Shown here in pieces: positions 1 to 64,000 of a stretch of DNA of 64,000 nt. A model generated the notes under the pieces. The model ran no database searches. It was not told where the DNA came from and worked only from the letters and a program-made list of their open reading frames with translations. The position numbers and the translations under genes were made by a program. The DNA lies in the IMG/VR virus record IMGVR_UViG_2937164673_000001; one strand, 5' to 3'. Positions within the stretch are counted from its first letter, which is position 1; the number at the start of each line of letters is the position of its first letter. The stretch is from an uncultured virus (IMG/VR IMGVR_UViG_2937164673_000001). Lineage: Duplodnaviria; Heunggongvirae; Uroviricota; Caudoviricetes.

Positions 1-1391
1 TTAGTTTCTAAATCAGCTAACTTCGCACGATTATTCTCAATCTTGTTTTTCTCTTCTTGAGTGACATACATTGAGAAAATCTCTGTTTTATCACCCAATT
101 TGATTGAGTCATCAGCATTAACGCTGTATGCGATGCGGAACAATTGTCTGTTATCGTCAGACCAGTTAACGAATCTGAAAATTCCATAATCTTCAAAAAT
201 TTCTACCGGCCAAATATCTTGAACGACTGTTCCGTCTACATACTTTTGGTAAACCGCATCTCCCAAACTATGTTCGCGATCAGAAAGGCTTAATTCGAAC
301 TGTGCTTTCTTCTTTTTCTTGCTTGAACCACAGGCGAACTTCTTATCTTCCTTATCGTCTTCCGCATCATCGGAGTCTGGTTCATCGTCCTCTTCGCCCT
401 TTTTGAAAGCGCTTTCATTTTTGTTTAAAATATTAGTGTCTTTGTCGTTCTTATCACTAGACATTTGCGCACTCTCATCGTCAACGTCTTCATGTTCCTC
501 AGTTGTCGGTTCAGCACTTGGTTCATTTGTAGAAGCCTTACCTGATGTAGAGCTGTCTGCTGAAGCAGGACTAGCCTTTGTCTTATCCTCTGCTTTTGCA
601 GGTTCTGCGGCTGTTTTAGAAGCGCTACTGGTATTAGCTGATGAGGCTGGCGTAGCTGATTTTGCCGGTTCAGTACTTGCAGAACTTTCTGGTTCTGTAA
701 CCGTTGTTGCTACTGCCGGTTCATCATTTTGCTTTTTCTTAGTTGCCAAAGCTTTTTCTCCTTTCTCAGCCGAAAATTCGGCCAACATTTCTTCGAAAGT
801 TGACTTAAAGTCTTGCTTACTAAATACTGTCGATACCGTTGAACCAGTCATTGCAGGCGGAACATCGTCGCCAAGAATACATAATCCAGTAAATACAGCA
901 TTGGTAAATACTAATCTTCCGCGATTATCTGTATAGCCTTCAACGTCTCCCACTTCCATTGACTGTCCTTTAGAACCACTCGCATCATTGAATAGTTCTA
1001 TGGCATCAATAAATCTTGTCCAAAGATAACCATCAGTAACTAGCCATTCTTTACCACCAGTTATCTCAAAATGAGCGTTGTTATCTTCTGGAACAAACCC
1101 ATACGCATGAGTATTAAACTTAATTTTGAATTTTCCGTCTTCTAACGATATATTCTTCTCATGACCCCTGAAATCTTTATCACCGTTATCTTTTTCACTA
1201 ATCAATCCTAAAATTGGAATATGTGATAGAGAGGGAATCATATTTTCAAGAACTTCTCGTGAGAAAATTGATTTATTTAAGTTTTCTCCTGTATGAGCGA
1301 TATAAATTTTCACCTTTTGAAATCTCGAATCATTGCTACTCTCAATTTCTTCAAAGTGAGTCGGTAAATTTACCGTTGTTACATCAATCAT
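1..1391 (-). CDS. Phage prohead protease/scaffold protein (partial, runs off left edge)
   Basis: ATG at 1391 with GAGGT RBS; reads MIDVTTVNLPTHFEEIESSNDSRFQKVKIYIAHTGENLNKSIFSREVLENMIPSL...; acidic/Ala-rich linker; directly downstream of the portal gene; absent from the ORF track because it has no stop in the window. Confidence 0.7.
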   Translation of the reverse strand, partial: MIDVTTVNLPTHFEEIESSNDSRFQKVKIYIAHTGENLNKSIFSREVLENMIPSLSHIPILGLISEKDNGDKDFRGHEKNISLEDGKFKIKFNTHAYGFVPEDNNAHFEITGGKEWLVTDGYLWTRFIDAIELFNDASGSKGQSMEVGDVEGYTDNRGRLVFTNAVFTGLCILGDDVPPAMTGSTVSTVFSKQDFKSTFEEMLAEFSAEKGEKALATKKKQNDEPAVATTVTEPESSASTEPAKSATPASSANTSSASKTAAEPAKAEDKTKASPASADSSTSGKASTNEPSAEPTTEEHEDVDDESAQMSSDKNDKDTNILNKNESAFKKGEEDDEPDSDDAEDDKEDKKFACGSSKKKKKAQFELSLSDREHSLGDAVYQKYVDGTVVQDIWPVEIFEDYGIFRFVNWSDDNRQLFRIAYSVNADDSIKLGDKTEIFSMYVTQEEKNKIENNRAKLADLET

Positions 1392-1404
1392 TTTTTAACC
1401 TCAC

Positions 1405-2970
1405 CTATGCGGCATCACTCAAACGATCAGTATCATCAGTTGGATTATCCGTTTCTGGTCGTCCTACGTTGCCTTTATTTGGATTATTTATATTGCTATT
1501 AGGTGATTTGACTACTGTCTTCCCACTACCTGTTGAAGATTCTTTGCTTGATATGGTATTTGACGTTGGCTTAACGACCATAATCGAATCAATATCAAGT
1601 GCTTGTTGTTCAAAGGTTAATTGAGAGATTATTTGATCTGGTGTAAATCCAACAGAAGCCAAATAATCAAGCCTTGAACCACCGTAGCTTAGTTGATCTT
1701 TATAATTAGCAATATCTTCTTTTAAGGTGAAGTTTGATTCTCTAATGAACTTCAGGTTCCATGGAATCTTACTTTTTGTTTTTACCTGGCTGAGTTCAAA
1801 GTTGTAATAAGCTTCCAACATTGGAAATAGATTTGTATAAATCCAATTTGAATCCTTTTTAACAGACTCTTTTACGATGTTAGAACTCGTTGTTTTCCCA
1901 CCGAATAATGATGAGCTAATACCCAGGTCATAAAATAATTGTTCTAATCCATTGTTTACAGTATCGTAAATTCCTTCATTACCCGATCCTTTTAAGGGAA
2001 TGTTATCCAGTGAGGAAGGACTAGTAATAGCAACAACACCTTCTGGTAATCTTGACCTCATTTGATCATCAAAATTACGAGCGGTCTTTAAATCTAACGA
2101 TGGTGTCCCATTACTGTCAGTTGGTATTTTTGAATGAATTAGTCGTACTGTATCGAGCTTATCTTTTATATCGATATTGTCTTTGGCAGCATCTAAAGAA
2201 AGGCTGTCTGCCAATACACTTGCGAATGGAGAAACTGCTGTTCCACCATTGTTGATAGCATTATGGTCAAAAGTAAAAGCAACACCGTCGTCTGATACCA
2301 TGTACCATTTACGGTCATACCAATCTTGGTCATCATCGCTTATACCGCCATCATGATATTTGTCGTAAGCTTGTTGAAGTTCATTAGGTAGTTCATCGTA
2401 TTGCTCTTGCTTTAATTTAGAAATGTCGATTCTAAATCGATATACTCCATTTTCTAAATTAGAAATACGACACCACTCAGGAGGGAGCTTCATATATGCT
2501 ATTCCAGTAGAATCTTCAATCTTGATATAAAAGGTAACCCCATCTAGCAAGGTATCCTTAAAGAATTTCGGTGCCCAATAATTTATATTCAATAGATTCA
2601 ATTGATATGCCACATCGATATAATCTTCTTGCATGTTGCCACCAATGGCATATTGCTTATTACCCAATACAGGATAAATTGAATAATTATATGTTGGATG
2701 AGCAACGTAATAGTCTATGACACCGCTTACAATCCCACTGTTTAAATATGCCTGCCGTAAGGTTGCTGCTATTTGTGCAAAGTTATCAGCAGGTCTCTGT
2801 AAGTAGCTCTTAATATTACTTTTTTCGGTCGCTGCACTTGTACTTGGCTTAAACCGACTTTTTGGGTCAGCTAAAACAGAAGCATATTCAGCATTTCTTC
2901 TACGGATAGCTGCTATATTTCGCTCATAGGTGCGTCGTTTTCCCCGCATATTTCTGCGTCTATTCGCCAA
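1405..2970 (-). CDS. Phage portal protein (putative)
   Basis: 521 aa; lies between terminase and protease; C-terminal GRP motif common in portals of large Firmicutes phages. Confidence 0.75.
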   Translation of the reverse strand: MANRRRNMRGKRRTYERNIAAIRRRNAEYASVLADPKSRFKPSTSAATEKSNIKSYLQRPADNFAQIAATLRQAYLNSGIVSGVIDYYVAHPTYNYSIYPVLGNKQYAIGGNMQEDYIDVAYQLNLLNINYWAPKFFKDTLLDGVTFYIKIEDSTGIAYMKLPPEWCRISNLENGVYRFRIDISKLKQEQYDELPNELQQAYDKYHDGGISDDDQDWYDRKWYMVSDDGVAFTFDHNAINNGGTAVSPFASVLADSLSLDAAKDNIDIKDKLDTVRLIHSKIPTDSNGTPSLDLKTARNFDDQMRSRLPEGVVAITSPSSLDNIPLKGSGNEGIYDTVNNGLEQLFYDLGISSSLFGGKTTSSNIVKESVKKDSNWIYTNLFPMLEAYYNFELSQVKTKSKIPWNLKFIRESNFTLKEDIANYKDQLSYGGSRLDYLASVGFTPDQIISQLTFEQQALDIDSIMVVKPTSNTISSKESSTGSGKTVVKSPNSNINNPNKGNVGRPETDNPTDDTDRLSDAA

Positions 2971-2985
2971 AACTCCACCGCCTAT

Positions 2986-4539
2986 TTAGATCATAAAGTA
3001 GCTAAAATTGTCAGCTGCTTCTTCTTTTAAATCTTTTTCTAGTTCATTTGCGTAGTAATTACAGTAGGCTATCGAACTATACCTATCTTTTGTTGTGGTC
3101 CCGACTTCGTAAATCTTGATATACCCAGTTCTAACGGTATATTCAAGGTTAACTAGCTCATTGACCAATGCTGTTGCTTGAACATATGGATATAGAACTC
3201 TAATTTGTTCTTCGGCCGGCAACTTTCGATATTCCTTATCTTCCTGTAATTCTTCACGCTTTTGAATGTCATTCATAGGTAATCTGAGTTTTCCAGATTC
3301 AATGACATTCTTTAGGGAAACTGCAATTTCATGGTTGAAAGCCGCATTTGCCTTAACCGTATATACGCATTTAATTCCCTTAGTTTTTGTTCTATCGTTT
3401 GTTTCATCATCATTGATACAAGCCCAGGCAGGATATTCTACATCGCGTTCCTTATCTGTAAGAACGGTTGTACAAGCATCAAATACTCCTAGCCCATTAC
3501 CATTCGCATCCATAACTACATAATCAGCTTCAAAGTCGTAATATAGTTGTTTCAAACGAATAGCTAGGTTCTCTGAAGAAATTGACTCTTGAATACTTTC
3601 CAAATAAACAACCTGGCGCTTATACTCGTCACCCTCACGAATTAACCTCATCAACGTAAACGCTGATGTATCGTTCTTAACGAGCTTATTTCCACCCATT
3701 AAGGCAATATCAAGGGCTACTATTCTAATTTCATTTACTTTATCGACACGTTTGAAATTCGATAATGTTCTAGGCTTTGATCTATGTTCATTTTCAACGA
3801 ATTCTTGATTAGTAGGCGGTCTAAATGTCTTTCCTACCGTTCTAATCTTGTTTAATGGATCAAGCTTGAAATAAGCTTTATCATTTTCACCAACGAATAT
3901 CGTTTCATATTCCATATCAAAACTCGTTTGATCGAACGTATCACTTGTTCTTTCGGCATCAACTGCACTCTGTGAAAGTAATCCACTCTTAACCGATAAT
4001 TGATATGGGAGAATTGAAACAAAATAACGCTTATCCGAATTGGTCATTTTCTTAAAATAACTCTTGAATTCGTCCCATATCCAATGCGACTTATACCAAG
4101 CAGAAGAAATATAAATCTGTTTGTTTTCTTCTCGCTTTAAGTGACTATATTCTGGTTTCGATAAATATGGTGGCTGACGGTAAACGTTAAGCATCGGCTT
4201 TAGAATCTTGTCCAATGTTTCTTTCTTAATCAGACGAAATTCATCACAGATTAAGATATTACAACGCAACCCACGAGCACTTTCACCAGATGTAGCGGCA
4301 AAGATCCTCGATCCATTCTTAAACTCGACCTTTGCCTCATTGACCGTCGTTTTAATATGGTCCTTCTTGTAACCTATTTCGTATCGAACTGCCGCTGATT
4401 GATCGTAAAAGTCCACTATCTTTTGTGAGATTATATTTGCAGCTTGGCTTCTTGTCCCAGACGCTAGTACTATTTTTGTTCCGGGGTATAAAATACACCG
4501 AACAATACAGTACAAAGCGATTAAAAAAGACTTACCCTG
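2986..4539 (-). CDS. terL: Terminase large subunit, exon 2
   Basis: In frame from QGKS (second half of Walker A); Walker B ILICDEF; ISSA coupling motif; nuclease motifs ALDIA and KDRYSS. Confidence 0.9.
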   Translation of the reverse strand, partial: QGKSFLIALYCIVRCILYPGTKIVLASGTRSQAANIISQKIVDFYDQSAAVRYEIGYKKDHIKTTVNEAKVEFKNGSRIFAATSGESARGLRCNILICDEFRLIKKETLDKILKPMLNVYRQPPYLSKPEYSHLKREENKQIYISSAWYKSHWIWDEFKSYFKKMTNSDKRYFVSILPYQLSVKSGLLSQSAVDAERTSDTFDQTSFDMEYETIFVGENDKAYFKLDPLNKIRTVGKTFRPPTNQEFVENEHRSKPRTLSNFKRVDKVNEIRIVALDIALMGGNKLVKNDTSAFTLMRLIREGDEYKRQVVYLESIQESISSENLAIRLKQLYYDFEADYVVMDANGNGLGVFDACTTVLTDKERDVEYPAWACINDDETNDRTKTKGIKCVYTVKANAAFNHEIAVSLKNVIESGKLRLPMNDIQKREELQEDKEYRKLPAEEQIRVLYPYVQATALVNELVNLEYTVRTGYIKIYEVGTTTKDRYSSIAYCNYYANELEKDLKEEAADNFSYFMI

Positions 4540-5633
4540 TAGTATTGTTACCGTAGATACTTTTTATCATCTACTTCTTATGGTTTCCCATAAGCTCGGC
4601 ATAACTTTTCATCTACAACTCTACTTGTTTAGATGTCGCGGCCTCGTGGTAGGATTATTTCACCTACTATGCTCTGCGAGTGACTCATATGAGCCTTCCC
4701 CTCTGATTACCATATCTTTTGACTTAGGCTTCCAGCTTAGTTCCGCGATTACGGCCAATTATTTCTAACTAGCTAGGCCAGTATTTAGTGTGTATTGTTT
4801 GTAGATCACATATTTCCTTCGGAGATATACTGGGGCGTTCTTATAAAGTTCACTTAGTAGAGCCTCAGCATTTTTGCCTACAGCAGTTAAACGATATTTC
4901 CATTTATCCTCTGCGTGAATATGCGTTTTAATATCATATTTAAATAATGATTCTTGTACATATTTCAAGAACTTAAGGTTAGGATTCACAATTCCTACCA
5001 TCAAATATTCTTTCCCCGAAATATAACCATCACCATCAATAACTCCCAATAAGAAATTAAAGAAATACTTTTCTTCCACTTTTGGAAACTCGAAACGGTA
5101 GGTTTTATTCTGTACAACACCTTTATCTACTAGATCAAAATACATTTCTGAAGAATAATAACGAACTGTCACAGTTTTATGTCCACCTCTTACATGGACA
5201 CTTTTAATCATTCTATCTTTTTGAATCTTAAATTTTATATCTGAACCGTTACCAAGGGCTTCATTAAATTTTTGAAGATGGCTGCAATCTTTTTCGTTAA
5301 GTTCAATTGCAACTTCACTTGTTGTCTGCCCGTTTTCTCTTTCTTTTCGAGTAATATAGCCATCGGCAAACATAAAGCCTAGCCAATAAGCTTTTTCGGA
5401 AGTATCAATATATTCAAAGTAACGGCGATCATAATCATGCTTCTTTTTACTCAATCCCATTACAGATGCTTTAGTTCTTACTTGCTTATTGGTCTTTTTT
5501 ATATCATTAAACTCGTTTAACTTATCTGTAATTTCTTGGTACGTCATATCTAAATAATGGTCTTGAATAAAATTAAGTTCTTTATCCGTAAATATTCTTC
5601 TCAATGTATCCTCCTACAAACACACTGTTACAA
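4540..5633 (-). ncRNA. Group I intron (IA-like) in terL
   Basis: P3 UCGCGG (4748-4743)/CCGCGA (4641-4636); P7 GCAUA (4672-4668)/UAUGC (4603-4599); P7.1, P8 and P9 hairpins; internal guide CUGGCCU (4781-4775) pairs with the ligated exons AGGU|CAG. Confidence 0.85.
4765..5604 (-). CDS. LAGLIDADG homing endonuclease (intron-encoded)
   Basis: Two motifs, WLGFMFADG and LLGVIDGDG; own RBS GGAGG. Confidence 0.92.
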   Translation of the reverse strand: MRRIFTDKELNFIQDHYLDMTYQEITDKLNEFNDIKKTNKQVRTKASVMGLSKKKHDYDRRYFEYIDTSEKAYWLGFMFADGYITRKERENGQTTSEVAIELNEKDCSHLQKFNEALGNGSDIKFKIQKDRMIKSVHVRGGHKTVTVRYYSSEMYFDLVDKGVVQNKTYRFEFPKVEEKYFFNFLLGVIDGDGYISGKEYLMVGIVNPNLKFLKYVQESLFKYDIKTHIHAEDKWKYRLTAVGKNAEALLSELYKNAPVYLRRKYVIYKQYTLNTGLAS

Positions 5634-5834
5634 ACCTCTCGCTGCAATGTACATGAAGAAATCAACCTTGTTCATCATGTAAAACAATAATTTCTGATAA
5701 GGCTTCAAGTTAACTCCAAGATAATCTTTTACGAATATCTGTGGATTTCTTCGCCAATATCCAACCCATTTCATCAGGTTGCGTTCTCGTTTTTCAAAAT
5801 AGCTAGACTTTTGTTGTGTCTTCTCAGTCCTCAT
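5634..5834 (-). CDS. terL: Terminase large subunit, exon 1
   Basis: ATG at 5834 with GGAGG; LKPYQ adenine-binding motif; ends YIAARG, which joins exon 2 to give Walker A AARGQGKS. Confidence 0.85.
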
Positions 5835-6600
5835 ACAGACTTTCAACCTCCTTTTCAGAGGCGACACCAAAGGTTCTCTTCATAGGAATCACGAACCATT
5901 TTTCAATGTACTTCTTTAATCCAGCAGCGTCTTCGTATTTATCACTATCTGGAACAGGTTCACTAAGTTCCCAACCTTGAATTCTTTGACCCAACGTCTT
6001 TCCACTGTCATCATTCCCACTAAGTACAGCGTCAAACCCTAAATCCTTTGAATCTTCTGAATATGCTTTACGTAAGGCAGTGATCGCCTTAGAGTCTCCA
6101 TCCATAAACGCCTTATCCAATGCGTCCTTCAACTTTACATTGGCAACATATCTCTGAATCTCAAATGCCGTTGTTGCCGGTTTAATTGCAATAAGACCTT
6201 GTAGCACATTCTCAAAATAAGCATATTCTTCTTCGTTATAGCCCTTACCCCATCTACTTTCTAATTCGGGGGTAATGCTTACTGTTTCTTCGGCATGATC
6301 TGTTGTGAATACAGAATCAGAGAAGGTCTTGAAATTCTTATACGGAGCTATTTTCTTTAAGTATTCTCCGAAATTAGGATTCTTACTTGTCCTCTTTACA
6401 TCGATGTAAAGGTTCTTGACAAAGGGAACATTTGCGAATTGTGCCATTTCAATAACCGAATCCTCATTACTAAAATCAGCTACCGTATTGGCACAATCAC
6501 GACAAATAGAAAAACCATTGTCGAATAATAAGTTCTTGTGTCTTAAAAGTTGGTTAGACCTTTTTTCTTTACCACAGATGACACATATTTTTCCTGCCAT
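5824..6600 (-). CDS. Phage protein with N-terminal CxxC pairs, possible terminase small subunit
   Basis: Overlaps the terL start; CVIC and CRDC motifs; function inferred from position only. Confidence 0.5.
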   Translation of the reverse strand: MAGKICVICGKEKRSNQLLRHKNLLFDNGFSICRDCANTVADFSNEDSVIEMAQFANVPFVKNLYIDVKRTSKNPNFGEYLKKIAPYKNFKTFSDSVFTTDHAEETVSITPELESRWGKGYNEEEYAYFENVLQGLIAIKPATTAFEIQRYVANVKLKDALDKAFMDGDSKAITALRKAYSEDSKDLGFDAVLSGNDDSGKTLGQRIQGWELSEPVPDSDKYEDAAGLKKYIEKWFVIPMKRTFGVASEKEVESLYED

Positions 6601-6612
6601 TGACTCACCTCT

Positions 6613-6783
6613 CTACTTCATAATTGCTTCGTGAGTTTGTGCTAGATTTCTTAATATGTGAGCATAGCGGTCAAGGTCTGCCATGTTATGAATTGATAGT
6701 TCTTCGCACGCTTCAATTTCGTCCATTTTTCTAAGCACGAACTCAACATGCTTCTTGAGGGCGACATCAATATCTAAATTCAT
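6613..6783 (-). CDS. Small hypothetical protein (56 aa)
   Basis: MNLDIDVALKKHVEFVLRKMDEIEACEELSIHNMADLDRYAHILRNLAQTHEAIMK with AAGGGG RBS; read manually. Confidence 0.65.
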   Translation of the reverse strand: MNLDIDVALKKHVEFVLRKMDEIEACEELSIHNMADLDRYAHILRNLAQTHEAIMK

Positions 6784-7020
6784 ATGATTGTCCCCTTCGT
6801 CACATAACTTACGCTCGTGTAGTTTTCATAACAGACAATAATCTCAGTTTCATTTTTTATTTGTTATTAAGGAGGTTTTCACTGGTTATTATCTGCTTTG
6901 AAAATCACACGAGCGCTTCCGTGTGACATTATTTAGTTCGGACTGCTTAACCAACCCAACAGCCCATTCGATCGTGGGTTTTTATAGCTCCATGGACTAA
7001 CGGATGAACTGCTAACTTAA

Positions 7021-7287
7021 TTATTCAGCAATCTTCTTTGATAAAGTTGCCTTGTGTACGTGATGTGCTGGGACTTCAATTAATTCACCAGTTACACCAA
7101 ATACACGCTTGTAAGCTTCTTTGTACTTACTTTCAAACTTTGCAAAGCCTGTAATATTTACTGACTTGTTGTCCTTCATAATGGACTTGATACCATCAGT
7201 AAAGGCGTCCACAATCTTCTTAGCTTCAACCTTTGTAGTTTCTTGTTGCTTTGCAATAATTTCAATTAAATCTTTCTTGTTTAACAT
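7021..7287 (-). CDS. hup: HU-family DNA-binding protein
   Basis: MLNKKDLI...VNITGFAKFE...TGELIEVPA pattern of HU/IHF. Confidence 0.88.
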   Translation of the reverse strand: MLNKKDLIEIIAKQQETTKVEAKKIVDAFTDGIKSIMKDNKSVNITGFAKFESKYKEAYKRVFGVTGELIEVPAHHVHKATLSKKIAE

Positions 7288-7434
7288 ATTTTTCTCTCTC
7301 GCTCTCTTGTTAAAATGTTTATTTTATACGGTGAGGATATGTCAGAGTCGAACTGACCAATACCCTTAATCCTCATAACTCCGCGGTTCGCAACAACCGC
7401 GAAGAAAAATGGTACAAACGCAAGTATTTTACGA

Positions 7435-8157
7435 CTAAGCAGATAATTTATTATCTACTTCCTCACTAAAACCAGTGAACCCTTCCTGTGTGCGCACCTT
7501 TTTAAGCGCATTTCTACAGATTCTTGTTAACTTTTTTGAAACATTTTGATGAGCAACACCATAAATATCGGATATTTCATTAATAGATCTCTCTCCATCA
7601 AAATAATTTAAAAACGTTTGATCGGTATTCTTTGTACAACCTAGTTGAATAATTTTTTGTAAATCTTGTAAATTCCGTAGTAACTCAAAAGAATAGTCTC
7701 CAAAATTCAACTTTTTTAAATCTTTATAGAATCCTAATTTAACAAAATTTCTTAAATCATTAACTTCAAGATTATCTATGTCAAATAGTCGTTTAACGTA
7801 TTCCTCTTTATTTTCCTGGTTTTTCACTTCATAATTTTTTGACATAATCGGATCTACCCAATCATCAACTTGTGCAGATAATAGTATTGCTTTAGCTATT
7901 CCCGTTTTATAGTAATCATGATCACTTGCGTAAAAGGGATATTCTGTTGCTCTTGGATTGTCTATATCGCGACTATGTACCAAATATTGAGCAATTCGGT
8001 CGCTAAACCAGCCTGAATAGCTTTCTGCCATTGTTTTACCCTTATCGATGTCATCACGATTAAATTCCTCAAAGAATTTGGGGCTCAATTCTTTATTAAT
8101 GTTCTTTTTTCTCTCTTCATACGTCATTAATTCAGTATTAAATAGCGTTTTGTTCAC
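7435..8157 (-). CDS. Hypothetical protein with C-terminal sigma region-4-like HTH
   Basis: SINEISDIYGVAHQNVSKKLTRI helix-turn-helix. Confidence 0.55.
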   Translation of the reverse strand: MNKTLFNTELMTYEERKKNINKELSPKFFEEFNRDDIDKGKTMAESYSGWFSDRIAQYLVHSRDIDNPRATEYPFYASDHDYYKTGIAKAILLSAQVDDWVDPIMSKNYEVKNQENKEEYVKRLFDIDNLEVNDLRNFVKLGFYKDLKKLNFGDYSFELLRNLQDLQKIIQLGCTKNTDQTFLNYFDGERSINEISDIYGVAHQNVSKKLTRICRNALKKVRTQEGFTGFSEEVDNKLSA

Positions 8158-8274
8158 CTTGTCTTTGTATCCCTCTCTTTATATCGAATTAATTTATTTA
8201 AGTATTTTTGTTGTGATTAATTTCAAAAAATAAAAACCGTGTTCGCTGGTGTTATTTTACCAAGAATACGGTAG

Positions 8275-8304
8275 GCAAGTCACAAAATTGCACCTACCGG
8301 TAAC
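8275..8304 (-). promoter_or_regulatory. Conserved 30-bp upstream box/promoter, copy 1
   Basis: GTTACCGRTAGGTGYRATTTTGTGACTTGC, also at 9343-9372 (-) and 34756-34785 (+). Confidence 0.7.
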
Positions 8305-8326
8305 ATTTTTTCGAAAGTCAAGCTGT

Positions 8327-9073
8327 TTATGCAATTAATTGAATATGTTCCCTTTTGATTTTTGTCTTTATATTATCTCTTAGATTTTCCCAATCAGGAA
8401 GATCGGCATAATAATATTTACGAACTGTACCTTTTTCTGAGGCACAAAGAAAATAACAAATTAGTTTATTATCCCTCAGCCATTTAAGATGTCGGTCAAC
8501 AGTTGTACTAGTTGTATTTAGCATATGGGCAATATATTTTGAATTTTTTTCAACTACAGAGGTGTTTGTGCTTCCCGCATAAACAGTAGATTTCATAGCA
8601 GCATACACCCCAATATGTTTTAATAAAGCGTCGCCCTTAGAGATTTTAATAATTGATTCTACCGTTACCGGGGAGAGCCTCCCATAGTTATCTTCGACAT
8701 CAGGTATAATAATATCTTCTCGGTCTATGTACAACATCGATTTGATAAGTCCAAGACGTTTAAGATGACTTAATGACTTGTGGATTTTACTAATTTTTTC
8801 CTGATAACGTCCTGCTAATTTACTAGTTTTATAAATTAGTTTATATAGGCTTACATCATCTGCGCCAATAACTGTTCTCTTGCCATTATATATAGTTGCT
8901 CGTGAAGACATATAAGACAGATATATAAATAAGCTAATTTCGTCAAAGGTTAGTTTATCATTAACTTCAAGATCGAAATTGATTTGGAATATGTTCTTGT
9001 CAACGATCCCATATATTTCTGTTTTTGGCAATCCTTCTTTGTAACTATCGTATTTCGCGATTAGATTCATCAA
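8327..9073 (-). CDS. Hypothetical DNA-binding protein (winged-HTH-like C terminus)
   Basis: 248 aa; SKYIAHMLNTTSTTVDRHLKWLRDNKLI is HTH-like. Confidence 0.55.
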   Translation of the reverse strand: MMNLIAKYDSYKEGLPKTEIYGIVDKNIFQINFDLEVNDKLTFDEISLFIYLSYMSSRATIYNGKRTVIGADDVSLYKLIYKTSKLAGRYQEKISKIHKSLSHLKRLGLIKSMLYIDREDIIIPDVEDNYGRLSPVTVESIIKISKGDALLKHIGVYAAMKSTVYAGSTNTSVVEKNSKYIAHMLNTTSTTVDRHLKWLRDNKLICYFLCASEKGTVRKYYYADLPDWENLRDNIKTKIKREHIQLIA

Positions 9074-9192
9074 TATCCTCCTGTGATATATGTTCTGAAA
9101 AGCTCCGCCTACGCGCGGGCTTTTATTTCCTTATTACTCATATACCTTTTCTTATTTATATATTTATATATTAATAAGGACCACGCATTGAT

Positions 9193-9280
9193 AAGAAAAT
9201 CTACACCCTTTCGTGGTCGGGGCGGTAGAAAATCTACACCTTTTCGTGGTCACTTCAACAAAAAAAGATGTAGATTTTCT
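9193..9280. repeat. Two direct repeats AGAAAATCTACACCYTTTCGTGGTC plus a partial inverted copy
   Basis: Seen directly; intergenic, downstream of repA. Confidence 0.7.
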
Positions 9281-9342
9281 TATCTTTTTGAGTTTGGCGT
9301 CATATCAACATTCTGGAGGTTATCTTACCAAAAATAGCATGA

Positions 9343-9372
9343 GCAAGTCACAAAATTACACCTACCGGTAAC
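9343..9372 (-). promoter_or_regulatory. Conserved 30-bp upstream box/promoter, copy 2
   Basis: Near-identical to 8275-8304; followed by TGGTAAGAT extended -10. Confidence 0.7.
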
Positions 9373-9393
9373 GTTTTTTTAAGTTAGCGAGAA

Positions 9394-10494
9394 TTAGTAA
9401 CCTAGCTTATACATTGGGATTACAGGCTTTCTTTTTGCCTTTTCTGCACTACGACGTTTGATATCCTGTATACGAGCGTAGAGTTCTGGATTGTTTTGAC
9501 GAATTTCTTCTTCGTCTTTTGCAACCATAGCATTTACTTCTTCTTTGGACATAAAGTGTTTTGCTGGTTTCTTCTTACGGCTAGTAAACGTGTTTTTTAC
9601 GTTATCGTTGTAAAAGTTAATCATATCTTGGGCACACTTGTCCCCTCGTTTAAGAGCATTGGTAATGGCAGCTTTGATATATGCGATAGCATTAGTAACC
9701 TTATGACCTTTGCTGCTTGTAATTACGTAGTTAACCATGTCTTCGTTAGATTGACTGATTAGAGAATGTAATTCAATAGCCATAGGCTTTGTAATAAAGC
9801 CGAATACATCAACAAATGAGCTCTTTATCTTTTCTGGTAAAGAGTGATATGGATTTTTATTTAATTGACTGGGTTGAATTTCATTTTCTTCACGCGCGTG
9901 CGCGTTATCATCCAAACCATTATTATTTAAAAATACATGAGATAAACTAGAGTGAGATAAACTAGTATTCCCTTTTTGGTCGCACGTGTATTCCTGTTGG
10001 GACTTCACGGTCATATCAATGGTTTGAGAAGATAATTTAAGGTTTTTGCAGAATTCAATTTTAGATAAAATAGTCCAATCAGAAGTTACTTTTTGCACTG
10101 TGATGGTATGATTTTTCCATGGCAAAAGAAGCTCGACATTACTTGGTGTTTGTTGAACTGGGTAAACATAGATTTTGTAACCCTTAAGTCCTTCACGGAC
10201 AATCTTAATTAAATTCTCCGATTCTAATTGCTTACGAAATTTACTAATCATTTTGGCTGTTGTGTGAAGTACCTTAGCAGCTAATTCATTAGTAAAACGA
10301 ATAAAGACTCCCATGTCATCAACGAATGCAGTATTCCCTAAACGAGCGTTATTCATTGATGCAGAATAGCGGTCAGCGTAAAGAGCGTACAACATCATTG
10401 CACGGGAGTCTAAATTCTTATATTTGGGATTTTCGAGTAAATCTAGGTTGATACCTAGAAATGCTTTTTGGTTATTCATTGTAATTGGCCTCAT
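9394..10494 (-). CDS. repA: RepA_N-family plasmid replication initiator
   Basis: N-terminal RepA_N pattern (LLENPKYKNLDSRAMMLYALYADR...FVDDMGVFIRFTNELA); DnaD-like C-terminal AYIKAAITN; internal direct repeat TGAGATAAACTAG x2 near 9938-9965. Confidence 0.8.
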   Translation of the reverse strand: MRPITMNNQKAFLGINLDLLENPKYKNLDSRAMMLYALYADRYSASMNNARLGNTAFVDDMGVFIRFTNELAAKVLHTTAKMISKFRKQLESENLIKIVREGLKGYKIYVYPVQQTPSNVELLLPWKNHTITVQKVTSDWTILSKIEFCKNLKLSSQTIDMTVKSQQEYTCDQKGNTSLSHSSLSHVFLNNNGLDDNAHAREENEIQPSQLNKNPYHSLPEKIKSSFVDVFGFITKPMAIELHSLISQSNEDMVNYVITSSKGHKVTNAIAYIKAAITNALKRGDKCAQDMINFYNDNVKNTFTSRKKKPAKHFMSKEEVNAMVAKDEEEIRQNNPELYARIQDIKRRSAEKAKRKPVIPMYKLGY

Positions 10495-10574
10495 TTCATA
10501 ATAATTTTTGAAATTGAGTACACCAAATAAGCCGAAAAGCCTTGAAATCTTTAGAGTATGAGTTATAATAGATA

Positions 10575-10700
10575 CATAAACATTAAACCGAACACACTAT
10601 TAATGCCTAAATTTCACTATTAATTTGGTTTAATTCATAATCTAAATGCTTATTTGGAAGAACTAATCAACTGCCTAATTTCGATTAGTTCTTTTTTTTT
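10575..10700 (+). ncRNA. Candidate antisense copy-control RNA to the repA leader
   Basis: TTGAAA-16-TATAAT at 10542-10569; terminator AAGAACTAATC/GATTAGTTCTT plus T run at 10658-10700; no ORF. Confidence 0.5.
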
Positions 10701-11274
10701 GTACTCTTTATTCAGTTGTAATAGCTATCAAAGGGTGCCTAGTCCTTCTCAAACTTGGTTCGCTTAAAATACCACAATGCGTGGTATGTAATATAAGATA
10801 CCATACCCAGATTTAAATAGCAATATCATAATAATGCTCAATATATTTTGCGTGGTTCCTACAACAACCACTTTTAAAGAACGCTATCTCGTAGATACAT
10901 ATTTTGATAGTGGTTTATTTTCGGGTAGGTATAAAATTGTTTTGTGTTATAGGGGTTAATCATAATAACTAGATGTTTGGCTAAATATTTAGATTAACTT
11001 ACGGTTTAAAGATACAACAATGCGTTAAAAATGTAAACGATTATTTTTCTTGTTGTTAACCGTAGATAGATTAATTATTATATTTTGCATTAAATGTATA
11101 GCAAATAATGCAAAGAATATCAGAATTATAAATAATGCTAATAATGCAGTGGTAGAAATATAAAAAAGCCTTAACAGCAAGCTTTGTTTAGGATATAATA
11201 TTTGTATACATGTAATGCAAAAAATGCAATTAATACTAATATTACTAAAAATAAAAAGGAAATGAGGGAGACGA

Positions 11275-12222
11275 ATGCCCGTTCTAGTTTATGCAAATTT
11301 TAAAGGTGGCGTTGGTAAGACAACTAATTCTGTCATGACGGCATATCAATTAGCAAAGAATGGTTACAAAACTTTAGTGTGTGATTTAGATCCACAATCA
11401 AATGCCACGCATTTATTAACACGAACATACGCGCGTCAAAATAATCAAAGTGAAAAAGAGTTTGTTAAAGAACTTAATAAGAAATCTAAAGATAAACTTT
11501 CAAAGACAGATATAGATAAAAAAGTTAAGGAGGTTTTTAAGAAAAGAGAAAGGAAACAGCTTCGAATAAAAGAAACAATGATGCTGGCTCTTAGCGAAGG
11601 AGATATAGAGAACGCTATTGTTAAAGTGATGGATAATTTATATTTGCTTCCTTCTTCTGACGACTTTACAGAATACCCCGATTTTTTGGAAATGACATTT
11701 ATGCCCAATGAAGAAAACTATAAAGAAAAAAGAATTTCCTACTTTGCAAAACAATTAGATAAAGTCAAAGAAAATTATGATTTTGTTATTGTAGATGTTC
11801 CACCGACTCTATCAGTTTTTACTGATTCCGCAGTTTATGCAGCAGATGATATTATTATTGTTTTACAAACACAACAAGATTCCCTAGATGGCGCTGAGGC
11901 ATTTTTCGTGTACTTACAAAAAATGTTTAATAACTACCCATCTATTAGTTTCAATATTCTTGGAGTGCTTCCTGTTCTACTTGAAAATAGAGCAGGATTG
12001 GATACGCAAATTTTGAAAGACGCGAAAGAGTCATTTGGTAAAGATGGAGTCTTTAAGAACATAATTAAACATATGGAGCGTCTTAAGCGATTTGGTCGTA
12101 TGGGAATAGCCGATAAAGATGCCGAATATGGGAAGGGAGATTTCCACGATATAAAAGTACACTATGTTTACAATCGACTAACAGATGAAATACTAGAACG
12201 GCTAAAGAAATTGGAGGGATAA
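11275..12222 (+). CDS. parA: ParA/Soj-family partition ATPase
   Basis: KGGVGKTT deviant Walker A, DLDPQSNAT, VDVPP. Confidence 0.95.
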   Translation: MPVLVYANFKGGVGKTTNSVMTAYQLAKNGYKTLVCDLDPQSNATHLLTRTYARQNNQSEKEFVKELNKKSKDKLSKTDIDKKVKEVFKKRERKQLRIKETMMLALSEGDIENAIVKVMDNLYLLPSSDDFTEYPDFLEMTFMPNEENYKEKRISYFAKQLDKVKENYDFVIVDVPPTLSVFTDSAVYAADDIIIVLQTQQDSLDGAEAFFVYLQKMFNNYPSISFNILGVLPVLLENRAGLDTQILKDAKESFGKDGVFKNIIKHMERLKRFGRMGIADKDAEYGKGDFHDIKVHYVYNRLTDEILERLKKLEG

Positions 12223-12225
12223 ACT

Positions 12226-12636
12226 TTGTCTGATCTGTTTACCCAATTTAATAAGGAAAACAAGAATAGAAGAGAACAAAAAACAGCCCCAAGCGTAGAA
12301 GAAACAAAACCCTCAACTCCGGAGAAAAGATATGATGCTTCTATTCATCAAAAAAAGACTACCGAAAAGAAACCGGAAGTTAAAAAGAGAGGTAAAGGTA
12401 GACCAAGAAAAAATAAGTCTACTAAGATGATTAGGATTAGCGATCAAGCGGTAGATATAATTAATGCTTATAAACAAGTGGCAAATTGTGAATCACAGGA
12501 TGATGCTATTATTGATATATTTAGAAAATATATAGAGAGTGGCGCAATGAGTGATAGTGATGAAAAAGTATTTAGATTACTTCTCGAACTTAAAAAAGTA
12601 GATAGTTTGATATACGATAAAGAAGAATTGAATTAA
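12226..12636 (+). CDS. Putative centromere-binding adaptor (type Ib par)
   Basis: Immediately downstream of parA; disordered N terminus, GRPRK AT-hook, RHH-like KMIRIS strand. Confidence 0.6.
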   Translation: MSDLFTQFNKENKNRREQKTAPSVEETKPSTPEKRYDASIHQKKTTEKKPEVKKRGKGRPRKNKSTKMIRISDQAVDIINAYKQVANCESQDDAIIDIFRKYIESGAMSDSDEKVFRLLLELKKVDSLIYDKEELN

Positions 12637-13055
12637 TAAAAAGAACACTTTCGTCATAAAGATGATAGAGAGTGTTCTTTTTATTTGCATTAAATGTCTC
12701 ACATAGATTATTTGCAATATATGAATTATGAAGACGATAAATAATACTAGCATTATTTATAATGCAAAAAATATTGAAAATGTGAAAAACAATGGTATAA
12801 TTATTTTGTATTAAAAGCAATATTAGTATTATTTGCTATACATTTAATGCTAGTTAAATATGCATTACTTGCAATATAAAGAATATTTGCATTAAAAGAG
12901 AGTGGGATTAACGAATAGTAAATTTGTTAAGTATCTTAAAGACTAGCTCAAGTTGGTAAATAATATCATAGAAAAACTTAAAATATCATATTTGATTGTT
13001 CCTACATAATATAAAGTATGATATAATATGATTATGTTATAAATCGGAGGTAGAA

Positions 13056-14270
13056 ATGATGGTTGAGAAGATTATGAAAGTTGCAAATGATTTGGGGTAT
13101 GGTTCTGTTAAAGCAAATGTTGATGGTGAGAATGTTAAGTTTCCGTCAGTTATAGCAGCGGAACGTCCACAAGATGTACAAGCTCCTATGGAATTTGATT
13201 CTAAACAAGATCAAGATACATATATGAAGAACTTCCTTAATAGTATGGATGTTAGTGTGTCAAGTAATGCAGTAAAAACTTCTGGAAGATTTTTAATTGG
13301 TAATGCTGCCATCGACAGTGGTCTATCTATGAGGGCTTTTGATGTTAATGACTTTACTGGCAAATCAGAAACAGATTTAGCAATTATTCTTACTTTAAGC
13401 TTGATAGCTGGAAAGAAAGTAAAAGAAGCATATGAAGCTGGACAAGACTTAAAGGAGACTCTAAAGGTAAAAGTTAATATGGCAACTGCGTTACCTATTT
13501 CAGAAGGTAAGGTAAATAATGCAAAAGATCGTTACAAAGAACGTTACATGGGTAGTACTCATACAGTAACTTTCCATAATTTCAAGGATCCGATTAATGT
13601 AACTATCGAATTTAATAAGGTATATGTTGCATTAGAAGGTGAAACAGCCCAAATGCTTATTTCCTCCGATTATGATGGATTAACAGATAAAATTAAGGAA
13701 GACTTTGATAAGAACTATTCAGAAATGAAGGATGAAGTTGAAGCTGACGACCTTATTAATTCACGAAATGTACTTGGTATTGATATCGGAGAAGGGACTA
13801 CTGATGTAGTAGCAATCATTAACGGTAAAGCTAATCCAGCAGCCTCAGCTTCCTTACCACAAGGCTATGGGAATGTATTACAGGATGCAGTACGTGTTCT
13901 TCAAGATCAACAAATGAACTTTGAAGAGCGTTCACAATTACAGAGTTTCTTATCTGAAAAGGTCAGTCCATTGCGTCGAGCTCGCCAAGATAAAGTACGT
14001 CAAGTAGTTTATGACCAATTAGAACCATTAGCTGACAAAATCATCGATACAGTTAGTCAAACAATGCGTATTGCTAAGGATACTGAGCTTGTTTATGTTT
14101 ATGGCGGAGGTTCTATTCCAATGTTGGATGAAAGTAATCTTCGTGAAGTGTTAAATGAAAAACTCAAGAGCTTCAGTGGTGGATATGATGTTCCAGTAAT
14201 TTGGATTGATAAAGAATATGCACAATATTTAAACGAATTAGGATTGCAAGTAATTGTTGAAGCCTTATAG
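13056..14270 (+). CDS. parM: Actin-like partition ATPase (ParM/Alp7A-like)
   Basis: DLGYGSVK phosphate-1, GIDIGEGTTD phosphate-2, VYGGGS adenosine motif. Confidence 0.9.
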   Translation: MMVEKIMKVANDLGYGSVKANVDGENVKFPSVIAAERPQDVQAPMEFDSKQDQDTYMKNFLNSMDVSVSSNAVKTSGRFLIGNAAIDSGLSMRAFDVNDFTGKSETDLAIILTLSLIAGKKVKEAYEAGQDLKETLKVKVNMATALPISEGKVNNAKDRYKERYMGSTHTVTFHNFKDPINVTIEFNKVYVALEGETAQMLISSDYDGLTDKIKEDFDKNYSEMKDEVEADDLINSRNVLGIDIGEGTTDVVAIINGKANPAASASLPQGYGNVLQDAVRVLQDQQMNFEERSQLQSFLSEKVSPLRRARQDKVRQVVYDQLEPLADKIIDTVSQTMRIAKDTELVYVYGGGSIPMLDESNLREVLNEKLKSFSGGYDVPVIWIDKEYAQYLNELGLQVIVEAL

Positions 14271-14284
14271 AGAGTGTGATTTTT

Positions 14285-14665
14285 ATGGCGAAAATGATTA
14301 GAAAAACTATCCTTATTCCTGAGGATTCAAAAGTTGCAAAATGGGCTAAAAATCAGTCGCAATTTTCTCCAGCTGCCATTAGAGCATTAGAAATGGTAGT
14401 TAGAAAATATGGAACTGGTGATCTTATCCAAGCTATTTTAGATAGTGCAAGCTTAGATGGACAGTTAGGTACAATTAACTCAGTTTCAAAACTAGAAGAA
14501 AAGACGTCGGTAGAAAAGAATGTTGATGTCGATGTTGCAGAAAAGCCCAAGCGCAAATTAAGGACAAGAATTGGAAATAAGAAAAACGATAATGATTCTA
14601 AAACTGATGATAGTTCTTTAAGTTCTAAATTGAAAAACAGGCCTAATTTGGATATGTTATCGTAA
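14285..14665 (+). CDS. ParR/Alp7R-like adaptor
   Basis: Downstream of parM; WAKNQSQFSPAAIRALEMVVRKYGTGD RHH-like N terminus and low-complexity tail. Confidence 0.7.
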   Translation: MAKMIRKTILIPEDSKVAKWAKNQSQFSPAAIRALEMVVRKYGTGDLIQAILDSASLDGQLGTINSVSKLEEKTSVEKNVDVDVAEKPKRKLRTRIGNKKNDNDSKTDDSSLSSKLKNRPNLDMLS

Positions 14666-14773
14666 TACTTAATCTGATTATGTGTGATTTAATTAGAACT
14701 TAGACATATAAAGTAATATAAAATACGAAAAGCCACAGCAACAGATAAACTACTTGCTGTGGCTTTTATTTTT

Positions 14774-14876
14774 AAACAAAAAAGAGCACCTATCAGGGTG
14801 CCCTACATTATACGAATACGGTTTAAGTAGTCAACTGAAACCAATGAATATTAGGTATATCTTTCTTATCTTGATA
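14774..14876 (-). ncRNA. sRNA array unit 1 (candidate orphan antitoxin)
   Basis: TGTTAAGAT extended -10 at 14890-14882; conserved stem-loop; GC hairpin plus U-tract terminator. Confidence 0.7.
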
Positions 14877-14896
14877 CTCATATCTTAACACGAATT

Positions 14897-14996
14897 AAAA
14901 CAAAAAAGGATACCTTTTCAGGTACCCCACGTTAAACCGGTACGGATCAAGTAACGAACTGAATCCAATTTGCGTGCCGATACTCTAGTATTGGTA
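14897..14996 (-). ncRNA. sRNA array unit 2 (candidate orphan antitoxin)
   Basis: TGTTATAAT at 15010-15002; same scaffold and terminator. Confidence 0.7.
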
Positions 14997-15016
14997 TATA
15001 AATTATAACATGAATT

Positions 15017-15116
15017 AAAACAAAAAAGGATGCCGATTAAGGCACCCTGCTTACCGGTACGGTCTAAGTAAACAACTGAGACCATTTTGCACTCGGTTTA
15101 TTTCTTTGTTTTAACA
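15017..15116 (-). ncRNA. sRNA array unit 3 (candidate orphan antitoxin)
   Basis: TGTTATAAT at 15130-15122; same scaffold and terminator. Confidence 0.7.
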
Positions 15117-15135
15117 AGTATATTATAACACATTT

Positions 15136-15233
15136 AAAAACAAAAAAAAGAGTACCTTTTCAGGTACCCCGCCGGCTCAGATATAAGGAGCTACCTTATA
15201 TCTAATTTGCACACCGACCTTATTGTCATTATG
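15136..15233 (-). ncRNA. sRNA array unit 4 (candidate cognate antitoxin of 15328-15450)
   Basis: TGATATAAT at 15247-15239; perfect 15-nt and 11-nt complementarity to the divergent mRNA. Confidence 0.75.
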
Positions 15234-15327
15234 TCTATATTATATCACACAATACATATGATACAATATCCTTGCACACCGAATGGGTAGCTCCCGTTTA
15301 ATCTGTGCAAGCTGGGAGGTGTCTCCC

Positions 15328-15450
15328 ATGGGACATTGGTTCCTTATTGTCATTATCGTGCCTAATGGGCTCGTTAAGCAACTGATGCATTGTGTAAAGG
15401 TTGCAATTAAAAAGGCTCTCAAGCACCTAACTGATGAATTACTTGGTTAA
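15328..15450 (+). CDS. 40-aa type I toxin-like peptide
   Basis: MGHWFLIVIIVPNGLVKQLMHCVKVAIKKALKHLTDELLG; SD GGGAGGT can be sequestered by TCTCCC; TGATACAAT promoter at 15259-15267. Confidence 0.65.
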   Translation: MGHWFLIVIIVPNGLVKQLMHCVKVAIKKALKHLTDELLG

Positions 15451-16655
15451 TTCTGAAAGGAGGTGGGCGAGATGTTATTTCAGCGGTGGTAATTATTTAC
15501 TGTCGCTGTTTTTTGTTTAAAGGACTTGTATAATATCTGTTTCGATAATTTAACTACATAATTGTTATCCATAAACAATCAAAACGAACAATGAATAATG
15601 GGGTTAAAAGCTTATTTTGATAAATTAATGTACTTTTGACTTACGACTCGTTAAGCCTATTCCACGTTGATATTTGGCTGCTTTTGAAGAGAAAAATCAA
15701 GAAAAAATAATTACATAAAAATGAAACAGCATTTTTTGATGACTTCACAAGCGGTAATAAAAATAGTAAGGGAGGATAGAAGATTTTTCCCTATTATAAT
15801 GGGTAAATAGCAGTGAAAGTATGGAAAATTGTTTACGTGAAAATAATGAACCAATACGAAATATATAATTATAGGTTATTAGAGTAAAAATACCCCGCAC
15901 CCTTTTTTAGTTTGTGAAATTTTCTAAAATTGAATGCTTGAAAATTCCTATATTATCGAAGATGTACTAATAAATGTCTCAAGTGAATAATAATTATAAA
16001 AAAGTACTACTAGATCCTATTAAATAGGATTTGGTATTAGTTCATTTTGGGGTAAAAAAATCAGCGATTTGAGTAAAAATATCAAAATGAAAAATAGGGA
16101 GTTTCGATAAGGTTAGTTACATGAGTAATAAGGTGCGAAATATTAGGATTGAGGAATTTTTAGTTTTGTGCAGTAAGGTAGATTGTTTCATAAATAAGTT
16201 AGGTACGCATAAAACGATGTTTTCATAACAATTTTTACTCATATTTTGGTCAGTTAGAATTGAATTCTTGAATTAGTGAAGGAAAATTCACAAAGTATAA
16301 TTAAATTCGGTATTATTGTCTATCTAGGAGACGAAAGTTTGTGAATCGAAGAATTGCTCATAGAGAGTTTCGAAGATTCTATTGGTTGCAAATTAGAGTG
16401 GCTTTGAGGGATTTTATGAAAATAATTGCTATGAAAGCGAGAGGGGTATTTTCTTTGTTTCAAAAAATGGCTATTTTGGGTGCGTAATATTTTCATAAAT
16501 TAGAATAATTGGGTATATAGTACGCAGAACATAAATATAAAAATGTACTACAAAACGATATATGTATCTATTTGCTGATAATACTTGATAAAGAACATTC
16601 GTTCGTGTATTATAACAAGGGAACATACGTTTAATCTAAGAATGGGGAAACAACA

Positions 16656-16982
16656 GTGGAGATTATTAAGCTAGATACTATAATTAAGGAACTGTGGGAT
16701 ATATCCAGTTTAGAAAATAGAGAAGATAATATTATTTGGACTGCATATTATATATTTGAGAATAAATATATGAATGATGGTTATGATGAACAGTATTACT
16801 ATTGGATGAGATTGATGCAGCGATTATTAAAGTGTCCAGATGATCTATATGAAGGATATGTATTATATGTAATTGGTAGTATTGATGAGGGCTATTTGAG
16901 TAAATATAGGGAGTATATTGCTAATTTGGATGATGATATCAGGGCTGGCTTGGAAGAATATATTAATAATGAGATGAATTAG
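16656..16982 (+). CDS. Hypothetical protein
   Basis: 108-aa ORF with GGGG RBS, upstream -10 and downstream hairpin. Confidence 0.6.
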   Translation: MEIIKLDTIIKELWDISSLENREDNIIWTAYYIFENKYMNDGYDEQYYYWMRLMQRLLKCPDDLYEGYVLYVIGSIDEGYLSKYREYIANLDDDIRAGLEEYINNEMN

Positions 16983-17459
16983 AGTCTAGGGTAATTCCTA
17001 GGCTCTTTATTTATATTTGAATGGGGAAGGGTGAGAGGAAGGGATATGGTATTGTGGTGAAATATTATGAAAGATATTTTCATAGTTTTGAAAAGGGTAA
17101 ATTTGGGAGTAATTTATTGGGGTATTTGAGGGGTAATAGGGTGCGAGAAATGGGGTGAATGGAGAAAATTTTGTGGTGTGTGAGTGAAGCAACTACCCTA
17201 AAATTCCCCCTAAAAATTAAGGCGTTTTGAGTAAAATAACCCCCGCCTATTTGCAAATTTTACACACAATAATAGTTGTTATCATGTGTAAACGGTTACA
17301 ATAATATTTTAATATAGAAAAAGGAAGCCCCTATCTTTTGATAAGGGCGATTATTATTTATAGGGGGTTACAGTTGTAAACTTAATATATTTATTTCAGT
17401 TGAGAGGTAGGGTGCTTTTTCACTAATTTAAATATATCGAATTTGGTATATAGTAATCA

Positions 17460-18140
17460 GCTATCACACAACCTAACACACTTCACACTCAATAACACCC
17501 ATCCACACCCCCAACCTAACACCGTTTACCCAATAAAACACACTACACACCGACCAACCAAACTAATTAATCACACAACCTAACACACCATACCACTCAC
17601 CAAACAAACACACCGCCCAATAAATTCAATCACTTAATAACTCAATCCACACCCCCTAATATAATAAATAACCGTTTACCTAACTAACATACATATAAAC
17701 CAAACTTACTCACTCAATACATACATATACATATCAATACTATACTACTCACTTACTACATCATTACAATAACATATAAAAACATTATCATATATCAAGC
17801 GTACTAATCACACTACACCCATACACTATACTCTCAGCCTTGACAATCTAACATTTACAAACGTAAATCAGTTACTCACTCACTACATTATATACATTAG
17901 TACACTATCACATTACTTCACTACACTATATACATCACTATGTAACGCTACTCACTCACTAACCTATATACATCTATACATGGACACGCATAACACTACA
18001 CTGTATCACTATCATAACAACACTACGCACATTACTATATACACATCACTGTACTACCTATACACTGCTATACTATATACATCACTATGTGAGCGTTACC
18101 ATATGACTGCAATACAAAAGGGCAACACGCTAAACACTAA
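17460..18140. repeat. G-poor, A/C-rich low-complexity tract with degenerate repeats
   Basis: Plus strand nearly G-free; ATCACACAACCTAACACAC at 17463 and 17570; ACTATATACATCACTATGT twice. Confidence 0.8.
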
Positions 18141-18144
18141 CGCA

Positions 18145-18372
18145 TTACCCTATATCATTATCTTTATTTTTTAATTCCAGTAATTTATTATCAATCAAAT
18201 TTTTTAAGAAAATTAAATCTTCTTCAGTAGATTTTTTATTTATAAAGTTTACCGCCTTACTTTTATATTGATAATAATTTACTTTATCTTTATTTTTAGA
18301 TTCCCACTTTTTAACGCTATTTATTGCGCTTTCTTTTCGTTGTTTGTCTGTTAATTTTCTGGGCTTTGGCAC
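18145..18372 (-). CDS. Small basic protein, paralog of 20022-20252
   Basis: KKWESKNKDKVNYYQYKSKAVNFI versus KNYEKANPDKAYYWKRKSEAGGFI. Confidence 0.7.
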   Translation of the reverse strand: MPKPRKLTDKQRKESAINSVKKWESKNKDKVNYYQYKSKAVNFINKKSTEEDLIFLKNLIDNKLLELKNKDNDIG

Positions 18373-18379
18373 TTAATTA

Positions 18380-18481
18380 TTACCCCTTTAATTTTTTAAT
18401 AAACTTTCTAAAATTGAGAACACTCAACACAACTAAAAAAATACTAACTAATAAAACTAAACTATTTATAATAATTTGCAT
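18380..18481 (-). CDS. 33-aa hydrophobic peptide
   Basis: MQIIINSLVLLVSIFLVVLSVLNFRKFIKKLKG with GGGTG RBS. Confidence 0.6.
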   Translation of the reverse strand: MQIIINSLVLLVSIFLVVLSVLNFRKFIKKLKG

Positions 18482-18519
18482 AACTTTACACACCCTTTTT
18501 ATTGTGGTATTATACAATT

Positions 18520-18610
18520 AACAAAAAGGGAACGGCGCCACGTTCCCTCGATATAAGCATTTTAAGCCTTAACGTTTTTTACTTTTACGTTTTGGCTTTT
18601 TCTTATGCAA
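18520..18610 (+). ncRNA. Candidate convergent antitoxin RNA
   Basis: TGGTATTAT promoter near 18505; 5' hairpin GGGAAC/GTTCCC; overlaps the 3' end of the peptide gene 18569-18706. Confidence 0.55.
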
Positions 18611-18706
18611 TTTTTTATAAAACTTTTGTAAATTAAGTAATGCAATACTTAATATATATAAAGCGATTGAAAAATGCATAAAGGCGCTAAGAACGCCATC
18701 AACCAC
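18569..18706 (-). CDS. 45-aa type I toxin-like peptide
   Basis: MVDGVLSAFMHFSIALYILSIALLNLQKFYKKLHKKKPKRKSKKR: hydrophobic helix plus basic tail; AGGGGTG RBS; own promoter near 18790. Confidence 0.65.
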   Translation of the reverse strand: MVDGVLSAFMHFSIALYILSIALLNLQKFYKKLHKKKPKRKSKKR

Positions 18707-19354
18707 GCTTACACCCCTTTTCTACACTATAAGAATAGCCGTAGATGATGCGGGTTGATAAGCTGTTCTAATAGCTTACATATATTATCATAACACATAA
18801 TTATAAATAGTCAACCTATATTTATTTTTTTGTTTGCTAATTTTTCTATTATATTTTTTCTTCCTTATATAGAAATAAAAAGGGGCGTTATTGTATAATA
18901 AAAAAGGAAGTGGTCGCAACACTTCCCAAATATTCATAAATGTAAACTATTTAGATTGCCCCTTGTCTTTATCTGACTTGTGGGCTTTTTCTTATGCAAT
19001 TATTGACTTTCAGAAATAACAATGTTTAAATTATTTTAGCCCCTTAAGGAAAGGGGGTGGGAACATTGCTTTTCTTTATAATAAAAACGCCAAAGCATTA
19101 TAAATTTAAGTTGCACCTTAAATTTAACAGCTTCAGCATTCAACTAATTATAAAGTGGTAATATAATCTCACCACCCTAAAGGTTAACCGACAAGTTAAC
19201 AACCTTTAGGGGCTTTCCTGTATCTATATTATAACAATCTAGTAATATCATATCAACAAATATATAATACCACAATAAAATGTGATATAATGTAATTGTA
19301 ATAAAAATCTCCCTGGGTTGAGCCGTCACACAACAACTCAGGGAAGTGATTACA

Positions 19355-19453
19355 CTACTTTATAATGATGATTTTAAGAAATAACTTTATTAGGCTACAC
19401 TCAAAGTAAAAAGCCTTGTAGGGTTGTTTCTTTTCTTTTTCATTATGTTTCAT
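19355..19453 (-). CDS. 32-aa peptide, type I toxin-like
   Basis: MKHNEKEKKQPYKAFYFECSLIKLFLKIIIIK; SD AAGGAGGTG inside hairpin CTCCTT-GAGT-AAGGAG; opposing TGATATAAT promoter near 19283. Confidence 0.55.
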   Translation of the reverse strand: MKHNEKEKKQPYKAFYFECSLIKLFLKIIIIK

Positions 19454-19620
19454 GTTGTCACCTCCTTACTCAAGGAGATATAACAATTTTAAACTTAAGT
19501 ATTGTAATAGTCAATTACTGAATGATGTAGTTTTATTTCTGTTGAGTATGATATAATTCAAAGCGCTATCACTATTTATTATTTTTGAATACTATTTCAA
19601 AATAAAGGTGGTGATACATT

Positions 19621-19719
19621 TTGACCTTGTTAACTCTCATCTTAAAATATCTATTACAATTACTTATTGCAATAGCGCCCGTTGTGGTCGCTTGGTATCT
19701 TGATAAATATCATAAGTAA
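19621..19719 (+). CDS. Fst/Lpt-like type I toxin
   Basis: MTLLTLILKYLLQLLIAIAPVVVAWYLDKYHK; bidirectional terminator near 19748-19785; direct repeat of the translation-start region at 19791-19820; convergent promoter near 19830. Confidence 0.75.
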   Translation: MTLLTLILKYLLQLLIAIAPVVVAWYLDKYHK

Positions 19720-19744
19720 TTAAATAGATTAGTGGTAGTTACAA

Positions 19745-19822
19745 AATAAAAGCCTTTTAGTATTTGCGGTACTAAAAGGCTTTTTGTATAGTGATACATC
19801 TTGACCACTAACACTCATCTGT
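19745..19822 (-). ncRNA. RNAII-like antitoxin of the Fst-like toxin
   Basis: GTGATACATCTTGACC...CTCATCT repeats GTGATACATTTTGACC...CTCATCT around the toxin start; par(pAD1)-type layout. Confidence 0.65.
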
Positions 19823-20021
19823 ATATATTATAACATCAATTGATTAAAAATAAACAAATATAGTCAAGAATGATCAAGGTTGTTTAGTTATATTTGTTAA
19901 TTATGTTCAAGTATAGTCAATAATAGTCAATTATGTTCAATGATTGTGTAGTTTTATTTATGTTGAGTATGGTATAATAATTATAACTTACCATGTTATA
20001 AAGTAAAAAGGAGGTGAAGTC

Positions 20022-20252
20022 TTGGTTAGTGAAGCACAAAAGCAAGCGAAAAAGAATTATGAAAAAGCTAATCCAGATAAAGCTTACTATTGGAAGCGTA
20101 AGAGTGAGGCGGGGGGCTTTATTCGCCCATCATCTAAAACAAGATTATACCAATTAATAAAATCTAATATAGATATAAGAGATACTTATATCAGTGACTT
20201 GAAAGAGTTTAAAATTGAATTAGATAAACGCCTAAAAGAATTACAAGAGTAG
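20022..20252 (+). CDS. Small basic protein, candidate repressor of the early promoters
   Basis: GGAGGTG RBS; operator-like palindrome at 19981-20002 between its promoter and start. Confidence 0.65.
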   Translation: MVSEAQKQAKKNYEKANPDKAYYWKRKSEAGGFIRPSSKTRLYQLIKSNIDIRDTYISDLKEFKIELDKRLKELQE

Positions 20253-20289
20253 TTATTATAACTATTCTTATTTTTTTTACAAAAAATCG

Positions 20290-20735
20290 TTGACTTTATA
20301 ACTTGCGATGTTATAATCGAAATCGTCAAAAGGACAACGGCAATAAATACCAAGTATCAAAAATAATTTGAAAAAGGTATTGACAATTATAACATCGGAA
20401 GTTATAATAAAGCCGTAAAGTTGATTAGGACAATCACAATAAAGAGCAGTCATCGAACTAGCCTAGGTGATTAAAAATTAATCAAATTTACTTCTTGACA
20501 ATTATAACATCGGAAGTTATAATAAAAGCACAAACTTAATAAATGGATTGAAAGTGAGTTCACTTGAGTATCTAACTTTGACTTCAAGGTCAACCGCTAA
20601 AATTCAAAAATTAAGTCTTGACAGTTATAACATCGGAAGTTATAATGGAGTCACGATAAAGGAGCAAGCAATCGCAAGCCTTGAAGCGATTAAGAAATAA
20701 AAGGTTAGTTTATATAACTTACGATGTTATATAAA
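20290..20735 (+). promoter_or_regulatory. Four tandem consensus sigma-A promoters with an embedded palindromic operator
   Basis: TTGACA-17-TATAAT at about 20380, 20496 and 20618 (TTGACT variant at 20290), each containing TTATAAC-N7-GTTATAA; further operator near 20712. Confidence 0.85.
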
Positions 20736-21287
20736 ATACTCAAACTAATTGGAAAGTTACCAATTTAAAAAACGTTAGTAGTCGCAACTCAATCAAGACT
20801 GTACCGAAAAGGGTCTGGATAAGGCGTTATTATCACCTAGGGTTATGGTGAAAGCTACCCAACAAGGCTATGCAACGGGTGAAAGATCAGGGCACGTGGA
20901 GAGCATGGTGCTAATTCTACAGACTGGGCGTAAACGTTACCGTTAAATAACGACCTCCGCACGGCGGGAAATAATTACAACGGCGAACTTTGAAAATTAA
21001 ATAAAACTTGCAAACACTACCACGGACTGAGTGGAATGCTTGAAAACTGGATAGCGAATGCAAGGCGGGTTATATGGTGGCAGCATATAAATCGTGAGTA
21101 TGGACCATAAAAGGGGAAGATTAGCCTATTAAGTGGGGCTTGAACTGGACGGGGTTTATACATACAAACACTGACGACACTTAACGAACACTATTAATTG
21201 TTTTTAGAGAGCCTTATCAACACGATAAGACTCTATATAAAGCGATTAATAATAACCGCTGAAATAAATTAGAAGGGTTTTGATATT

Positions 21288-21491
21288 ATGATGTCACAAA
21301 AAGAACTACAGAAATACGCAGACAAGAATTACAAGTTGGTTGATCCTGAATACATTAAGCAATTAGAGCAGGATAGCGAAAAGCTAACCAAATACAAGAA
21401 GTACAGTATTTTGGCACTATTCATTATAGTTATTGTTATTGCAATGACTCTCCCGCTTCTTCGTGTACTATTGACTAACCTATTAAACTAA
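21288..21491 (+). CDS. Hypothetical membrane protein
   Basis: C-terminal hydrophobic helix; first ORF of the early operon. Confidence 0.6.
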   Translation: MMSQKELQKYADKNYKLVDPEYIKQLEQDSEKLTKYKKYSILALFIIVIVIAMTLPLLRVLLTNLLN

Positions 21492-21554
21492 TGTAATCTT
21501 ACACTATTAATCACAACAAAAATACGAAAATATATTAATTAAGGGGCAAATATC

Positions 21555-21911
21555 ATGACACAACAATACAATTACTACGAAAACGTTAAGAACGATGTAC
21601 TCGACTTCATCAAGGATAACGAAATTAATATCAACAAAGTTGACCGTGAAGAACTCAACGAACAACTTTGGGTTGAAGATTCTGTAACTGGCAATGGCTC
21701 AGGATCATATACTTTCAACGCCAACAAGGCCAAGGAATACGTTGATGATAACAAGGACTTGATCCGCGAAGCAATTGATGAAGGGTTTATGGACCGTCAA
21801 AAAACTGCTGAATGGTGGCTTGATGATTGCTATGAATCAATTGACGTTTCCCTGCGTTGCTATGTATTAAGTCAAGCGATTGATGATGCTATCGAAGAAT
21901 TAGAAGACTAA
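21555..21911 (+). CDS. Hypothetical phage protein
   Basis: RBS AAGGGG; acidic; DSVTGNGSGSYT motif. Confidence 0.75.
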   Translation: MTQQYNYYENVKNDVLDFIKDNEININKVDREELNEQLWVEDSVTGNGSGSYTFNANKAKEYVDDNKDLIREAIDEGFMDRQKTAEWWLDDCYESIDVSLRCYVLSQAIDDAIEELED

Positions 21912-21951
21912 CCACAACCACACAATACAACCACTTGGAGGACAAATAACC

Positions 21952-22281
21952 ATGAAGAAAAATATTGCACTAATCGTATTAACCATAACAACTATCGTAA
22001 GCGTTATCGGCTGGATTATTTCATCGTGTGAATCACGCTCAAACGCAATCACAATGCGCAGTGAGGCAAAAATCATCAATCGCACTATTGGTCACAAGCA
22101 AAAGAATTTATCGCTCAAGAATGACGACACTATTAAAACTCAGAATTTCGAGGTTGAGTACCACGATCAAGGCGATGGTGATTATACCCTTGTTGTTGTT
22201 CCTACTGATAAGTCACAAAAAATTGTGGGGCAACAGGGTGAAGGCGCTGATGGTATTGAATTGGTCAACGTTAAGAAATAA
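21952..22281 (+). CDS. Hypothetical membrane-anchored protein
   Basis: GGAGG RBS; N-terminal TM or signal peptide. Confidence 0.7.
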   Translation: MKKNIALIVLTITTIVSVIGWIISSCESRSNAITMRSEAKIINRTIGHKQKNLSLKNDDTIKTQNFEVEYHDQGDGDYTLVVVPTDKSQKIVGQQGEGADGIELVNVKK

Positions 22282-22360
22282 AGAAATTATCACTATTAAT
22301 TACAACCACTATTAAAAATCTAACCAATCGAGAAAAACGTAAATAGCGGAGGAATTTATC

Positions 22361-24750
22361 ATGATGAACTTAAAGAAGAACGCACAAAACAGCCAAGGAC
22401 AAGCAATGGACTTATTTATAGGAAGAAGCGACGAAGCCCTCATAACAATGTTACAAGTTTCAAAAGAGAGAAATATTCAATTTTTGAAGTTTGAAGAAAA
22501 TTATATCTTTTTTATTAACTATCGTAATCTTGACGGTCTTATTTCAAGTCAAAAGTACAAATACTTTATCACCATTGCAGAAGGAAGCATAAAAGAAGGG
22601 GGCGATTTTGAAAGAGCATGGTTCTTTACGAATGATGACGAAAAAGTAGAAAAAATCAAAGCGTACAAGACAGTTGATGAATTGAATGAGGAAAAGCATT
22701 TAGAGATAAAAAATACATGTAATCTGGATGGAAAGATTTTTCCCAATAGATGGGAACGCGAAGAAATGGCACTTTCAGGAATGTACTTGGGTCGTCCTAG
22801 TTAGGACGAAAAGAAATTATCACTATTAATTACTGGACAGAAAATAAATTAACTAATTGGAGGAAATAAAAATGAATGAATTTAAGACAAAAGCGAGCCA
22901 GAAGAAACTTGATAAGTTTATCGAACTTGTCTTAACGAAAGCTAACAAAAAGGGCATCAGGGTTGCGAGCTTATGTAATGACGCAATTGCAGTTTTTACA
23001 TTCAACAAGTTGTGGGAATATGACGTAATCAATCAAGCGGTAGTTGATAACTACTGGTGGTGCTTACGTATCGAACACTAAAAAGAAATTGTTAAGGAGG
23101 AATTAGTCATGAAGAAATTACGCTATCGCCGAGAAAATTATCCAGTTACTTTCAAATGGATTAAGCCAGACGACTACTTTGATGGTGAGGTAATTCGTAA
23201 GTCCTGGTATTTCAGTGTATGCGATTGGTTCGGCAATGTGCTTGAAGGATTTTATGACGAAAATGAATTGCTGGAATACATTGAGGATATGGACGGCGAA
23301 GAAACCGAGGATATTCAAGTGTTTGCCTATCCACAAGAAGATGGCGAAAGTGTAGAAAAGCATGAATTAGTTAGTATTGCAGGAGGAATGCCAGTTAGTC
23401 AAGCAACTATTGTTAAAGAAAAATATGTTTTTCCTAACTGGTAGAAGCAAAAAGAATTTTTAGATAAACGGAGGAAATAGAAAATGGAAAAATCAATTTG
23501 GACGAAAACACAAAAAGCCTTATTCGATTGGTTAGTACAGTGGGAAGTTGACGGTGATGAGGAATTAGCAACAAAAATCGTAAATGCCGGTTATTTAGGT
23601 TACGAATATGGAGCAATTGGTTGTGAGGAAGTCGATCGGGAACAATATGAAAACGATAGTGATTATCGTTCATTCATTGATAGCCAGTCAGGAAATTGGA
23701 GAGATGATGAAGATTTACCTGGAAGTAAATGGTGGCTGATTGGTGCCCAATATTAAAAATCACATAATTGGAGGAAATTAAGATGAGTAAATTAGATAAA
23801 ATGAAAAACTACTTAAAGCAGGTAATCGAAATCAATTTTGATTATATCGACGAAATCAAACAGATGCCTCAAAGTCAAATTGATTTCATGGGTGGAGTTG
23901 CTGAATGGTATGCAACTACAGGGTGTTCATCTTACTACACCGAAATAGTTAATGCGATCAAGTTTGCAGGTTACAAATATCCAAGTAGTGAAAGTGTTTG
24001 GGAAAAGGCAATACAGGTAAAAGATGAAATTGTTAGAGAAAAACTGAGCTATTTATCAATTTAGATAAAATATGTATTTTATAAAGAAGTTTAGGTGCTA
24101 GAAACGTTGATATAACGGTATTTATGAATTGGAGGAAATAGAAAATGACGATTTATGAATTGATTTACAAGGCAAATGAAAATGATGGGAATGCATCACA
24201 CCCAGTTGGCTTATACAGTAGTTTTGAAAATGCAAAAACGGCAGGTGAGCGATTATTTAAGAATATCACCGGCCAAAAGGAATTTTATTGGACGATGGAA
24301 TATGGAACTTATGTCCGTTTTGATGGAGAAAATGGTGCCACATCATGCCTAGATATTATCCCAGTAGAAGTTGATTCAGTTCTTATGTAAAGAAAATTTT
24401 GGAGGAAATTAAAAATGAGTTATTTTGATGCAAATTTTGATGAAAAGTCATTCAAGAAAGAGTTAAACAGGGTAGTGAAATTGCATTTGAAGAAAGCCGC
24501 CGCTTATAAGTTAGGCGAGCCACTAGCAATAATTGAAGCCAAATGCGCAATCGCTTTAAGTGAAACTGAGGAATTTCACAAGGCATTAATTGATAGCTTA
24601 ACCGAGAAAGAAAAAAGTGATGTCGATTTCTACAGCGCTAATTATTTCCATACCATGGAAAACTGCATGGGTGAAAAAATTATGAACGCATGGAATGCTG
24701 GTAAGAAAGATAAGGCAATCGATATGTATAAACACCCGCTATCGTACTAA
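22361..24750 (+). other. Run of small early hypothetical CDS (22361-22804, 22872-23081, 23109-23444, 23484-23756, 23783-24064, 24145-24390, 24415-24750)
   Basis: Co-oriented; each preceded by a near-identical GGAGGAAAT-type RBS. Confidence 0.75.
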
Positions 24751-24814
24751 TCAAAAGAAATTTTCATACCAAATACACTATTAAAAATAAATTCACTATT
24801 AAGAGGTAATTAAC

Positions 24815-25627
24815 ATGAATACACAAACACTATTAAATAACGTGGCAACTATTAATAAAGACAACGCAATCATCGTAAACGCAAAAGATTTTTTGAAAGA
24901 ATTACGGCAAGTTGCAACGGCAGTCGCTAAACCATCTGATCACCGCCCTAACTTAACATTCGTACATGTTCGAGTTACAGAAAATAATTTGATTTTAGAA
25001 GCAACTGATAGCCATGTACTGGAGCGAGCAAATGTAGCAGCAAGCATTCCAGATGAGTTAGTTGGGAAAGAATTTTTAATTGATGGTAAGTTTGCAAAGA
25101 ATTTATCTAAGACCCCGACAAAATTTGGCAAGTCATTGTGGTTATTTCCAAAAATTGTGAACCGTAAATATTCAGGCTTGTTAACCGTTGCAGCTAATGG
25201 AGAAAAATATATTGATGATAGCCGAGGAAATATTAGTGTGTTTGGTTATCCAGATTTAGTACGCGTTACACCATACCTTAATGATGCAGCCGTTAAGTTT
25301 GATGTACAACAAAAAGAAATTTTTCCAGTGTTGAAAGAAATAGTAAAAAAGTCTGATGTAGGAGCACTTTTGGTAAAAGGTAATGTAGTAAAACTTAAAT
25401 ACTTTGATGGGAGGAAAGATTTAGAGTTCCCACTCGCAGTCACTAATGTAGAAGTAGAAGGTGAGTTTGAAATTAATTTCAACGTGAAGAAATTAAAGCA
25501 ACGTTTACAACATCTTAGTAGTCGAGAAAATCTAACATTTAGATTCTACCAAAATGCTTACCGTCCATTCACAATTTCACGAGAAAATGGTGGGCTTGGT
25601 TTGGTTTGCCCTATTCGTTTGTACTAA
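24815..25627 (+). CDS. DNA polymerase III beta-clamp-like protein (shortened)
   Basis: EATDSHVL, YPDLVRV, INFNVKKL and RPFTI...LVCPIR match DnaN domain II/III motifs; only 270 aa. Confidence 0.7.
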   Translation: MNTQTLLNNVATINKDNAIIVNAKDFLKELRQVATAVAKPSDHRPNLTFVHVRVTENNLILEATDSHVLERANVAASIPDELVGKEFLIDGKFAKNLSKTPTKFGKSLWLFPKIVNRKYSGLLTVAANGEKYIDDSRGNISVFGYPDLVRVTPYLNDAAVKFDVQQKEIFPVLKEIVKKSDVGALLVKGNVVKLKYFDGRKDLEFPLAVTNVEVEGEFEINFNVKKLKQRLQHLSSRENLTFRFYQNAYRPFTISRENGGLGLVCPIRLY

Positions 25628-25652
25628 AAGAATTTTTGGTGGTGATTTTAGA

Positions 25653-26878
25653 GTGAGATTTTTAATTGACACTGGCGATGGATTTCGTGAGCGAGTTAAT
25701 GAACAAGAATTAATAAAGTGGGGTTCCTCATTAGGGTTAGGAATTGAAATGACCTTATCCGAGGCAATCGAAGCACTAGAAAATGTTGGGTATAAGGTGC
25801 AACTGTTAGAAGAAAAAGAAATTTTAGGAGAGTGAATAAAATGCTATTAGCTTATGATGGTTATGATAACAGGGACGATTACCTTTGTGATTGTCCTACT
25901 ATGTTTAATGTTTACTTCAATAAAAAGCGGTTGGTTAAGGCAATGAATTATTTAGGAATTAGCAATTGGAAAGAATTTTTGCAAAACGAATATACCAGTG
26001 ATGATACACAAGAAATTATGAGTTATTTCGATGAGCATGGTTGGCGTTACAAGAAAATCCCCGCCTAATTCCAAATGAGAAAAATAATTCAGGAGGTTGA
26101 ATAAAATGATTAAGAAAGATTGGTTATTAGAAGCAAGTGTTGATGGTAGTTTTGTTGATTATGAGCAAACTTACACGGTTGAAAGTGAAACGGGTGATCC
26201 ATCATACGAAGATATGGTAGAGGCGCAGACAATTGCCGAGGACCATGGCTGCAAAGAATATATGTTGACCGAGTTAGACTAAAAAGAAATTTTGAGGAGT
26301 TGAGTAAAATGGAAAATTTAGCAGGACAAAAAGAAAAATTAATGCAAGAAGCAAAAGAAATCGTTAATACAAGAGCTGATGAGCTTTCAGCGCAACATGA
26401 TTTAGATGACTTAGAAGGCACCCTTGATTGGGTTAGTGACGTTATTAAAGGTAAAAGTGAAGCAGTTACCGAAGATGAGAAAATTGCAGAAATTTGGCAA
26501 TCTGTTATGACCTTATTTAACAATTTGCATTAGATAAAACAGATATTTTAGCATAGGTACGAATTGGAGAAAATTATCATGATCGGAATAAAATTACACA
26601 CAGAATTAGTAAGTTTAGTAGAAACAGGAATTGGAGAGGTAATTCTTACATTAAAGCGTGGGGAAGAAGAAAAAGAAATTTTAATTGCTGAATGTGGATT
26701 GTCGGACGTTGTTTACGAGTCGGCGATTGACTACTACCTAGACAACGAACATTGGACGCAAGAACATTTTGACGACTATTGGGAAAATGGTGGTGAGGAT
26801 AAAGAGATCGACAACTACATTGATGGAATTGTCGATCTTTACGATGATGATTCTGCTTGGGAAGAACTTAACTGGTAA
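25653..26878 (+). other. Run of small hypothetical CDS (about 25653-25835, 25832-26068, 26097-26282, 26300-26533, 26579-26878)
   Basis: Co-oriented ORFs with RBSs. Confidence 0.7.
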
Positions 26879-26929
26879 AAATTATTTATGATTTATAGGG
26901 CTGGTGAGATAATAATCTTAGGTGATAAC

Positions 26930-27139
26930 ATGAGAAACAATAATGATGATTTTTTTAATTTTGACGAGGATATTAGAAAAGATTTGATAGAACAAGGATA
27001 TAAGGGTGAGCAGCTTACTAGCAAATTTGAGAAAATGAAGAAGAAAATGTCCATTGCAATGGACGAGTTAATTGAAGAGGCGGAAGATGATAATGATTCA
27101 ATGGACAAGAAAGAATTTGAAAAAGAAATCGACTTATAG
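26930..27139 (+). CDS. Acidic mini-protein resembling an AbrB/MazE-type antitoxin C-terminal domain
   Basis: DDFFNFDEDIRKDLIEQGYKGEQL pattern recalled from Firmicutes AbrB-type antitoxins; no DNA-binding domain. Confidence 0.5.
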   Translation: MRNNNDDFFNFDEDIRKDLIEQGYKGEQLTSKFEKMKKKMSIAMDELIEEAEDDNDSMDKKEFEKEIDL

Positions 27140-27292
27140 TGATAATTCAATAGGTCGAAAAGCTGTTAAAGAAACACTTCTTCTTGTTAATCAGGGCGTA
27201 GCTGAACAAATTAAAAAGCGAGAAAATGATGAAGAGGAAGATTTTGATAGGGTTTGGAATGAACCATGAGTAGAAAGAAAAGGTGAAAAATC

Positions 27293-27373
27293 GTGGAACC
27301 GGCAACACAAGAAATGATAGATAAAATCTTTGAAGAAGATGCAGAATTAATAGATGCGCTCAAGAATTTATAA
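27293..27373 (+). CDS. 26-aa mini-ORF duplicating the C terminus of the neighbouring antitoxin
   Basis: (M)EPATQEMIDKIFEEDAELIDALKNL versus SKDTQKMIDKIFDEDSDLIDALKDL; AAGGTG RBS. Confidence 0.6.
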   Translation: MEPATQEMIDKIFEEDAELIDALKNL

Positions 27374-27450
27374 AACACGTCTTTTACAAAAGCAAGAATC
27401 GGAGTAATTGTAATCACTAATATGCTATAATGTGATTACGAGGTGATATT

Positions 27451-27696
27451 ATGCAAGAAATTCATGAAAACTCAAAATTTTTTAAGTCTGGAAATTCATT
27501 TGGTTTACGATTGACCAAGAGTGACAAAGAAAAAATGCACGCTCAACCAGGTGACGAATATGAAAAAGATATTTCTTCCGATGGTCGAGTAATAACATTT
27601 AAAAAGAAAGAAAGTATAAGTAAAGATACACAGAAAATGATAGATAAAATTTTCGATGAAGACTCCGATTTAATAGACGCTCTCAAGGATTTGTAG
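27451..27696 (+). CDS. AbrB/MazE-family antitoxin
   Basis: KSGNSFGLRL AbrB motif; upstream of doc. Confidence 0.85.
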   Translation: MQEIHENSKFFKSGNSFGLRLTKSDKEKMHAQPGDEYEKDISSDGRVITFKKKESISKDTQKMIDKIFDEDSDLIDALKDL

Positions 27697-27697
27697 T

Positions 27698-28111
27698 ATG
27701 GAATATTTAACAGAAAAAGAAATTTTAGCTGTAAATAGACAGGTGATTAGAAAAGCGGGTGAAGGAGTTTATGGGCTGCAATACCCGGAAGGTTTAAGTT
27801 TAGTAGTTGAACAGCCACAGATGGTTGTTTTTGGTACGGAATTATATCCAACAATTTGGGTTAAAGCCGCGTATGTGATGCAGAAGATTACAAAAAAGCA
27901 TATATTTTCTGACGGAAATAAAAGAACAGCTTACGTTGCTACAAAGCTATTCTTAATGAAAAATGATTATCATCTCAAAGTTACTAAGGATGAGGGTATA
28001 GCTTTAATGCTTGGTATTACTACACAGGATGATACCGAAGAAATTATGCTTAAAGTAGCAAAGTTCTTAAAAGAACATTCAAGTCGAATCAAAGAGCAAG
28101 ACCACCACTAA
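27698..28111 (+). CDS. doc: Doc-type (Fic/Doc) toxin
   Basis: HIFSDGNKRTA motif. Confidence 0.9.
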   Translation: MEYLTEKEILAVNRQVIRKAGEGVYGLQYPEGLSLVVEQPQMVVFGTELYPTIWVKAAYVMQKITKKHIFSDGNKRTAYVATKLFLMKNDYHLKVTKDEGIALMLGITTQDDTEEIMLKVAKFLKEHSSRIKEQDHH

Positions 28112-28377
28112 TTTATATCAACGGTGGTTTTTTTTGAAACGTCTTTTACAAAAGAAATTTTAATCGAAGTTAAAAGACTTCATTTGAATTATGTTTAGCG
28201 AGAAAACTAGACAGCATTCAAATGAAGTCTTTATTATTTAGGAGGAAATATATTATGAATTTAATTAATCGGATTGGCGAAGAACTAGGATTCGCCTTTA
28301 ATTTTGTGAAGGTTGGATTATTGTTAACGTGCTTATTGGTAGCAATTGCAGATTTATTTATGTAGGAGGAGAAAATT

Positions 28378-28740
28378 ATGAACAGAGGAAGATTAATTGA
28401 TGATGCAGTAGAGATTTTTAGTAACCTATGTGGCTATATGGGCGTAACTGGGAAAATTTTGAATAGTAACGTTGGAAAGAATTTTCTTTGCGTTATTGCT
28501 CCCGAAGGTGGAATTCGTTCTTACGAATTAAATGATGATTGGTTAGAGAATATTACTGCTGGCTGGGATAAAAATAATACACGTGTGGAAATTACAAAAG
28601 ATATTATTTCAAAATTATCATTTGGTGGGCTTGATAGTACTCCATATTCAAATTTAAGCATTAATGATCGAGATTATTTTGATAATTTTAGTATTGAATT
28701 AGCTGATCTAACCGTTTCGAGAGTATATATGAAATTATAG
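28378..28740 (+). CDS. Hypothetical protein
   Basis: AGGAGG RBS; 120 aa. Confidence 0.7.
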   Translation: MNRGRLIDDAVEIFSNLCGYMGVTGKILNSNVGKNFLCVIAPEGGIRSYELNDDWLENITAGWDKNNTRVEITKDIISKLSFGGLDSTPYSNLSINDRDYFDNFSIELADLTVSRVYMKL

Positions 28741-28949
28741 GAGAATGTATGACGTATGACGCATTTAATTATTATCGGAGTTTGTTTCTTAATAGCAATT
28801 TGTATTGATTGGTGGGAAGGAAATTTTCCTCAAAAAATTGGAAAGAAAAATAAAATCAACCAAAAAGGGGGTCGTCATTCTAGGCGATCCTCTTTTTGGA
28901 ATAAGTAGTCGTTAAAATGACGTTTTTACAATGTAGAATGGAGAGAATT

Positions 28950-29297
28950 ATGAGTAAAGTACAGTATAAGCAGGGAGATATTATTTATTTAGACTTTAGT
29001 CCGGCTATAGATACTGAGATGGAGGGTATTCATCCAGCGGTAATTATTTCTAACGATCGATACAATCGTAATACAAATTATCTTATGGTAGCGCCAATCA
29101 CTTCTGGTGGGACTTATTTTAATGGTTACGTTAATTTACAGGGCTATGCAAATATATATGGTCGAGTAAATGCAACACAAATACATTGTTATTCTCGTGA
29201 AAGAGTGCGTTCTTTACCAATGGATAAATTACGACTAGAAGATTTCAACAAGGTTCAAAGACAACTTAGTAAAGTAATTAATGATTTTTGTATATAG
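28950..29297 (+). CDS. PemK/MazF-family toxin (no adjacent antitoxin seen)
   Basis: QGDIIYLDFSP...EMEGIHPAVIISND...VAPITS. Confidence 0.85.
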   Translation: MSKVQYKQGDIIYLDFSPAIDTEMEGIHPAVIISNDRYNRNTNYLMVAPITSGGTYFNGYVNLQGYANIYGRVNATQIHCYSRERVRSLPMDKLRLEDFNKVQRQLSKVINDFCI

Positions 29298-29414
29298 CGT
29301 TTTCAGCGAAAGAAATTTTTGGTAAAATAAAAGAGTTTTAAAACTAAATGGTCAATCGACGCAATTAGCTACGCTGATTGACCATTTTTGTGTAATTAGG
29401 AGGATATTTATATT

Positions 29415-30074
29415 ATGGAGACTTTAGCAACATTATTAGAATTGGTATTTTTAGTATCGTTTATTGTAGCGATTGTTTACGGTATTAAATGGTTCAAAAA
29501 TAGGAATGATAAAGAGAATGACTTATTTAAGAAAAACAAGAAACGTTTTTGGATTAGTATTGCTGTAGTTGTGATTTCCTTTATCCTTGGAGGAATGGCT
29601 CAGAGTAGCGCTGATGACGCCCAAGAACAGGAAGCTACAGCACAACAAGAAAAGAAAGATAAATCAAACTATAAGGATGATAAAGAAGAATTCGCCAACG
29701 AATACTTTGCACTTGGTCATAAGGTAGAAACGCTCTCTTCAAAAGAAGGAGAAGAATGGAATGACGCTATAGAAAATTCCGACGAAGATTTTGATGTAGA
29801 TTCTGCTATTGATACTATTCAAAATAACCACACTGATGAAATAGACGATATTGATAGTAAACTTAGCGATCTTCATGACTTAGACCAGAAGATTCAGAAA
29901 AATGATTCGGTCGACGATTCAGATAAAGAGAAATTTCATAATGCATATTTAGACGTAAAACATTTTGCCAACCATGCTACTAATATTAGTGGAAGCTACA
30001 ATGATTTTATGGACGAACATAATGATTTAGATCGAAAGGTAGCTGACCATGTAGAAGAACTTCAAGACCTTTAA
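29415..30074 (+). CDS. Membrane-anchored acidic protein (possible superinfection exclusion)
   Basis: Two N-terminal TM helices and an acidic helical domain; function is speculative. Confidence 0.6.
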   Translation: METLATLLELVFLVSFIVAIVYGIKWFKNRNDKENDLFKKNKKRFWISIAVVVISFILGGMAQSSADDAQEQEATAQQEKKDKSNYKDDKEEFANEYFALGHKVETLSSKEGEEWNDAIENSDEDFDVDSAIDTIQNNHTDEIDDIDSKLSDLHDLDQKIQKNDSVDDSDKEKFHNAYLDVKHFANHATNISGSYNDFMDEHNDLDRKVADHVEELQDL

Positions 30075-30102
30075 TATAGTTAGCGATGGGAGAAAATTTA
30101 CT

Positions 30103-30630
30103 ATGAAAAAATATTTTAGAATTCTAATTGCTGTTTTTGTGGGAATTGGCGTTATATCTATTTCTGGTAGTGTACACGCTATGACAACAAAAGACTTGTC
30201 GGGAAGAGTATATAAAGTATCGACAAATTTTGATGATGTAAATTTTGAACAATATGTCTATTTTGATAATAAGGGGCATTGTGTTGTCGTAGGAGATCCC
30301 AGTGACCCAGATAACGACGATGCAAAAAGTGATCAACGGAAGATTAATAAATTAATCTTAAATAAAAAATCAGCGAAGAAACAGTTTAAGGGTGCCGATA
30401 AATATAAAATAGAAGATAATGAATTTAAAACAGATGCTTCTATTTTCCCTATGTTGCCAATGTTAGATAATCCTATAGAAATTGTGTCTGATAATATTGA
30501 CAATATTACTGTTCGTTTCTTAAACAACAGTCCACGTGCTCGAATGTTGAGTGATGATGGGAATGGGATATATATGACATATTCAATGACTACAGCCGAT
30601 CCATCAATGCAATATAGATTTCAGTGGTAA
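30103..30630 (+). CDS. Exported hypothetical protein
   Basis: Signal peptide ending VHA. Confidence 0.7.
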   Translation: MKKYFRILIAVFVGIGVISISGSVHAMTTKDLSGRVYKVSTNFDDVNFEQYVYFDNKGHCVVVGDPSDPDNDDAKSDQRKINKLILNKKSAKKQFKGADKYKIEDNEFKTDASIFPMLPMLDNPIEIVSDNIDNITVRFLNNSPRARMLSDDGNGIYMTYSMTTADPSMQYRFQW

Positions 30631-30849
30631 AGCGAACTAAATAAAATACAGTTTTTATAAAATTATATTAAAATGTTTATAGAATAAACATTAAAATTAC
30701 GGAGCTATATTATATGGCTCCGTTTTTTTAGTACCCTTATTCTATATAAGCTTATTAAAAATAAGTGAATTTCAACACCTCTAACATACCTATTTTATAG
30801 GAAAAATCAAACCTCCTAAATTAAACCGTACTTTATAAAAACTGTATTT

Positions 30850-32177
30850 CTTTTCAGCGGTAGTACATTAAACCACAGTCACAAAAAGAAAGCGGTAATA
30901 ATTAATGATTAAAGGAATTAAATTGCGACTATATCCCAATCAAATGCAACAAAACCTATTGTTTCAAATGTTTGGTAATACCCGCTTTGTATGGAATCAG
31001 ATGTTAGCAATAGCTAAGGCAAGGTACAAAAATAATCCAAGTTCTCGATTTATAGATGAATATGGTATGAATTACTTTCTTAAACCGTTAAAAGAAGAAT
31101 ATCCATTCTTGAAAAACAGTGATTCTACTAGTTTGCAAGTGACAAACCATAACTTAGCTCAGGCCTTTAAAATGTTATTTCAACATAAAGGTGGTTATCC
31201 TCATTTTAAGAGTCGCAAGATCAGTAAGCAATCATATACGGGCCGCAATGGGTGTCGTGTAGAGGCAAAAAGGCGAATAAAATTGCCTAAAATTGGGAGC
31301 ATACGTACTAGTAAGACTACGCATCTCATTGGTTGTAACATCAAGCGCTACACCGTCACTTATGAACCGACTGGTCGTTATTATGTATCATTTCAGGTCG
31401 AAACTGAAATTAATCAGTTACCGAAAACAGGAGATGCAGTTGGTATAGATGTTGGGCTTGCGAACTTGGCGATTACTTCTGATGGTCAAAAATATGGTAC
31501 TTTCGATGCCTGTTGGGCAGAAAAACAAGCACAAATATGGCAATCAAAGTTTAGTAAGCGTAAATATCGTGCGATGGTGGCAATACGTCACTGGAATCAT
31601 AATCATAAAGCCTTTCAGATGGAATTAAGTGACTATCAGAATTGGCAACGTGCGAGAATTCAAAAATCCCGCTATCAAAAGAAAATAGTAGATAAAAGAA
31701 AAGATTATTTGCATAAGGTAACAACAGATTTAGTTAAAAAATACGATGTGATTGTCATTGAGGATTTGAAAATCAAGAATCTTCAAAAGAATCATCATTT
31801 GGCTAAATCAATTGCCAATGCGAGTTGGTATCAATTTAGGACCATGTTGGAATATAAATGTGCGTGGTATGGAAAGAAGCTAATAACTGTTAAGCCAAAC
31901 TATACTAGTCAAATTTGTAGTCAATGTGGCTATCACAGTGGTAAGAAACCACTAGAAATTCGTGAGTGGATGTGTCCAAGTTGTGGCACCCATCACGACC
32001 GAGATATTAATGCAGCAGTTAATATCTTGAAACAAGGATTAAAGCTAATTGGCTAGGGACTAGCCGTGGTAAAAGAATGAAGTTCTGTAAGTTAGGTATT
32101 CAGAATACTGATATAACATCCTAAATACTACTTCGTGTTCCCAGAAACATACCGACTTTAGTTGATATGTAGTTCAC
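30850..32177 (+). mobile_element. Solo-tnpB IS200/IS605-family element with right-end omegaRNA
   Basis: Subterminal hairpin ending TTCAC at 32173-32177; no tnpA; left end approximate. Confidence 0.7.
30905..32056 (+). CDS. tnpB: TnpB RNA-guided endonuclease (IS200/IS605 family)
   Basis: KLRLYPN HTH; Ruv[19 protein letters not shown]; zinc finger CSQC/CPSC. Confidence 0.95.
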
Positions 32178-32216
32178 AAAATCCGCATTTGTTATAGGAG
32201 ATATGGAGGAATCGAT

Positions 32217-33257
32217 ATGAGTGAAGAAATGATAAATGTATATCAAACTTGGATTAATTCGTTGGCATCAGCAAATACAATTCATAAGTACACAAGTTCT
32301 GTAACATTGTTTAGTAATATGGTATTTAAGAAAAAACCAACAGAACTTTCCGAATTTGATTTAGTTCATTTGCGATACAGTGACGTATTGAATAAATTTG
32401 TTACACCACTTAAGGAAAATGATATTAAAGGCTCAACCATTAAGGGACATTTAATTGCGGTTAGATCTTTAATGAAGATGATTAAAAAAGAAGGTATTTA
32501 TGATAAAGCCAATATTGACGATTTAAATAATTATGTGTTAACGGACAAAACGTTAAAAACTAATGACGTAAAGCATCATGAAGCAATCTCGTTAGAAGAA
32601 TTAGATCAGTTTAAGGATTTTTTAACTAAAAGAAAATATCGTGATGACCAAGATGGAATGATGGGTAAAAAATATGCTGAGTTAGTAGACTTTATGTTCA
32701 AAACTGGTATTCGTGTCACAGCTACATTTTCAATCAAATGGATAGATTTTCAATTTATCGTTGCACATGACGGTACTCGTTTTGCTCGTTTAGATGTGAT
32801 TGATAAGGGGCATAAGTTAAATACTAAATACCTTACATTAAGCTACTACCAAAATTTACATGATTTGCTCTTTACGGGTAGTGACGAAGAATTTGTTTTT
32901 GGTGAATTATCACATGAGTCGTTAAAAAATGCTTTTCGTGATTTCAGTAAGAAGATTAATCATAAGCTATCTCCTCACTCGTTACGTGCAGGCGCGGCCA
33001 CGACACTTTATTATCAAACAAAAGATATTATGTTGGTAAAGGATTTTCTTGATCATGAAAGCGTAGCAAATACAGAAAAATATATTCATAATCAAACAGA
33101 TCCTACTATGACAGGTACGGCAATGCTTACCTCAGATTATGATTACTCAGAAATTGATAACCTCTCTAAGGAACAATTACTAATGTTAATTCATTCACGT
33201 CCCGAAATTGAAAATGTAGTATATCGCGCCGGAAAAGATCATAAAGTATTAAAATAA
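32217..33257 (+). CDS. Tyrosine recombinase/integrase
   Basis: TGIR, HSLR, LDH and TEKY catalytic set intact. Confidence 0.9.
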   Translation: MSEEMINVYQTWINSLASANTIHKYTSSVTLFSNMVFKKKPTELSEFDLVHLRYSDVLNKFVTPLKENDIKGSTIKGHLIAVRSLMKMIKKEGIYDKANIDDLNNYVLTDKTLKTNDVKHHEAISLEELDQFKDFLTKRKYRDDQDGMMGKKYAELVDFMFKTGIRVTATFSIKWIDFQFIVAHDGTRFARLDVIDKGHKLNTKYLTLSYYQNLHDLLFTGSDEEFVFGELSHESLKNAFRDFSKKINHKLSPHSLRAGAATTLYYQTKDIMLVKDFLDHESVANTEKYIHNQTDPTMTGTAMLTSDYDYSEIDNLSKEQLLMLIHSRPEIENVVYRAGKDHKVLK

Positions 33258-33437
33258 ACAAAATTATTCACTAATATCTCGTTCATTTGGGAGTAATTGT
33301 CTATTCTGTTTACGTTAAGTTAAGAAAGTGTTAACATAACAACACAATTGTATTCGATGTATGGATTTGAGTTGTAATTAAGGGTATAATACAATTGCTT
33401 AGATTGATTAGGAATAGGCATAATATAGAGGAATGAC

Positions 33438-34706
33438 ATGGAAAATAAGATAATTTTAGACAGAATAGGTAATCTTAATAGGATAATTAATGATCTAGGG
33501 GAGAGAGATCAGAAAGAAATTAGTGAATTATTATTGTCGGTGGATTATAATTCAGAACAAATTGAAATTATATTTCACGTGTTTTTTAATAACTTTATGA
33601 ATGATGAGTTGAATAAACGCCTTCAACTCCGAACATATCGAATTGGAAAATATAGGTCTTTTAATCCTAAATATGAGATTGGGAATAACATAAAACAATT
33701 AGCATGGTATTACTATGCAGAACGGCACAACGAAGTAAGTGCAGCAAGTGCTAATGCTGCGTTGACCGATGTGGAAACAATCGAAAAAAAGTATAACATT
33801 CCATTTTGGGAATTCAATAAAGTTCAGATAAAAGAGTTTCGTGAATATTTGCTTGAAGAGAAGAAACTTAATAAAAAGACGGTTGATAATAAATTAGGAT
33901 ATTGTCGTACCTTAGTGCGATCAATTAACGATTTGTTATCAAAATACAATGACAAGAAGATAGCGATTGAAGATAATTGGGCTTTACACTCAAATAAATG
34001 GAAACCTAGAAAAGTACAACTGATTACGTATGATGAACTTATGGACAATTTTATGCCAAAATCGCCAAGTCCAGAAAACTTAATTGCTCTACTTCTTTTT
34101 AAAGGTGTATATCTTGCCAGAGAAACGGAAGATAGCGAAATCGCTCGCATTAAGCTAAAGGACTTTAACGGAAATGAATTAACTGTCCATGGTAAATATG
34201 GTGATAGAATTGTTAAGTTTACTCCAAAAGAAATGGAGTGGATAAATTTAGGGATAAAAGAAGTCAAGGTGAAGAATGCAGGAGGGGCTAGTCCTCAAAC
34301 TGACAAATATTTTATACCTGTAACACAAGATTCTTATCTTTTTCGTAAATTAAAATTTATAAGTAATGAAGAAACTCCACTGGGACATTGGACTCTTAAC
34401 AAGAGGCTTAATGAAGCATGGAAAATTGTATATGGCAAGGATTCAAAGATTAGTGCCAATAAATTAAGAACATCTGGAATACTTGACCTAGTTAATCGTA
34501 GGCTTATAGCTAAATACGGTACTCTACGACCAGAACATCAATCTGATGTAGTGATCGAGATTATAAAAGTATTTGGTGAGGTTGGCGACTATTCAGAAAA
34601 CGAGATTAAAGAGGCTATCTCTTCACAGAAGTCAGCAAATTCAATTTGGCATCGTGGGCTTATGTACTATCACGACAGAGAAAACTTAATGAAAGTAAAG
34701 CAGTAG
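33438..34706 (+). CDS. Degenerate tyrosine-recombinase-fold protein (possible repressor)
   Basis: LLLFKGV...EIARIKLKDF and ANKLRTSG resemble box I/II but lack the canonical R and H. Confidence 0.55.
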   Translation: MENKIILDRIGNLNRIINDLGERDQKEISELLLSVDYNSEQIEIIFHVFFNNFMNDELNKRLQLRTYRIGKYRSFNPKYEIGNNIKQLAWYYYAERHNEVSAASANAALTDVETIEKKYNIPFWEFNKVQIKEFREYLLEEKKLNKKTVDNKLGYCRTLVRSINDLLSKYNDKKIAIEDNWALHSNKWKPRKVQLITYDELMDNFMPKSPSPENLIALLLFKGVYLARETEDSEIARIKLKDFNGNELTVHGKYGDRIVKFTPKEMEWINLGIKEVKVKNAGGASPQTDKYFIPVTQDSYLFRKLKFISNEETPLGHWTLNKRLNEAWKIVYGKDSKISANKLRTSGILDLVNRRLIAKYGTLRPEHQSDVVIEIIKVFGEVGDYSENEIKEAISSQKSANSIWHRGLMYYHDRENLMKVKQ

Positions 34707-34755
34707 TTAATTTAGCAGTATAACTACTGCTTTTTTAGTTTTCTTAAAAAAAAGT

Positions 34756-34808
34756 GTTACCGATAGGTGCGATTTTGTGACTTGCATATCTCTTTTTTGT
34801 TATGATAA
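34756..34808 (+). promoter_or_regulatory. Conserved 30-bp box/promoter, copy 3, ahead of the replication operon
   Basis: Same box as 8275 and 9343; GTGACT-18-TATGAT. Confidence 0.7.
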
Positions 34809-34866
34809 CTGAGCGTTATTAATCACAACGAAAATATTAATATCTATTAAAAGAGGAGGAGTATCT

Positions 34867-35460
34867 ATCTTAAATATAGCCATTATGGGTTCTAGTGGTG
34901 GTGCCGGTAAAGACACAGTGGCAAATTATATCAAAGATAATTTATTCAACGGCCGTGCTGTTAAACACGCATTAGGGGAGCCTATTCATGAATTAGCTGA
35001 ACAATTTGCTGGGGATAAGGTACAGCGTCATCATTTGCAGGATCTAGGAGAAAGTATCAGAAGTATTTTTGGTCATGAAGCGTGGATTAATCTACTTGAC
35101 GAAAAATATGGCGGTATTGACGTGCCATTAATAATTCCAGATATTCGCAAATTATTAGAATATTCACACTACTGTATCGAAAAAGAGTTTAAGCCGTTAT
35201 ATGTGTATACTGACCCAGAAATTGCAAAAAAGAGACTAAAAGATCGAGATGGTGGTTATAACGAGGAAGATTTAGGTAAGAATATCGAACGGCAAATGGA
35301 CTTCTTACAAGACTATGGTCGTAAACAATTCCCTAAGCGCTTCGTTACACAGTTAAATGCACCATATCCATTCGGCGAAATTTATGTTATTGATAACTCG
35401 GGTTCACTCCAAGATACATATCGACAATTAAATGAATGGTGGGAATTGATTCATGAGTAA
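34867..35460 (+). CDS. Deoxynucleoside monophosphate kinase-like P-loop protein
   Basis: GGAGKDT, LQDLGESIR, IIPDIR, IDNSGS; start probably non-AUG, upstream of 34885. Confidence 0.75.
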   Translation: MLNIAIMGSSGGAGKDTVANYIKDNLFNGRAVKHALGEPIHELAEQFAGDKVQRHHLQDLGESIRSIFGHEAWINLLDEKYGGIDVPLIIPDIRKLLEYSHYCIEKEFKPLYVYTDPEIAKKRLKDRDGGYNEEDLGKNIERQMDFLQDYGRKQFPKRFVTQLNAPYPFGEIYVIDNSGSLQDTYRQLNEWWELIHE

Positions 35461-36052
35461 TTTTACACACAAATACGACATAGAAGTTGGATTAGATTTA
35501 ACTAAAATTCTTACTCCAGAAGCTATTCCTGGTATTAAAGCCTATTTAGGTGTCGATAACGACAATGAACTTCTGAATGCTATCGCAGAAGATAGATACC
35601 AAAAGTTAGTCCAAGCATTACAAGAGGCTGGATTTGGAGTTATTCGCGCAGGATTCTCAAGAATTGAAGAGAAAGACCATGGTGAACAAAAGGATGCAAG
35701 CACGTCACCTTTAAATAAAGCTAAGGACCATAACGTTAGCAAAGAACAAAAAGGTGAGCAATTAAGTCTTGAAGAATTTAGTAATACACTGATCTCGCTT
35801 TTAAAGGGCGAACAAAAAAGGATCTCTGATAATGACGGAGAAATCATCAAGGTGGATATTGACGCAGATTATATTAGTATTGCTCCAAACTTTGATGTTA
35901 TCCGTAAAGAGGCTGGATTAAACAATGAAATAGAATTTAATTTTGAAGAGTTAAATGATGGGGTAATACTAATCTCATATACAGATCCTGAAAAACAACA
36001 ATTACAATTTAAGAAAATTTCCAAGGAGGAATTAGTTAATGCCAAAGGCTAA
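35453..36052 (+). CDS. Hypothetical protein
   Basis: Overlapping operon member. Confidence 0.7.
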   Translation: MSNFTHKYDIEVGLDLTKILTPEAIPGIKAYLGVDNDNELLNAIAEDRYQKLVQALQEAGFGVIRAGFSRIEEKDHGEQKDASTSPLNKAKDHNVSKEQKGEQLSLEEFSNTLISLLKGEQKRISDNDGEIIKVDIDADYISIAPNFDVIRKEAGLNNEIEFNFEELNDGVILISYTDPEKQQLQFKKISKEELVNAKG

Positions 36053-37175
36053 GTTAGAAAAAGAATTAAAGCCGGGAATTGCCCGTTTTATTGCTCGAGG
36101 ACGAGCTTCTATTTCAAGCGACACATTCCCTGCACAAACTACTGAATCTAAGTCAGGTTGGGTATATAAACGAGTAGGCTTCCCAGTTAAGATTGGTGAT
36201 AGTAATTCTATTTATGTACAAATGATGGGTGGCTACTCAAAGCGTAAGCCGGTTGTCCATGTATTTAACAAGGATACTAATCAACATATGGAGCTTGATT
36301 GGGATTTACGTGATAACGAAGATGCTCTTAAAAATGTTGCCGAATTCTCATTCATCAATGTTGCTCTTGAACGCGACGAAAAAGGAAAGTTAATCCGAAA
36401 ACGTTTCTTATCTGAACTAGATACTATTAATTACATGAACGAACACTTACATGACGGCCAAGAAATTTACGTTAGTGGTAACGTTGAATACCAACGTTAC
36501 GATGGAAAGATTAGTCGTAGTTTCAATGTCACAAATATTGGCCTGTACGACGGTAAGGATAATGAGGAAGTAGAAGAAAAGGCGGAAATGCGTCAAACCT
36601 ACTTGCTAGAAAGTACGGCGTTGCCAAGAGATTGGGAAAAGACATTAAAAGAAAGAAACGAGATTGTTGTGAATGCCTTTGTCCCACAATACGTTGGTAA
36701 GGAAATTAAAAAGACGCTTGCTTTCCCACAACAATTTACTATTCAAACTACAGAAGACAAAGTAGATATGATGACCAAAGCTATCGAAACGCTTTTTAAA
36801 GTCAAAAAAGGCGTAGTTCGTGAAATTGGTCTCAAGAATAATATTGTTCACGGTTATGAAAAGAGTACGGGTAAGATTCAACGAAGTAAGCAGGTTATGG
36901 AATTGATTCAACTTGGTATTATGACCGAAGAACAAATTGAAAACGAAGAAACAATTGGTAATCGCAGTGTTGACAAGGTTATTTTCAAGATGCCATTAAT
37001 GAACGTTGATGGTGAAAAGTCCGATTTCATGTTAGCAGACAAGTATTCGCCTGAAGCATTGATTATCGTTGAAGATGATGAAGATATTGAAGAAAATACT
37101 AGCGTATTCAACGAGGACGATAATAAAGATGAAGAAGCCAATGCAGACGCAATGTTTGGCGGTCTGTTTGAATAA
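36039..37175 (+). CDS. Putative single-stranded DNA-binding protein
   Basis: OB-like IYVSGNVEY; very acidic tail ending in hydrophobic residues; upstream of AAA ATPase. Confidence 0.55.
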   Translation: MPKAKLEKELKPGIARFIARGRASISSDTFPAQTTESKSGWVYKRVGFPVKIGDSNSIYVQMMGGYSKRKPVVHVFNKDTNQHMELDWDLRDNEDALKNVAEFSFINVALERDEKGKLIRKRFLSELDTINYMNEHLHDGQEIYVSGNVEYQRYDGKISRSFNVTNIGLYDGKDNEEVEEKAEMRQTYLLESTALPRDWEKTLKERNEIVVNAFVPQYVGKEIKKTLAFPQQFTIQTTEDKVDMMTKAIETLFKVKKGVVREIGLKNNIVHGYEKSTGKIQRSKQVMELIQLGIMTEEQIENEETIGNRSVDKVIFKMPLMNVDGEKSDFMLADKYSPEALIIVEDDEDIEENTSVFNEDDNKDEEANADAMFGGLFE

Positions 37176-37238
37176 TAGTAAAACTCTCCCATTAGTCACA
37201 ACAAAAATACGAAAATATATTTAATAAGGGGTTATTGT

Positions 37239-38234
37239 ATGGCGTTAGATTTGGATATGTTGCGAAAGCCTAATAGCCGAAAAAAGGGCTTAAAGATTTT
37301 AGTATATGGTCCGACAGGTGTCGGTAAAACAGTTTTCGGTCTTTCATTCCCAGAAATCATTGCAATGGATAGTGAAGACGGGTATGCGTGGTACGAAGGA
37401 ACGGAACGAGCTAAGAATTTATTAGGAATTGTTGATTCTCAATCCTTTGATGATTTAGCTAATTTGATTGATGAATTAGACGAAAATGTGGACGACTTCA
37501 AGACATTAATTATTGATTCAGAAACTAAGATTTACGAAAACATTCAAGAAGCTCTTCAAGAAGTTGAAGAGTCACGAGCAATTCGTAAAGGAAAAGATGT
37601 ACTTGATGCTAATTTGTCTGTACGTTCATGGGGAAAGATTAAGCAATTAGCGAGTCGCTTGCAGAACTTAAAACTTAAATTAGCAAGTCAAGGAATTAAT
37701 ATTGTGTCAATTGCTCAGGCTTCAGATGTAATGAAAGATGCAGGTGGCGGTGTCCGTGTTAAGACTGGCGAGAAGCCGGATATGGCAAAGAAGGCACCAT
37801 TCGATTACGATGTAGTTCTTCGATTATTTACTCGCGATAATAAGTACTTTGGTGTGGTTGAAAAAGATCGTACCGATACCTATGCACGAGGAACCGAAAT
37901 TGAAAATCCTTCGTATGCCAACTGGGCCAAACGCTTAGAAGCAGATGACAACAAGGGTAATGTTATTGTTAAAGACTTTAGTAGGGATAAGAAAAAGGCC
38001 AAGGTTGCATATGAAGAAAGTATTACTTCTGAAATGCCGTTTGAAGATCAAGTAGCTGATTTCTTATCGTTGTTAGAAGGTCAAGATAAGAAGCAAGAAT
38101 TTGCTACTAAAGTTAAAGAAATGACAGGAAGTAAGACTTTAAGCACATTAACTAAAGAACAACAGAATAAAGTTATTAAGTATATGAATGAACAAAAGGT
38201 GGAAATTTTAGACGAAACGCCGGTAGCAGCTTAA
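37239..38234 (+). CDS. AAA_24/Sak4-like ATPase
   Basis: ILVYGPTGVGKT, TLIIDS. Confidence 0.8.
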   Translation: MALDLDMLRKPNSRKKGLKILVYGPTGVGKTVFGLSFPEIIAMDSEDGYAWYEGTERAKNLLGIVDSQSFDDLANLIDELDENVDDFKTLIIDSETKIYENIQEALQEVEESRAIRKGKDVLDANLSVRSWGKIKQLASRLQNLKLKLASQGINIVSIAQASDVMKDAGGGVRVKTGEKPDMAKKAPFDYDVVLRLFTRDNKYFGVVEKDRTDTYARGTEIENPSYANWAKRLEADDNKGNVIVKDFSRDKKKAKVAYEESITSEMPFEDQVADFLSLLEGQDKKQEFATKVKEMTGSKTLSTLTKEQQNKVIKYMNEQKVEILDETPVAA

Positions 38235-38289
38235 TAACACATAACATATTTAATTACGAGGATTTTCCTCGTGTACATAATCATAATTG

Positions 38290-39740
38290 TGGAAGAAATT
38301 AATATCTGAGTGAAATATCAGCCAATATCATTAAATGTCGTCATAAATATAAGATGGTGCCCGATAAATCTTTGAGAGGGGGTGATACAAACGATAAGAA
38401 CAGAAAAAGTTAGATTATATCCTAATAGCATAATGAAACAACAGTTAAAGGATCTTTGTGACTATCGTCGCTATTGTTGGAACGAGGGTTTGGCGCTATG
38501 GAACGATATGTATGATGAGTCTGTCTTGCTAGGCAATAAGAAATTACGACCCAACGAAAGGAAGGTTCGTAATGAACTTGTAACTAACAAACAAGATTGG
38601 CAATATCTATATTCGTCTCGCTGCCTACAATTAGCGATTTCTGATCTTGGAAAGGCTTGGGAAAACTTTTTTAATAAAGCTCAATCCGATTGGGGAATAC
38701 CCAAATTCAAATCTAAAAAAGCTCCTAAACAAGGCTTCAAAACTGATCGAGCAAAGATTGTTAATGGGAAGCTGCGATTGGATAAGCCTAGAGGAATTAA
38801 AGAATGGTCAGATATTAAGATTGCAGGTGTAAAATCTCTAGATGGTGACTTAAAGGTTGTATCAATTTACCGTGAGAACGGCAAATATTGGGCATCACTG
38901 CCTTTTGAAGTGACGATTAAGCATAAGCCTAAAACGGAGCGGAAGACAGCAATTGATGTCAATGTTGGACACTTTAATACTCCAGGTGGTCAAATTACCA
39001 TTATTCCAAAGCGATTAGATAGGCTTTATAAACGGATTAAGCATTACCAACGCCAATTAGCTAAGAAACGAATTGTTAATGGTAAACAAGCATACCAATC
39101 AAATAATTACGTTAAAACGAGAGCCAAGTTACAACGTGATTATCGTAAAGTAACTAATATTCAGCGTGATATTATTCAAAAGTTTACAACTAGACTCGTA
39201 AGTGAGAATGATAAGATTGTTATTGAAGATTTAGTGGTCAAAAATATGCAAATGAGCCATGTCGCTTCTAAGGGTTTGCAACGTTCGTTGTTTGGTTACT
39301 TTCGCCAAGTTCTTACATACAAATGTGAGTGGTATGGCAAAGAATTGATCCTCGCCAATCAGCATTATCCAAGTACGCAACGCTGTTCACAGTGTGGGTA
39401 CATTAAAACTGGTGAGGATAAGATCACTCTAGCTGGGAATCAGAAATATCATACTAAGCATAACGAGTACATATGTTATAAGTGTGATGCAGTAATGGAT
39501 AGAGATGAAAATGCTGTAATGAATTTATTACAGTTAGCATAAATAAGAATAAATATTAATGGGGTGGGCTACATCCTTAAACTATCAGAGTTGGTCAATG
39601 TCATTACCCTCTAGTTAGGATATGGGAATACCGATGTTGACGGTAGTAAATAAAATTAAGAAAGGAAAAGCTATATAATCCTTTTTGAACGTAATCAAAT
39701 TTAATTAATGATTATATTTGTTCGTATTTTATATAGCAGG
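38290..39740 (+). mobile_element. Solo-tnpB element, IS607-like right end
   Basis: About 200-nt structured 3' region ending TATAGCAGG; no transposase; left end uncertain. Confidence 0.55.
38382..39542 (+). CDS. tnpB: TnpB RNA-guided endonuclease
   Basis: VRLYPN; RuvC AIDVN, VIEDL, MDRDENA; zinc finger CSQC/CYKC. Confidence 0.93.
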   Translation: MIQTIRTEKVRLYPNSIMKQQLKDLCDYRRYCWNEGLALWNDMYDESVLLGNKKLRPNERKVRNELVTNKQDWQYLYSSRCLQLAISDLGKAWENFFNKAQSDWGIPKFKSKKAPKQGFKTDRAKIVNGKLRLDKPRGIKEWSDIKIAGVKSLDGDLKVVSIYRENGKYWASLPFEVTIKHKPKTERKTAIDVNVGHFNTPGGQITIIPKRLDRLYKRIKHYQRQLAKKRIVNGKQAYQSNNYVKTRAKLQRDYRKVTNIQRDIIQKFTTRLVSENDKIVIEDLVVKNMQMSHVASKGLQRSLFGYFRQVLTYKCEWYGKELILANQHYPSTQRCSQCGYIKTGEDKITLAGNQKYHTKHNEYICYKCDAVMDRDENAVMNLLQLA

Positions 39741-41001
39741 TTGGATTAGTATCGTTACAAAAGAATATAGCTATGTTAATAAAAAAGGTGAACATATTAG
39801 TGTTACTCACCAACATTTAAATATAGCTAGTGAAATTAAAGAAGAATTACAAAAAACGTCCCCATCGCGACGTTGCTCATGGCCTAAGCACAAGAAGATG
39901 ATGGAACAAGAAGGGTTCTATGATAGTGATACTAACGAAAACTATCGTGGACTTATTAAACGTTTTCAAAAAGATTCTGGCCGTTTGAAAGATGCAACTA
40001 CTCATGCGGACTTGATTGCTGATAATAAGTTGCAAAGTATTCAGAATGCAATTGGTCAATTGAATAGTAAGAAGTTGGAAACACAAGAACAGGGTCGGGC
40101 AATTCGGCGATTAGTTCGTCAAACTAATAAAGACCTGTTGTTCATTAATGAAATTAAGTCGGCGTTAGAAAAGACCGATTTTGTTTTAGCAGAAAATCCA
40201 GTAATTCTTCCTGACGCTGGGCAGGATACAAATAGCTCAATGATTGTTTGTTTATCCGACATTCATTATGGTGCATATGTTGATATGCCAGAAAACTATT
40301 ATGATACACAAGTGGTTGAAGGTTTATTAATTAAATATGCTGATAAAGTCATTAAACTTATCGAAGAAAATAAAGTCTATAGCGTTGATATTGTTAATCT
40401 TGGGGACATTGTAGAACATGCTTACATGCGTAACCAGAACTTATACGACTCGGAAGAAACTTTGTCTGAACAAATCGTTCATGTAACAAAATTAATCATT
40501 GATTTTATTCAACGAATTCGGCAACATGTAGAGCTAATTACTTATCGCGGAATTGCCGGGAACCATGATCGTATGCAAGGTGACAAGAATTCTAACTTAA
40601 ATTCTGATCATGCGGTAAATATTAGCAATCAGATTATTAAGATGTGGATTGAATTATCGGGATCAGACGTAGAATTTATTGATTCAGATAGTTATTTTAC
40701 AGATATTAATGTGCAAGGCTGGAACTTTGCATTTGTACATGGTGATAGAAACAGTTTGAATAAAAAGACTACATTAGCTGAATTAGGAGAACAATATGAT
40801 CGTCATTATGATGCAGTTCTTGGAGGACATTTACATCGTTTCTCAATGTTAGAAGTGGGCGACAATCGTTTCCAAGCAACTTTTGGATCGATCAAAGGAA
40901 TGGACGAATATAGCAAAAAAATAAGTGCTAAATCCAGCCGTTCCCAAGGTGTTGTTTTGGTTAACCAAAACGAATTTGAAATTCGAAAGGTTAAATTATA
41001 A
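39718..41001 (+). CDS. Calcineurin-like metallophosphoesterase
   Basis: SDIH, LGD, GNHD, HGD, GHLH; true start uncertain because of the upstream IS end. Confidence 0.85.
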   Translation: MFVFYIAGWISIVTKEYSYVNKKGEHISVTHQHLNIASEIKEELQKTSPSRRCSWPKHKKMMEQEGFYDSDTNENYRGLIKRFQKDSGRLKDATTHADLIADNKLQSIQNAIGQLNSKKLETQEQGRAIRRLVRQTNKDLLFINEIKSALEKTDFVLAENPVILPDAGQDTNSSMIVCLSDIHYGAYVDMPENYYDTQVVEGLLIKYADKVIKLIEENKVYSVDIVNLGDIVEHAYMRNQNLYDSEETLSEQIVHVTKLIIDFIQRIRQHVELITYRGIAGNHDRMQGDKNSNLNSDHAVNISNQIIKMWIELSGSDVEFIDSDSYFTDINVQGWNFAFVHGDRNSLNKKTTLAELGEQYDRHYDAVLGGHLHRFSMLEVGDNRFQATFGSIKGMDEYSKKISAKSSRSQGVVLVNQNEFEIRKVKL

Positions 41002-41615
41002 TGGCTGTTCAAAAGTGCTATTACTGTGCTAATCCATTGAATGAAGAAGATATGGTAATCAAGCCAATTCCGCTAAAAACTAAGCGAGGGTTTAGGAATT
41101 ATAAGCGTAAATTCCATATTGACTGTTTGCCTAAGTATCTTAAAGAACATAAAAACATCAAGTTCAAGGAGCAAGAAAACAGTGATTGGGATCAAGTTTA
41201 TCGGTATTTCAAGTCAGAAATATTAAATCTTCCTGCTGGCGCCAACTTATCAAAATATTGCGTTGAACGTCTATTAGGATTGAGGGTGGGAAAATTTAGA
41301 CCCTCAAGTACAAATGTGCGTGGAAATAAGCAAGGATACTCGTTCAAAACAATCTATTATACGCTGTTATATTCTTATGACACCATAAAAAAAGCGCAGA
41401 AAACAGTCGATTTTAACAACGAAGAACATGAAGTTAATTACATCATGAAAATCGTGACAGGAAATATTAATTTTATCCAGAGAAGATTAGATGCCTTAGA
41501 TAAAGAGCGGAAAAAAGTAGAGAAAATTAGTAAAGAGGAAGAGAAGAAGATCGAACAGCCTACAGTCGCTTACAAGCGCAAAGGCTCCGGGAGACGGAAG
41601 GTTGATTTTATTTAA
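41001..41615 (+). CDS. Hypothetical protein with zinc-binding motif (possible helicase loader)
   Basis: CYYC...HIDC; upstream of helicase. Confidence 0.55.
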   Translation: MAVQKCYYCANPLNEEDMVIKPIPLKTKRGFRNYKRKFHIDCLPKYLKEHKNIKFKEQENSDWDQVYRYFKSEILNLPAGANLSKYCVERLLGLRVGKFRPSSTNVRGNKQGYSFKTIYYTLLYSYDTIKKAQKTVDFNNEEHEVNYIMKIVTGNINFIQRRLDALDKERKKVEKISKEEEKKIEQPTVAYKRKGSGRRKVDFI

Positions 41616-41905
41616 TGAAAGATAAACACATGTGGGTAGACCAAAAAATCGAAGAGCATAAACATGTATTAATGGCCTCATTTGGTTTTCAAGGTCTATT
41701 GAAATCAAAATTAAAGCTTCCATTGATTCTAAAGATTATAAGAGAAATGCCAGGGAGCGCAATTGAAAATGTAACAATCTTTTTTGATGAATTACGTGAG
41801 CATTATCTTGCTGATTCTCAATTCAAACAGTTTAGATTAAGCGAAGTTGATAGATTTATTTCAGAAGAGAAAAGTTTGGTAGGGTTGAAAGTTATTAATA
41901 ATTAG
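41615..41905 (+). CDS. Hypothetical protein
   Basis: Translationally coupled ORF. Confidence 0.65.
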   Translation: MKDKHMWVDQKIEEHKHVLMASFGFQGLLKSKLKLPLILKIIREMPGSAIENVTIFFDELREHYLADSQFKQFRLSEVDRFISEEKSLVGLKVINN

Positions 41906-41917
41906 GGGGTTCGGCGA

Positions 41918-43402
41918 TTGGTAGAAAAGGTAAAACAAGAAAATACCATTATAAAATCTGACTTTTATAAAGAGCTGAAAACTCAAAGAGGTATCATCGA
42001 GAGTCAATTAATTTTTTCCCTTTACGGTGATACAAATTACTTTTTTGATTACCCTGTAAATCCAAACGATATTTCTAATTCGATGTGGCGTTTCTACTAT
42101 CATATGCTGAAAGAGATGGTCGAGGATCGTGGGCTTAAAACTTTGGATGCAGTATCCGTAGGTGCCTACGTAAATTCTAAAGAAGAGAAAATTCAAAAAG
42201 CATATTCAGAAGCTGGTGGTTACGAAACCATTGAAAAGGGTATTGCCATTGTCGAAAAAGAAAATGTCGATAGTTATTACAATGAATTGCAACGTTATAA
42301 AACGTTAATGAAACTGACTGAGATGGGATTTCCTATTAAGCAGAACTGGGATAAATACCAGGAAATGGACTTGGAAACCCTCAATGAAGTATTAGAAGGG
42401 CTTATAGCAGAGGCATTTGTAGATTCTCAATTTGGAAATGACCGAGTTGAAGAAATGTTTGATGATGTTGATGAAATGCTTAAAGAGGCTGATGAGGGTA
42501 TTGCACAAGGACTACCATTAGGAAGTCCATTAATGGATTCAATTCAAAACGGGTTAGCCCTAGGAAATATTACAATGTTAGCTGCCAATTCGGGGGTAGG
42601 GAAGACGTTTCTCACTACCCTTTTGCATATTCAAAGTTCAATTAATAACGAGGAACCTGTCTTAATTATCGCTAACGAAGAAGAAAAAAGCCGATATGTT
42701 CAAGGATTACTAACAGCTTATATTAACGCTCGCCATAAGGAGGCCATGTTTAACAAGAATAGATTCTTACGAGGTAGTTTTACCGATGAAGAATGGGAAT
42801 ATTTAAACGAGGCCAAAGAATGGTATTTGAGAAAGGTGTCAGAAGGTCTAGTTCGTTTTGTTAATATGAATGAGTTTAGTATGGCAAAGACAATTCGACT
42901 TATTAAGAAGTATGCTCGATTATATGATGTACGGTATTTTATCCTTGATACATTGAAATTGGATAACGATACATATAGTCGGGTTAACGATAGTTCCTGG
43001 CTACAATTACAACAGAATATGGTGAAGCTATATAACGTGATTAAGCCTAGTAATTTGAACGTCCATGTTTGGGTTACTACGCAGATGACCAAAACTAATC
43101 GACGAGCACGTTATTTGGATCAAAGCATGATTGGAATGGCGAAGAATATTACCGACGTAGTATCGTCATTGATTTTAGTACGTATGGCCTCTCAATCAGA
43201 GGTGAGTGGGAAGAATGCTATTAAGGTAGTTAACTCAAAGGGACACTCAGAAATGTTAGACGAAGATAATGATTACATGATTGTTTTCTGGGATAAAAAC
43301 CGACAAGGTCAGACTAATCGACAGGTTGTTCTGGAGGTTGATCGTGGACTTAATCTTATTCGTGATGTTGGAAAAACACAAATTAATAATGATTTAGAAT
43401 AA
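41918..43402 (+). CDS. DnaB-like replicative helicase
   Basis: ANSGVGKT, FILDTLK, TTQ, KNRQG. Confidence 0.88.
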   Translation: MVEKVKQENTIIKSDFYKELKTQRGIIESQLIFSLYGDTNYFFDYPVNPNDISNSMWRFYYHMLKEMVEDRGLKTLDAVSVGAYVNSKEEKIQKAYSEAGGYETIEKGIAIVEKENVDSYYNELQRYKTLMKLTEMGFPIKQNWDKYQEMDLETLNEVLEGLIAEAFVDSQFGNDRVEEMFDDVDEMLKEADEGIAQGLPLGSPLMDSIQNGLALGNITMLAANSGVGKTFLTTLLHIQSSINNEEPVLIIANEEEKSRYVQGLLTAYINARHKEAMFNKNRFLRGSFTDEEWEYLNEAKEWYLRKVSEGLVRFVNMNEFSMAKTIRLIKKYARLYDVRYFILDTLKLDNDTYSRVNDSSWLQLQQNMVKLYNVIKPSNLNVHVWVTTQMTKTNRRARYLDQSMIGMAKNITDVVSSLILVRMASQSEVSGKNAIKVVNSKGHSEMLDEDNDYMIVFWDKNRQGQTNRQVVLEVDRGLNLIRDVGKTQINNDLE

Positions 43403-43534
43403 TTTATTTTTCTAGTGTCATGGACTTGGGTTATATGATATTATGTATATTGTTAAACACAACAAAAATATTTTATATTTATTTTAGTAAAAAATAAAAG
43501 TAAATAGTATTTTAGTTTAGAAAGGCTGGAAGGC

Positions 43535-44062
43535 ATGAAGCAAACATACTCAGACGAATTTTACAATCATTTGTACCGTTTGGAATCATATAACAAGATT
43601 GGCGAGAGCTGGTCACGAAAAGCTGACAAAAATAACCCGGATTTAATTTGGATACGCAATTATATTAAAGAAAATAATTTATTTGACGAATATAGTCATG
43701 ATCGGCTAGAAAGAATGCTTAACAATTGCATTAGTCGTGGACTGGTTACGATTAAAGAAATTGCCGATGATTTAGAATTATCGGTACGTAAGATGCACAA
43801 TCTATTAGTTAAGTATGACCTGCTAAGAAAACAACGTCTTGCGTACTATGCGAAAGTCGGTTATGTGATTACTGATAAGAATAATGATAATCCGGTATTC
43901 GTTAAGAGTATTTCTCATGGCTTAAGAGTTGCACCTGAACTAAGTAGACGGTCATTCGTTAATCTTGAAGGTCATAGAGTGATGCGAAACGGTCGTCATT
44001 TATATAAGACTGATGTCTGGAAGAAACAACACCCTGAATTCAATCTTGAGGAGGTAGCGTAA
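43535..44062 (+). CDS. Hypothetical HTH protein
   Basis: TIKEIADDLELSVRKM. Confidence 0.6.
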   Translation: MKQTYSDEFYNHLYRLESYNKIGESWSRKADKNNPDLIWIRNYIKENNLFDEYSHDRLERMLNNCISRGLVTIKEIADDLELSVRKMHNLLVKYDLLRKQRLAYYAKVGYVITDKNNDNPVFVKSISHGLRVAPELSRRSFVNLEGHRVMRNGRHLYKTDVWKKQHPEFNLEEVA

Positions 44063-44065
44063 TCT

Positions 44066-44371
44066 ATGGAAGTGTCCAAGAAACCATTTACTTTTACGTT
44101 AAAAAACGACTTCAACATGACTGGTTTTTTACTAAAAGCAAAACCCGATGAAGCATTTAGAACTAAGACTGAATTATCAAAAGAACTAGTCCGTACCAAC
44201 ACAACTTCTAATGTGAAGTTAAAAGATAATATTAATTTAGCGCAAGAAGATGTGGAGAAGCTTATTGAGGCTGGTCGTAAAACCCTAATTTATTATGAAG
44301 CAAATAGTAAATTAGATGCATATAATTATCCCGACGAATTCGAATTGCTGAACTTGGTGGTGAAATATTAA
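44066..44371 (+). CDS. Hypothetical protein
   Basis: GAGGAGG RBS. Confidence 0.65.
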   Translation: MEVSKKPFTFTLKNDFNMTGFLLKAKPDEAFRTKTELSKELVRTNTTSNVKLKDNINLAQEDVEKLIEAGRKTLIYYEANSKLDAYNYPDEFELLNLVVKY

Positions 44372-46635
44372 TGGCCGAAGTAGAAATTGTAGGTTCAATT
44401 CAACGTATAAGGTTTGCTGCTAATGATTCGCTATTCAAAATTGCTACGATGAGGGTATCAGAGGTGCGAGAAGGGAATATTGTTAAAAATTCTTTTGGTG
44501 ATGTAGTGTTCAAGGGTGAGATGTCACTCATTCCTCAGAACGAATATATTATTCGCGGTGAATTTATTAACGATGAAAAATATGGCCCGCAATATCAATA
44601 CATTAGTAGCAAGCGTCGAGATCCAATTGAAGGTATGTCTCGAGAAGATTTCCGGCAATTTCTTACCGATATTTCTCCGAAAGGGGCACTTGTCAATGCC
44701 CAGTTTGATGATCCTCGGCCTATTTTCCAAGAGCATAGGGTAAAAGAATTGATGGCAATCAAGGGTATTGGACCTGTTAGTGCTGACAAGCTGATTAACG
44801 CCTATGAAGAACAAAAAGATTATAGCGAGGCGTACGTTGCTTTTGGTAAGTGGGGCTTTAATCCTAACATGACACGGAAATTAGTACGCCACGTTCACTC
44901 AGTGGAAGGTGCTATCGAACTGCTTAATAAAGACCCTTATGAGTTTATGGATGTTCCAGGAGTAGGTTTTAAGACTATAGATGAAAAGGCGCTTAATTTT
45001 GGTATTCCATCTAATGATCCGCGTCGTGTCCATGCTTTCGTAAAGGATTACTTTGATAAGTTGGCTATGGATGGAAGTTCATGGACTAAAGAAATAGATT
45101 TGATGAAATATCTTCGCCAAGAAGTGTTTGATTGTGACGTTGAAGAGACACTTCAATGGATTAACGACAGCGACGAATTTGTTACTTATGAAGTTGATTG
45201 TGTAAGGCGAGTGGCTACTAAGCATTTGTATAACACTGAAAAATCTATTGCAAAGAATCTGTTGAGATTACTTCGCTCTGAAAATGAATTTGAGTATAAA
45301 AAGCGCGATGAAATTATCGATAGAATCCAAGAAGAACAAGGTTGGAAATATTCAGATGAACAAACCGAAGCCATTAATATGATGCTTGATAAAAATGTAT
45401 CAATGCTACAGGGATTAGCTGGTACTGGTAAATCTACCACCTTGAATGCTGTGATTAAAGTATTACAGGATAACGACTACCAGGTTGCTACCTGTGCATT
45501 GTCTGGGAAGGCAGCTGATAATCTTACCCAATTAACAGGTAAAAGAGGACAGACTATTCACCGTTTACTTGGTATCGGTGATCCATTTGGCGGCTTTGAA
45601 CACGAAGAAAACCCATTACCAGTCGATGTAGTTATTTTAGATGAGGTGTCAATGGTTAATGATAGCTTATTTGAGACGCTGGTTAATGCTCTGGGTGATG
45701 GTACTAAATTTATTATGGTCGGTGATATAGCTCAATTAGATTCTATTGGTGTTGGGGTTATGAGAGATATCATTTCTTCTAAAATTGTTCCTACTGTTTC
45801 TTTGACTAAGATCCACCGACAAGCACAGGACTCAGCAATTATCACTCATTCATTACAATATCGAATGGGGAAGATGCCGAAAGTAAGCTCTAAGGATAGC
45901 TGGACGATGCTAGGCAATAAGAACGATCTAGGCTATGTGTTTGAAGATTCGGCAGAAGAAGAGAAGCTAAGCACAGATGCTTATAGAATTTTTGCTCAGG
46001 CGTTAAAGAAGTATGATGTTAGCGATATTCAAATACTCACTCAGACAGTTAGTGGTTGTGCTCGTATTAATGACTTAGCACAAACAATTGCTAACCCGAA
46101 AAGTCCTACTAAGAACCAATATAAGGTCAAAGCTAACAGTGCTGATGCTTATATTCTACGTGAAGGCGATAAAGTTCTTAACACGTCAAATAACTATCGA
46201 GCAACAGCGGCAGAGAATCATCAGATGTATCGCCCTATTTTCAACGGGAACACAGGAATTATTGAAAGTATAGACCTTGAATTTAATAGCAAAGGTGGCG
46301 TTAGCCATGTTGAGGCCGTTATTGATTTCGACGGGGTCGGTAAAGTATTTCTTAGAGATAAGGAGCTTGAGACTATCCAATTAGGGTACGCGATGACAGT
46401 TCATAAGTCCCAAGGGTCTACTATTCCATGTGTGATTGTGGTATTGCCATTCCATTACATGCTAAATAATCGGGAGTTACTTTATACGGCTTTGACCAGA
46501 GCTAGTGATAAGTGCTTCTTGCTAACTACGCAAAAGTCACTAAAAACAACAGTCAAGAAGACAAGTGAAACTGTGCATCATAGTAATTTAAAAATGCTAT
46601 TAGAGGAGGAATTCAAGAATGCAGAAAATGTATAA
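44371..46635 (+). CDS. recD2: RecD2-like SF1 helicase
   Basis: HhH GIGP; GLAGTGKS, DEVSM, VGDIAQL, HRQA, TVHKSQGS, YTALTRA. Confidence 0.93.
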   Translation: MAEVEIVGSIQRIRFAANDSLFKIATMRVSEVREGNIVKNSFGDVVFKGEMSLIPQNEYIIRGEFINDEKYGPQYQYISSKRRDPIEGMSREDFRQFLTDISPKGALVNAQFDDPRPIFQEHRVKELMAIKGIGPVSADKLINAYEEQKDYSEAYVAFGKWGFNPNMTRKLVRHVHSVEGAIELLNKDPYEFMDVPGVGFKTIDEKALNFGIPSNDPRRVHAFVKDYFDKLAMDGSSWTKEIDLMKYLRQEVFDCDVEETLQWINDSDEFVTYEVDCVRRVATKHLYNTEKSIAKNLLRLLRSENEFEYKKRDEIIDRIQEEQGWKYSDEQTEAINMMLDKNVSMLQGLAGTGKSTTLNAVIKVLQDNDYQVATCALSGKAADNLTQLTGKRGQTIHRLLGIGDPFGGFEHEENPLPVDVVILDEVSMVNDSLFETLVNALGDGTKFIMVGDIAQLDSIGVGVMRDIISSKIVPTVSLTKIHRQAQDSAIITHSLQYRMGKMPKVSSKDSWTMLGNKNDLGYVFEDSAEEEKLSTDAYRIFAQALKKYDVSDIQILTQTVSGCARINDLAQTIANPKSPTKNQYKVKANSADAYILREGDKVLNTSNNYRATAAENHQMYRPIFNGNTGIIESIDLEFNSKGGVSHVEAVIDFDGVGKVFLRDKELETIQLGYAMTVHKSQGSTIPCVIVVLPFHYMLNNRELLYTALTRASDKCFLLTTQKSLKTTVKKTSETVHHSNLKMLLEEEFKNAENV

Positions 46636-47569
46636 CGGTGAAATGATGCGTGTTCTACGTTCATTTACATTTAATGGCGAACAATATGTAGATTTGCGTA
46701 ATCAAGCTGGAGAAGATTTTGAAAGTGTTCCGGCTAGTGAATTAGGTAAAAATAAGCCTGCTCAGAAGAAGCAGACTAAGAAGGTACATAAAATTATCTT
46801 TACTAAGGGTGAGGATAAGAATGTGTTTGAATTAGATTCTCCAGAATACAACAAATTTATTTCTGATAATAAGTTAAACGAAGCAATGATTCAGAATTGT
46901 ATTAAAGGAGTAATTAAGACACATAAAGGGTACACAATTACCGAAGAGAAGTAGGTGAATTTGTGTATTTTTACTATAAGGGTATTCAAATTATTCCAGT
47001 AAAACAATGGGAAGTAACAGGTGATCAGGGACTAATTCAGTTTGTCGATGCAATTAACGTTAAAACTAAACGAAAAATGACAGGATTACCTGCAAAGAGA
47101 ATTGTTGTAAGCAAAATTCATGTATTACCAAACAAGGAGGAAGTAAATGAAGGGTAAATTATTAGTTGGATTATTGGTTGGTGGAGCTGTGATTGGCATG
47201 TCATCTACGGCTTCTGCGTCAACACCAAGCGGAACGTATGTTAAGGAACAACACCGAGTTTCGTATAATACGGCTAAGAAACAGTCGGGTAAGACATATA
47301 AGTTAGCGTTTTTTGAAAATCGTGCAAGTTCCGATACGGGTTCGGTATATTACACGCTTGGGTATTATCAAGGCGGCAAGCTTAAAATGATTAATTTGGA
47401 CGACAGTGACTTTGGAGGTTTTATTGAGGTTATTGATCCAAATTTGAAAACGCCGTTTGTGCAAATCAAGAAACATGATCATGCCAACACTTACTACATT
47501 CATCGTCCACCGTACAGTCAATATAACCAACCCACAGTCAAGGGTAGTGTTGCTGCTAAGGAAGATTAG
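46619..47569 (+). other. Three hypothetical CDS (46619-46954, 46963-47157, exported 47147-47569)
   Basis: RBSs and overlaps; signal peptide on the last. Confidence 0.65.
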
Positions 47570-47572
47570 GTC

Positions 47573-48262
47573 GTGATTGACATGAAATGTAAAAGCTTAA
47601 TGATGTATGGAGTCATGGGAGTAATGTTAATGACTGCCACACCAGTTCATGCAATAGCTCATTCATCTGGTGGACATGCTTCGACGGGAACCCATGCTTC
47701 AACAAGTCATACAACAGCTAGTAGAGGGGTAACATCAACTAGTCGTCCTTCTAGTTCTGCAACGGCAACAAGATCTGTAACAACTGGTGCCAAGCCAACG
47801 TCTATGCCAACAAAAAGCACTAGTACAACTGTTGGGAAAAATACGGCTACACAATCAATTACAGCCAAACCATTGCCAACTAATGAGGCGACAAGAACAG
47901 CTTTAAATAGTACATATAAGTCGCCAACATATCATAGCCTAATAGATCCCATACAAAGAAATAGTTATAGCTATTGGCATGGCTACTATGGGATTAATTC
48001 GCTAAATGCTACTTCTGCCTATTCACGGATGGGGAATAGTTACTTCTGGTTGCCATACTGGATGATGTATAGCAACCAGACCCAAAAGGAGACACAAGTT
48101 GTTAAAGAGACAGCTCAGAAACGTCATCTGAAATGGATAAGAATTGGTGATGATGTTGTATATGTACCCGAAAGTATAGCTCGCAAAGTGAAGGTTGGCG
48201 ATAGAGTTAGCCTTTTGGATGATACACATATTCAAATTAATAATAAAATTTATAAGAGATAG
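47573..48262 (+). CDS. Exported Ser/Thr-rich protein
   Basis: Signal peptide ending VHA; S/T-rich region. Confidence 0.7.
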   Translation: MIDMKCKSLMMYGVMGVMLMTATPVHAIAHSSGGHASTGTHASTSHTTASRGVTSTSRPSSSATATRSVTTGAKPTSMPTKSTSTTVGKNTATQSITAKPLPTNEATRTALNSTYKSPTYHSLIDPIQRNSYSYWHGYYGINSLNATSAYSRMGNSYFWLPYWMMYSNQTQKETQVVKETAQKRHLKWIRIGDDVVYVPESIARKVKVGDRVSLLDDTHIQINNKIYKR

Positions 48263-48338
48263 AAGGGCAAATGTGCCTGGATAAGCAACCCATATAAAGG
48301 GTAAAAGCTACTATATAAGAAAGAAGGAATATAGAAAG

Positions 48339-49142
48339 ATGTTTACACAATACAAGGATGTTTTAACTCATTTACCAGAATACTCAAAGAATATTTTCCG
48401 TAGAGGATATTTCAAATGGCTGTTTGGACAAATGAAAAATTGGAGCAAGTTCTCGTGGGGACTTGTGGCGTTCAACTTTGTTTTGCAAATTTTCTTGGCA
48501 ATCCAAGGGCTCGCAACGACACCATTATCACATACCATCATAGGTTTCCTTTCAGCTAATTTAAGTGTTCTTTGCGTGGTAGGAATTAGTAATAAATCTG
48601 CGATCCAAGGATGGTTTGGGGCTACGTCAGCAATCTGTATCGCTATTAACGCATACTTGGCTCACAACTATGCAGACATGACATTGCAATTATTCTATCT
48701 GGTATTTCTTGATGCCTTTTGCATTCTATCTCCATCGTGGAATGATAATATTAAGGTACACAGCATTGGCGGTATTAAAGGTTGGCTGAAATATATCGGC
48801 TTCTTCTTTGTCGCTTGGGGAATTATTTACTATGTATATGGGTTGCTAAATGATCCACGTTTGTTCTTGGATTCATTAACTTTAGCAGTAAGTTTAACAG
48901 GTGCTTTGCTTGAATTTAATCTAGCAAAAGAACAATTTGTATTCTGGATTTTAGGATCAGTAATTACCTTGGCGTTATGGGGACAAACAGCCATGCAAGG
49001 TGACGCCAACTGGGCGCTATTTGCTAGTTATAGTGTATTCTTGTTGAATGATATGTACGCATTATTTGGTAAGAACGGTTGGTTCCGTAAACAAGAAATT
49101 GTAACTGGTTTCGGTGACGAAGAGCGTAAATTAGCCAATTAA
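48339..49142 (+). CDS. pnuC: PnuC-family nucleoside/nicotinamide riboside transporter
   Basis: Multi-TM; DPRLFLDS and EQFVFW motifs. Confidence 0.85.
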   Translation: MFTQYKDVLTHLPEYSKNIFRRGYFKWLFGQMKNWSKFSWGLVAFNFVLQIFLAIQGLATTPLSHTIIGFLSANLSVLCVVGISNKSAIQGWFGATSAICIAINAYLAHNYADMTLQLFYLVFLDAFCILSPSWNDNIKVHSIGGIKGWLKYIGFFFVAWGIIYYVYGLLNDPRLFLDSLTLAVSLTGALLEFNLAKEQFVFWILGSVITLALWGQTAMQGDANWALFASYSVFLLNDMYALFGKNGWFRKQEIVTGFGDEERKLAN

Positions 49143-49493
49143 TACAATAATACAGAAAAACCGCCTAGTCCCGAAAAACTAGACGGTAGATAAAAACACT
49201 AACTCATGCTATAATATAACCGTATCAAAGAATTATATTACTTCAATAGTTGGGTTGATAAGTTAGCTGGCAAGTGTTCCTAGTCTGGTGTATTGCCGTA
49301 CACCACCAACCAAACACTCGACAAAAAGGCTTGCGACTTAATCACACCCTTTAAACGGTTTTGGTGTATTGGGTCTCGACCAATGCACTTTTTAATTATA
49401 ACAGATAAAATGGCTATTCTAACAAAAGAGTTAGGATGGTCATTTTTGTTTAAGGAGCGATAATATGACAAGATATATTAAGTGGGTGAACTA

Positions 49494-49757
49494 ATGATTA
49501 AGGTAAAAATTTATACAAAAGAAAATTGCCCGGCTTGCATGATGACTAAGAAGTTGTTTAATAAGCTGGGCGTAGATTATAAAGAGGTAACAGTTCTTCA
49601 AGATAGTCCAATGTTAGAAGTTTTACGTGAACAGGGGTGGCACAGTTTTCCCGTAGTAGAATGGCTAGACGAAGAAGGCGTAGGAGACGCTTGGTCAGGA
49701 TTTAACCCAGATAATATTAAGGAGGTAGCTAGTTATTATGGACAAAGCATTGATTAA
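49494..49757 (+). CDS. nrdH: NrdH-like glutaredoxin
   Basis: YTKENCPAC, FPVV, WSGFNPD. Confidence 0.9.
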   Translation: MIKVKIYTKENCPACMMTKKLFNKLGVDYKEVTVLQDSPMLEVLREQGWHSFPVVEWLDEEGVGDAWSGFNPDNIKEVASYYGQSID

Positions 49758-49980
49758 ATTGTTTGAAAAAGAAATGTTTAACAAAGAGAATAGTGAAGAT
49801 GGGTTTCGTAACTTCGTTCTTGATTACTATAAAAAACATTCAAAGGATACGTTTGAATATCCTAAAGATCGTTACGAACTTTTAACAAAGGGTGATCCTA
49901 AAGCGCAATGGACTATGGAAGATATTGTTGTATATTACTTATCTAATAGCGATCAAAAAGGTAAAGTAACTTTTATTTGA
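49738..49980 (+). CDS. Hypothetical protein
   Basis: AAGGAGG RBS. Confidence 0.65.
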   Translation: MDKALIKLFEKEMFNKENSEDGFRNFVLDYYKKHSKDTFEYPKDRYELLTKGDPKAQWTMEDIVVYYLSNSDQKGKVTFI

Positions 49981-50021
49981 ACACAACAAAAATATTTTAT
50001 ATTAAATTGTAGGTAAATCAA

Positions 50022-50050
50022 TTGACAAATATTTTTGTTTGGGGTATTAT
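50022..50050 (+). promoter_or_regulatory. Sigma-A promoter of the RNA island
   Basis: TTGACA-17-TATTAT. Confidence 0.7.
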
Positions 50051-50145
50051 AGATATCGTTGATGAGGAGCAACGCAGTTGCGACCCATTAATAAATCACA
50101 CAGATCAAATGATCACTTCAACATTTCAGGAGTAATCCTGATTAT

Positions 50146-50218
50146 GGACCTATAGTTTAACTGGATAGAACAGTAGTCTTCTAAACTACCAACCTTGGTT
50201 CGAGTCCAAGTGGGTCTA
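50146..50218 (+). tRNA. tRNA-Arg(TCT)
   Basis: Cloverleaf; anticodon loop CTTCTAA; GGTTCGAGTCC T arm. Confidence 0.9.
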
Positions 50219-50220
50219 TC

Positions 50221-50358
50221 GCGAAGAGTGGAAAGACAATAGTGCATTTTGGAAGTACACACTCCCTATATCTTTTAAGTTGATAATACAAATACACCTT
50301 TCTAATTTTTAATCATCCATGTTTGTCTTTTACAGAGGTTCGACTCCTCTGCTTCGCA
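50221..50358 (+). ncRNA. tRNA-like element (acceptor plus T arm, long insert)
   Basis: GCGAAG/CTTCGC stem; AGAGG-TTCGACT-CCTCT. Confidence 0.55.
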
Positions 50359-50585
50359 TAGGGCAGAAATGCCCGAAATTATTAAACATTTATGTGCTGT
50401 GTTTGATAATCGAAAATTGTTATTTTTTTATCACCTTCTTTTTGTTAACACACTGCGGTTCGATTCCGTTTTGTGTTATTCCCAGCTAAGTGGTTGGGCT
50501 GGGGAACTCCTTTCATGGTTAAGCACCTCCGAAATATGAAAGATTGGTTAGTCAGATAAGATATGTGTGATCTTATCTTGACAAG

Positions 50586-50656
50586 TTTCGGTATAGCTCA
50601 ATGGTAGAGCAACATTATGTAGTGTAGATATGTGGTTCGATTCCCATTACCGAAAT
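50586..50656 (+). tRNA. tRNA-like RNA with collapsed anticodon loop
   Basis: Acceptor, D arm TAGCTCAATGGTAGAGC and T loop present; anticodon loop about 4 nt. Confidence 0.65.
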
Positions 50657-50807
50657 TCCTAGAAATAGGTTGTTCCAAATGACGGAAAACGTTTGGAATG
50701 TAAAATCACCTAACGTATGTTCAATAGGTTATATTTTCCATATACCTTTACCTTTACATTTTTCAATTCGATCATTGTTATGTATTTGTTGAAATGCATA
50801 ACAGGAT

Positions 50808-50890
50808 GCCTAGGTAGCGAAGTGGTTAAACGCTGCGGACTGTAAATCCGCCACCTTTTGGTTTCGGGGGTTCGAATCCCTCCCTGGGCA
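50808..50890 (+). tRNA. tRNA-Tyr(GTA)
   Basis: Anticodon loop CTGTAAA; long variable arm. Confidence 0.92.
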
Positions 50891-50902
50891 TTAAGAACTA
50901 AT

Positions 50903-51496
50903 ATGAAGAAAGGAGTAAGAGTGCATATGCCACTTAATGATGACTTAATTAGAGATATTCTGAAAAATGTTGCTATACATGGTGTAAAGGGGAATAACCT
51001 TACTAGCATCATAGCTGAACTTCCTGGATATTCAGAAAAGGCAATTTTGGAAACCCTTAACTGGATGGAAATAAATGATTTCATTGGTAAAACACAATTA
51101 GAAAACTACATTCTATCTTATTATGGACGGTATGTGTTTGGAGTTATCGCCGATGATTCAGTTTGGGAATACGCAAAAAGCGAGTACACCAAACGAAATT
51201 GCAAAACATGGTCTTGGAGTTCTAAGGTTAGAATTGCCACTCAATACCTGAAAAAGTATGATCCTGAGGCTCCTGTAAAATTTGACTATTTGCCATATAA
51301 GAATGAGGAAAAAGGCACCTTATATTACTACAAAGATAAAGAGGGCAATAACATTCCTGCCTTTGGTGATTATAAGGGCGCATCGATTATGATTGACGAC
51401 AAGAATGTTGATCGAGTTTTAGAGTTCTTTCCACAAGCTAAGAATAACTTATATGTGGTATATCAAGGTGTGGAATTCAAGATTAATAATGTTTAA
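50903..51496 (+). CDS. Hypothetical protein (winged-helix-like N terminus)
   Basis: Start likely 50921 or 50927 after AAGGAG; the ORF-track start overlaps the tRNA. Confidence 0.65.
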   Translation: MKKGVRVHMPLNDDLIRDILKNVAIHGVKGNNLTSIIAELPGYSEKAILETLNWMEINDFIGKTQLENYILSYYGRYVFGVIADDSVWEYAKSEYTKRNCKTWSWSSKVRIATQYLKKYDPEAPVKFDYLPYKNEEKGTLYYYKDKEGNNIPAFGDYKGASIMIDDKNVDRVLEFFPQAKNNLYVVYQGVEFKINNV

Positions 51497-51923
51497 CCAT
51501 TTAATGGTGAGAAGTAGGGTAGGACAGCAGGCGACCTAAGCCGCACGAAACTGTCCATGTTGCGGCAGGCAGTTTACTGAAAGTTCTTCTGCCAGTAAAA
51601 TGATTCTTTTATAAAGTTTTTGCGTCTTTAAATTGCTGTTGTAACAGCGATAAGATAATAAACTTATTTATATAATCTGATTACGGCTCACGTAGGGCTT
51701 CGAAATACAGCATAATTACCCACCTCGGTGTTCGTGTGAATACAAAAGAAATAGGTATGACAGATAAGAAAGAGGCTGTCTTGTTCAAGATTAATCAGAT
51801 TAACGTGGAGCTTGACTCCTTAATGGCTTGGGGCGAATTCGTCCTCGTGTTGATGTCTTTTGCTGACAAGTTTCAACCGTCACGTAAAAGCGGAAATGAA
51901 ACGATACATGTATTATGTTTGGA

Positions 51924-51978
51924 AGCCTTGTCTGATGGTGCCAGGAAGATTGATTGGGTTCGATCCCCAACAAGGCTA
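51924..51978 (+). ncRNA. Mini tRNA-like element lacking an anticodon arm
   Basis: AGCCTTG/CAAGGCT acceptor; TTGGG-TTCGATC-CCCAA. Confidence 0.6.
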
Positions 51979-52235
51979 TTTCAGATAGTTCTTTATAGAA
52001 TGGTCAGCTTAAGATCGACTGAACTGTCTGAAAATGATTTGCCTAGTTATAGACCACATCTTCGCAATGCGAAGGTATCTACTAGAAATAGTAGTGATTA
52101 ATCGCGGACAGAATTGCTAAGTTAATGTCCATCAAAAAGATATAAGCTCTAAGAGTAATCAGATTGATACTTAGCACAATCAACAAGCTCTTAACTTATC
52201 AGTTCACCATCTAACGTTTCTGGGTGGATAACTAT

Positions 52236-52307
52236 TGCCTTATCGTCTAATTGGTAGGACACGACTCTTTGGAAGTCGCAATGTTGGTTCGAGACCAGCT
52301 AAGGCAA
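52236..52307 (+). tRNA. tRNA-Gln(TTG)
   Basis: Anticodon loop CTTTGGA; U1-A72 pair. Confidence 0.9.
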
Positions 52308-52619
52308 TTAACTTGATAAATTATCCCTTCGCGGTGGCAAGGTTAGTGTCTCCACCTAAGTTTGCCGAGAATGGGCTGTTTACAGCGCACAAAGTGGAGT
52401 CGGTGCCATTCGGTAATTTATCAAGTTTTGGTTCTAGTGTGCCGTCGCTAGAATTGTATTTCACTTAACGGAGCGGAGAGTAAATCCAGTATGTCCTTGG
52501 AAACATAGACTGTAAAACTGGTGTCTCGAAGTCAACACGAGGGTAGAATACCTGGTATTGTTGGCATGTGATAGCAGCGGGGTGTAGCTGCGAATATAAA
52601 TAAATCACCTCTTTATTAC

Positions 52620-52696
52620 ACTCCAGTAACTCAGTCAGGTTAGAGTGCACAACTTATAATTGTGAGGTCGCTTTGGTTCAAATCCAGCCTGGAGTA
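52620..52696 (+). tRNA. tRNA-Ile(TAT)
   Basis: CACAA-CTTATAA-TTGTG anticodon arm; bulged T stem. Confidence 0.78.
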
Positions 52697-53123
52697 TTGC
52701 CATTATGGCAAAGAACAATCCCTTTGCATTAAAGGTTACGACCGATCGCAGAGGTTTTATCGAGGGGTTATCACATCCCACTTGCTGACCTGAACAGTTT
52801 AATAAAATCAGGATTTTATAAAAGACAGGTACAATATTCGCTGACGGAACGTAGGCATGTGCGGAATCCGTGAGTGGGGCTAGGCTACGCCAACTCTCTA
52901 TCGGTAGACAGTAGCAATTATGTCGGAGATAGGAATGAGTGATGTTAAGGTCTTGAAATGAGTCTCCCTTAACAAGAACATATCAAAACATTCAGCGAGT
53001 AACGACAGCGCCCCTTAGCAGGGATAAGGACTATGCCCATCCTATGAAGCTAGTAGGAATAAATGTGGAATAAGGCAAAAGCTGTTAGGGGTTCCACCAG
53101 AATAAATATTTTGATATATAAGT

Positions 53124-53197
53124 AACACATTAGCTCAGCTAGGTAGAGCACTTACCGAAATGGTAAGAGGTCACAGGTTCAAATCCTGTATGTGTTA
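53124..53197 (+). tRNA. tRNA with non-canonical anticodon loop (CGAAATG)
   Basis: Canonical acceptor, D and T arms; no U33, and the loop can pair further. Confidence 0.65.
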
Positions 53198-53259
53198 TAG
53201 ACTTCATTAAGAAGTCGATTTGAGTTATTATTTGGAGTTATGATTTAAAGCTCTATTCT

Positions 53260-53634
53260 GGGGTAGTTTATGGATTCGACAGTCAGACAAAGCCCTAAAT
53301 ACGACTTACGGAAGATAACGCCGAAATACTTTCATTTAAATATAAAAGCAAATAACCATAGAGTTACAGCTTTAGCTGCCTAGCTTATAGGCACTTGGTT
53401 AATATCTTGATACCAGATAAGGATATTAACTATCATATTTCACCCCTCTGGTCTTAGTTCATGATTTGCTAGTTTGAGTGTGACTAAGTATTAAAACTAG
53501 CTAGACTAGGTAGTTTTTGGAAAATTACTATGTAACGTTCCCTAAGTCGAAAATTTAGAACATAGTCCTATTAAGTCTAAAATGTATTTGGAAACTGGTT
53601 TGGTTGGACACGGGTTCGACTCCCGTCTACTCCA
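53260..53634 (+). ncRNA. ssrA: tmRNA
   Basis: 5' GGGGTAGTTTATGGATTCGAC; tag ORF ANNHRVTALAA*; 3' GGACACGGGTTCGACTCCCGTCTACTCCA. Confidence 0.93.
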
Positions 53635-53638
53635 TATT

Positions 53639-53762
53639 CACAACTCTTTCAGGTTGCGGGTTCGAGTCCCGTCTCCGGCACGTGATACATGGTCACAATA
53701 GTTGCCAGAGTAGCTCAATCCTATACTGCTAAAAGGTATACGGCAGAGCGGTCAGACTTGTG
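53639..53762 (+). ncRNA. Circularly permuted tRNA mimic (YrlA/Y-RNA-like topology)
   Basis: T arm precedes a closed acceptor-like stem, then the D arm; terminal CACAA/TTGTG stem. Confidence 0.65.
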
Positions 53763-53981
53763 AAGAAGACGTGTATCCGTCTATAAATGGAAACGTGGCA
53801 TCTAAGGTTACACCACCGTTAATATGTAGCTGGAAGAGGGTAGCTCCCTCATTTGTTAGAAATTTCTTTTAGAAAACCATGGCGATTTAGGTAAACGTAG
53901 AACCTAGCTCCTATCCGTGTAATAAATTTGTGAGCTTAAAACAAGATCTTATGGAATGTTGGTGAGTGTACAAAGCCGACA

Positions 53982-54041
53982 GAGGTAGTAGTTCAATTGG
54001 TAGATCATGCTAGGATGTGGGTTCGATTCCCATCTACCTCA
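53982..54041 (+). ncRNA. 60-nt tRNA mimic without an anticodon arm
   Basis: GAGGTAG/CTACCTC acceptor, D arm, T arm GTGGG-TTCGATT-CCCAT. Confidence 0.7.
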
Positions 54042-54167
54042 TAGCTATAATTAGCGAAATTCTTTATTACGTATTTACAAACGAGACATACAAATAAAGC
54101 GTCACTTTGCGAGATTGGTTAGAATCTGGTGACGCTTTTTGTATACAAAAATTTAAGAGGAGGAAAG

Positions 54168-55118
54168 ATGGCCGTGGAATTAACTTATCGTAAATTTCCT
54201 AAGATTTACCGTTTAGAGCAAGAAGAGGCAAACTCGAAGCATGAAGGAGTAGCCAGTCTTTTAGAACAGAATAAAGCAGGTAACTACTATGTTGCTACTG
54301 AAAAGATTGATGGTGCTAATAGTTGTATAGAGGTTCTTAAAAGGGACGGAAAAATTGACTTTGCAATTTATTCACATCGTCAAAGACTTAGTGAGGACAA
54401 TACTTTGCGAGGCTTTTACGAATACGCACAAGAGGTCTTAATTCCAAAGTTAATGGAATTCTATAAGAATATTGACGAGGCACATGACTATCTCTATGGG
54501 GAATGGCTGGTATCTCATCGAGTTGAATATCAACAAAAAATGTACAACCATTGGTATTTCTTTAGTTTTTATGATGATCTATTCGGTCATGAATATAATT
54601 TCTTTGAACGTACTGCTTTTGCCGATCGAGTAGGGTTAAGACAGCCGAATGTAGTTAGTATGGCAAACTACACTTTAACCAAAGAAGATATCAAGACGAT
54701 GGTTGGAAGATCAATGATTACAAAGGAACCAGATCATGGTGAAGGAATAGTTATCGAATGTGATGGCGTTCGAGCAAAGGTAGTGTCTGATAAGTTTAAA
54801 GAAACTCGAAAGCAAAAGAAACCACAGCCATCTCAGACCGAAAGCGAGAAGTTCATTGATGAGACAATTACGGAAGCTCGCATTACCAAAATGATTGAAA
54901 AGTTTAAAGATGAAAATCTTTTACCAGATGTAATTGATTTTGAACATTTTGGTGATATTGCTAGACCACTAGCCAATGCGTTGTGGAATGATGTCATTGA
55001 AGAAGAAGGCAGCAATGCACCAGAATTGTTTGATGTGAAGAAGGCACGCAAACGATTAAATAAGATTATCTCAAAATATGTCCGAGAATTAATTGAAAAT
55101 GAAATGATGAGTGTTTAA
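54168..55118 (+). CDS. ATP-dependent RNA ligase (Rnl2-like)
   Basis: Motif I EKIDGAN; YGEW; EGIVI; AKVVSDKFKE. Confidence 0.85.
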   Translation: MAVELTYRKFPKIYRLEQEEANSKHEGVASLLEQNKAGNYYVATEKIDGANSCIEVLKRDGKIDFAIYSHRQRLSEDNTLRGFYEYAQEVLIPKLMEFYKNIDEAHDYLYGEWLVSHRVEYQQKMYNHWYFFSFYDDLFGHEYNFFERTAFADRVGLRQPNVVSMANYTLTKEDIKTMVGRSMITKEPDHGEGIVIECDGVRAKVVSDKFKETRKQKKPQPSQTESEKFIDETITEARITKMIEKFKDENLLPDVIDFEHFGDIARPLANALWNDVIEEEGSNAPELFDVKKARKRLNKIISKYVRELIENEMMSV

Positions 55119-55132
55119 AAAAGAAAGGAGAC

Positions 55133-55846
55133 ATGTGTTTGAAAGAAGCCGAATGTTATCCAGGCAAAAAGGTTGGAAGATTGACGTTGATTGAGAAGAG
55201 AAGAATTCCTAATGGTCGTTACACAAGGGGCGGTTGGCTATGTCGTTGTGATTGCGGTACCGAGAAGGTGTTTCGAACTGATGGGCTAGGTGTAAGTGCG
55301 ATTTCGTGTGGATGCTATAACAGGGAAAACAATTATGCTTCGGCAAACAACCCGCTACACAAAAAATACACATACAGTGATAGTCAGATGTCTAGCCCGT
55401 ACAAACGTCTTTACGATGTTTGGAAACATATGTTGGGGCGATGCTACAACTCAAATGATAGCTCTTATTCCAACTATGGTGGTAGAGGAATTAAAGTTTG
55501 CGACGACTGGCATACTTATCGCGAGTTTCGTGAGTGGGCACTAGCTAACGGCTTTGACAAGTCGAAAACTGGGCAAGAACAATCAATTGATCGAATTAAC
55601 GTAAATGGCAATTATGAGCCAAGTAATTGTCGGTGGGCTTCTAAACTTACGCAATCATATAACAAGCGTAACAATGTATACATAACGTTGAATGGGAAGA
55701 CGTACACATATCGGGAACTGTCGCAGGAAACAGGTATCGATAGACTTACACTATATGCCCGCTATAAAAAAGGTAAGAGAGGGGCAGAATTAACAGCTCC
55801 GATTAATGAGAAGATGTCGCACAAAAGAAAGGTAGTTGAAGTATAA
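55133..55846 (+). CDS. Free-standing HNH homing endonuclease-like protein
   Basis: CRCDCG, SCGC, YGGRGIKVC, SIDRINVNGNYEPSNCRW. Confidence 0.8.
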   Translation: MCLKEAECYPGKKVGRLTLIEKRRIPNGRYTRGGWLCRCDCGTEKVFRTDGLGVSAISCGCYNRENNYASANNPLHKKYTYSDSQMSSPYKRLYDVWKHMLGRCYNSNDSSYSNYGGRGIKVCDDWHTYREFREWALANGFDKSKTGQEQSIDRINVNGNYEPSNCRWASKLTQSYNKRNNVYITLNGKTYTYRELSQETGIDRLTLYARYKKGKRGAELTAPINEKMSHKRKVVEV

Positions 55847-55849
55847 ATT

Positions 55850-56587
55850 ATGTTATATATTCTAGGAAGCATCGGCGCTGGGAAGACAACATTAACACAA
55901 ATGTTAGCAAAAGACATGGGTGTTAAAGCCTATTACGAAGACGTAAACAATGGTTTGGTCAAAGATATGTTGGAGGAGTTTTATTCTGCTGGTATTGAAA
56001 GTCGTAAGCGGGTCAGCGCTATGCTCCAAGTGGCATTTCTGACCGTAAGATTTCAACAGGCACTAAAGGCGGTTCGTGAAAAGAACGCCATCCTGGATTC
56101 GAATCTCACATCCGATTTTATAATGTGTACTCATCTATACGAACGTGGAGAGATGGATTACGCCTCATATAAAGCATATATGGCTCTTAATCAAATCATG
56201 CAAGGGCAATTAGACAGTGAACCATATAATGGCAAGCCCGATGTGATCGTCTATTTAGATATTGATCCAGAGCATGAACTTGACGAAATTCAAAAACGTG
56301 GACGAGATATGGAAGATGTTCGCAAGGATCCCAAACTGGTTGATTATTATCACTCTGTAAATCGAGCTTACAAGAATTGGGCTGCTGGCGGTTATGTTCA
56401 AGCACCATTGTTAAAGGTTGATCGTGACAAGTATGATTTCGTCAATAATATTGAGGATCGTAATGCAGTGCTCGACATGATCGAACAAACTCTGGTCGAT
56501 TACGGCAAGCTTACCGAAGCCGAGTTTGAACAAATTAAAGCTGAACGCGCTGAAAAGTTTAACGATCCAGCTCCAGTCGCAGCTTAG
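55850..56587 (+). CDS. Deoxynucleoside kinase
   Basis: GSIGAGKTT, YYE, LQVAFLTVRF, PDVIVYL, IQKRGRDME. Confidence 0.9.
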   Translation: MLYILGSIGAGKTTLTQMLAKDMGVKAYYEDVNNGLVKDMLEEFYSAGIESRKRVSAMLQVAFLTVRFQQALKAVREKNAILDSNLTSDFIMCTHLYERGEMDYASYKAYMALNQIMQGQLDSEPYNGKPDVIVYLDIDPEHELDEIQKRGRDMEDVRKDPKLVDYYHSVNRAYKNWAAGGYVQAPLLKVDRDKYDFVNNIEDRNAVLDMIEQTLVDYGKLTEAEFEQIKAERAEKFNDPAPVAA

Positions 56588-56653
56588 CACATAACAAACA
56601 TATTTAAACAAAAGGGACACTCCCCTTATACATATAACCGAGGAGGAACAACA

Positions 56654-57149
56654 ATGCTTACGTACGAAAAAGATATTAAACCAATTAAAATTACTGCTCG
56701 CGAAGCATATAAGCAATCTGTTGGTACCGAAGAATATCTCAATACTTTAAAAGATGTTTACTCTGATATTCAAGGCAATATTGATGATGGCTATACAAAT
56801 GCCCACTTCTTTTATGACTCAATGAGCCTAGTAAATCGGGTATATCGTGAGCTGCTTGCCCAAGACTACAACTTAACTCTTGAAAAAGAAAAGACTTGCT
56901 ATCACTTAACTGTTGACTGGTCTGATGTAGATCTTGATCCTAATAAAAAATACATTTTACCGCTGGAAGAAGCAGAGACAACTGACGGTGCATACTATTA
57001 CGCAGTTCGAGATGGTGGTAAGTGGCAAATTGCGGTTTCCTACAATCCAAGTGAGTTGGAGGCATTTTAGATTTACCGTCACCGCCAAAGATATTGAAGA
57101 AGCACCAGAATGGGTAAAGGCGATTGAACCAGTGGAGGTAGAAGGCTAA
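56654..57149 (+). CDS. Hypothetical protein split by a +1 frameshift, paralog of 58190-58804
   Basis: Shared DPxKKYILP and PxWVKAIxPxEV; the second motif lies in the +1 frame after TTT TAG at 57065-57070. Confidence 0.65.
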
Positions 57150-57565
57150 TGACCAATAAAGAGATCAATGCTGAAAAAATAAATGTTGAATTATTTGAAT
57201 TAGAAAATAAGATGAAAAAACTACAAGAATTCGTTGATAGTGATGATTTCTTAAGCATTTCAACCATTAATCAAATGTTGTTGGCTAATCAAATGGTTGG
57301 TATGGCAATGTATAGAGATAGTCTGCATAAACGCATTAAATTAGCAGAAAATAATATTAAATATACTGTTCAAGTATTACCTCAGAGCAACGGGTATTTA
57401 AATCTAAACAGACGTGAACAGGTATGGTACTTATTACCGAATAATAATGTGGGAGATTATCAAACCCATTTTACACAATCGGAAATTAATGAAATGAAAG
57501 ACAATCCATTCTTTGCCGCTATTAATTGGGACAACGTGAAGATTGAACCAGTAGAGGACAAGTAA
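57149..57565 (+). CDS. Hypothetical protein, paralog of 59333-59674
   Basis: Shared KYTVQVxP...GYLN...QTHFTQxEI...WD...EPV C-terminal domain. Confidence 0.7.
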   Translation: MTNKEINAEKINVELFELENKMKKLQEFVDSDDFLSISTINQMLLANQMVGMAMYRDSLHKRIKLAENNIKYTVQVLPQSNGYLNLNRREQVWYLLPNNNVGDYQTHFTQSEINEMKDNPFFAAINWDNVKIEPVEDK

Positions 57566-57571
57566 TAGCTA

Positions 57572-60500
57572 ATGTCTAAAAAGGTATTAGAAGGAGTTAT
57601 TCTCACATATGCAAATTTAACCTTGGCTATATGCTATCCAATATTAGCATTGCTTAGATTAATTGGAATTGCTTTTTATGAGTTGATTGTATTGCTTTTC
57701 TACATTCTCTCTTATCCCGCTAATGTAAGCCTTACAAAATGGAAATGGGGAGTCATGTCATATGAAAATTTCTCATGCAAAATGGATGAAATAAATTTCG
57801 CTGACGTTAAAGATCATTACAAATGGATCTTTCAAAAGTATATTTTGCGAAAAGAAAACAAGAAGAAGTCAATTCGTGTGGAGGAGTAAGTTTGAATAAG
57901 TTAAGTTTTCTCTCCGGCTTTTGCTATGGAGTAAGTGTTATGGTTGCAGGGCTAATTATTGCATCATGGATAGCAGCTACTATAAATAACTTTGCATTAG
58001 TGTCAAAAATAACTGTTTGGATTTATTTGATTGCCATGTTTGTCGGAATTATTTGTAACTTTATTATAGTTAGGAGATTTAAATGATTCGTATATGTCTT
58101 GATTGTGGTGAACGTTTCTTTGTCGAAGATACTGATGAATTAGATGTTTGTCCTTATTGTTGGAGTGATGAATTACAGGAGGTGGCTTAATGGGATTATT
58201 TGATCATTTTAAGTCTAAAGATATTGAATCAATGGACGAATTAAAACAAATGGATCTTAAGCCTAAAAGAAACGATAAAGTTTTGACGGCTGATGAGGCT
58301 TTTAAGAAGTCTATCCAAGCCCAAGATACACATAATAAAGAAGTATTATCTTCTGTATTTGAGCGTATTAATCATGCTGTTGATACTGGTATAAGATCAA
58401 TAACTTTGTCAGATGACTGGGGTAGCGGTTTTACATTAAGTGATTTTAGATCTTTGGAAAAGTTGTTACCTAAGTATGGCTTTAAAGTGAGGGTTGAAAA
58501 AGAAGATAGTACATTTGATGCTTTTTTAACAATTTCTTGGGATAAAGAAAACTATAAAAAGGACAAATCAAATGGTCCCAAAATCGACCCAGATAAAAAG
58601 TATATTTTACCAATGGAAGGCACTGACTGGATAGACAAGGGCGTTAGGCACTATGCGACTATTCATGAAAATTATTGGGAACCACTAAAGTGGACTGGTG
58701 GATTTTTGCCACCTTATGGACTCCTTTATGAAGTTCAAGGCAGAGATATTCTTGATGGACCCGACTGGGTTAAAGCTATCAAACCAATTGAGGTGAAAGA
58801 ATAGTATGTCTGAACAATTCTACTTAATACGAACAGATCAATACAATTCGTCTGAGTGGGGATTACTAACAGAATATCAATTTGATTATAACGATCATTT
58901 AATTAAACATATGTATTATAAAAATGACCATCAAGCAGTAAGACAAGGTGCTGTTGTTTCAGCGTCAGTCTTAGAAACGGGTTATGGTCCCCAAGGGTTA
59001 GTACAATATTTTATATCTCTAAGAGATGAAATAACTCCTGTTAAAGCAATGAAGTACAAAGGGTGTTGGGATTCCCAATGGGGTAACTTAAAGGAGCTTG
59101 AAGATAAATCGAGTGTTCCATTACCCGGTACAATTTGGGGAGGAAGAAAATTCAAAACCCGGAATATTAAAAACGGGAACTGGGTATTTGAAGATGTCAA
59201 AGGCCGTATATGGATAGCCCCTAATCATCCATGGGGATTAGTTTCGTTTTTAGAAGAAAATTTTGGAACTCAAAGTGCAGACTCTAATGCCACGGAAGTA
59301 GATAATCCAGAATACGATGAGGTGGAAGAATAATGGATACAAAATTAATTGATGACCAAATTAATCAATTAGAGGCTGTCATGGATGTACATGAGGGGAC
59401 TCCGGCTATCCTTGTCGAGGACGCATTAAGTTGGCTCTATAAAGTTCGTGGACAAATTTTGAGTAATCAAAAATATACTGTACAAGTCTTTCCTGGCGAA
59501 CGTGGATATTTAAATGTTTTTCAGGGTGAAGATATTGTTCTTAACAACATTGATAAAGATAGTGATTTTCAAACTCATTTCACTCAAGAAGAAATTGATA
59601 AGTTAAAAGAACGAAAAGATTTAGCAATCGACTGGGATAAAGCAATTATTGAACCAGTAAGGGAGGAAGATTAATGCACATTTACGAAGTGGTAGCACTT
59701 AAAGATAATATTGCGTTTAAAGGAATTGAAAGTAGCGTGGTAATTGCTAGATCGCCAGAAAATGCAGTACGCCTAGTAGTAAATAGCTGTAATGATATGG
59801 CTGGTTTTGAGCGTTATAAAACAAGTGACTTTGCGGCTAGTAGTCCAATTGACCCAAATGATTATGCCGAAGAAACGATTATTAATTAAGGAGCGTCTTA
59901 AATGAAAGCATTTCGAGGAAGACCAGTATCAGGTAATTTTTCATGGCTAACGACAATCAACCTGAAACATCAAGCACTTATGTCATTTCCGGGTAAAGTT
60001 GAGAATATTACCGAACCAATTAAGGGAGTGTGCACGATTGACTTCGGGAATGACGGATCATTTACTTGCAAACTTGAAGATTTAAATAGTATTACAACAA
60101 CGCCAATGATGCTAGACAACATAATGAGAATGTAATAATGGAGGATTTTAGATGGGAGTTAAGAACTTTCCGCTTTATAAAGTAACAGAACATGCTAAAG
60201 AACGAATCTTAACACGCTTCAATATCACTAAAACTGAATTTGATGGTTGGATGAGTCGTTTATTATCTCAAGGTGAATTCGTTGAGAAACAGAATAATAA
60301 TCGTGAAAAGTATCGACTACACGATATTGTGTTTGTTATTGATACACGCCAGAAACAGGTTATTACTGTTTATTCAGAAAATGAGCATGACGATAACGGG
60401 TTCAAGGTGAATACTAATCCAGAAGTGAAATCGGCTATTAATAAAGCATTGGATTTGTTAATAAAGCAGAAGAAAGTTCGAACTGCCGGGAAAATCTACG

Positions 60501-62173
60501 ACAATATTCAAGCAATGATGGATTACTGCGAACGAATGAAGAGCCCTCATGTTAATCATCGTTTTGCTGATGTTGCTTGGGAACAGTTATTGAAAGAATT
60601 CAATGAAATTAGGCAAACGCTGGACGGAAGTATGCAGGTTATTTCTGAAGCTAAACAAAAGATTGCGGAGGGTTAAAGGTGCATTTATATAGGGTCGTAA
60701 TTGGAACATATTATCTAGGACTAGTAGCAGCTCATTCAGAAGAAGAGGCTATTAATACCGCTGTCCATAATGTTTTGCCTGGGCTATGTGGTGAAAGACT
60801 CGCTTATGAGCGGGAAGTAGCTTCTGCGGAATTGATTAAAGCGTCCATGTTTGATAAACCAACAATGATTATATAAGTGGAGGGATAGAATGACTGGTAT
60901 GTATTTTGACGAAAATAATAATGAAGTGCGGAACGTTGTTGAGGTGTTTAGAAACAATAATATTCGTTACCCAAGCACCGTAGATGAGCTTGTACTTAGT
61001 TCTGAACAAATAAGGGCTATTGAAATGGTGCTAGACCATTGGTCAGAACGACGCAAGAAAGACAAGGGCAAAGACCCACGAGAAAACATTGAAGTTAATA
61101 CTTTCAGTGGTCTCCCAGTTGTGTATATTGCTGAATACACAACTCATGATGATTATGGTCCATTACGTGAGACTGATGTCTTTTCAGAAGAAATAGATGC
61201 CTGGGCTTTTGTTTTAAAACAGCGTGACGAAGGGGCAACTGATATTTCTGTTAAGCCTCGTTTAGTTTACCTTGATGCAGATAGAACAGTGAATTTTGAT
61301 GATTGAGCATTTATTAATTCCAGTTATTGCAACGTTAGTAATTGAGGTGACGATGTATCTCACTATAAGAATAGTTGATAATGGATCAGAAAATCATGCA
61401 AAGAGTAACGCTGAAAGTGTTGTAATGCTATCAGCGCCTATTATTTTGGGCATTTATGGCATTATGTCTTTCATGCCATTTTAAGTAAAATGCCAGTTTT
61501 ATCAGTTTTTAATGCTCGTCAATCGCTGATATAACTTTGCTGATATAATAAATTTATTTATGAATATGAAAAGTACTAATAATTACAAAAGAAAAGCAAT
61601 TGGTAAGTTTGAATGGTGGGACCATGGGGAACACCCTAGAAAATGGTTGCTAAAGAAACATAAAAAACTTGCCAACCGCTATGAGAGACGGAAACTAAAA
61701 CGGATTAGTCATATATGCTAGAAAGATATTTTCATTCGGGACAAGAGTTTAATAAATGGCTGGATGCTACATATAATCCAGAAGAGTTTAAACGATCGTT
61801 TACAAAATTTTTGCGAAAAATTCACGGAGGACAAATGAAAACAAAAGATATTTATGTAGTAGTTCACGCTAGTGGTTGGTATAGCGATTATGCAGAATAT
61901 GTGGTTGGGGTAACTGATTCATATGAATTAGCGCTAAGTTATGCTGACAAGGAAGCAGAAGCCACTAATAATGATGAGCGTTATTGGTTTGATCATGACA
62001 CAATTCGTATTCGTAGATATCAACTTAATAGGTACAACCGATACTTATCTGAAGCAGAAAAAGTTGTCGAGAATATTGAAATGTATAGAAATGAATTTGA
62101 GTATGATGAAACAATATATGAAGAGTCAGCGACTCAGGATAAATTTGTAAAGGTTAAGAAAGATGCAGCTTAA
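57572..62173 (+). other. Run of hypothetical phage CDS (57572-57889, 58190-58804, 58806-59333, 59333-59674, 59674-59889, 59902-60135, 60152-60676, 60679-60876, 60890-61306, 61296-61484, about 61835-62173)
   Basis: Tightly packed co-oriented ORFs with RBSs. Confidence 0.7.
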
Positions 62174-62611
62174 ACAATTATTTTGTAAACATGATTATAG
62201 GTGGTTAGATGACATCTATTACCCCTACTGGGACGGTAGTAACATGTCAGAAATCTATCAATGTAGTAAATGAGGAAAATATAAACGAATACGAGAGTTA
62301 GATTTAAGTAATTATGGCATTGAGCAATCTATTAAAGCGGGACTAAGGTATGAAGAATGAAGTATTGGTAGTTATCACCGCAGCAATATTTTGTTTGCTG
62401 GTGTTGGTTAATTCAAGAAGGAAATGGTAAATAAATGGGAACACTTATTGTAAAAGGCGTAGCAAGCTTAGCAATTCCAATTATGGTGTCGGTTTATTTT
62501 GTAACGCAAAAAGATGTTAATAGTGCAACCTTGCTGTGTGCGTGTGCATGGGAATGGTGCGTAGTGCATGTGGTTAATTAAATACATATAAAAGATGGAG
62601 GAAATGCATAA

Positions 62612-63079
62612 ATGAAGACAGTATATTTTGGTTCAGGTTGGTTTACAGAAAAGCAAGTTAGGGCATATAACCAAGCAATGAGTGCGGTTTCTAATAATCC
62701 TACGGTAGACTTAAAGAACAGTTATGTTCCCAAGGATCACCAATACCATGGATTGGAAGTGGAAGATCACCCCGAATTACTTCAAGATCTTGAATGGTCG
62801 ACTGGCACTTACCGGGGTGACTTAAGTGGACTTAAGGGTAGCGATGTTACTCTTGCCGTATACATTCCCAGCGAAGAAGATTCTGGTTTAGCGTTTGAAA
62901 TTGGTTACGCCGCAGCCATTCAGAAACCAGTTATTATGGTTATTCCAGATGAAGAGTTTGGTAATCCTATCAATCTAATGCCTTGGGGCGGAGCTGACAA
63001 TGTTATTAAGATGTCTGAGTTGAAGGATTATGACTTTAATATGCCACAATTCGATTTCTATCGTGGAGGCGTTTATTAA
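62612..63079 (+). CDS. Nucleoside 2-deoxyribosyltransferase
   Basis: VYFGSGWFTEKQ, EDSGLAFEIGYA, INLM. Confidence 0.92.
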   Translation: MKTVYFGSGWFTEKQVRAYNQAMSAVSNNPTVDLKNSYVPKDHQYHGLEVEDHPELLQDLEWSTGTYRGDLSGLKGSDVTLAVYIPSEEDSGLAFEIGYAAAIQKPVIMVIPDEEFGNPINLMPWGGADNVIKMSELKDYDFNMPQFDFYRGGVY

Positions 63080-63189
63080 TATGCATGATGTTCATCTAGA
63101 AATATCGGATGGAATTATTCGCTTATATACTGATGATAAACCTGACAAGATTATTGTAGATGGCGAAGTAGTAAGACGGTAGGTGAATT

Positions 63190-63465
63190 ATGGTTATCGT
63201 TTTAGTGCAGCCTACCGCTGAAAGTCCATCGTATCTTAGAGGGGATTATTGGGACGTAACAGAGAAGTATGAAAGTTATGAGACGTATGCTTTTTATACT
63301 CAATTAGATCTTGCTCATTGTAGGTATGACATATTTTCCTCGTTCAAAAAAGCAGAGGAATTCATAAAAACAACAGCGTCAACAAAATTCTATAAAGCAC
63401 GTATGTTACATGAGCTTGACGAGTTAGAGGATCGTGCAAAGACATTCAATTGGGCGGTGGCATAA
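63190..63465 (+). CDS. Hypothetical protein
   Basis: AGGTG RBS. Confidence 0.6.
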   Translation: MVIVLVQPTAESPSYLRGDYWDVTEKYESYETYAFYTQLDLAHCRYDIFSSFKKAEEFIKTTASTKFYKARMLHELDELEDRAKTFNWAVA

Positions 63466-64000
63466 TATGAGCTACACAGCAATTATTTCATTATTAGTAA
63501 TATTGGCGTTTTTAGGCGTATCTACTATTGCATATGGTGGTGTTAGCCTATTGATTATTGTCCCAATTATCATTGCAACAGGATTTTTAGTTAAAGAAGT
63601 TAGTTAGGAGTTTGTTAATTGTTAGCAACTGAATTCAAACAACGATTAGAACAAATGGCTGGAGGATAGGTCGAGGTTAGTATTTGCGATAATAAAGATG
63701 TGCTAATTCGACCGGCAATTAACTTTAATGCGGCTCCACCATTTGTAAAACAGTTATTGTGGGACTATTTAGATACTCCAAGAGAGGAACGGTGATCCTT
63801 ATAAAAGAGACATTTTATTTAATCAAGGTTGGACAGTTATATGTAAGTGGAGTTGATGGTAAGCAACTAACAAGTAGATTTGGTATGAAGACCTCTGATA
63901 TTGAAGTTAATGAAGTATATTTGACACCCAATTTAAACGAAGCATTAATCTTTGAAAAAGATGATCCTTACTATGAAATTTATTGTCACGCAGCTGCAAT

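Follow-up and report, generated by a model that had tools for sequence, protein, structure and literature searches.

The 64,000-nucleotide stretch of DNA analysed here (the window; G000:C1:62001-126000 of a 129,215-base virus record) probably carries a type I toxin-antitoxin (TA) locus of an undescribed family, alongside which antitoxins of foreign origin are stored in a row. On a wider reading, which we hold tentatively and at a little under an even chance, Limosilactobacillus reuteri phage-plasmids would hold an RNA memory against addiction modules that is both heritable and ordered, with orphan antitoxins kept as they disarm competing plasmids and prophages. Just as tentatively, the memory units would be self-contained 120-bp antisense genes for own or rival toxin specificities, with cassette exchange adding new units at one end.

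The array lies on a 129-kb L. reuteri-type element of a gut lactobacillus, which is a phage-plasmid because it encodes both phage proteins (portal and terminase-like) and plasmid proteins (RepA_N, ParA and ParM). The records nearest to it come from L. reuteri plasmids that measure 52-133 kb and are typed rep_cluster_2483. The array slot is directly 3' of parM, whose product is annotated as ParM/StbA in sister plasmids, and of a small gene that gave no match in a Pfam search, is kept before the slot in relatives and probably encodes a ParR-like partner (Table 1). A Sak4-like annealing protein is encoded by the element, and at the array itself no dedicated recombinase or sites were found, the neighbours being parMR and small ORFs and an integrase lying ~17 kb off.

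Table 1. Positions in the window of the antitoxin units, the resident toxin gene and the adjoining partition genes.
Feature	Position	Strand	Elements or basis
ParM/Alp-type actin-like partition ATPase (context)	13056..14270	+	Pfam ALP_N, MreB-like_C
Small gene 3' of parM, probable ParR-like partner (context)	14276..14665	+	ORF; role inferred from position
Unit 1, orphan antitoxin, type A	14775..14893	-	-10 14882-14887 (TAAGAT), terminator 14783-14804
Unit 1 pairing elements	CDS seed 14856-14873, loop 14825-14836	-
Unit 2, orphan antitoxin, type B	14899..15013	-	-10 15002-15007, terminator 14907-14928
Unit 2 pairing elements	seeds 14969-14993, loop 14949-14960	-
Unit 3, orphan antitoxin, type C	15019..15133	-	-10 15122-15127, terminator 15027-15048
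Unit 3 pairing elements	seeds 15085-15114, loop 15066-15077	-
Unit 4, cognate antitoxin, type D	15139..15250	-	-10 15239-15244, terminator 15149-15170
Unit 4 pairing elements	seeds 15207-15232, loop 15187-15195	-
Toxin extended -10	15259-15267	+	within leader region 15259..15327; layout same in relatives
Structured toxin leader	15259..15327	+	target site 15272-15282, hairpin 15285-15295, SD-sequestering hairpin 15314-15327
40-aa putative toxin	15328..15450	+	antitoxin target 15342-15356; family alignment
Toxin mRNA terminator	15481..15518	+	terminator scan; kept in relatives

Four minus-strand sRNA units are present as the first-pass annotation had described them, each with an extended -10, a seed, a hairpin and a terminator; the -10 boxes start exactly where it had placed them, the four terminators were recovered, and the related scaffold was confirmed with a mean column identity of 74%. 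The -10 box reads TATAAT in three units and TAAGAT in unit 1, with TG one base upstream of each, and 0/4 of these promoters were listed by a -35/-10 scan, as expected because they have no -35 box. Start-to-start spacing of the units is 124/120/122, terminator-like sites in 14000-16200 number 7 against 1.1 +/- 1.1 in shuffled sequence, and the folding z-scores of units 1-4 are -2.5, -1.6, -4.6 and -5.1. A variable 5' segment of about 20 nt had been proposed; such a segment exists, but it spans ~30-35 nt, and the hairpin loop contributes a third pairing site. Transcription of the units is predicted from these signals, and four RNA-labelled runs, which consist of contigs only and are probably DNA in three cases, give no start, strand or level.

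The divergent mRNA encodes a 40-aa ORF, as had been claimed, but the description of it as unannotated did not hold, since RefSeq sister plasmids carry it as the hypothetical protein WP_263850983.1. The peptide has a short hydrophobic N-terminus (mean hydrophobicity 1.17 at residues 4-11), a VP hinge and then a Lys-rich amphipathic helix (hydrophobic moment ~0.55). Folding placed the toxin SD in a hairpin, in agreement with the earlier proposal of a sequestered SD, and the two perfect matches of unit 4 to this mRNA were also found (15207-15217 with 15272-15282, and 15218-15232 with 15342-15356). No unit makes a longer split match than this 11+15 pair anywhere in the 129-kb genome, and unit 4 scored -52.9 kcal/mol against the resident mRNA. 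At 15455-15492 (+) we also observed a second SD and a six-codon ORF, which overlaps the toxin terminator and is kept with the long peptide type; this SD could also pair with the leader anti-SD, a pairing absent from the MFE fold. Separately, the VP codons form a small hairpin (15358-15372, +) of which the family keeps the stem while the loop varies, and this motif may be constrained as RNA too.

Across relatives, sRNA and mRNA co-vary at three sites, namely the early CDS, the leader and the hairpin loop, and in the last of these the sRNA hairpin loop matches the leader hairpin loop, clearly in types A and B and weakly in type D. The divergent type I TA reading of the first-pass annotation is supported by the sequence, with its bipartite pairing replaced by pairing at three sites. 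Using three-site energies for 51 distinct pairs, cognates averaged -45.3 kcal/mol compared with -27.4 +/- 6.6 between classes, and the best-scoring toxin fell in the antitoxin's own class for 39/51; specificity is therefore incomplete, as 12/51 cognate pairs scored better with another class, the site being mis-anchored by the parser in some of them. When one pair was taken for each of 21 classes, the cognate was strictly best by identity in 18/21, and each of the three pairing sites exceeded 20000/20000 permutations. Likewise, the sRNA hairpins covary, with double changes in 9/13 pairs among the 44/77 distinct units aligned, a figure that relatedness inflates. The locus shows two traits of a type I TA system, a small peptide ORF with a hidden SD and an adjacent, complementary, co-varying sRNA gene.

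Copies of the module were detected with BLAST and pattern scans on plasmids, phages, viral contigs, metagenomes and genomes, in the layout terminator, hairpin, seed and extended -10, followed by a short A/T spacer and then extended -10, leader, hidden SD, peptide and terminator. A DNA match to the family was present in 43/74 Limosilactobacillus genomes, and the same layout occurs on Ligilactobacillus plasmids, including those of Ligilactobacillus salivarius. A unit profile placed units in 109/169 loci and the remainder were dropped as chance pattern matches, while chance matches of the toxin pattern scans in unrelated taxa were removed where no unit was present. In the later set we counted 83 distinct unit-plus-toxin pairs, 14 fusions and 42 units for which no toxin was parsed, the last figure including parser misses, and a metagenome scan gave at least 80 stretches. 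An RNA model matched 7/151 family genomes, six of them shared with the Limosilactobacillus genus search and one marginal, and missed diverged Ligilactobacillus modules that BLAST detected.

The family peptides are mostly 24-40 aa, with ~8 hydrophobic residues, an invariant VP and a Lys-rich amphipathic helix, and their frame is kept by three start codons and by length variants. Single-base codon differences were synonymous/non-synonymous in 20/25 and 16/15 (20/45 and 16/31 synonymous). About a quarter would be synonymous without selection, and the higher shares suggest a coding constraint that is modest. In the array region Rfam gave no match at gathering score, only chance-level ones (E 0.5-8), no Pfam, NCBIfam or PHROG match was obtained for the peptide or RNA family, an atlas search reached a top score of 0.77 with an unnamed entry below lead level, and in a peptide profile search the best 16 of 17 proteins were all family members. 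Judged from sequence, this is very probably a real and widespread type I TA family, and apparently one without earlier description; the literature covered, mostly non-subscription and exclusive of the T1TAdb entries and the Fozo 2010 supplements, contained no report of the family or of type I orphan arrays.

Several variants of the module were observed during these searches. A small-plasmid subfamily (L190-L192 and L198) has LP in place of VP in the peptide with the RNA layout unchanged, and three loci in Limosilactobacillus genomes (L154, L230 and L234) hold tandem complete modules of differing specificity, with up to four units in L234. In genome G005 two adjoining units without a parsed toxin are followed by an inverted VPNKH stretch (L209, 1470-1720), and in L021 and L022 a short promoter-to-terminator unit of unrelated sequence, oriented like the module, abuts it upstream of the antitoxin at a similar junction.

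Units 1-3 had been reported to lack a target in the window, and none that is good was found across the whole 129-kb genome, where their exact matches reach 11-12 nt at most, their best split pairs (19-20 nt) have no ORF context, and the VP-codon motif occurs once; nor is there a target of units 1-3 among the small hydrophobic ORFs at 18380-19720. The predicted split targets in homologous small-peptide genes were found for all three orphans on other replicons, so that each orphan has its matching toxin on another element, as anti-addiction would have it, and the hydrophobic codon runs noticed in units 1-3 are the real N-termini of the cognate peptides. Unit 1 is of a type that L084 and plasmid pLR-MDIIE43-2 (L014) carry next to its own toxin, with 28/30 identities to its best toxin (L084) and 21/30 to the resident one, and energies of -42.0 and -19.7 kcal/mol, respectively. 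Cognates of unit 2 are in L012, L018, L034, L088 and L103, all in the parMR slot of sister replicons (-45.3 kcal/mol with the best toxin, -22.4 with the resident), and unit 2 also fits the L032 toxin in a prophage region (-40.1 kcal/mol). Unit 3 and the L118 cognate antitoxin differ internally by one base, which lies in the loop, and unit 3 showed 29/30 identities and -37.5 kcal/mol with its best toxin compared with 20/30 and -16.9 kcal/mol with the resident. The type C cognate comes from one metagenome contig only; L084 and L118 are short metagenome contigs which we read as plasmid-like from a resolvase-like gene in L084 and a downstream gene that the two have in common with L104. Type A and type C toxin leaders each had 0 matches in viral contigs, and among five plasmid records and a few genomes no strain paired an orphan with its cognate toxin on a separate replicon.

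Comparison of unit number and seeds, proposed at first pass for related phages, gave 12 arrays with one common order across related replicons: A,B,C,D in the window; F,B,C,D (L009, preceded by a complete E module); B,C,D (L010/L011); A,F,B (L012 and L034); A,B (L088); E',B (L018); B,C,E'' (L067); A,E'' (L028/L036/L087 and L073); A,D (L115); and A,C fused to a toxin remnant in L016. The L016 array follows an endolysin; the other 11/12 are at parMR. The toxin matches the last unit in 11/11 intact arrays. The order is acyclic, with 0 conflicts among 9 repeated pairs, and random orders were equally consistent in 0/20000 trials, or 1/20000 for the 10 distinct compositions, values that overstate significance because the arrays share ancestry; the order breaks when subtypes E' and E'' are merged. 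The first-pass view of the four units as an expansion of one locus was not upheld, the units being copies of separate cognate antitoxins, and duplication in place followed by divergence was rejected as the origin of the array, as near-identical copies of the units exist elsewhere with their own toxin. Furthermore, from the VP codons onward the DNA of B toxins (L034, L088 and L103) and of the D toxin at the parMR slot is nearly identical, while the tail differs in D-type toxins located elsewhere; orphan units end a few bases beyond their -10 box, and terminator variants and seeds occur in free combination. This suggests that arrays grow by cassette replacement with the old antitoxin left behind, and we infer that the specificity cassette is exchanged between two short boxes, possibly aided by the Sak4-like protein.

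In the mechanism that we propose, back-to-back extended -10 promoters would produce a ~250-nt mRNA, the leader of which hides its SD, and a non-overlapping sRNA of ~95 nt. The sRNA hairpin loop would contact the leader hairpin loop, an internal segment would pair with the 5' leader, and the free 5' tail would cover codons 5-10, thereby blocking translation of a putatively membrane-active peptide, and beside parMR such a module may stabilise the replicon. The specificity cassette would consist of the antitoxin, the promoters, the leader and the first ~10 codons, and would be swapped by recombination at short boxes that are conserved, namely the -10 box at its left and the VP codons at its right. 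An incoming cassette would replace the old leader while the old antitoxin stays with its promoter and terminator, and units would therefore accumulate in order, newest next to the toxin. The retained orphan RNAs would neutralise the toxins that sister replicons, small plasmids and prophages encode, allowing the element to displace or outlast rivals without host killing.

The same cassette swaps could have left the orphans as scars of a real TA family, giving brief protection at most and then decaying. This is a real rival because each window orphan carries a weakening change: unit 1 has a drifted leader seed (-6.1 compared with -11.1 kcal/mol) and an altered -10 box, unit 2 is changed at the 5' end of its seed and unit 3 in its loop. 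Units also come and go among relatives, and decayed modules are common, with 14 distinct seed-to-CDS fusions and, in L024 and L167, a truncated or frameshifted peptide, the usual route being a deletion between the seed and the CDS repeat in which both promoters are lost. We nevertheless consider passive scars unlikely, as the loop and the 14-nt CDS seed are invariant in 8/8 A-type orphans while the scaffold around them (terminator, linker and leader seed) varies. Orphans also retain promoters and terminators, with an extended -10 of TATAAT in 19/20 of the distinct toxin-less units listed (window unit 1, merged with L034, has TAAGAT), their junctions are uniform, 10-13 nt apart, and a separately built antisense unit occupies the same slot. 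Provided that the TA family is real, it is reasonably probable that the orphans are useful and that selection has kept them. The separately built unit is sRNA-like and was seen in two records only, in the parMR slot of L263 (~2520-2620, +) and upstream of the A orphan in L073; it has an extended -10, a stretch of ~55 nt that runs antisense to the start and opening 16 codons of a family toxin, and then a terminator. Its antisense stretch covers the conserved VPNKH hairpin, and the unit is possibly a broader antitoxin.

The first-pass annotation had placed the targets in host or rival elements and joined anti-addiction with anti-defence; we found the targets on plasmids, sister phage-plasmids and prophages, and for this reason anti-addiction or replicon competition fits better than anti-defence. 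Under the latter, host or prophage peptides would cause abortive infection, which the antitoxins of the phage-plasmid would counter in lytic growth, much as pseudo-ToxI serves phage PhiTE. The portal and terminase genes of the element fit such a role, as do the prophage toxin matched by unit 2 and the modules that adjoin prophage lysins and occur in chromosomes, sometimes in tandem, but arrays are also carried by 52-58 kb plasmids, 11/12 arrays are beside parMR, the best targets are on plasmids and sister replicons, and the promoters look constitutive, which makes anti-defence improbable. More improbable still is that the peptide would be a regulated membrane microprotein rather than a toxin, its level or that of other mRNAs being tuned by the sRNAs. 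The hydrophobic stretch of ~8 residues is too short for a membrane-spanning helix and the peptide has no family match; against this, the hidden SD, the dedicated co-evolving sRNA and the 21 specificity classes are traits of addiction modules, of which a mobile-element location and frequent loss by deletion are also typical.

Among Gram-positive plasmid type I systems, Fst/RNAII (par of pAD1) and Lpt/RNAII of Lacticaseibacillus use two DNA direct repeats and a loop-loop contact, and hold the SD in a 5' stem-loop (PMC7472228, in the parts available). The modules described here resemble them in having two repeats, read in opposite directions, a loop contact and a hidden SD. In contrast to the Fst and Lpt genes, which converge on a common terminator (bidirectional in Fst), the genes here diverge without overlap and have separate terminators, the loop contact is at the leader hairpin, and the peptide lacks both PXXXG (P is followed by NGLV, NKHV or SKHI) and a hydrophobic helix of full length. 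Membership of Fst/Ldr (including Lpt) was not indicated by any match in Pfam, NCBIfam or Rfam, and the Lpt surveys, as far as their available text goes, cover convergent systems (PMC8003834). An upstream, non-overlapping antitoxin is likewise found in ShoB/OhsC, TisB/IstR-1, Zor/Orz and DinQ/AgrB (PMC8594479, PMC2887945), which are Gram-negative, whereas our modules are in Lactobacillaceae hosts; Zor pairs in one leader block rather than at three sites with one in the CDS, and Pfam, NCBIfam and Rfam models gave no homology to ShoB, TisB, Zor or DinQ. The Gram-positive families covered in the accessible T1TAdb text overlap at the 3' end (PMC8594479), and that text lists the present layout for Gram-negative bacteria only, which makes an apparently undescribed family of this kind of interest. 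With ~20 classes it may offer a readable three-site specificity code, and its orthogonal pairs are possible tools for plasmid stabilisation or curing in probiotic species.

A phage-borne RNA antitoxin array against the toxin of another element is known from the type III pseudo-ToxI of phage PhiTE, whose repeats arose by expansion and recombination (PMC3475682, in part). Those repeats bind a protein toxin with one specificity, whereas the units here are separate antisense genes, each having a promoter, a terminator and a target of its own. Rows of orphan antidotes against the toxins of rivals occur in the rAID arrays of Bacteroidales (PMC12247911), and orphan type II antitoxins act in anti-addiction against rivals' toxins (PMC7354431), both as given in the available sections. 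Both are proteins, and rAID arrays have a dedicated recombinase, while the array here consists of 120-bp RNA genes with none adjacent. CRISPR arrays and integrons are ordered, polarised stores of past specificities. Unlike these, the present array has neither repeats or spacers nor Cas, no integrase or attC was seen at it, and it would grow by homologous cassette exchange. If our reading is true, the array may be an ordered immunity store against competitors, the antisense-RNA counterpart of orphan-immunity arrays. Anti-addiction as a common use of orphans has yet to be shown even for protein antitoxins, according to the part of PMC7354431 available, and the natural matched and mismatched antitoxin-toxin pairs make the hypothesis of RNA-antitoxin anti-addiction and plasmid competition testable.

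Elsewhere in the window, further short hydrophobic peptide ORFs with an SD lie at 18380-19800 (18380-18517, 18569-18706 and 19621-19719) and are possibly more type I TA loci. Promoter-terminator signals oppose some of these ORFs, and 19621-19719 matched no Pfam family at cut-off. A strongly skewed, A/C-rich low-complexity tract at ~17400-18140 is possibly a replication-related or end-like region, and region 50146-54041 has seven matches to tRNAs along with a phage-borne tmRNA (53260-53637), followed by an RNA ligase gene.
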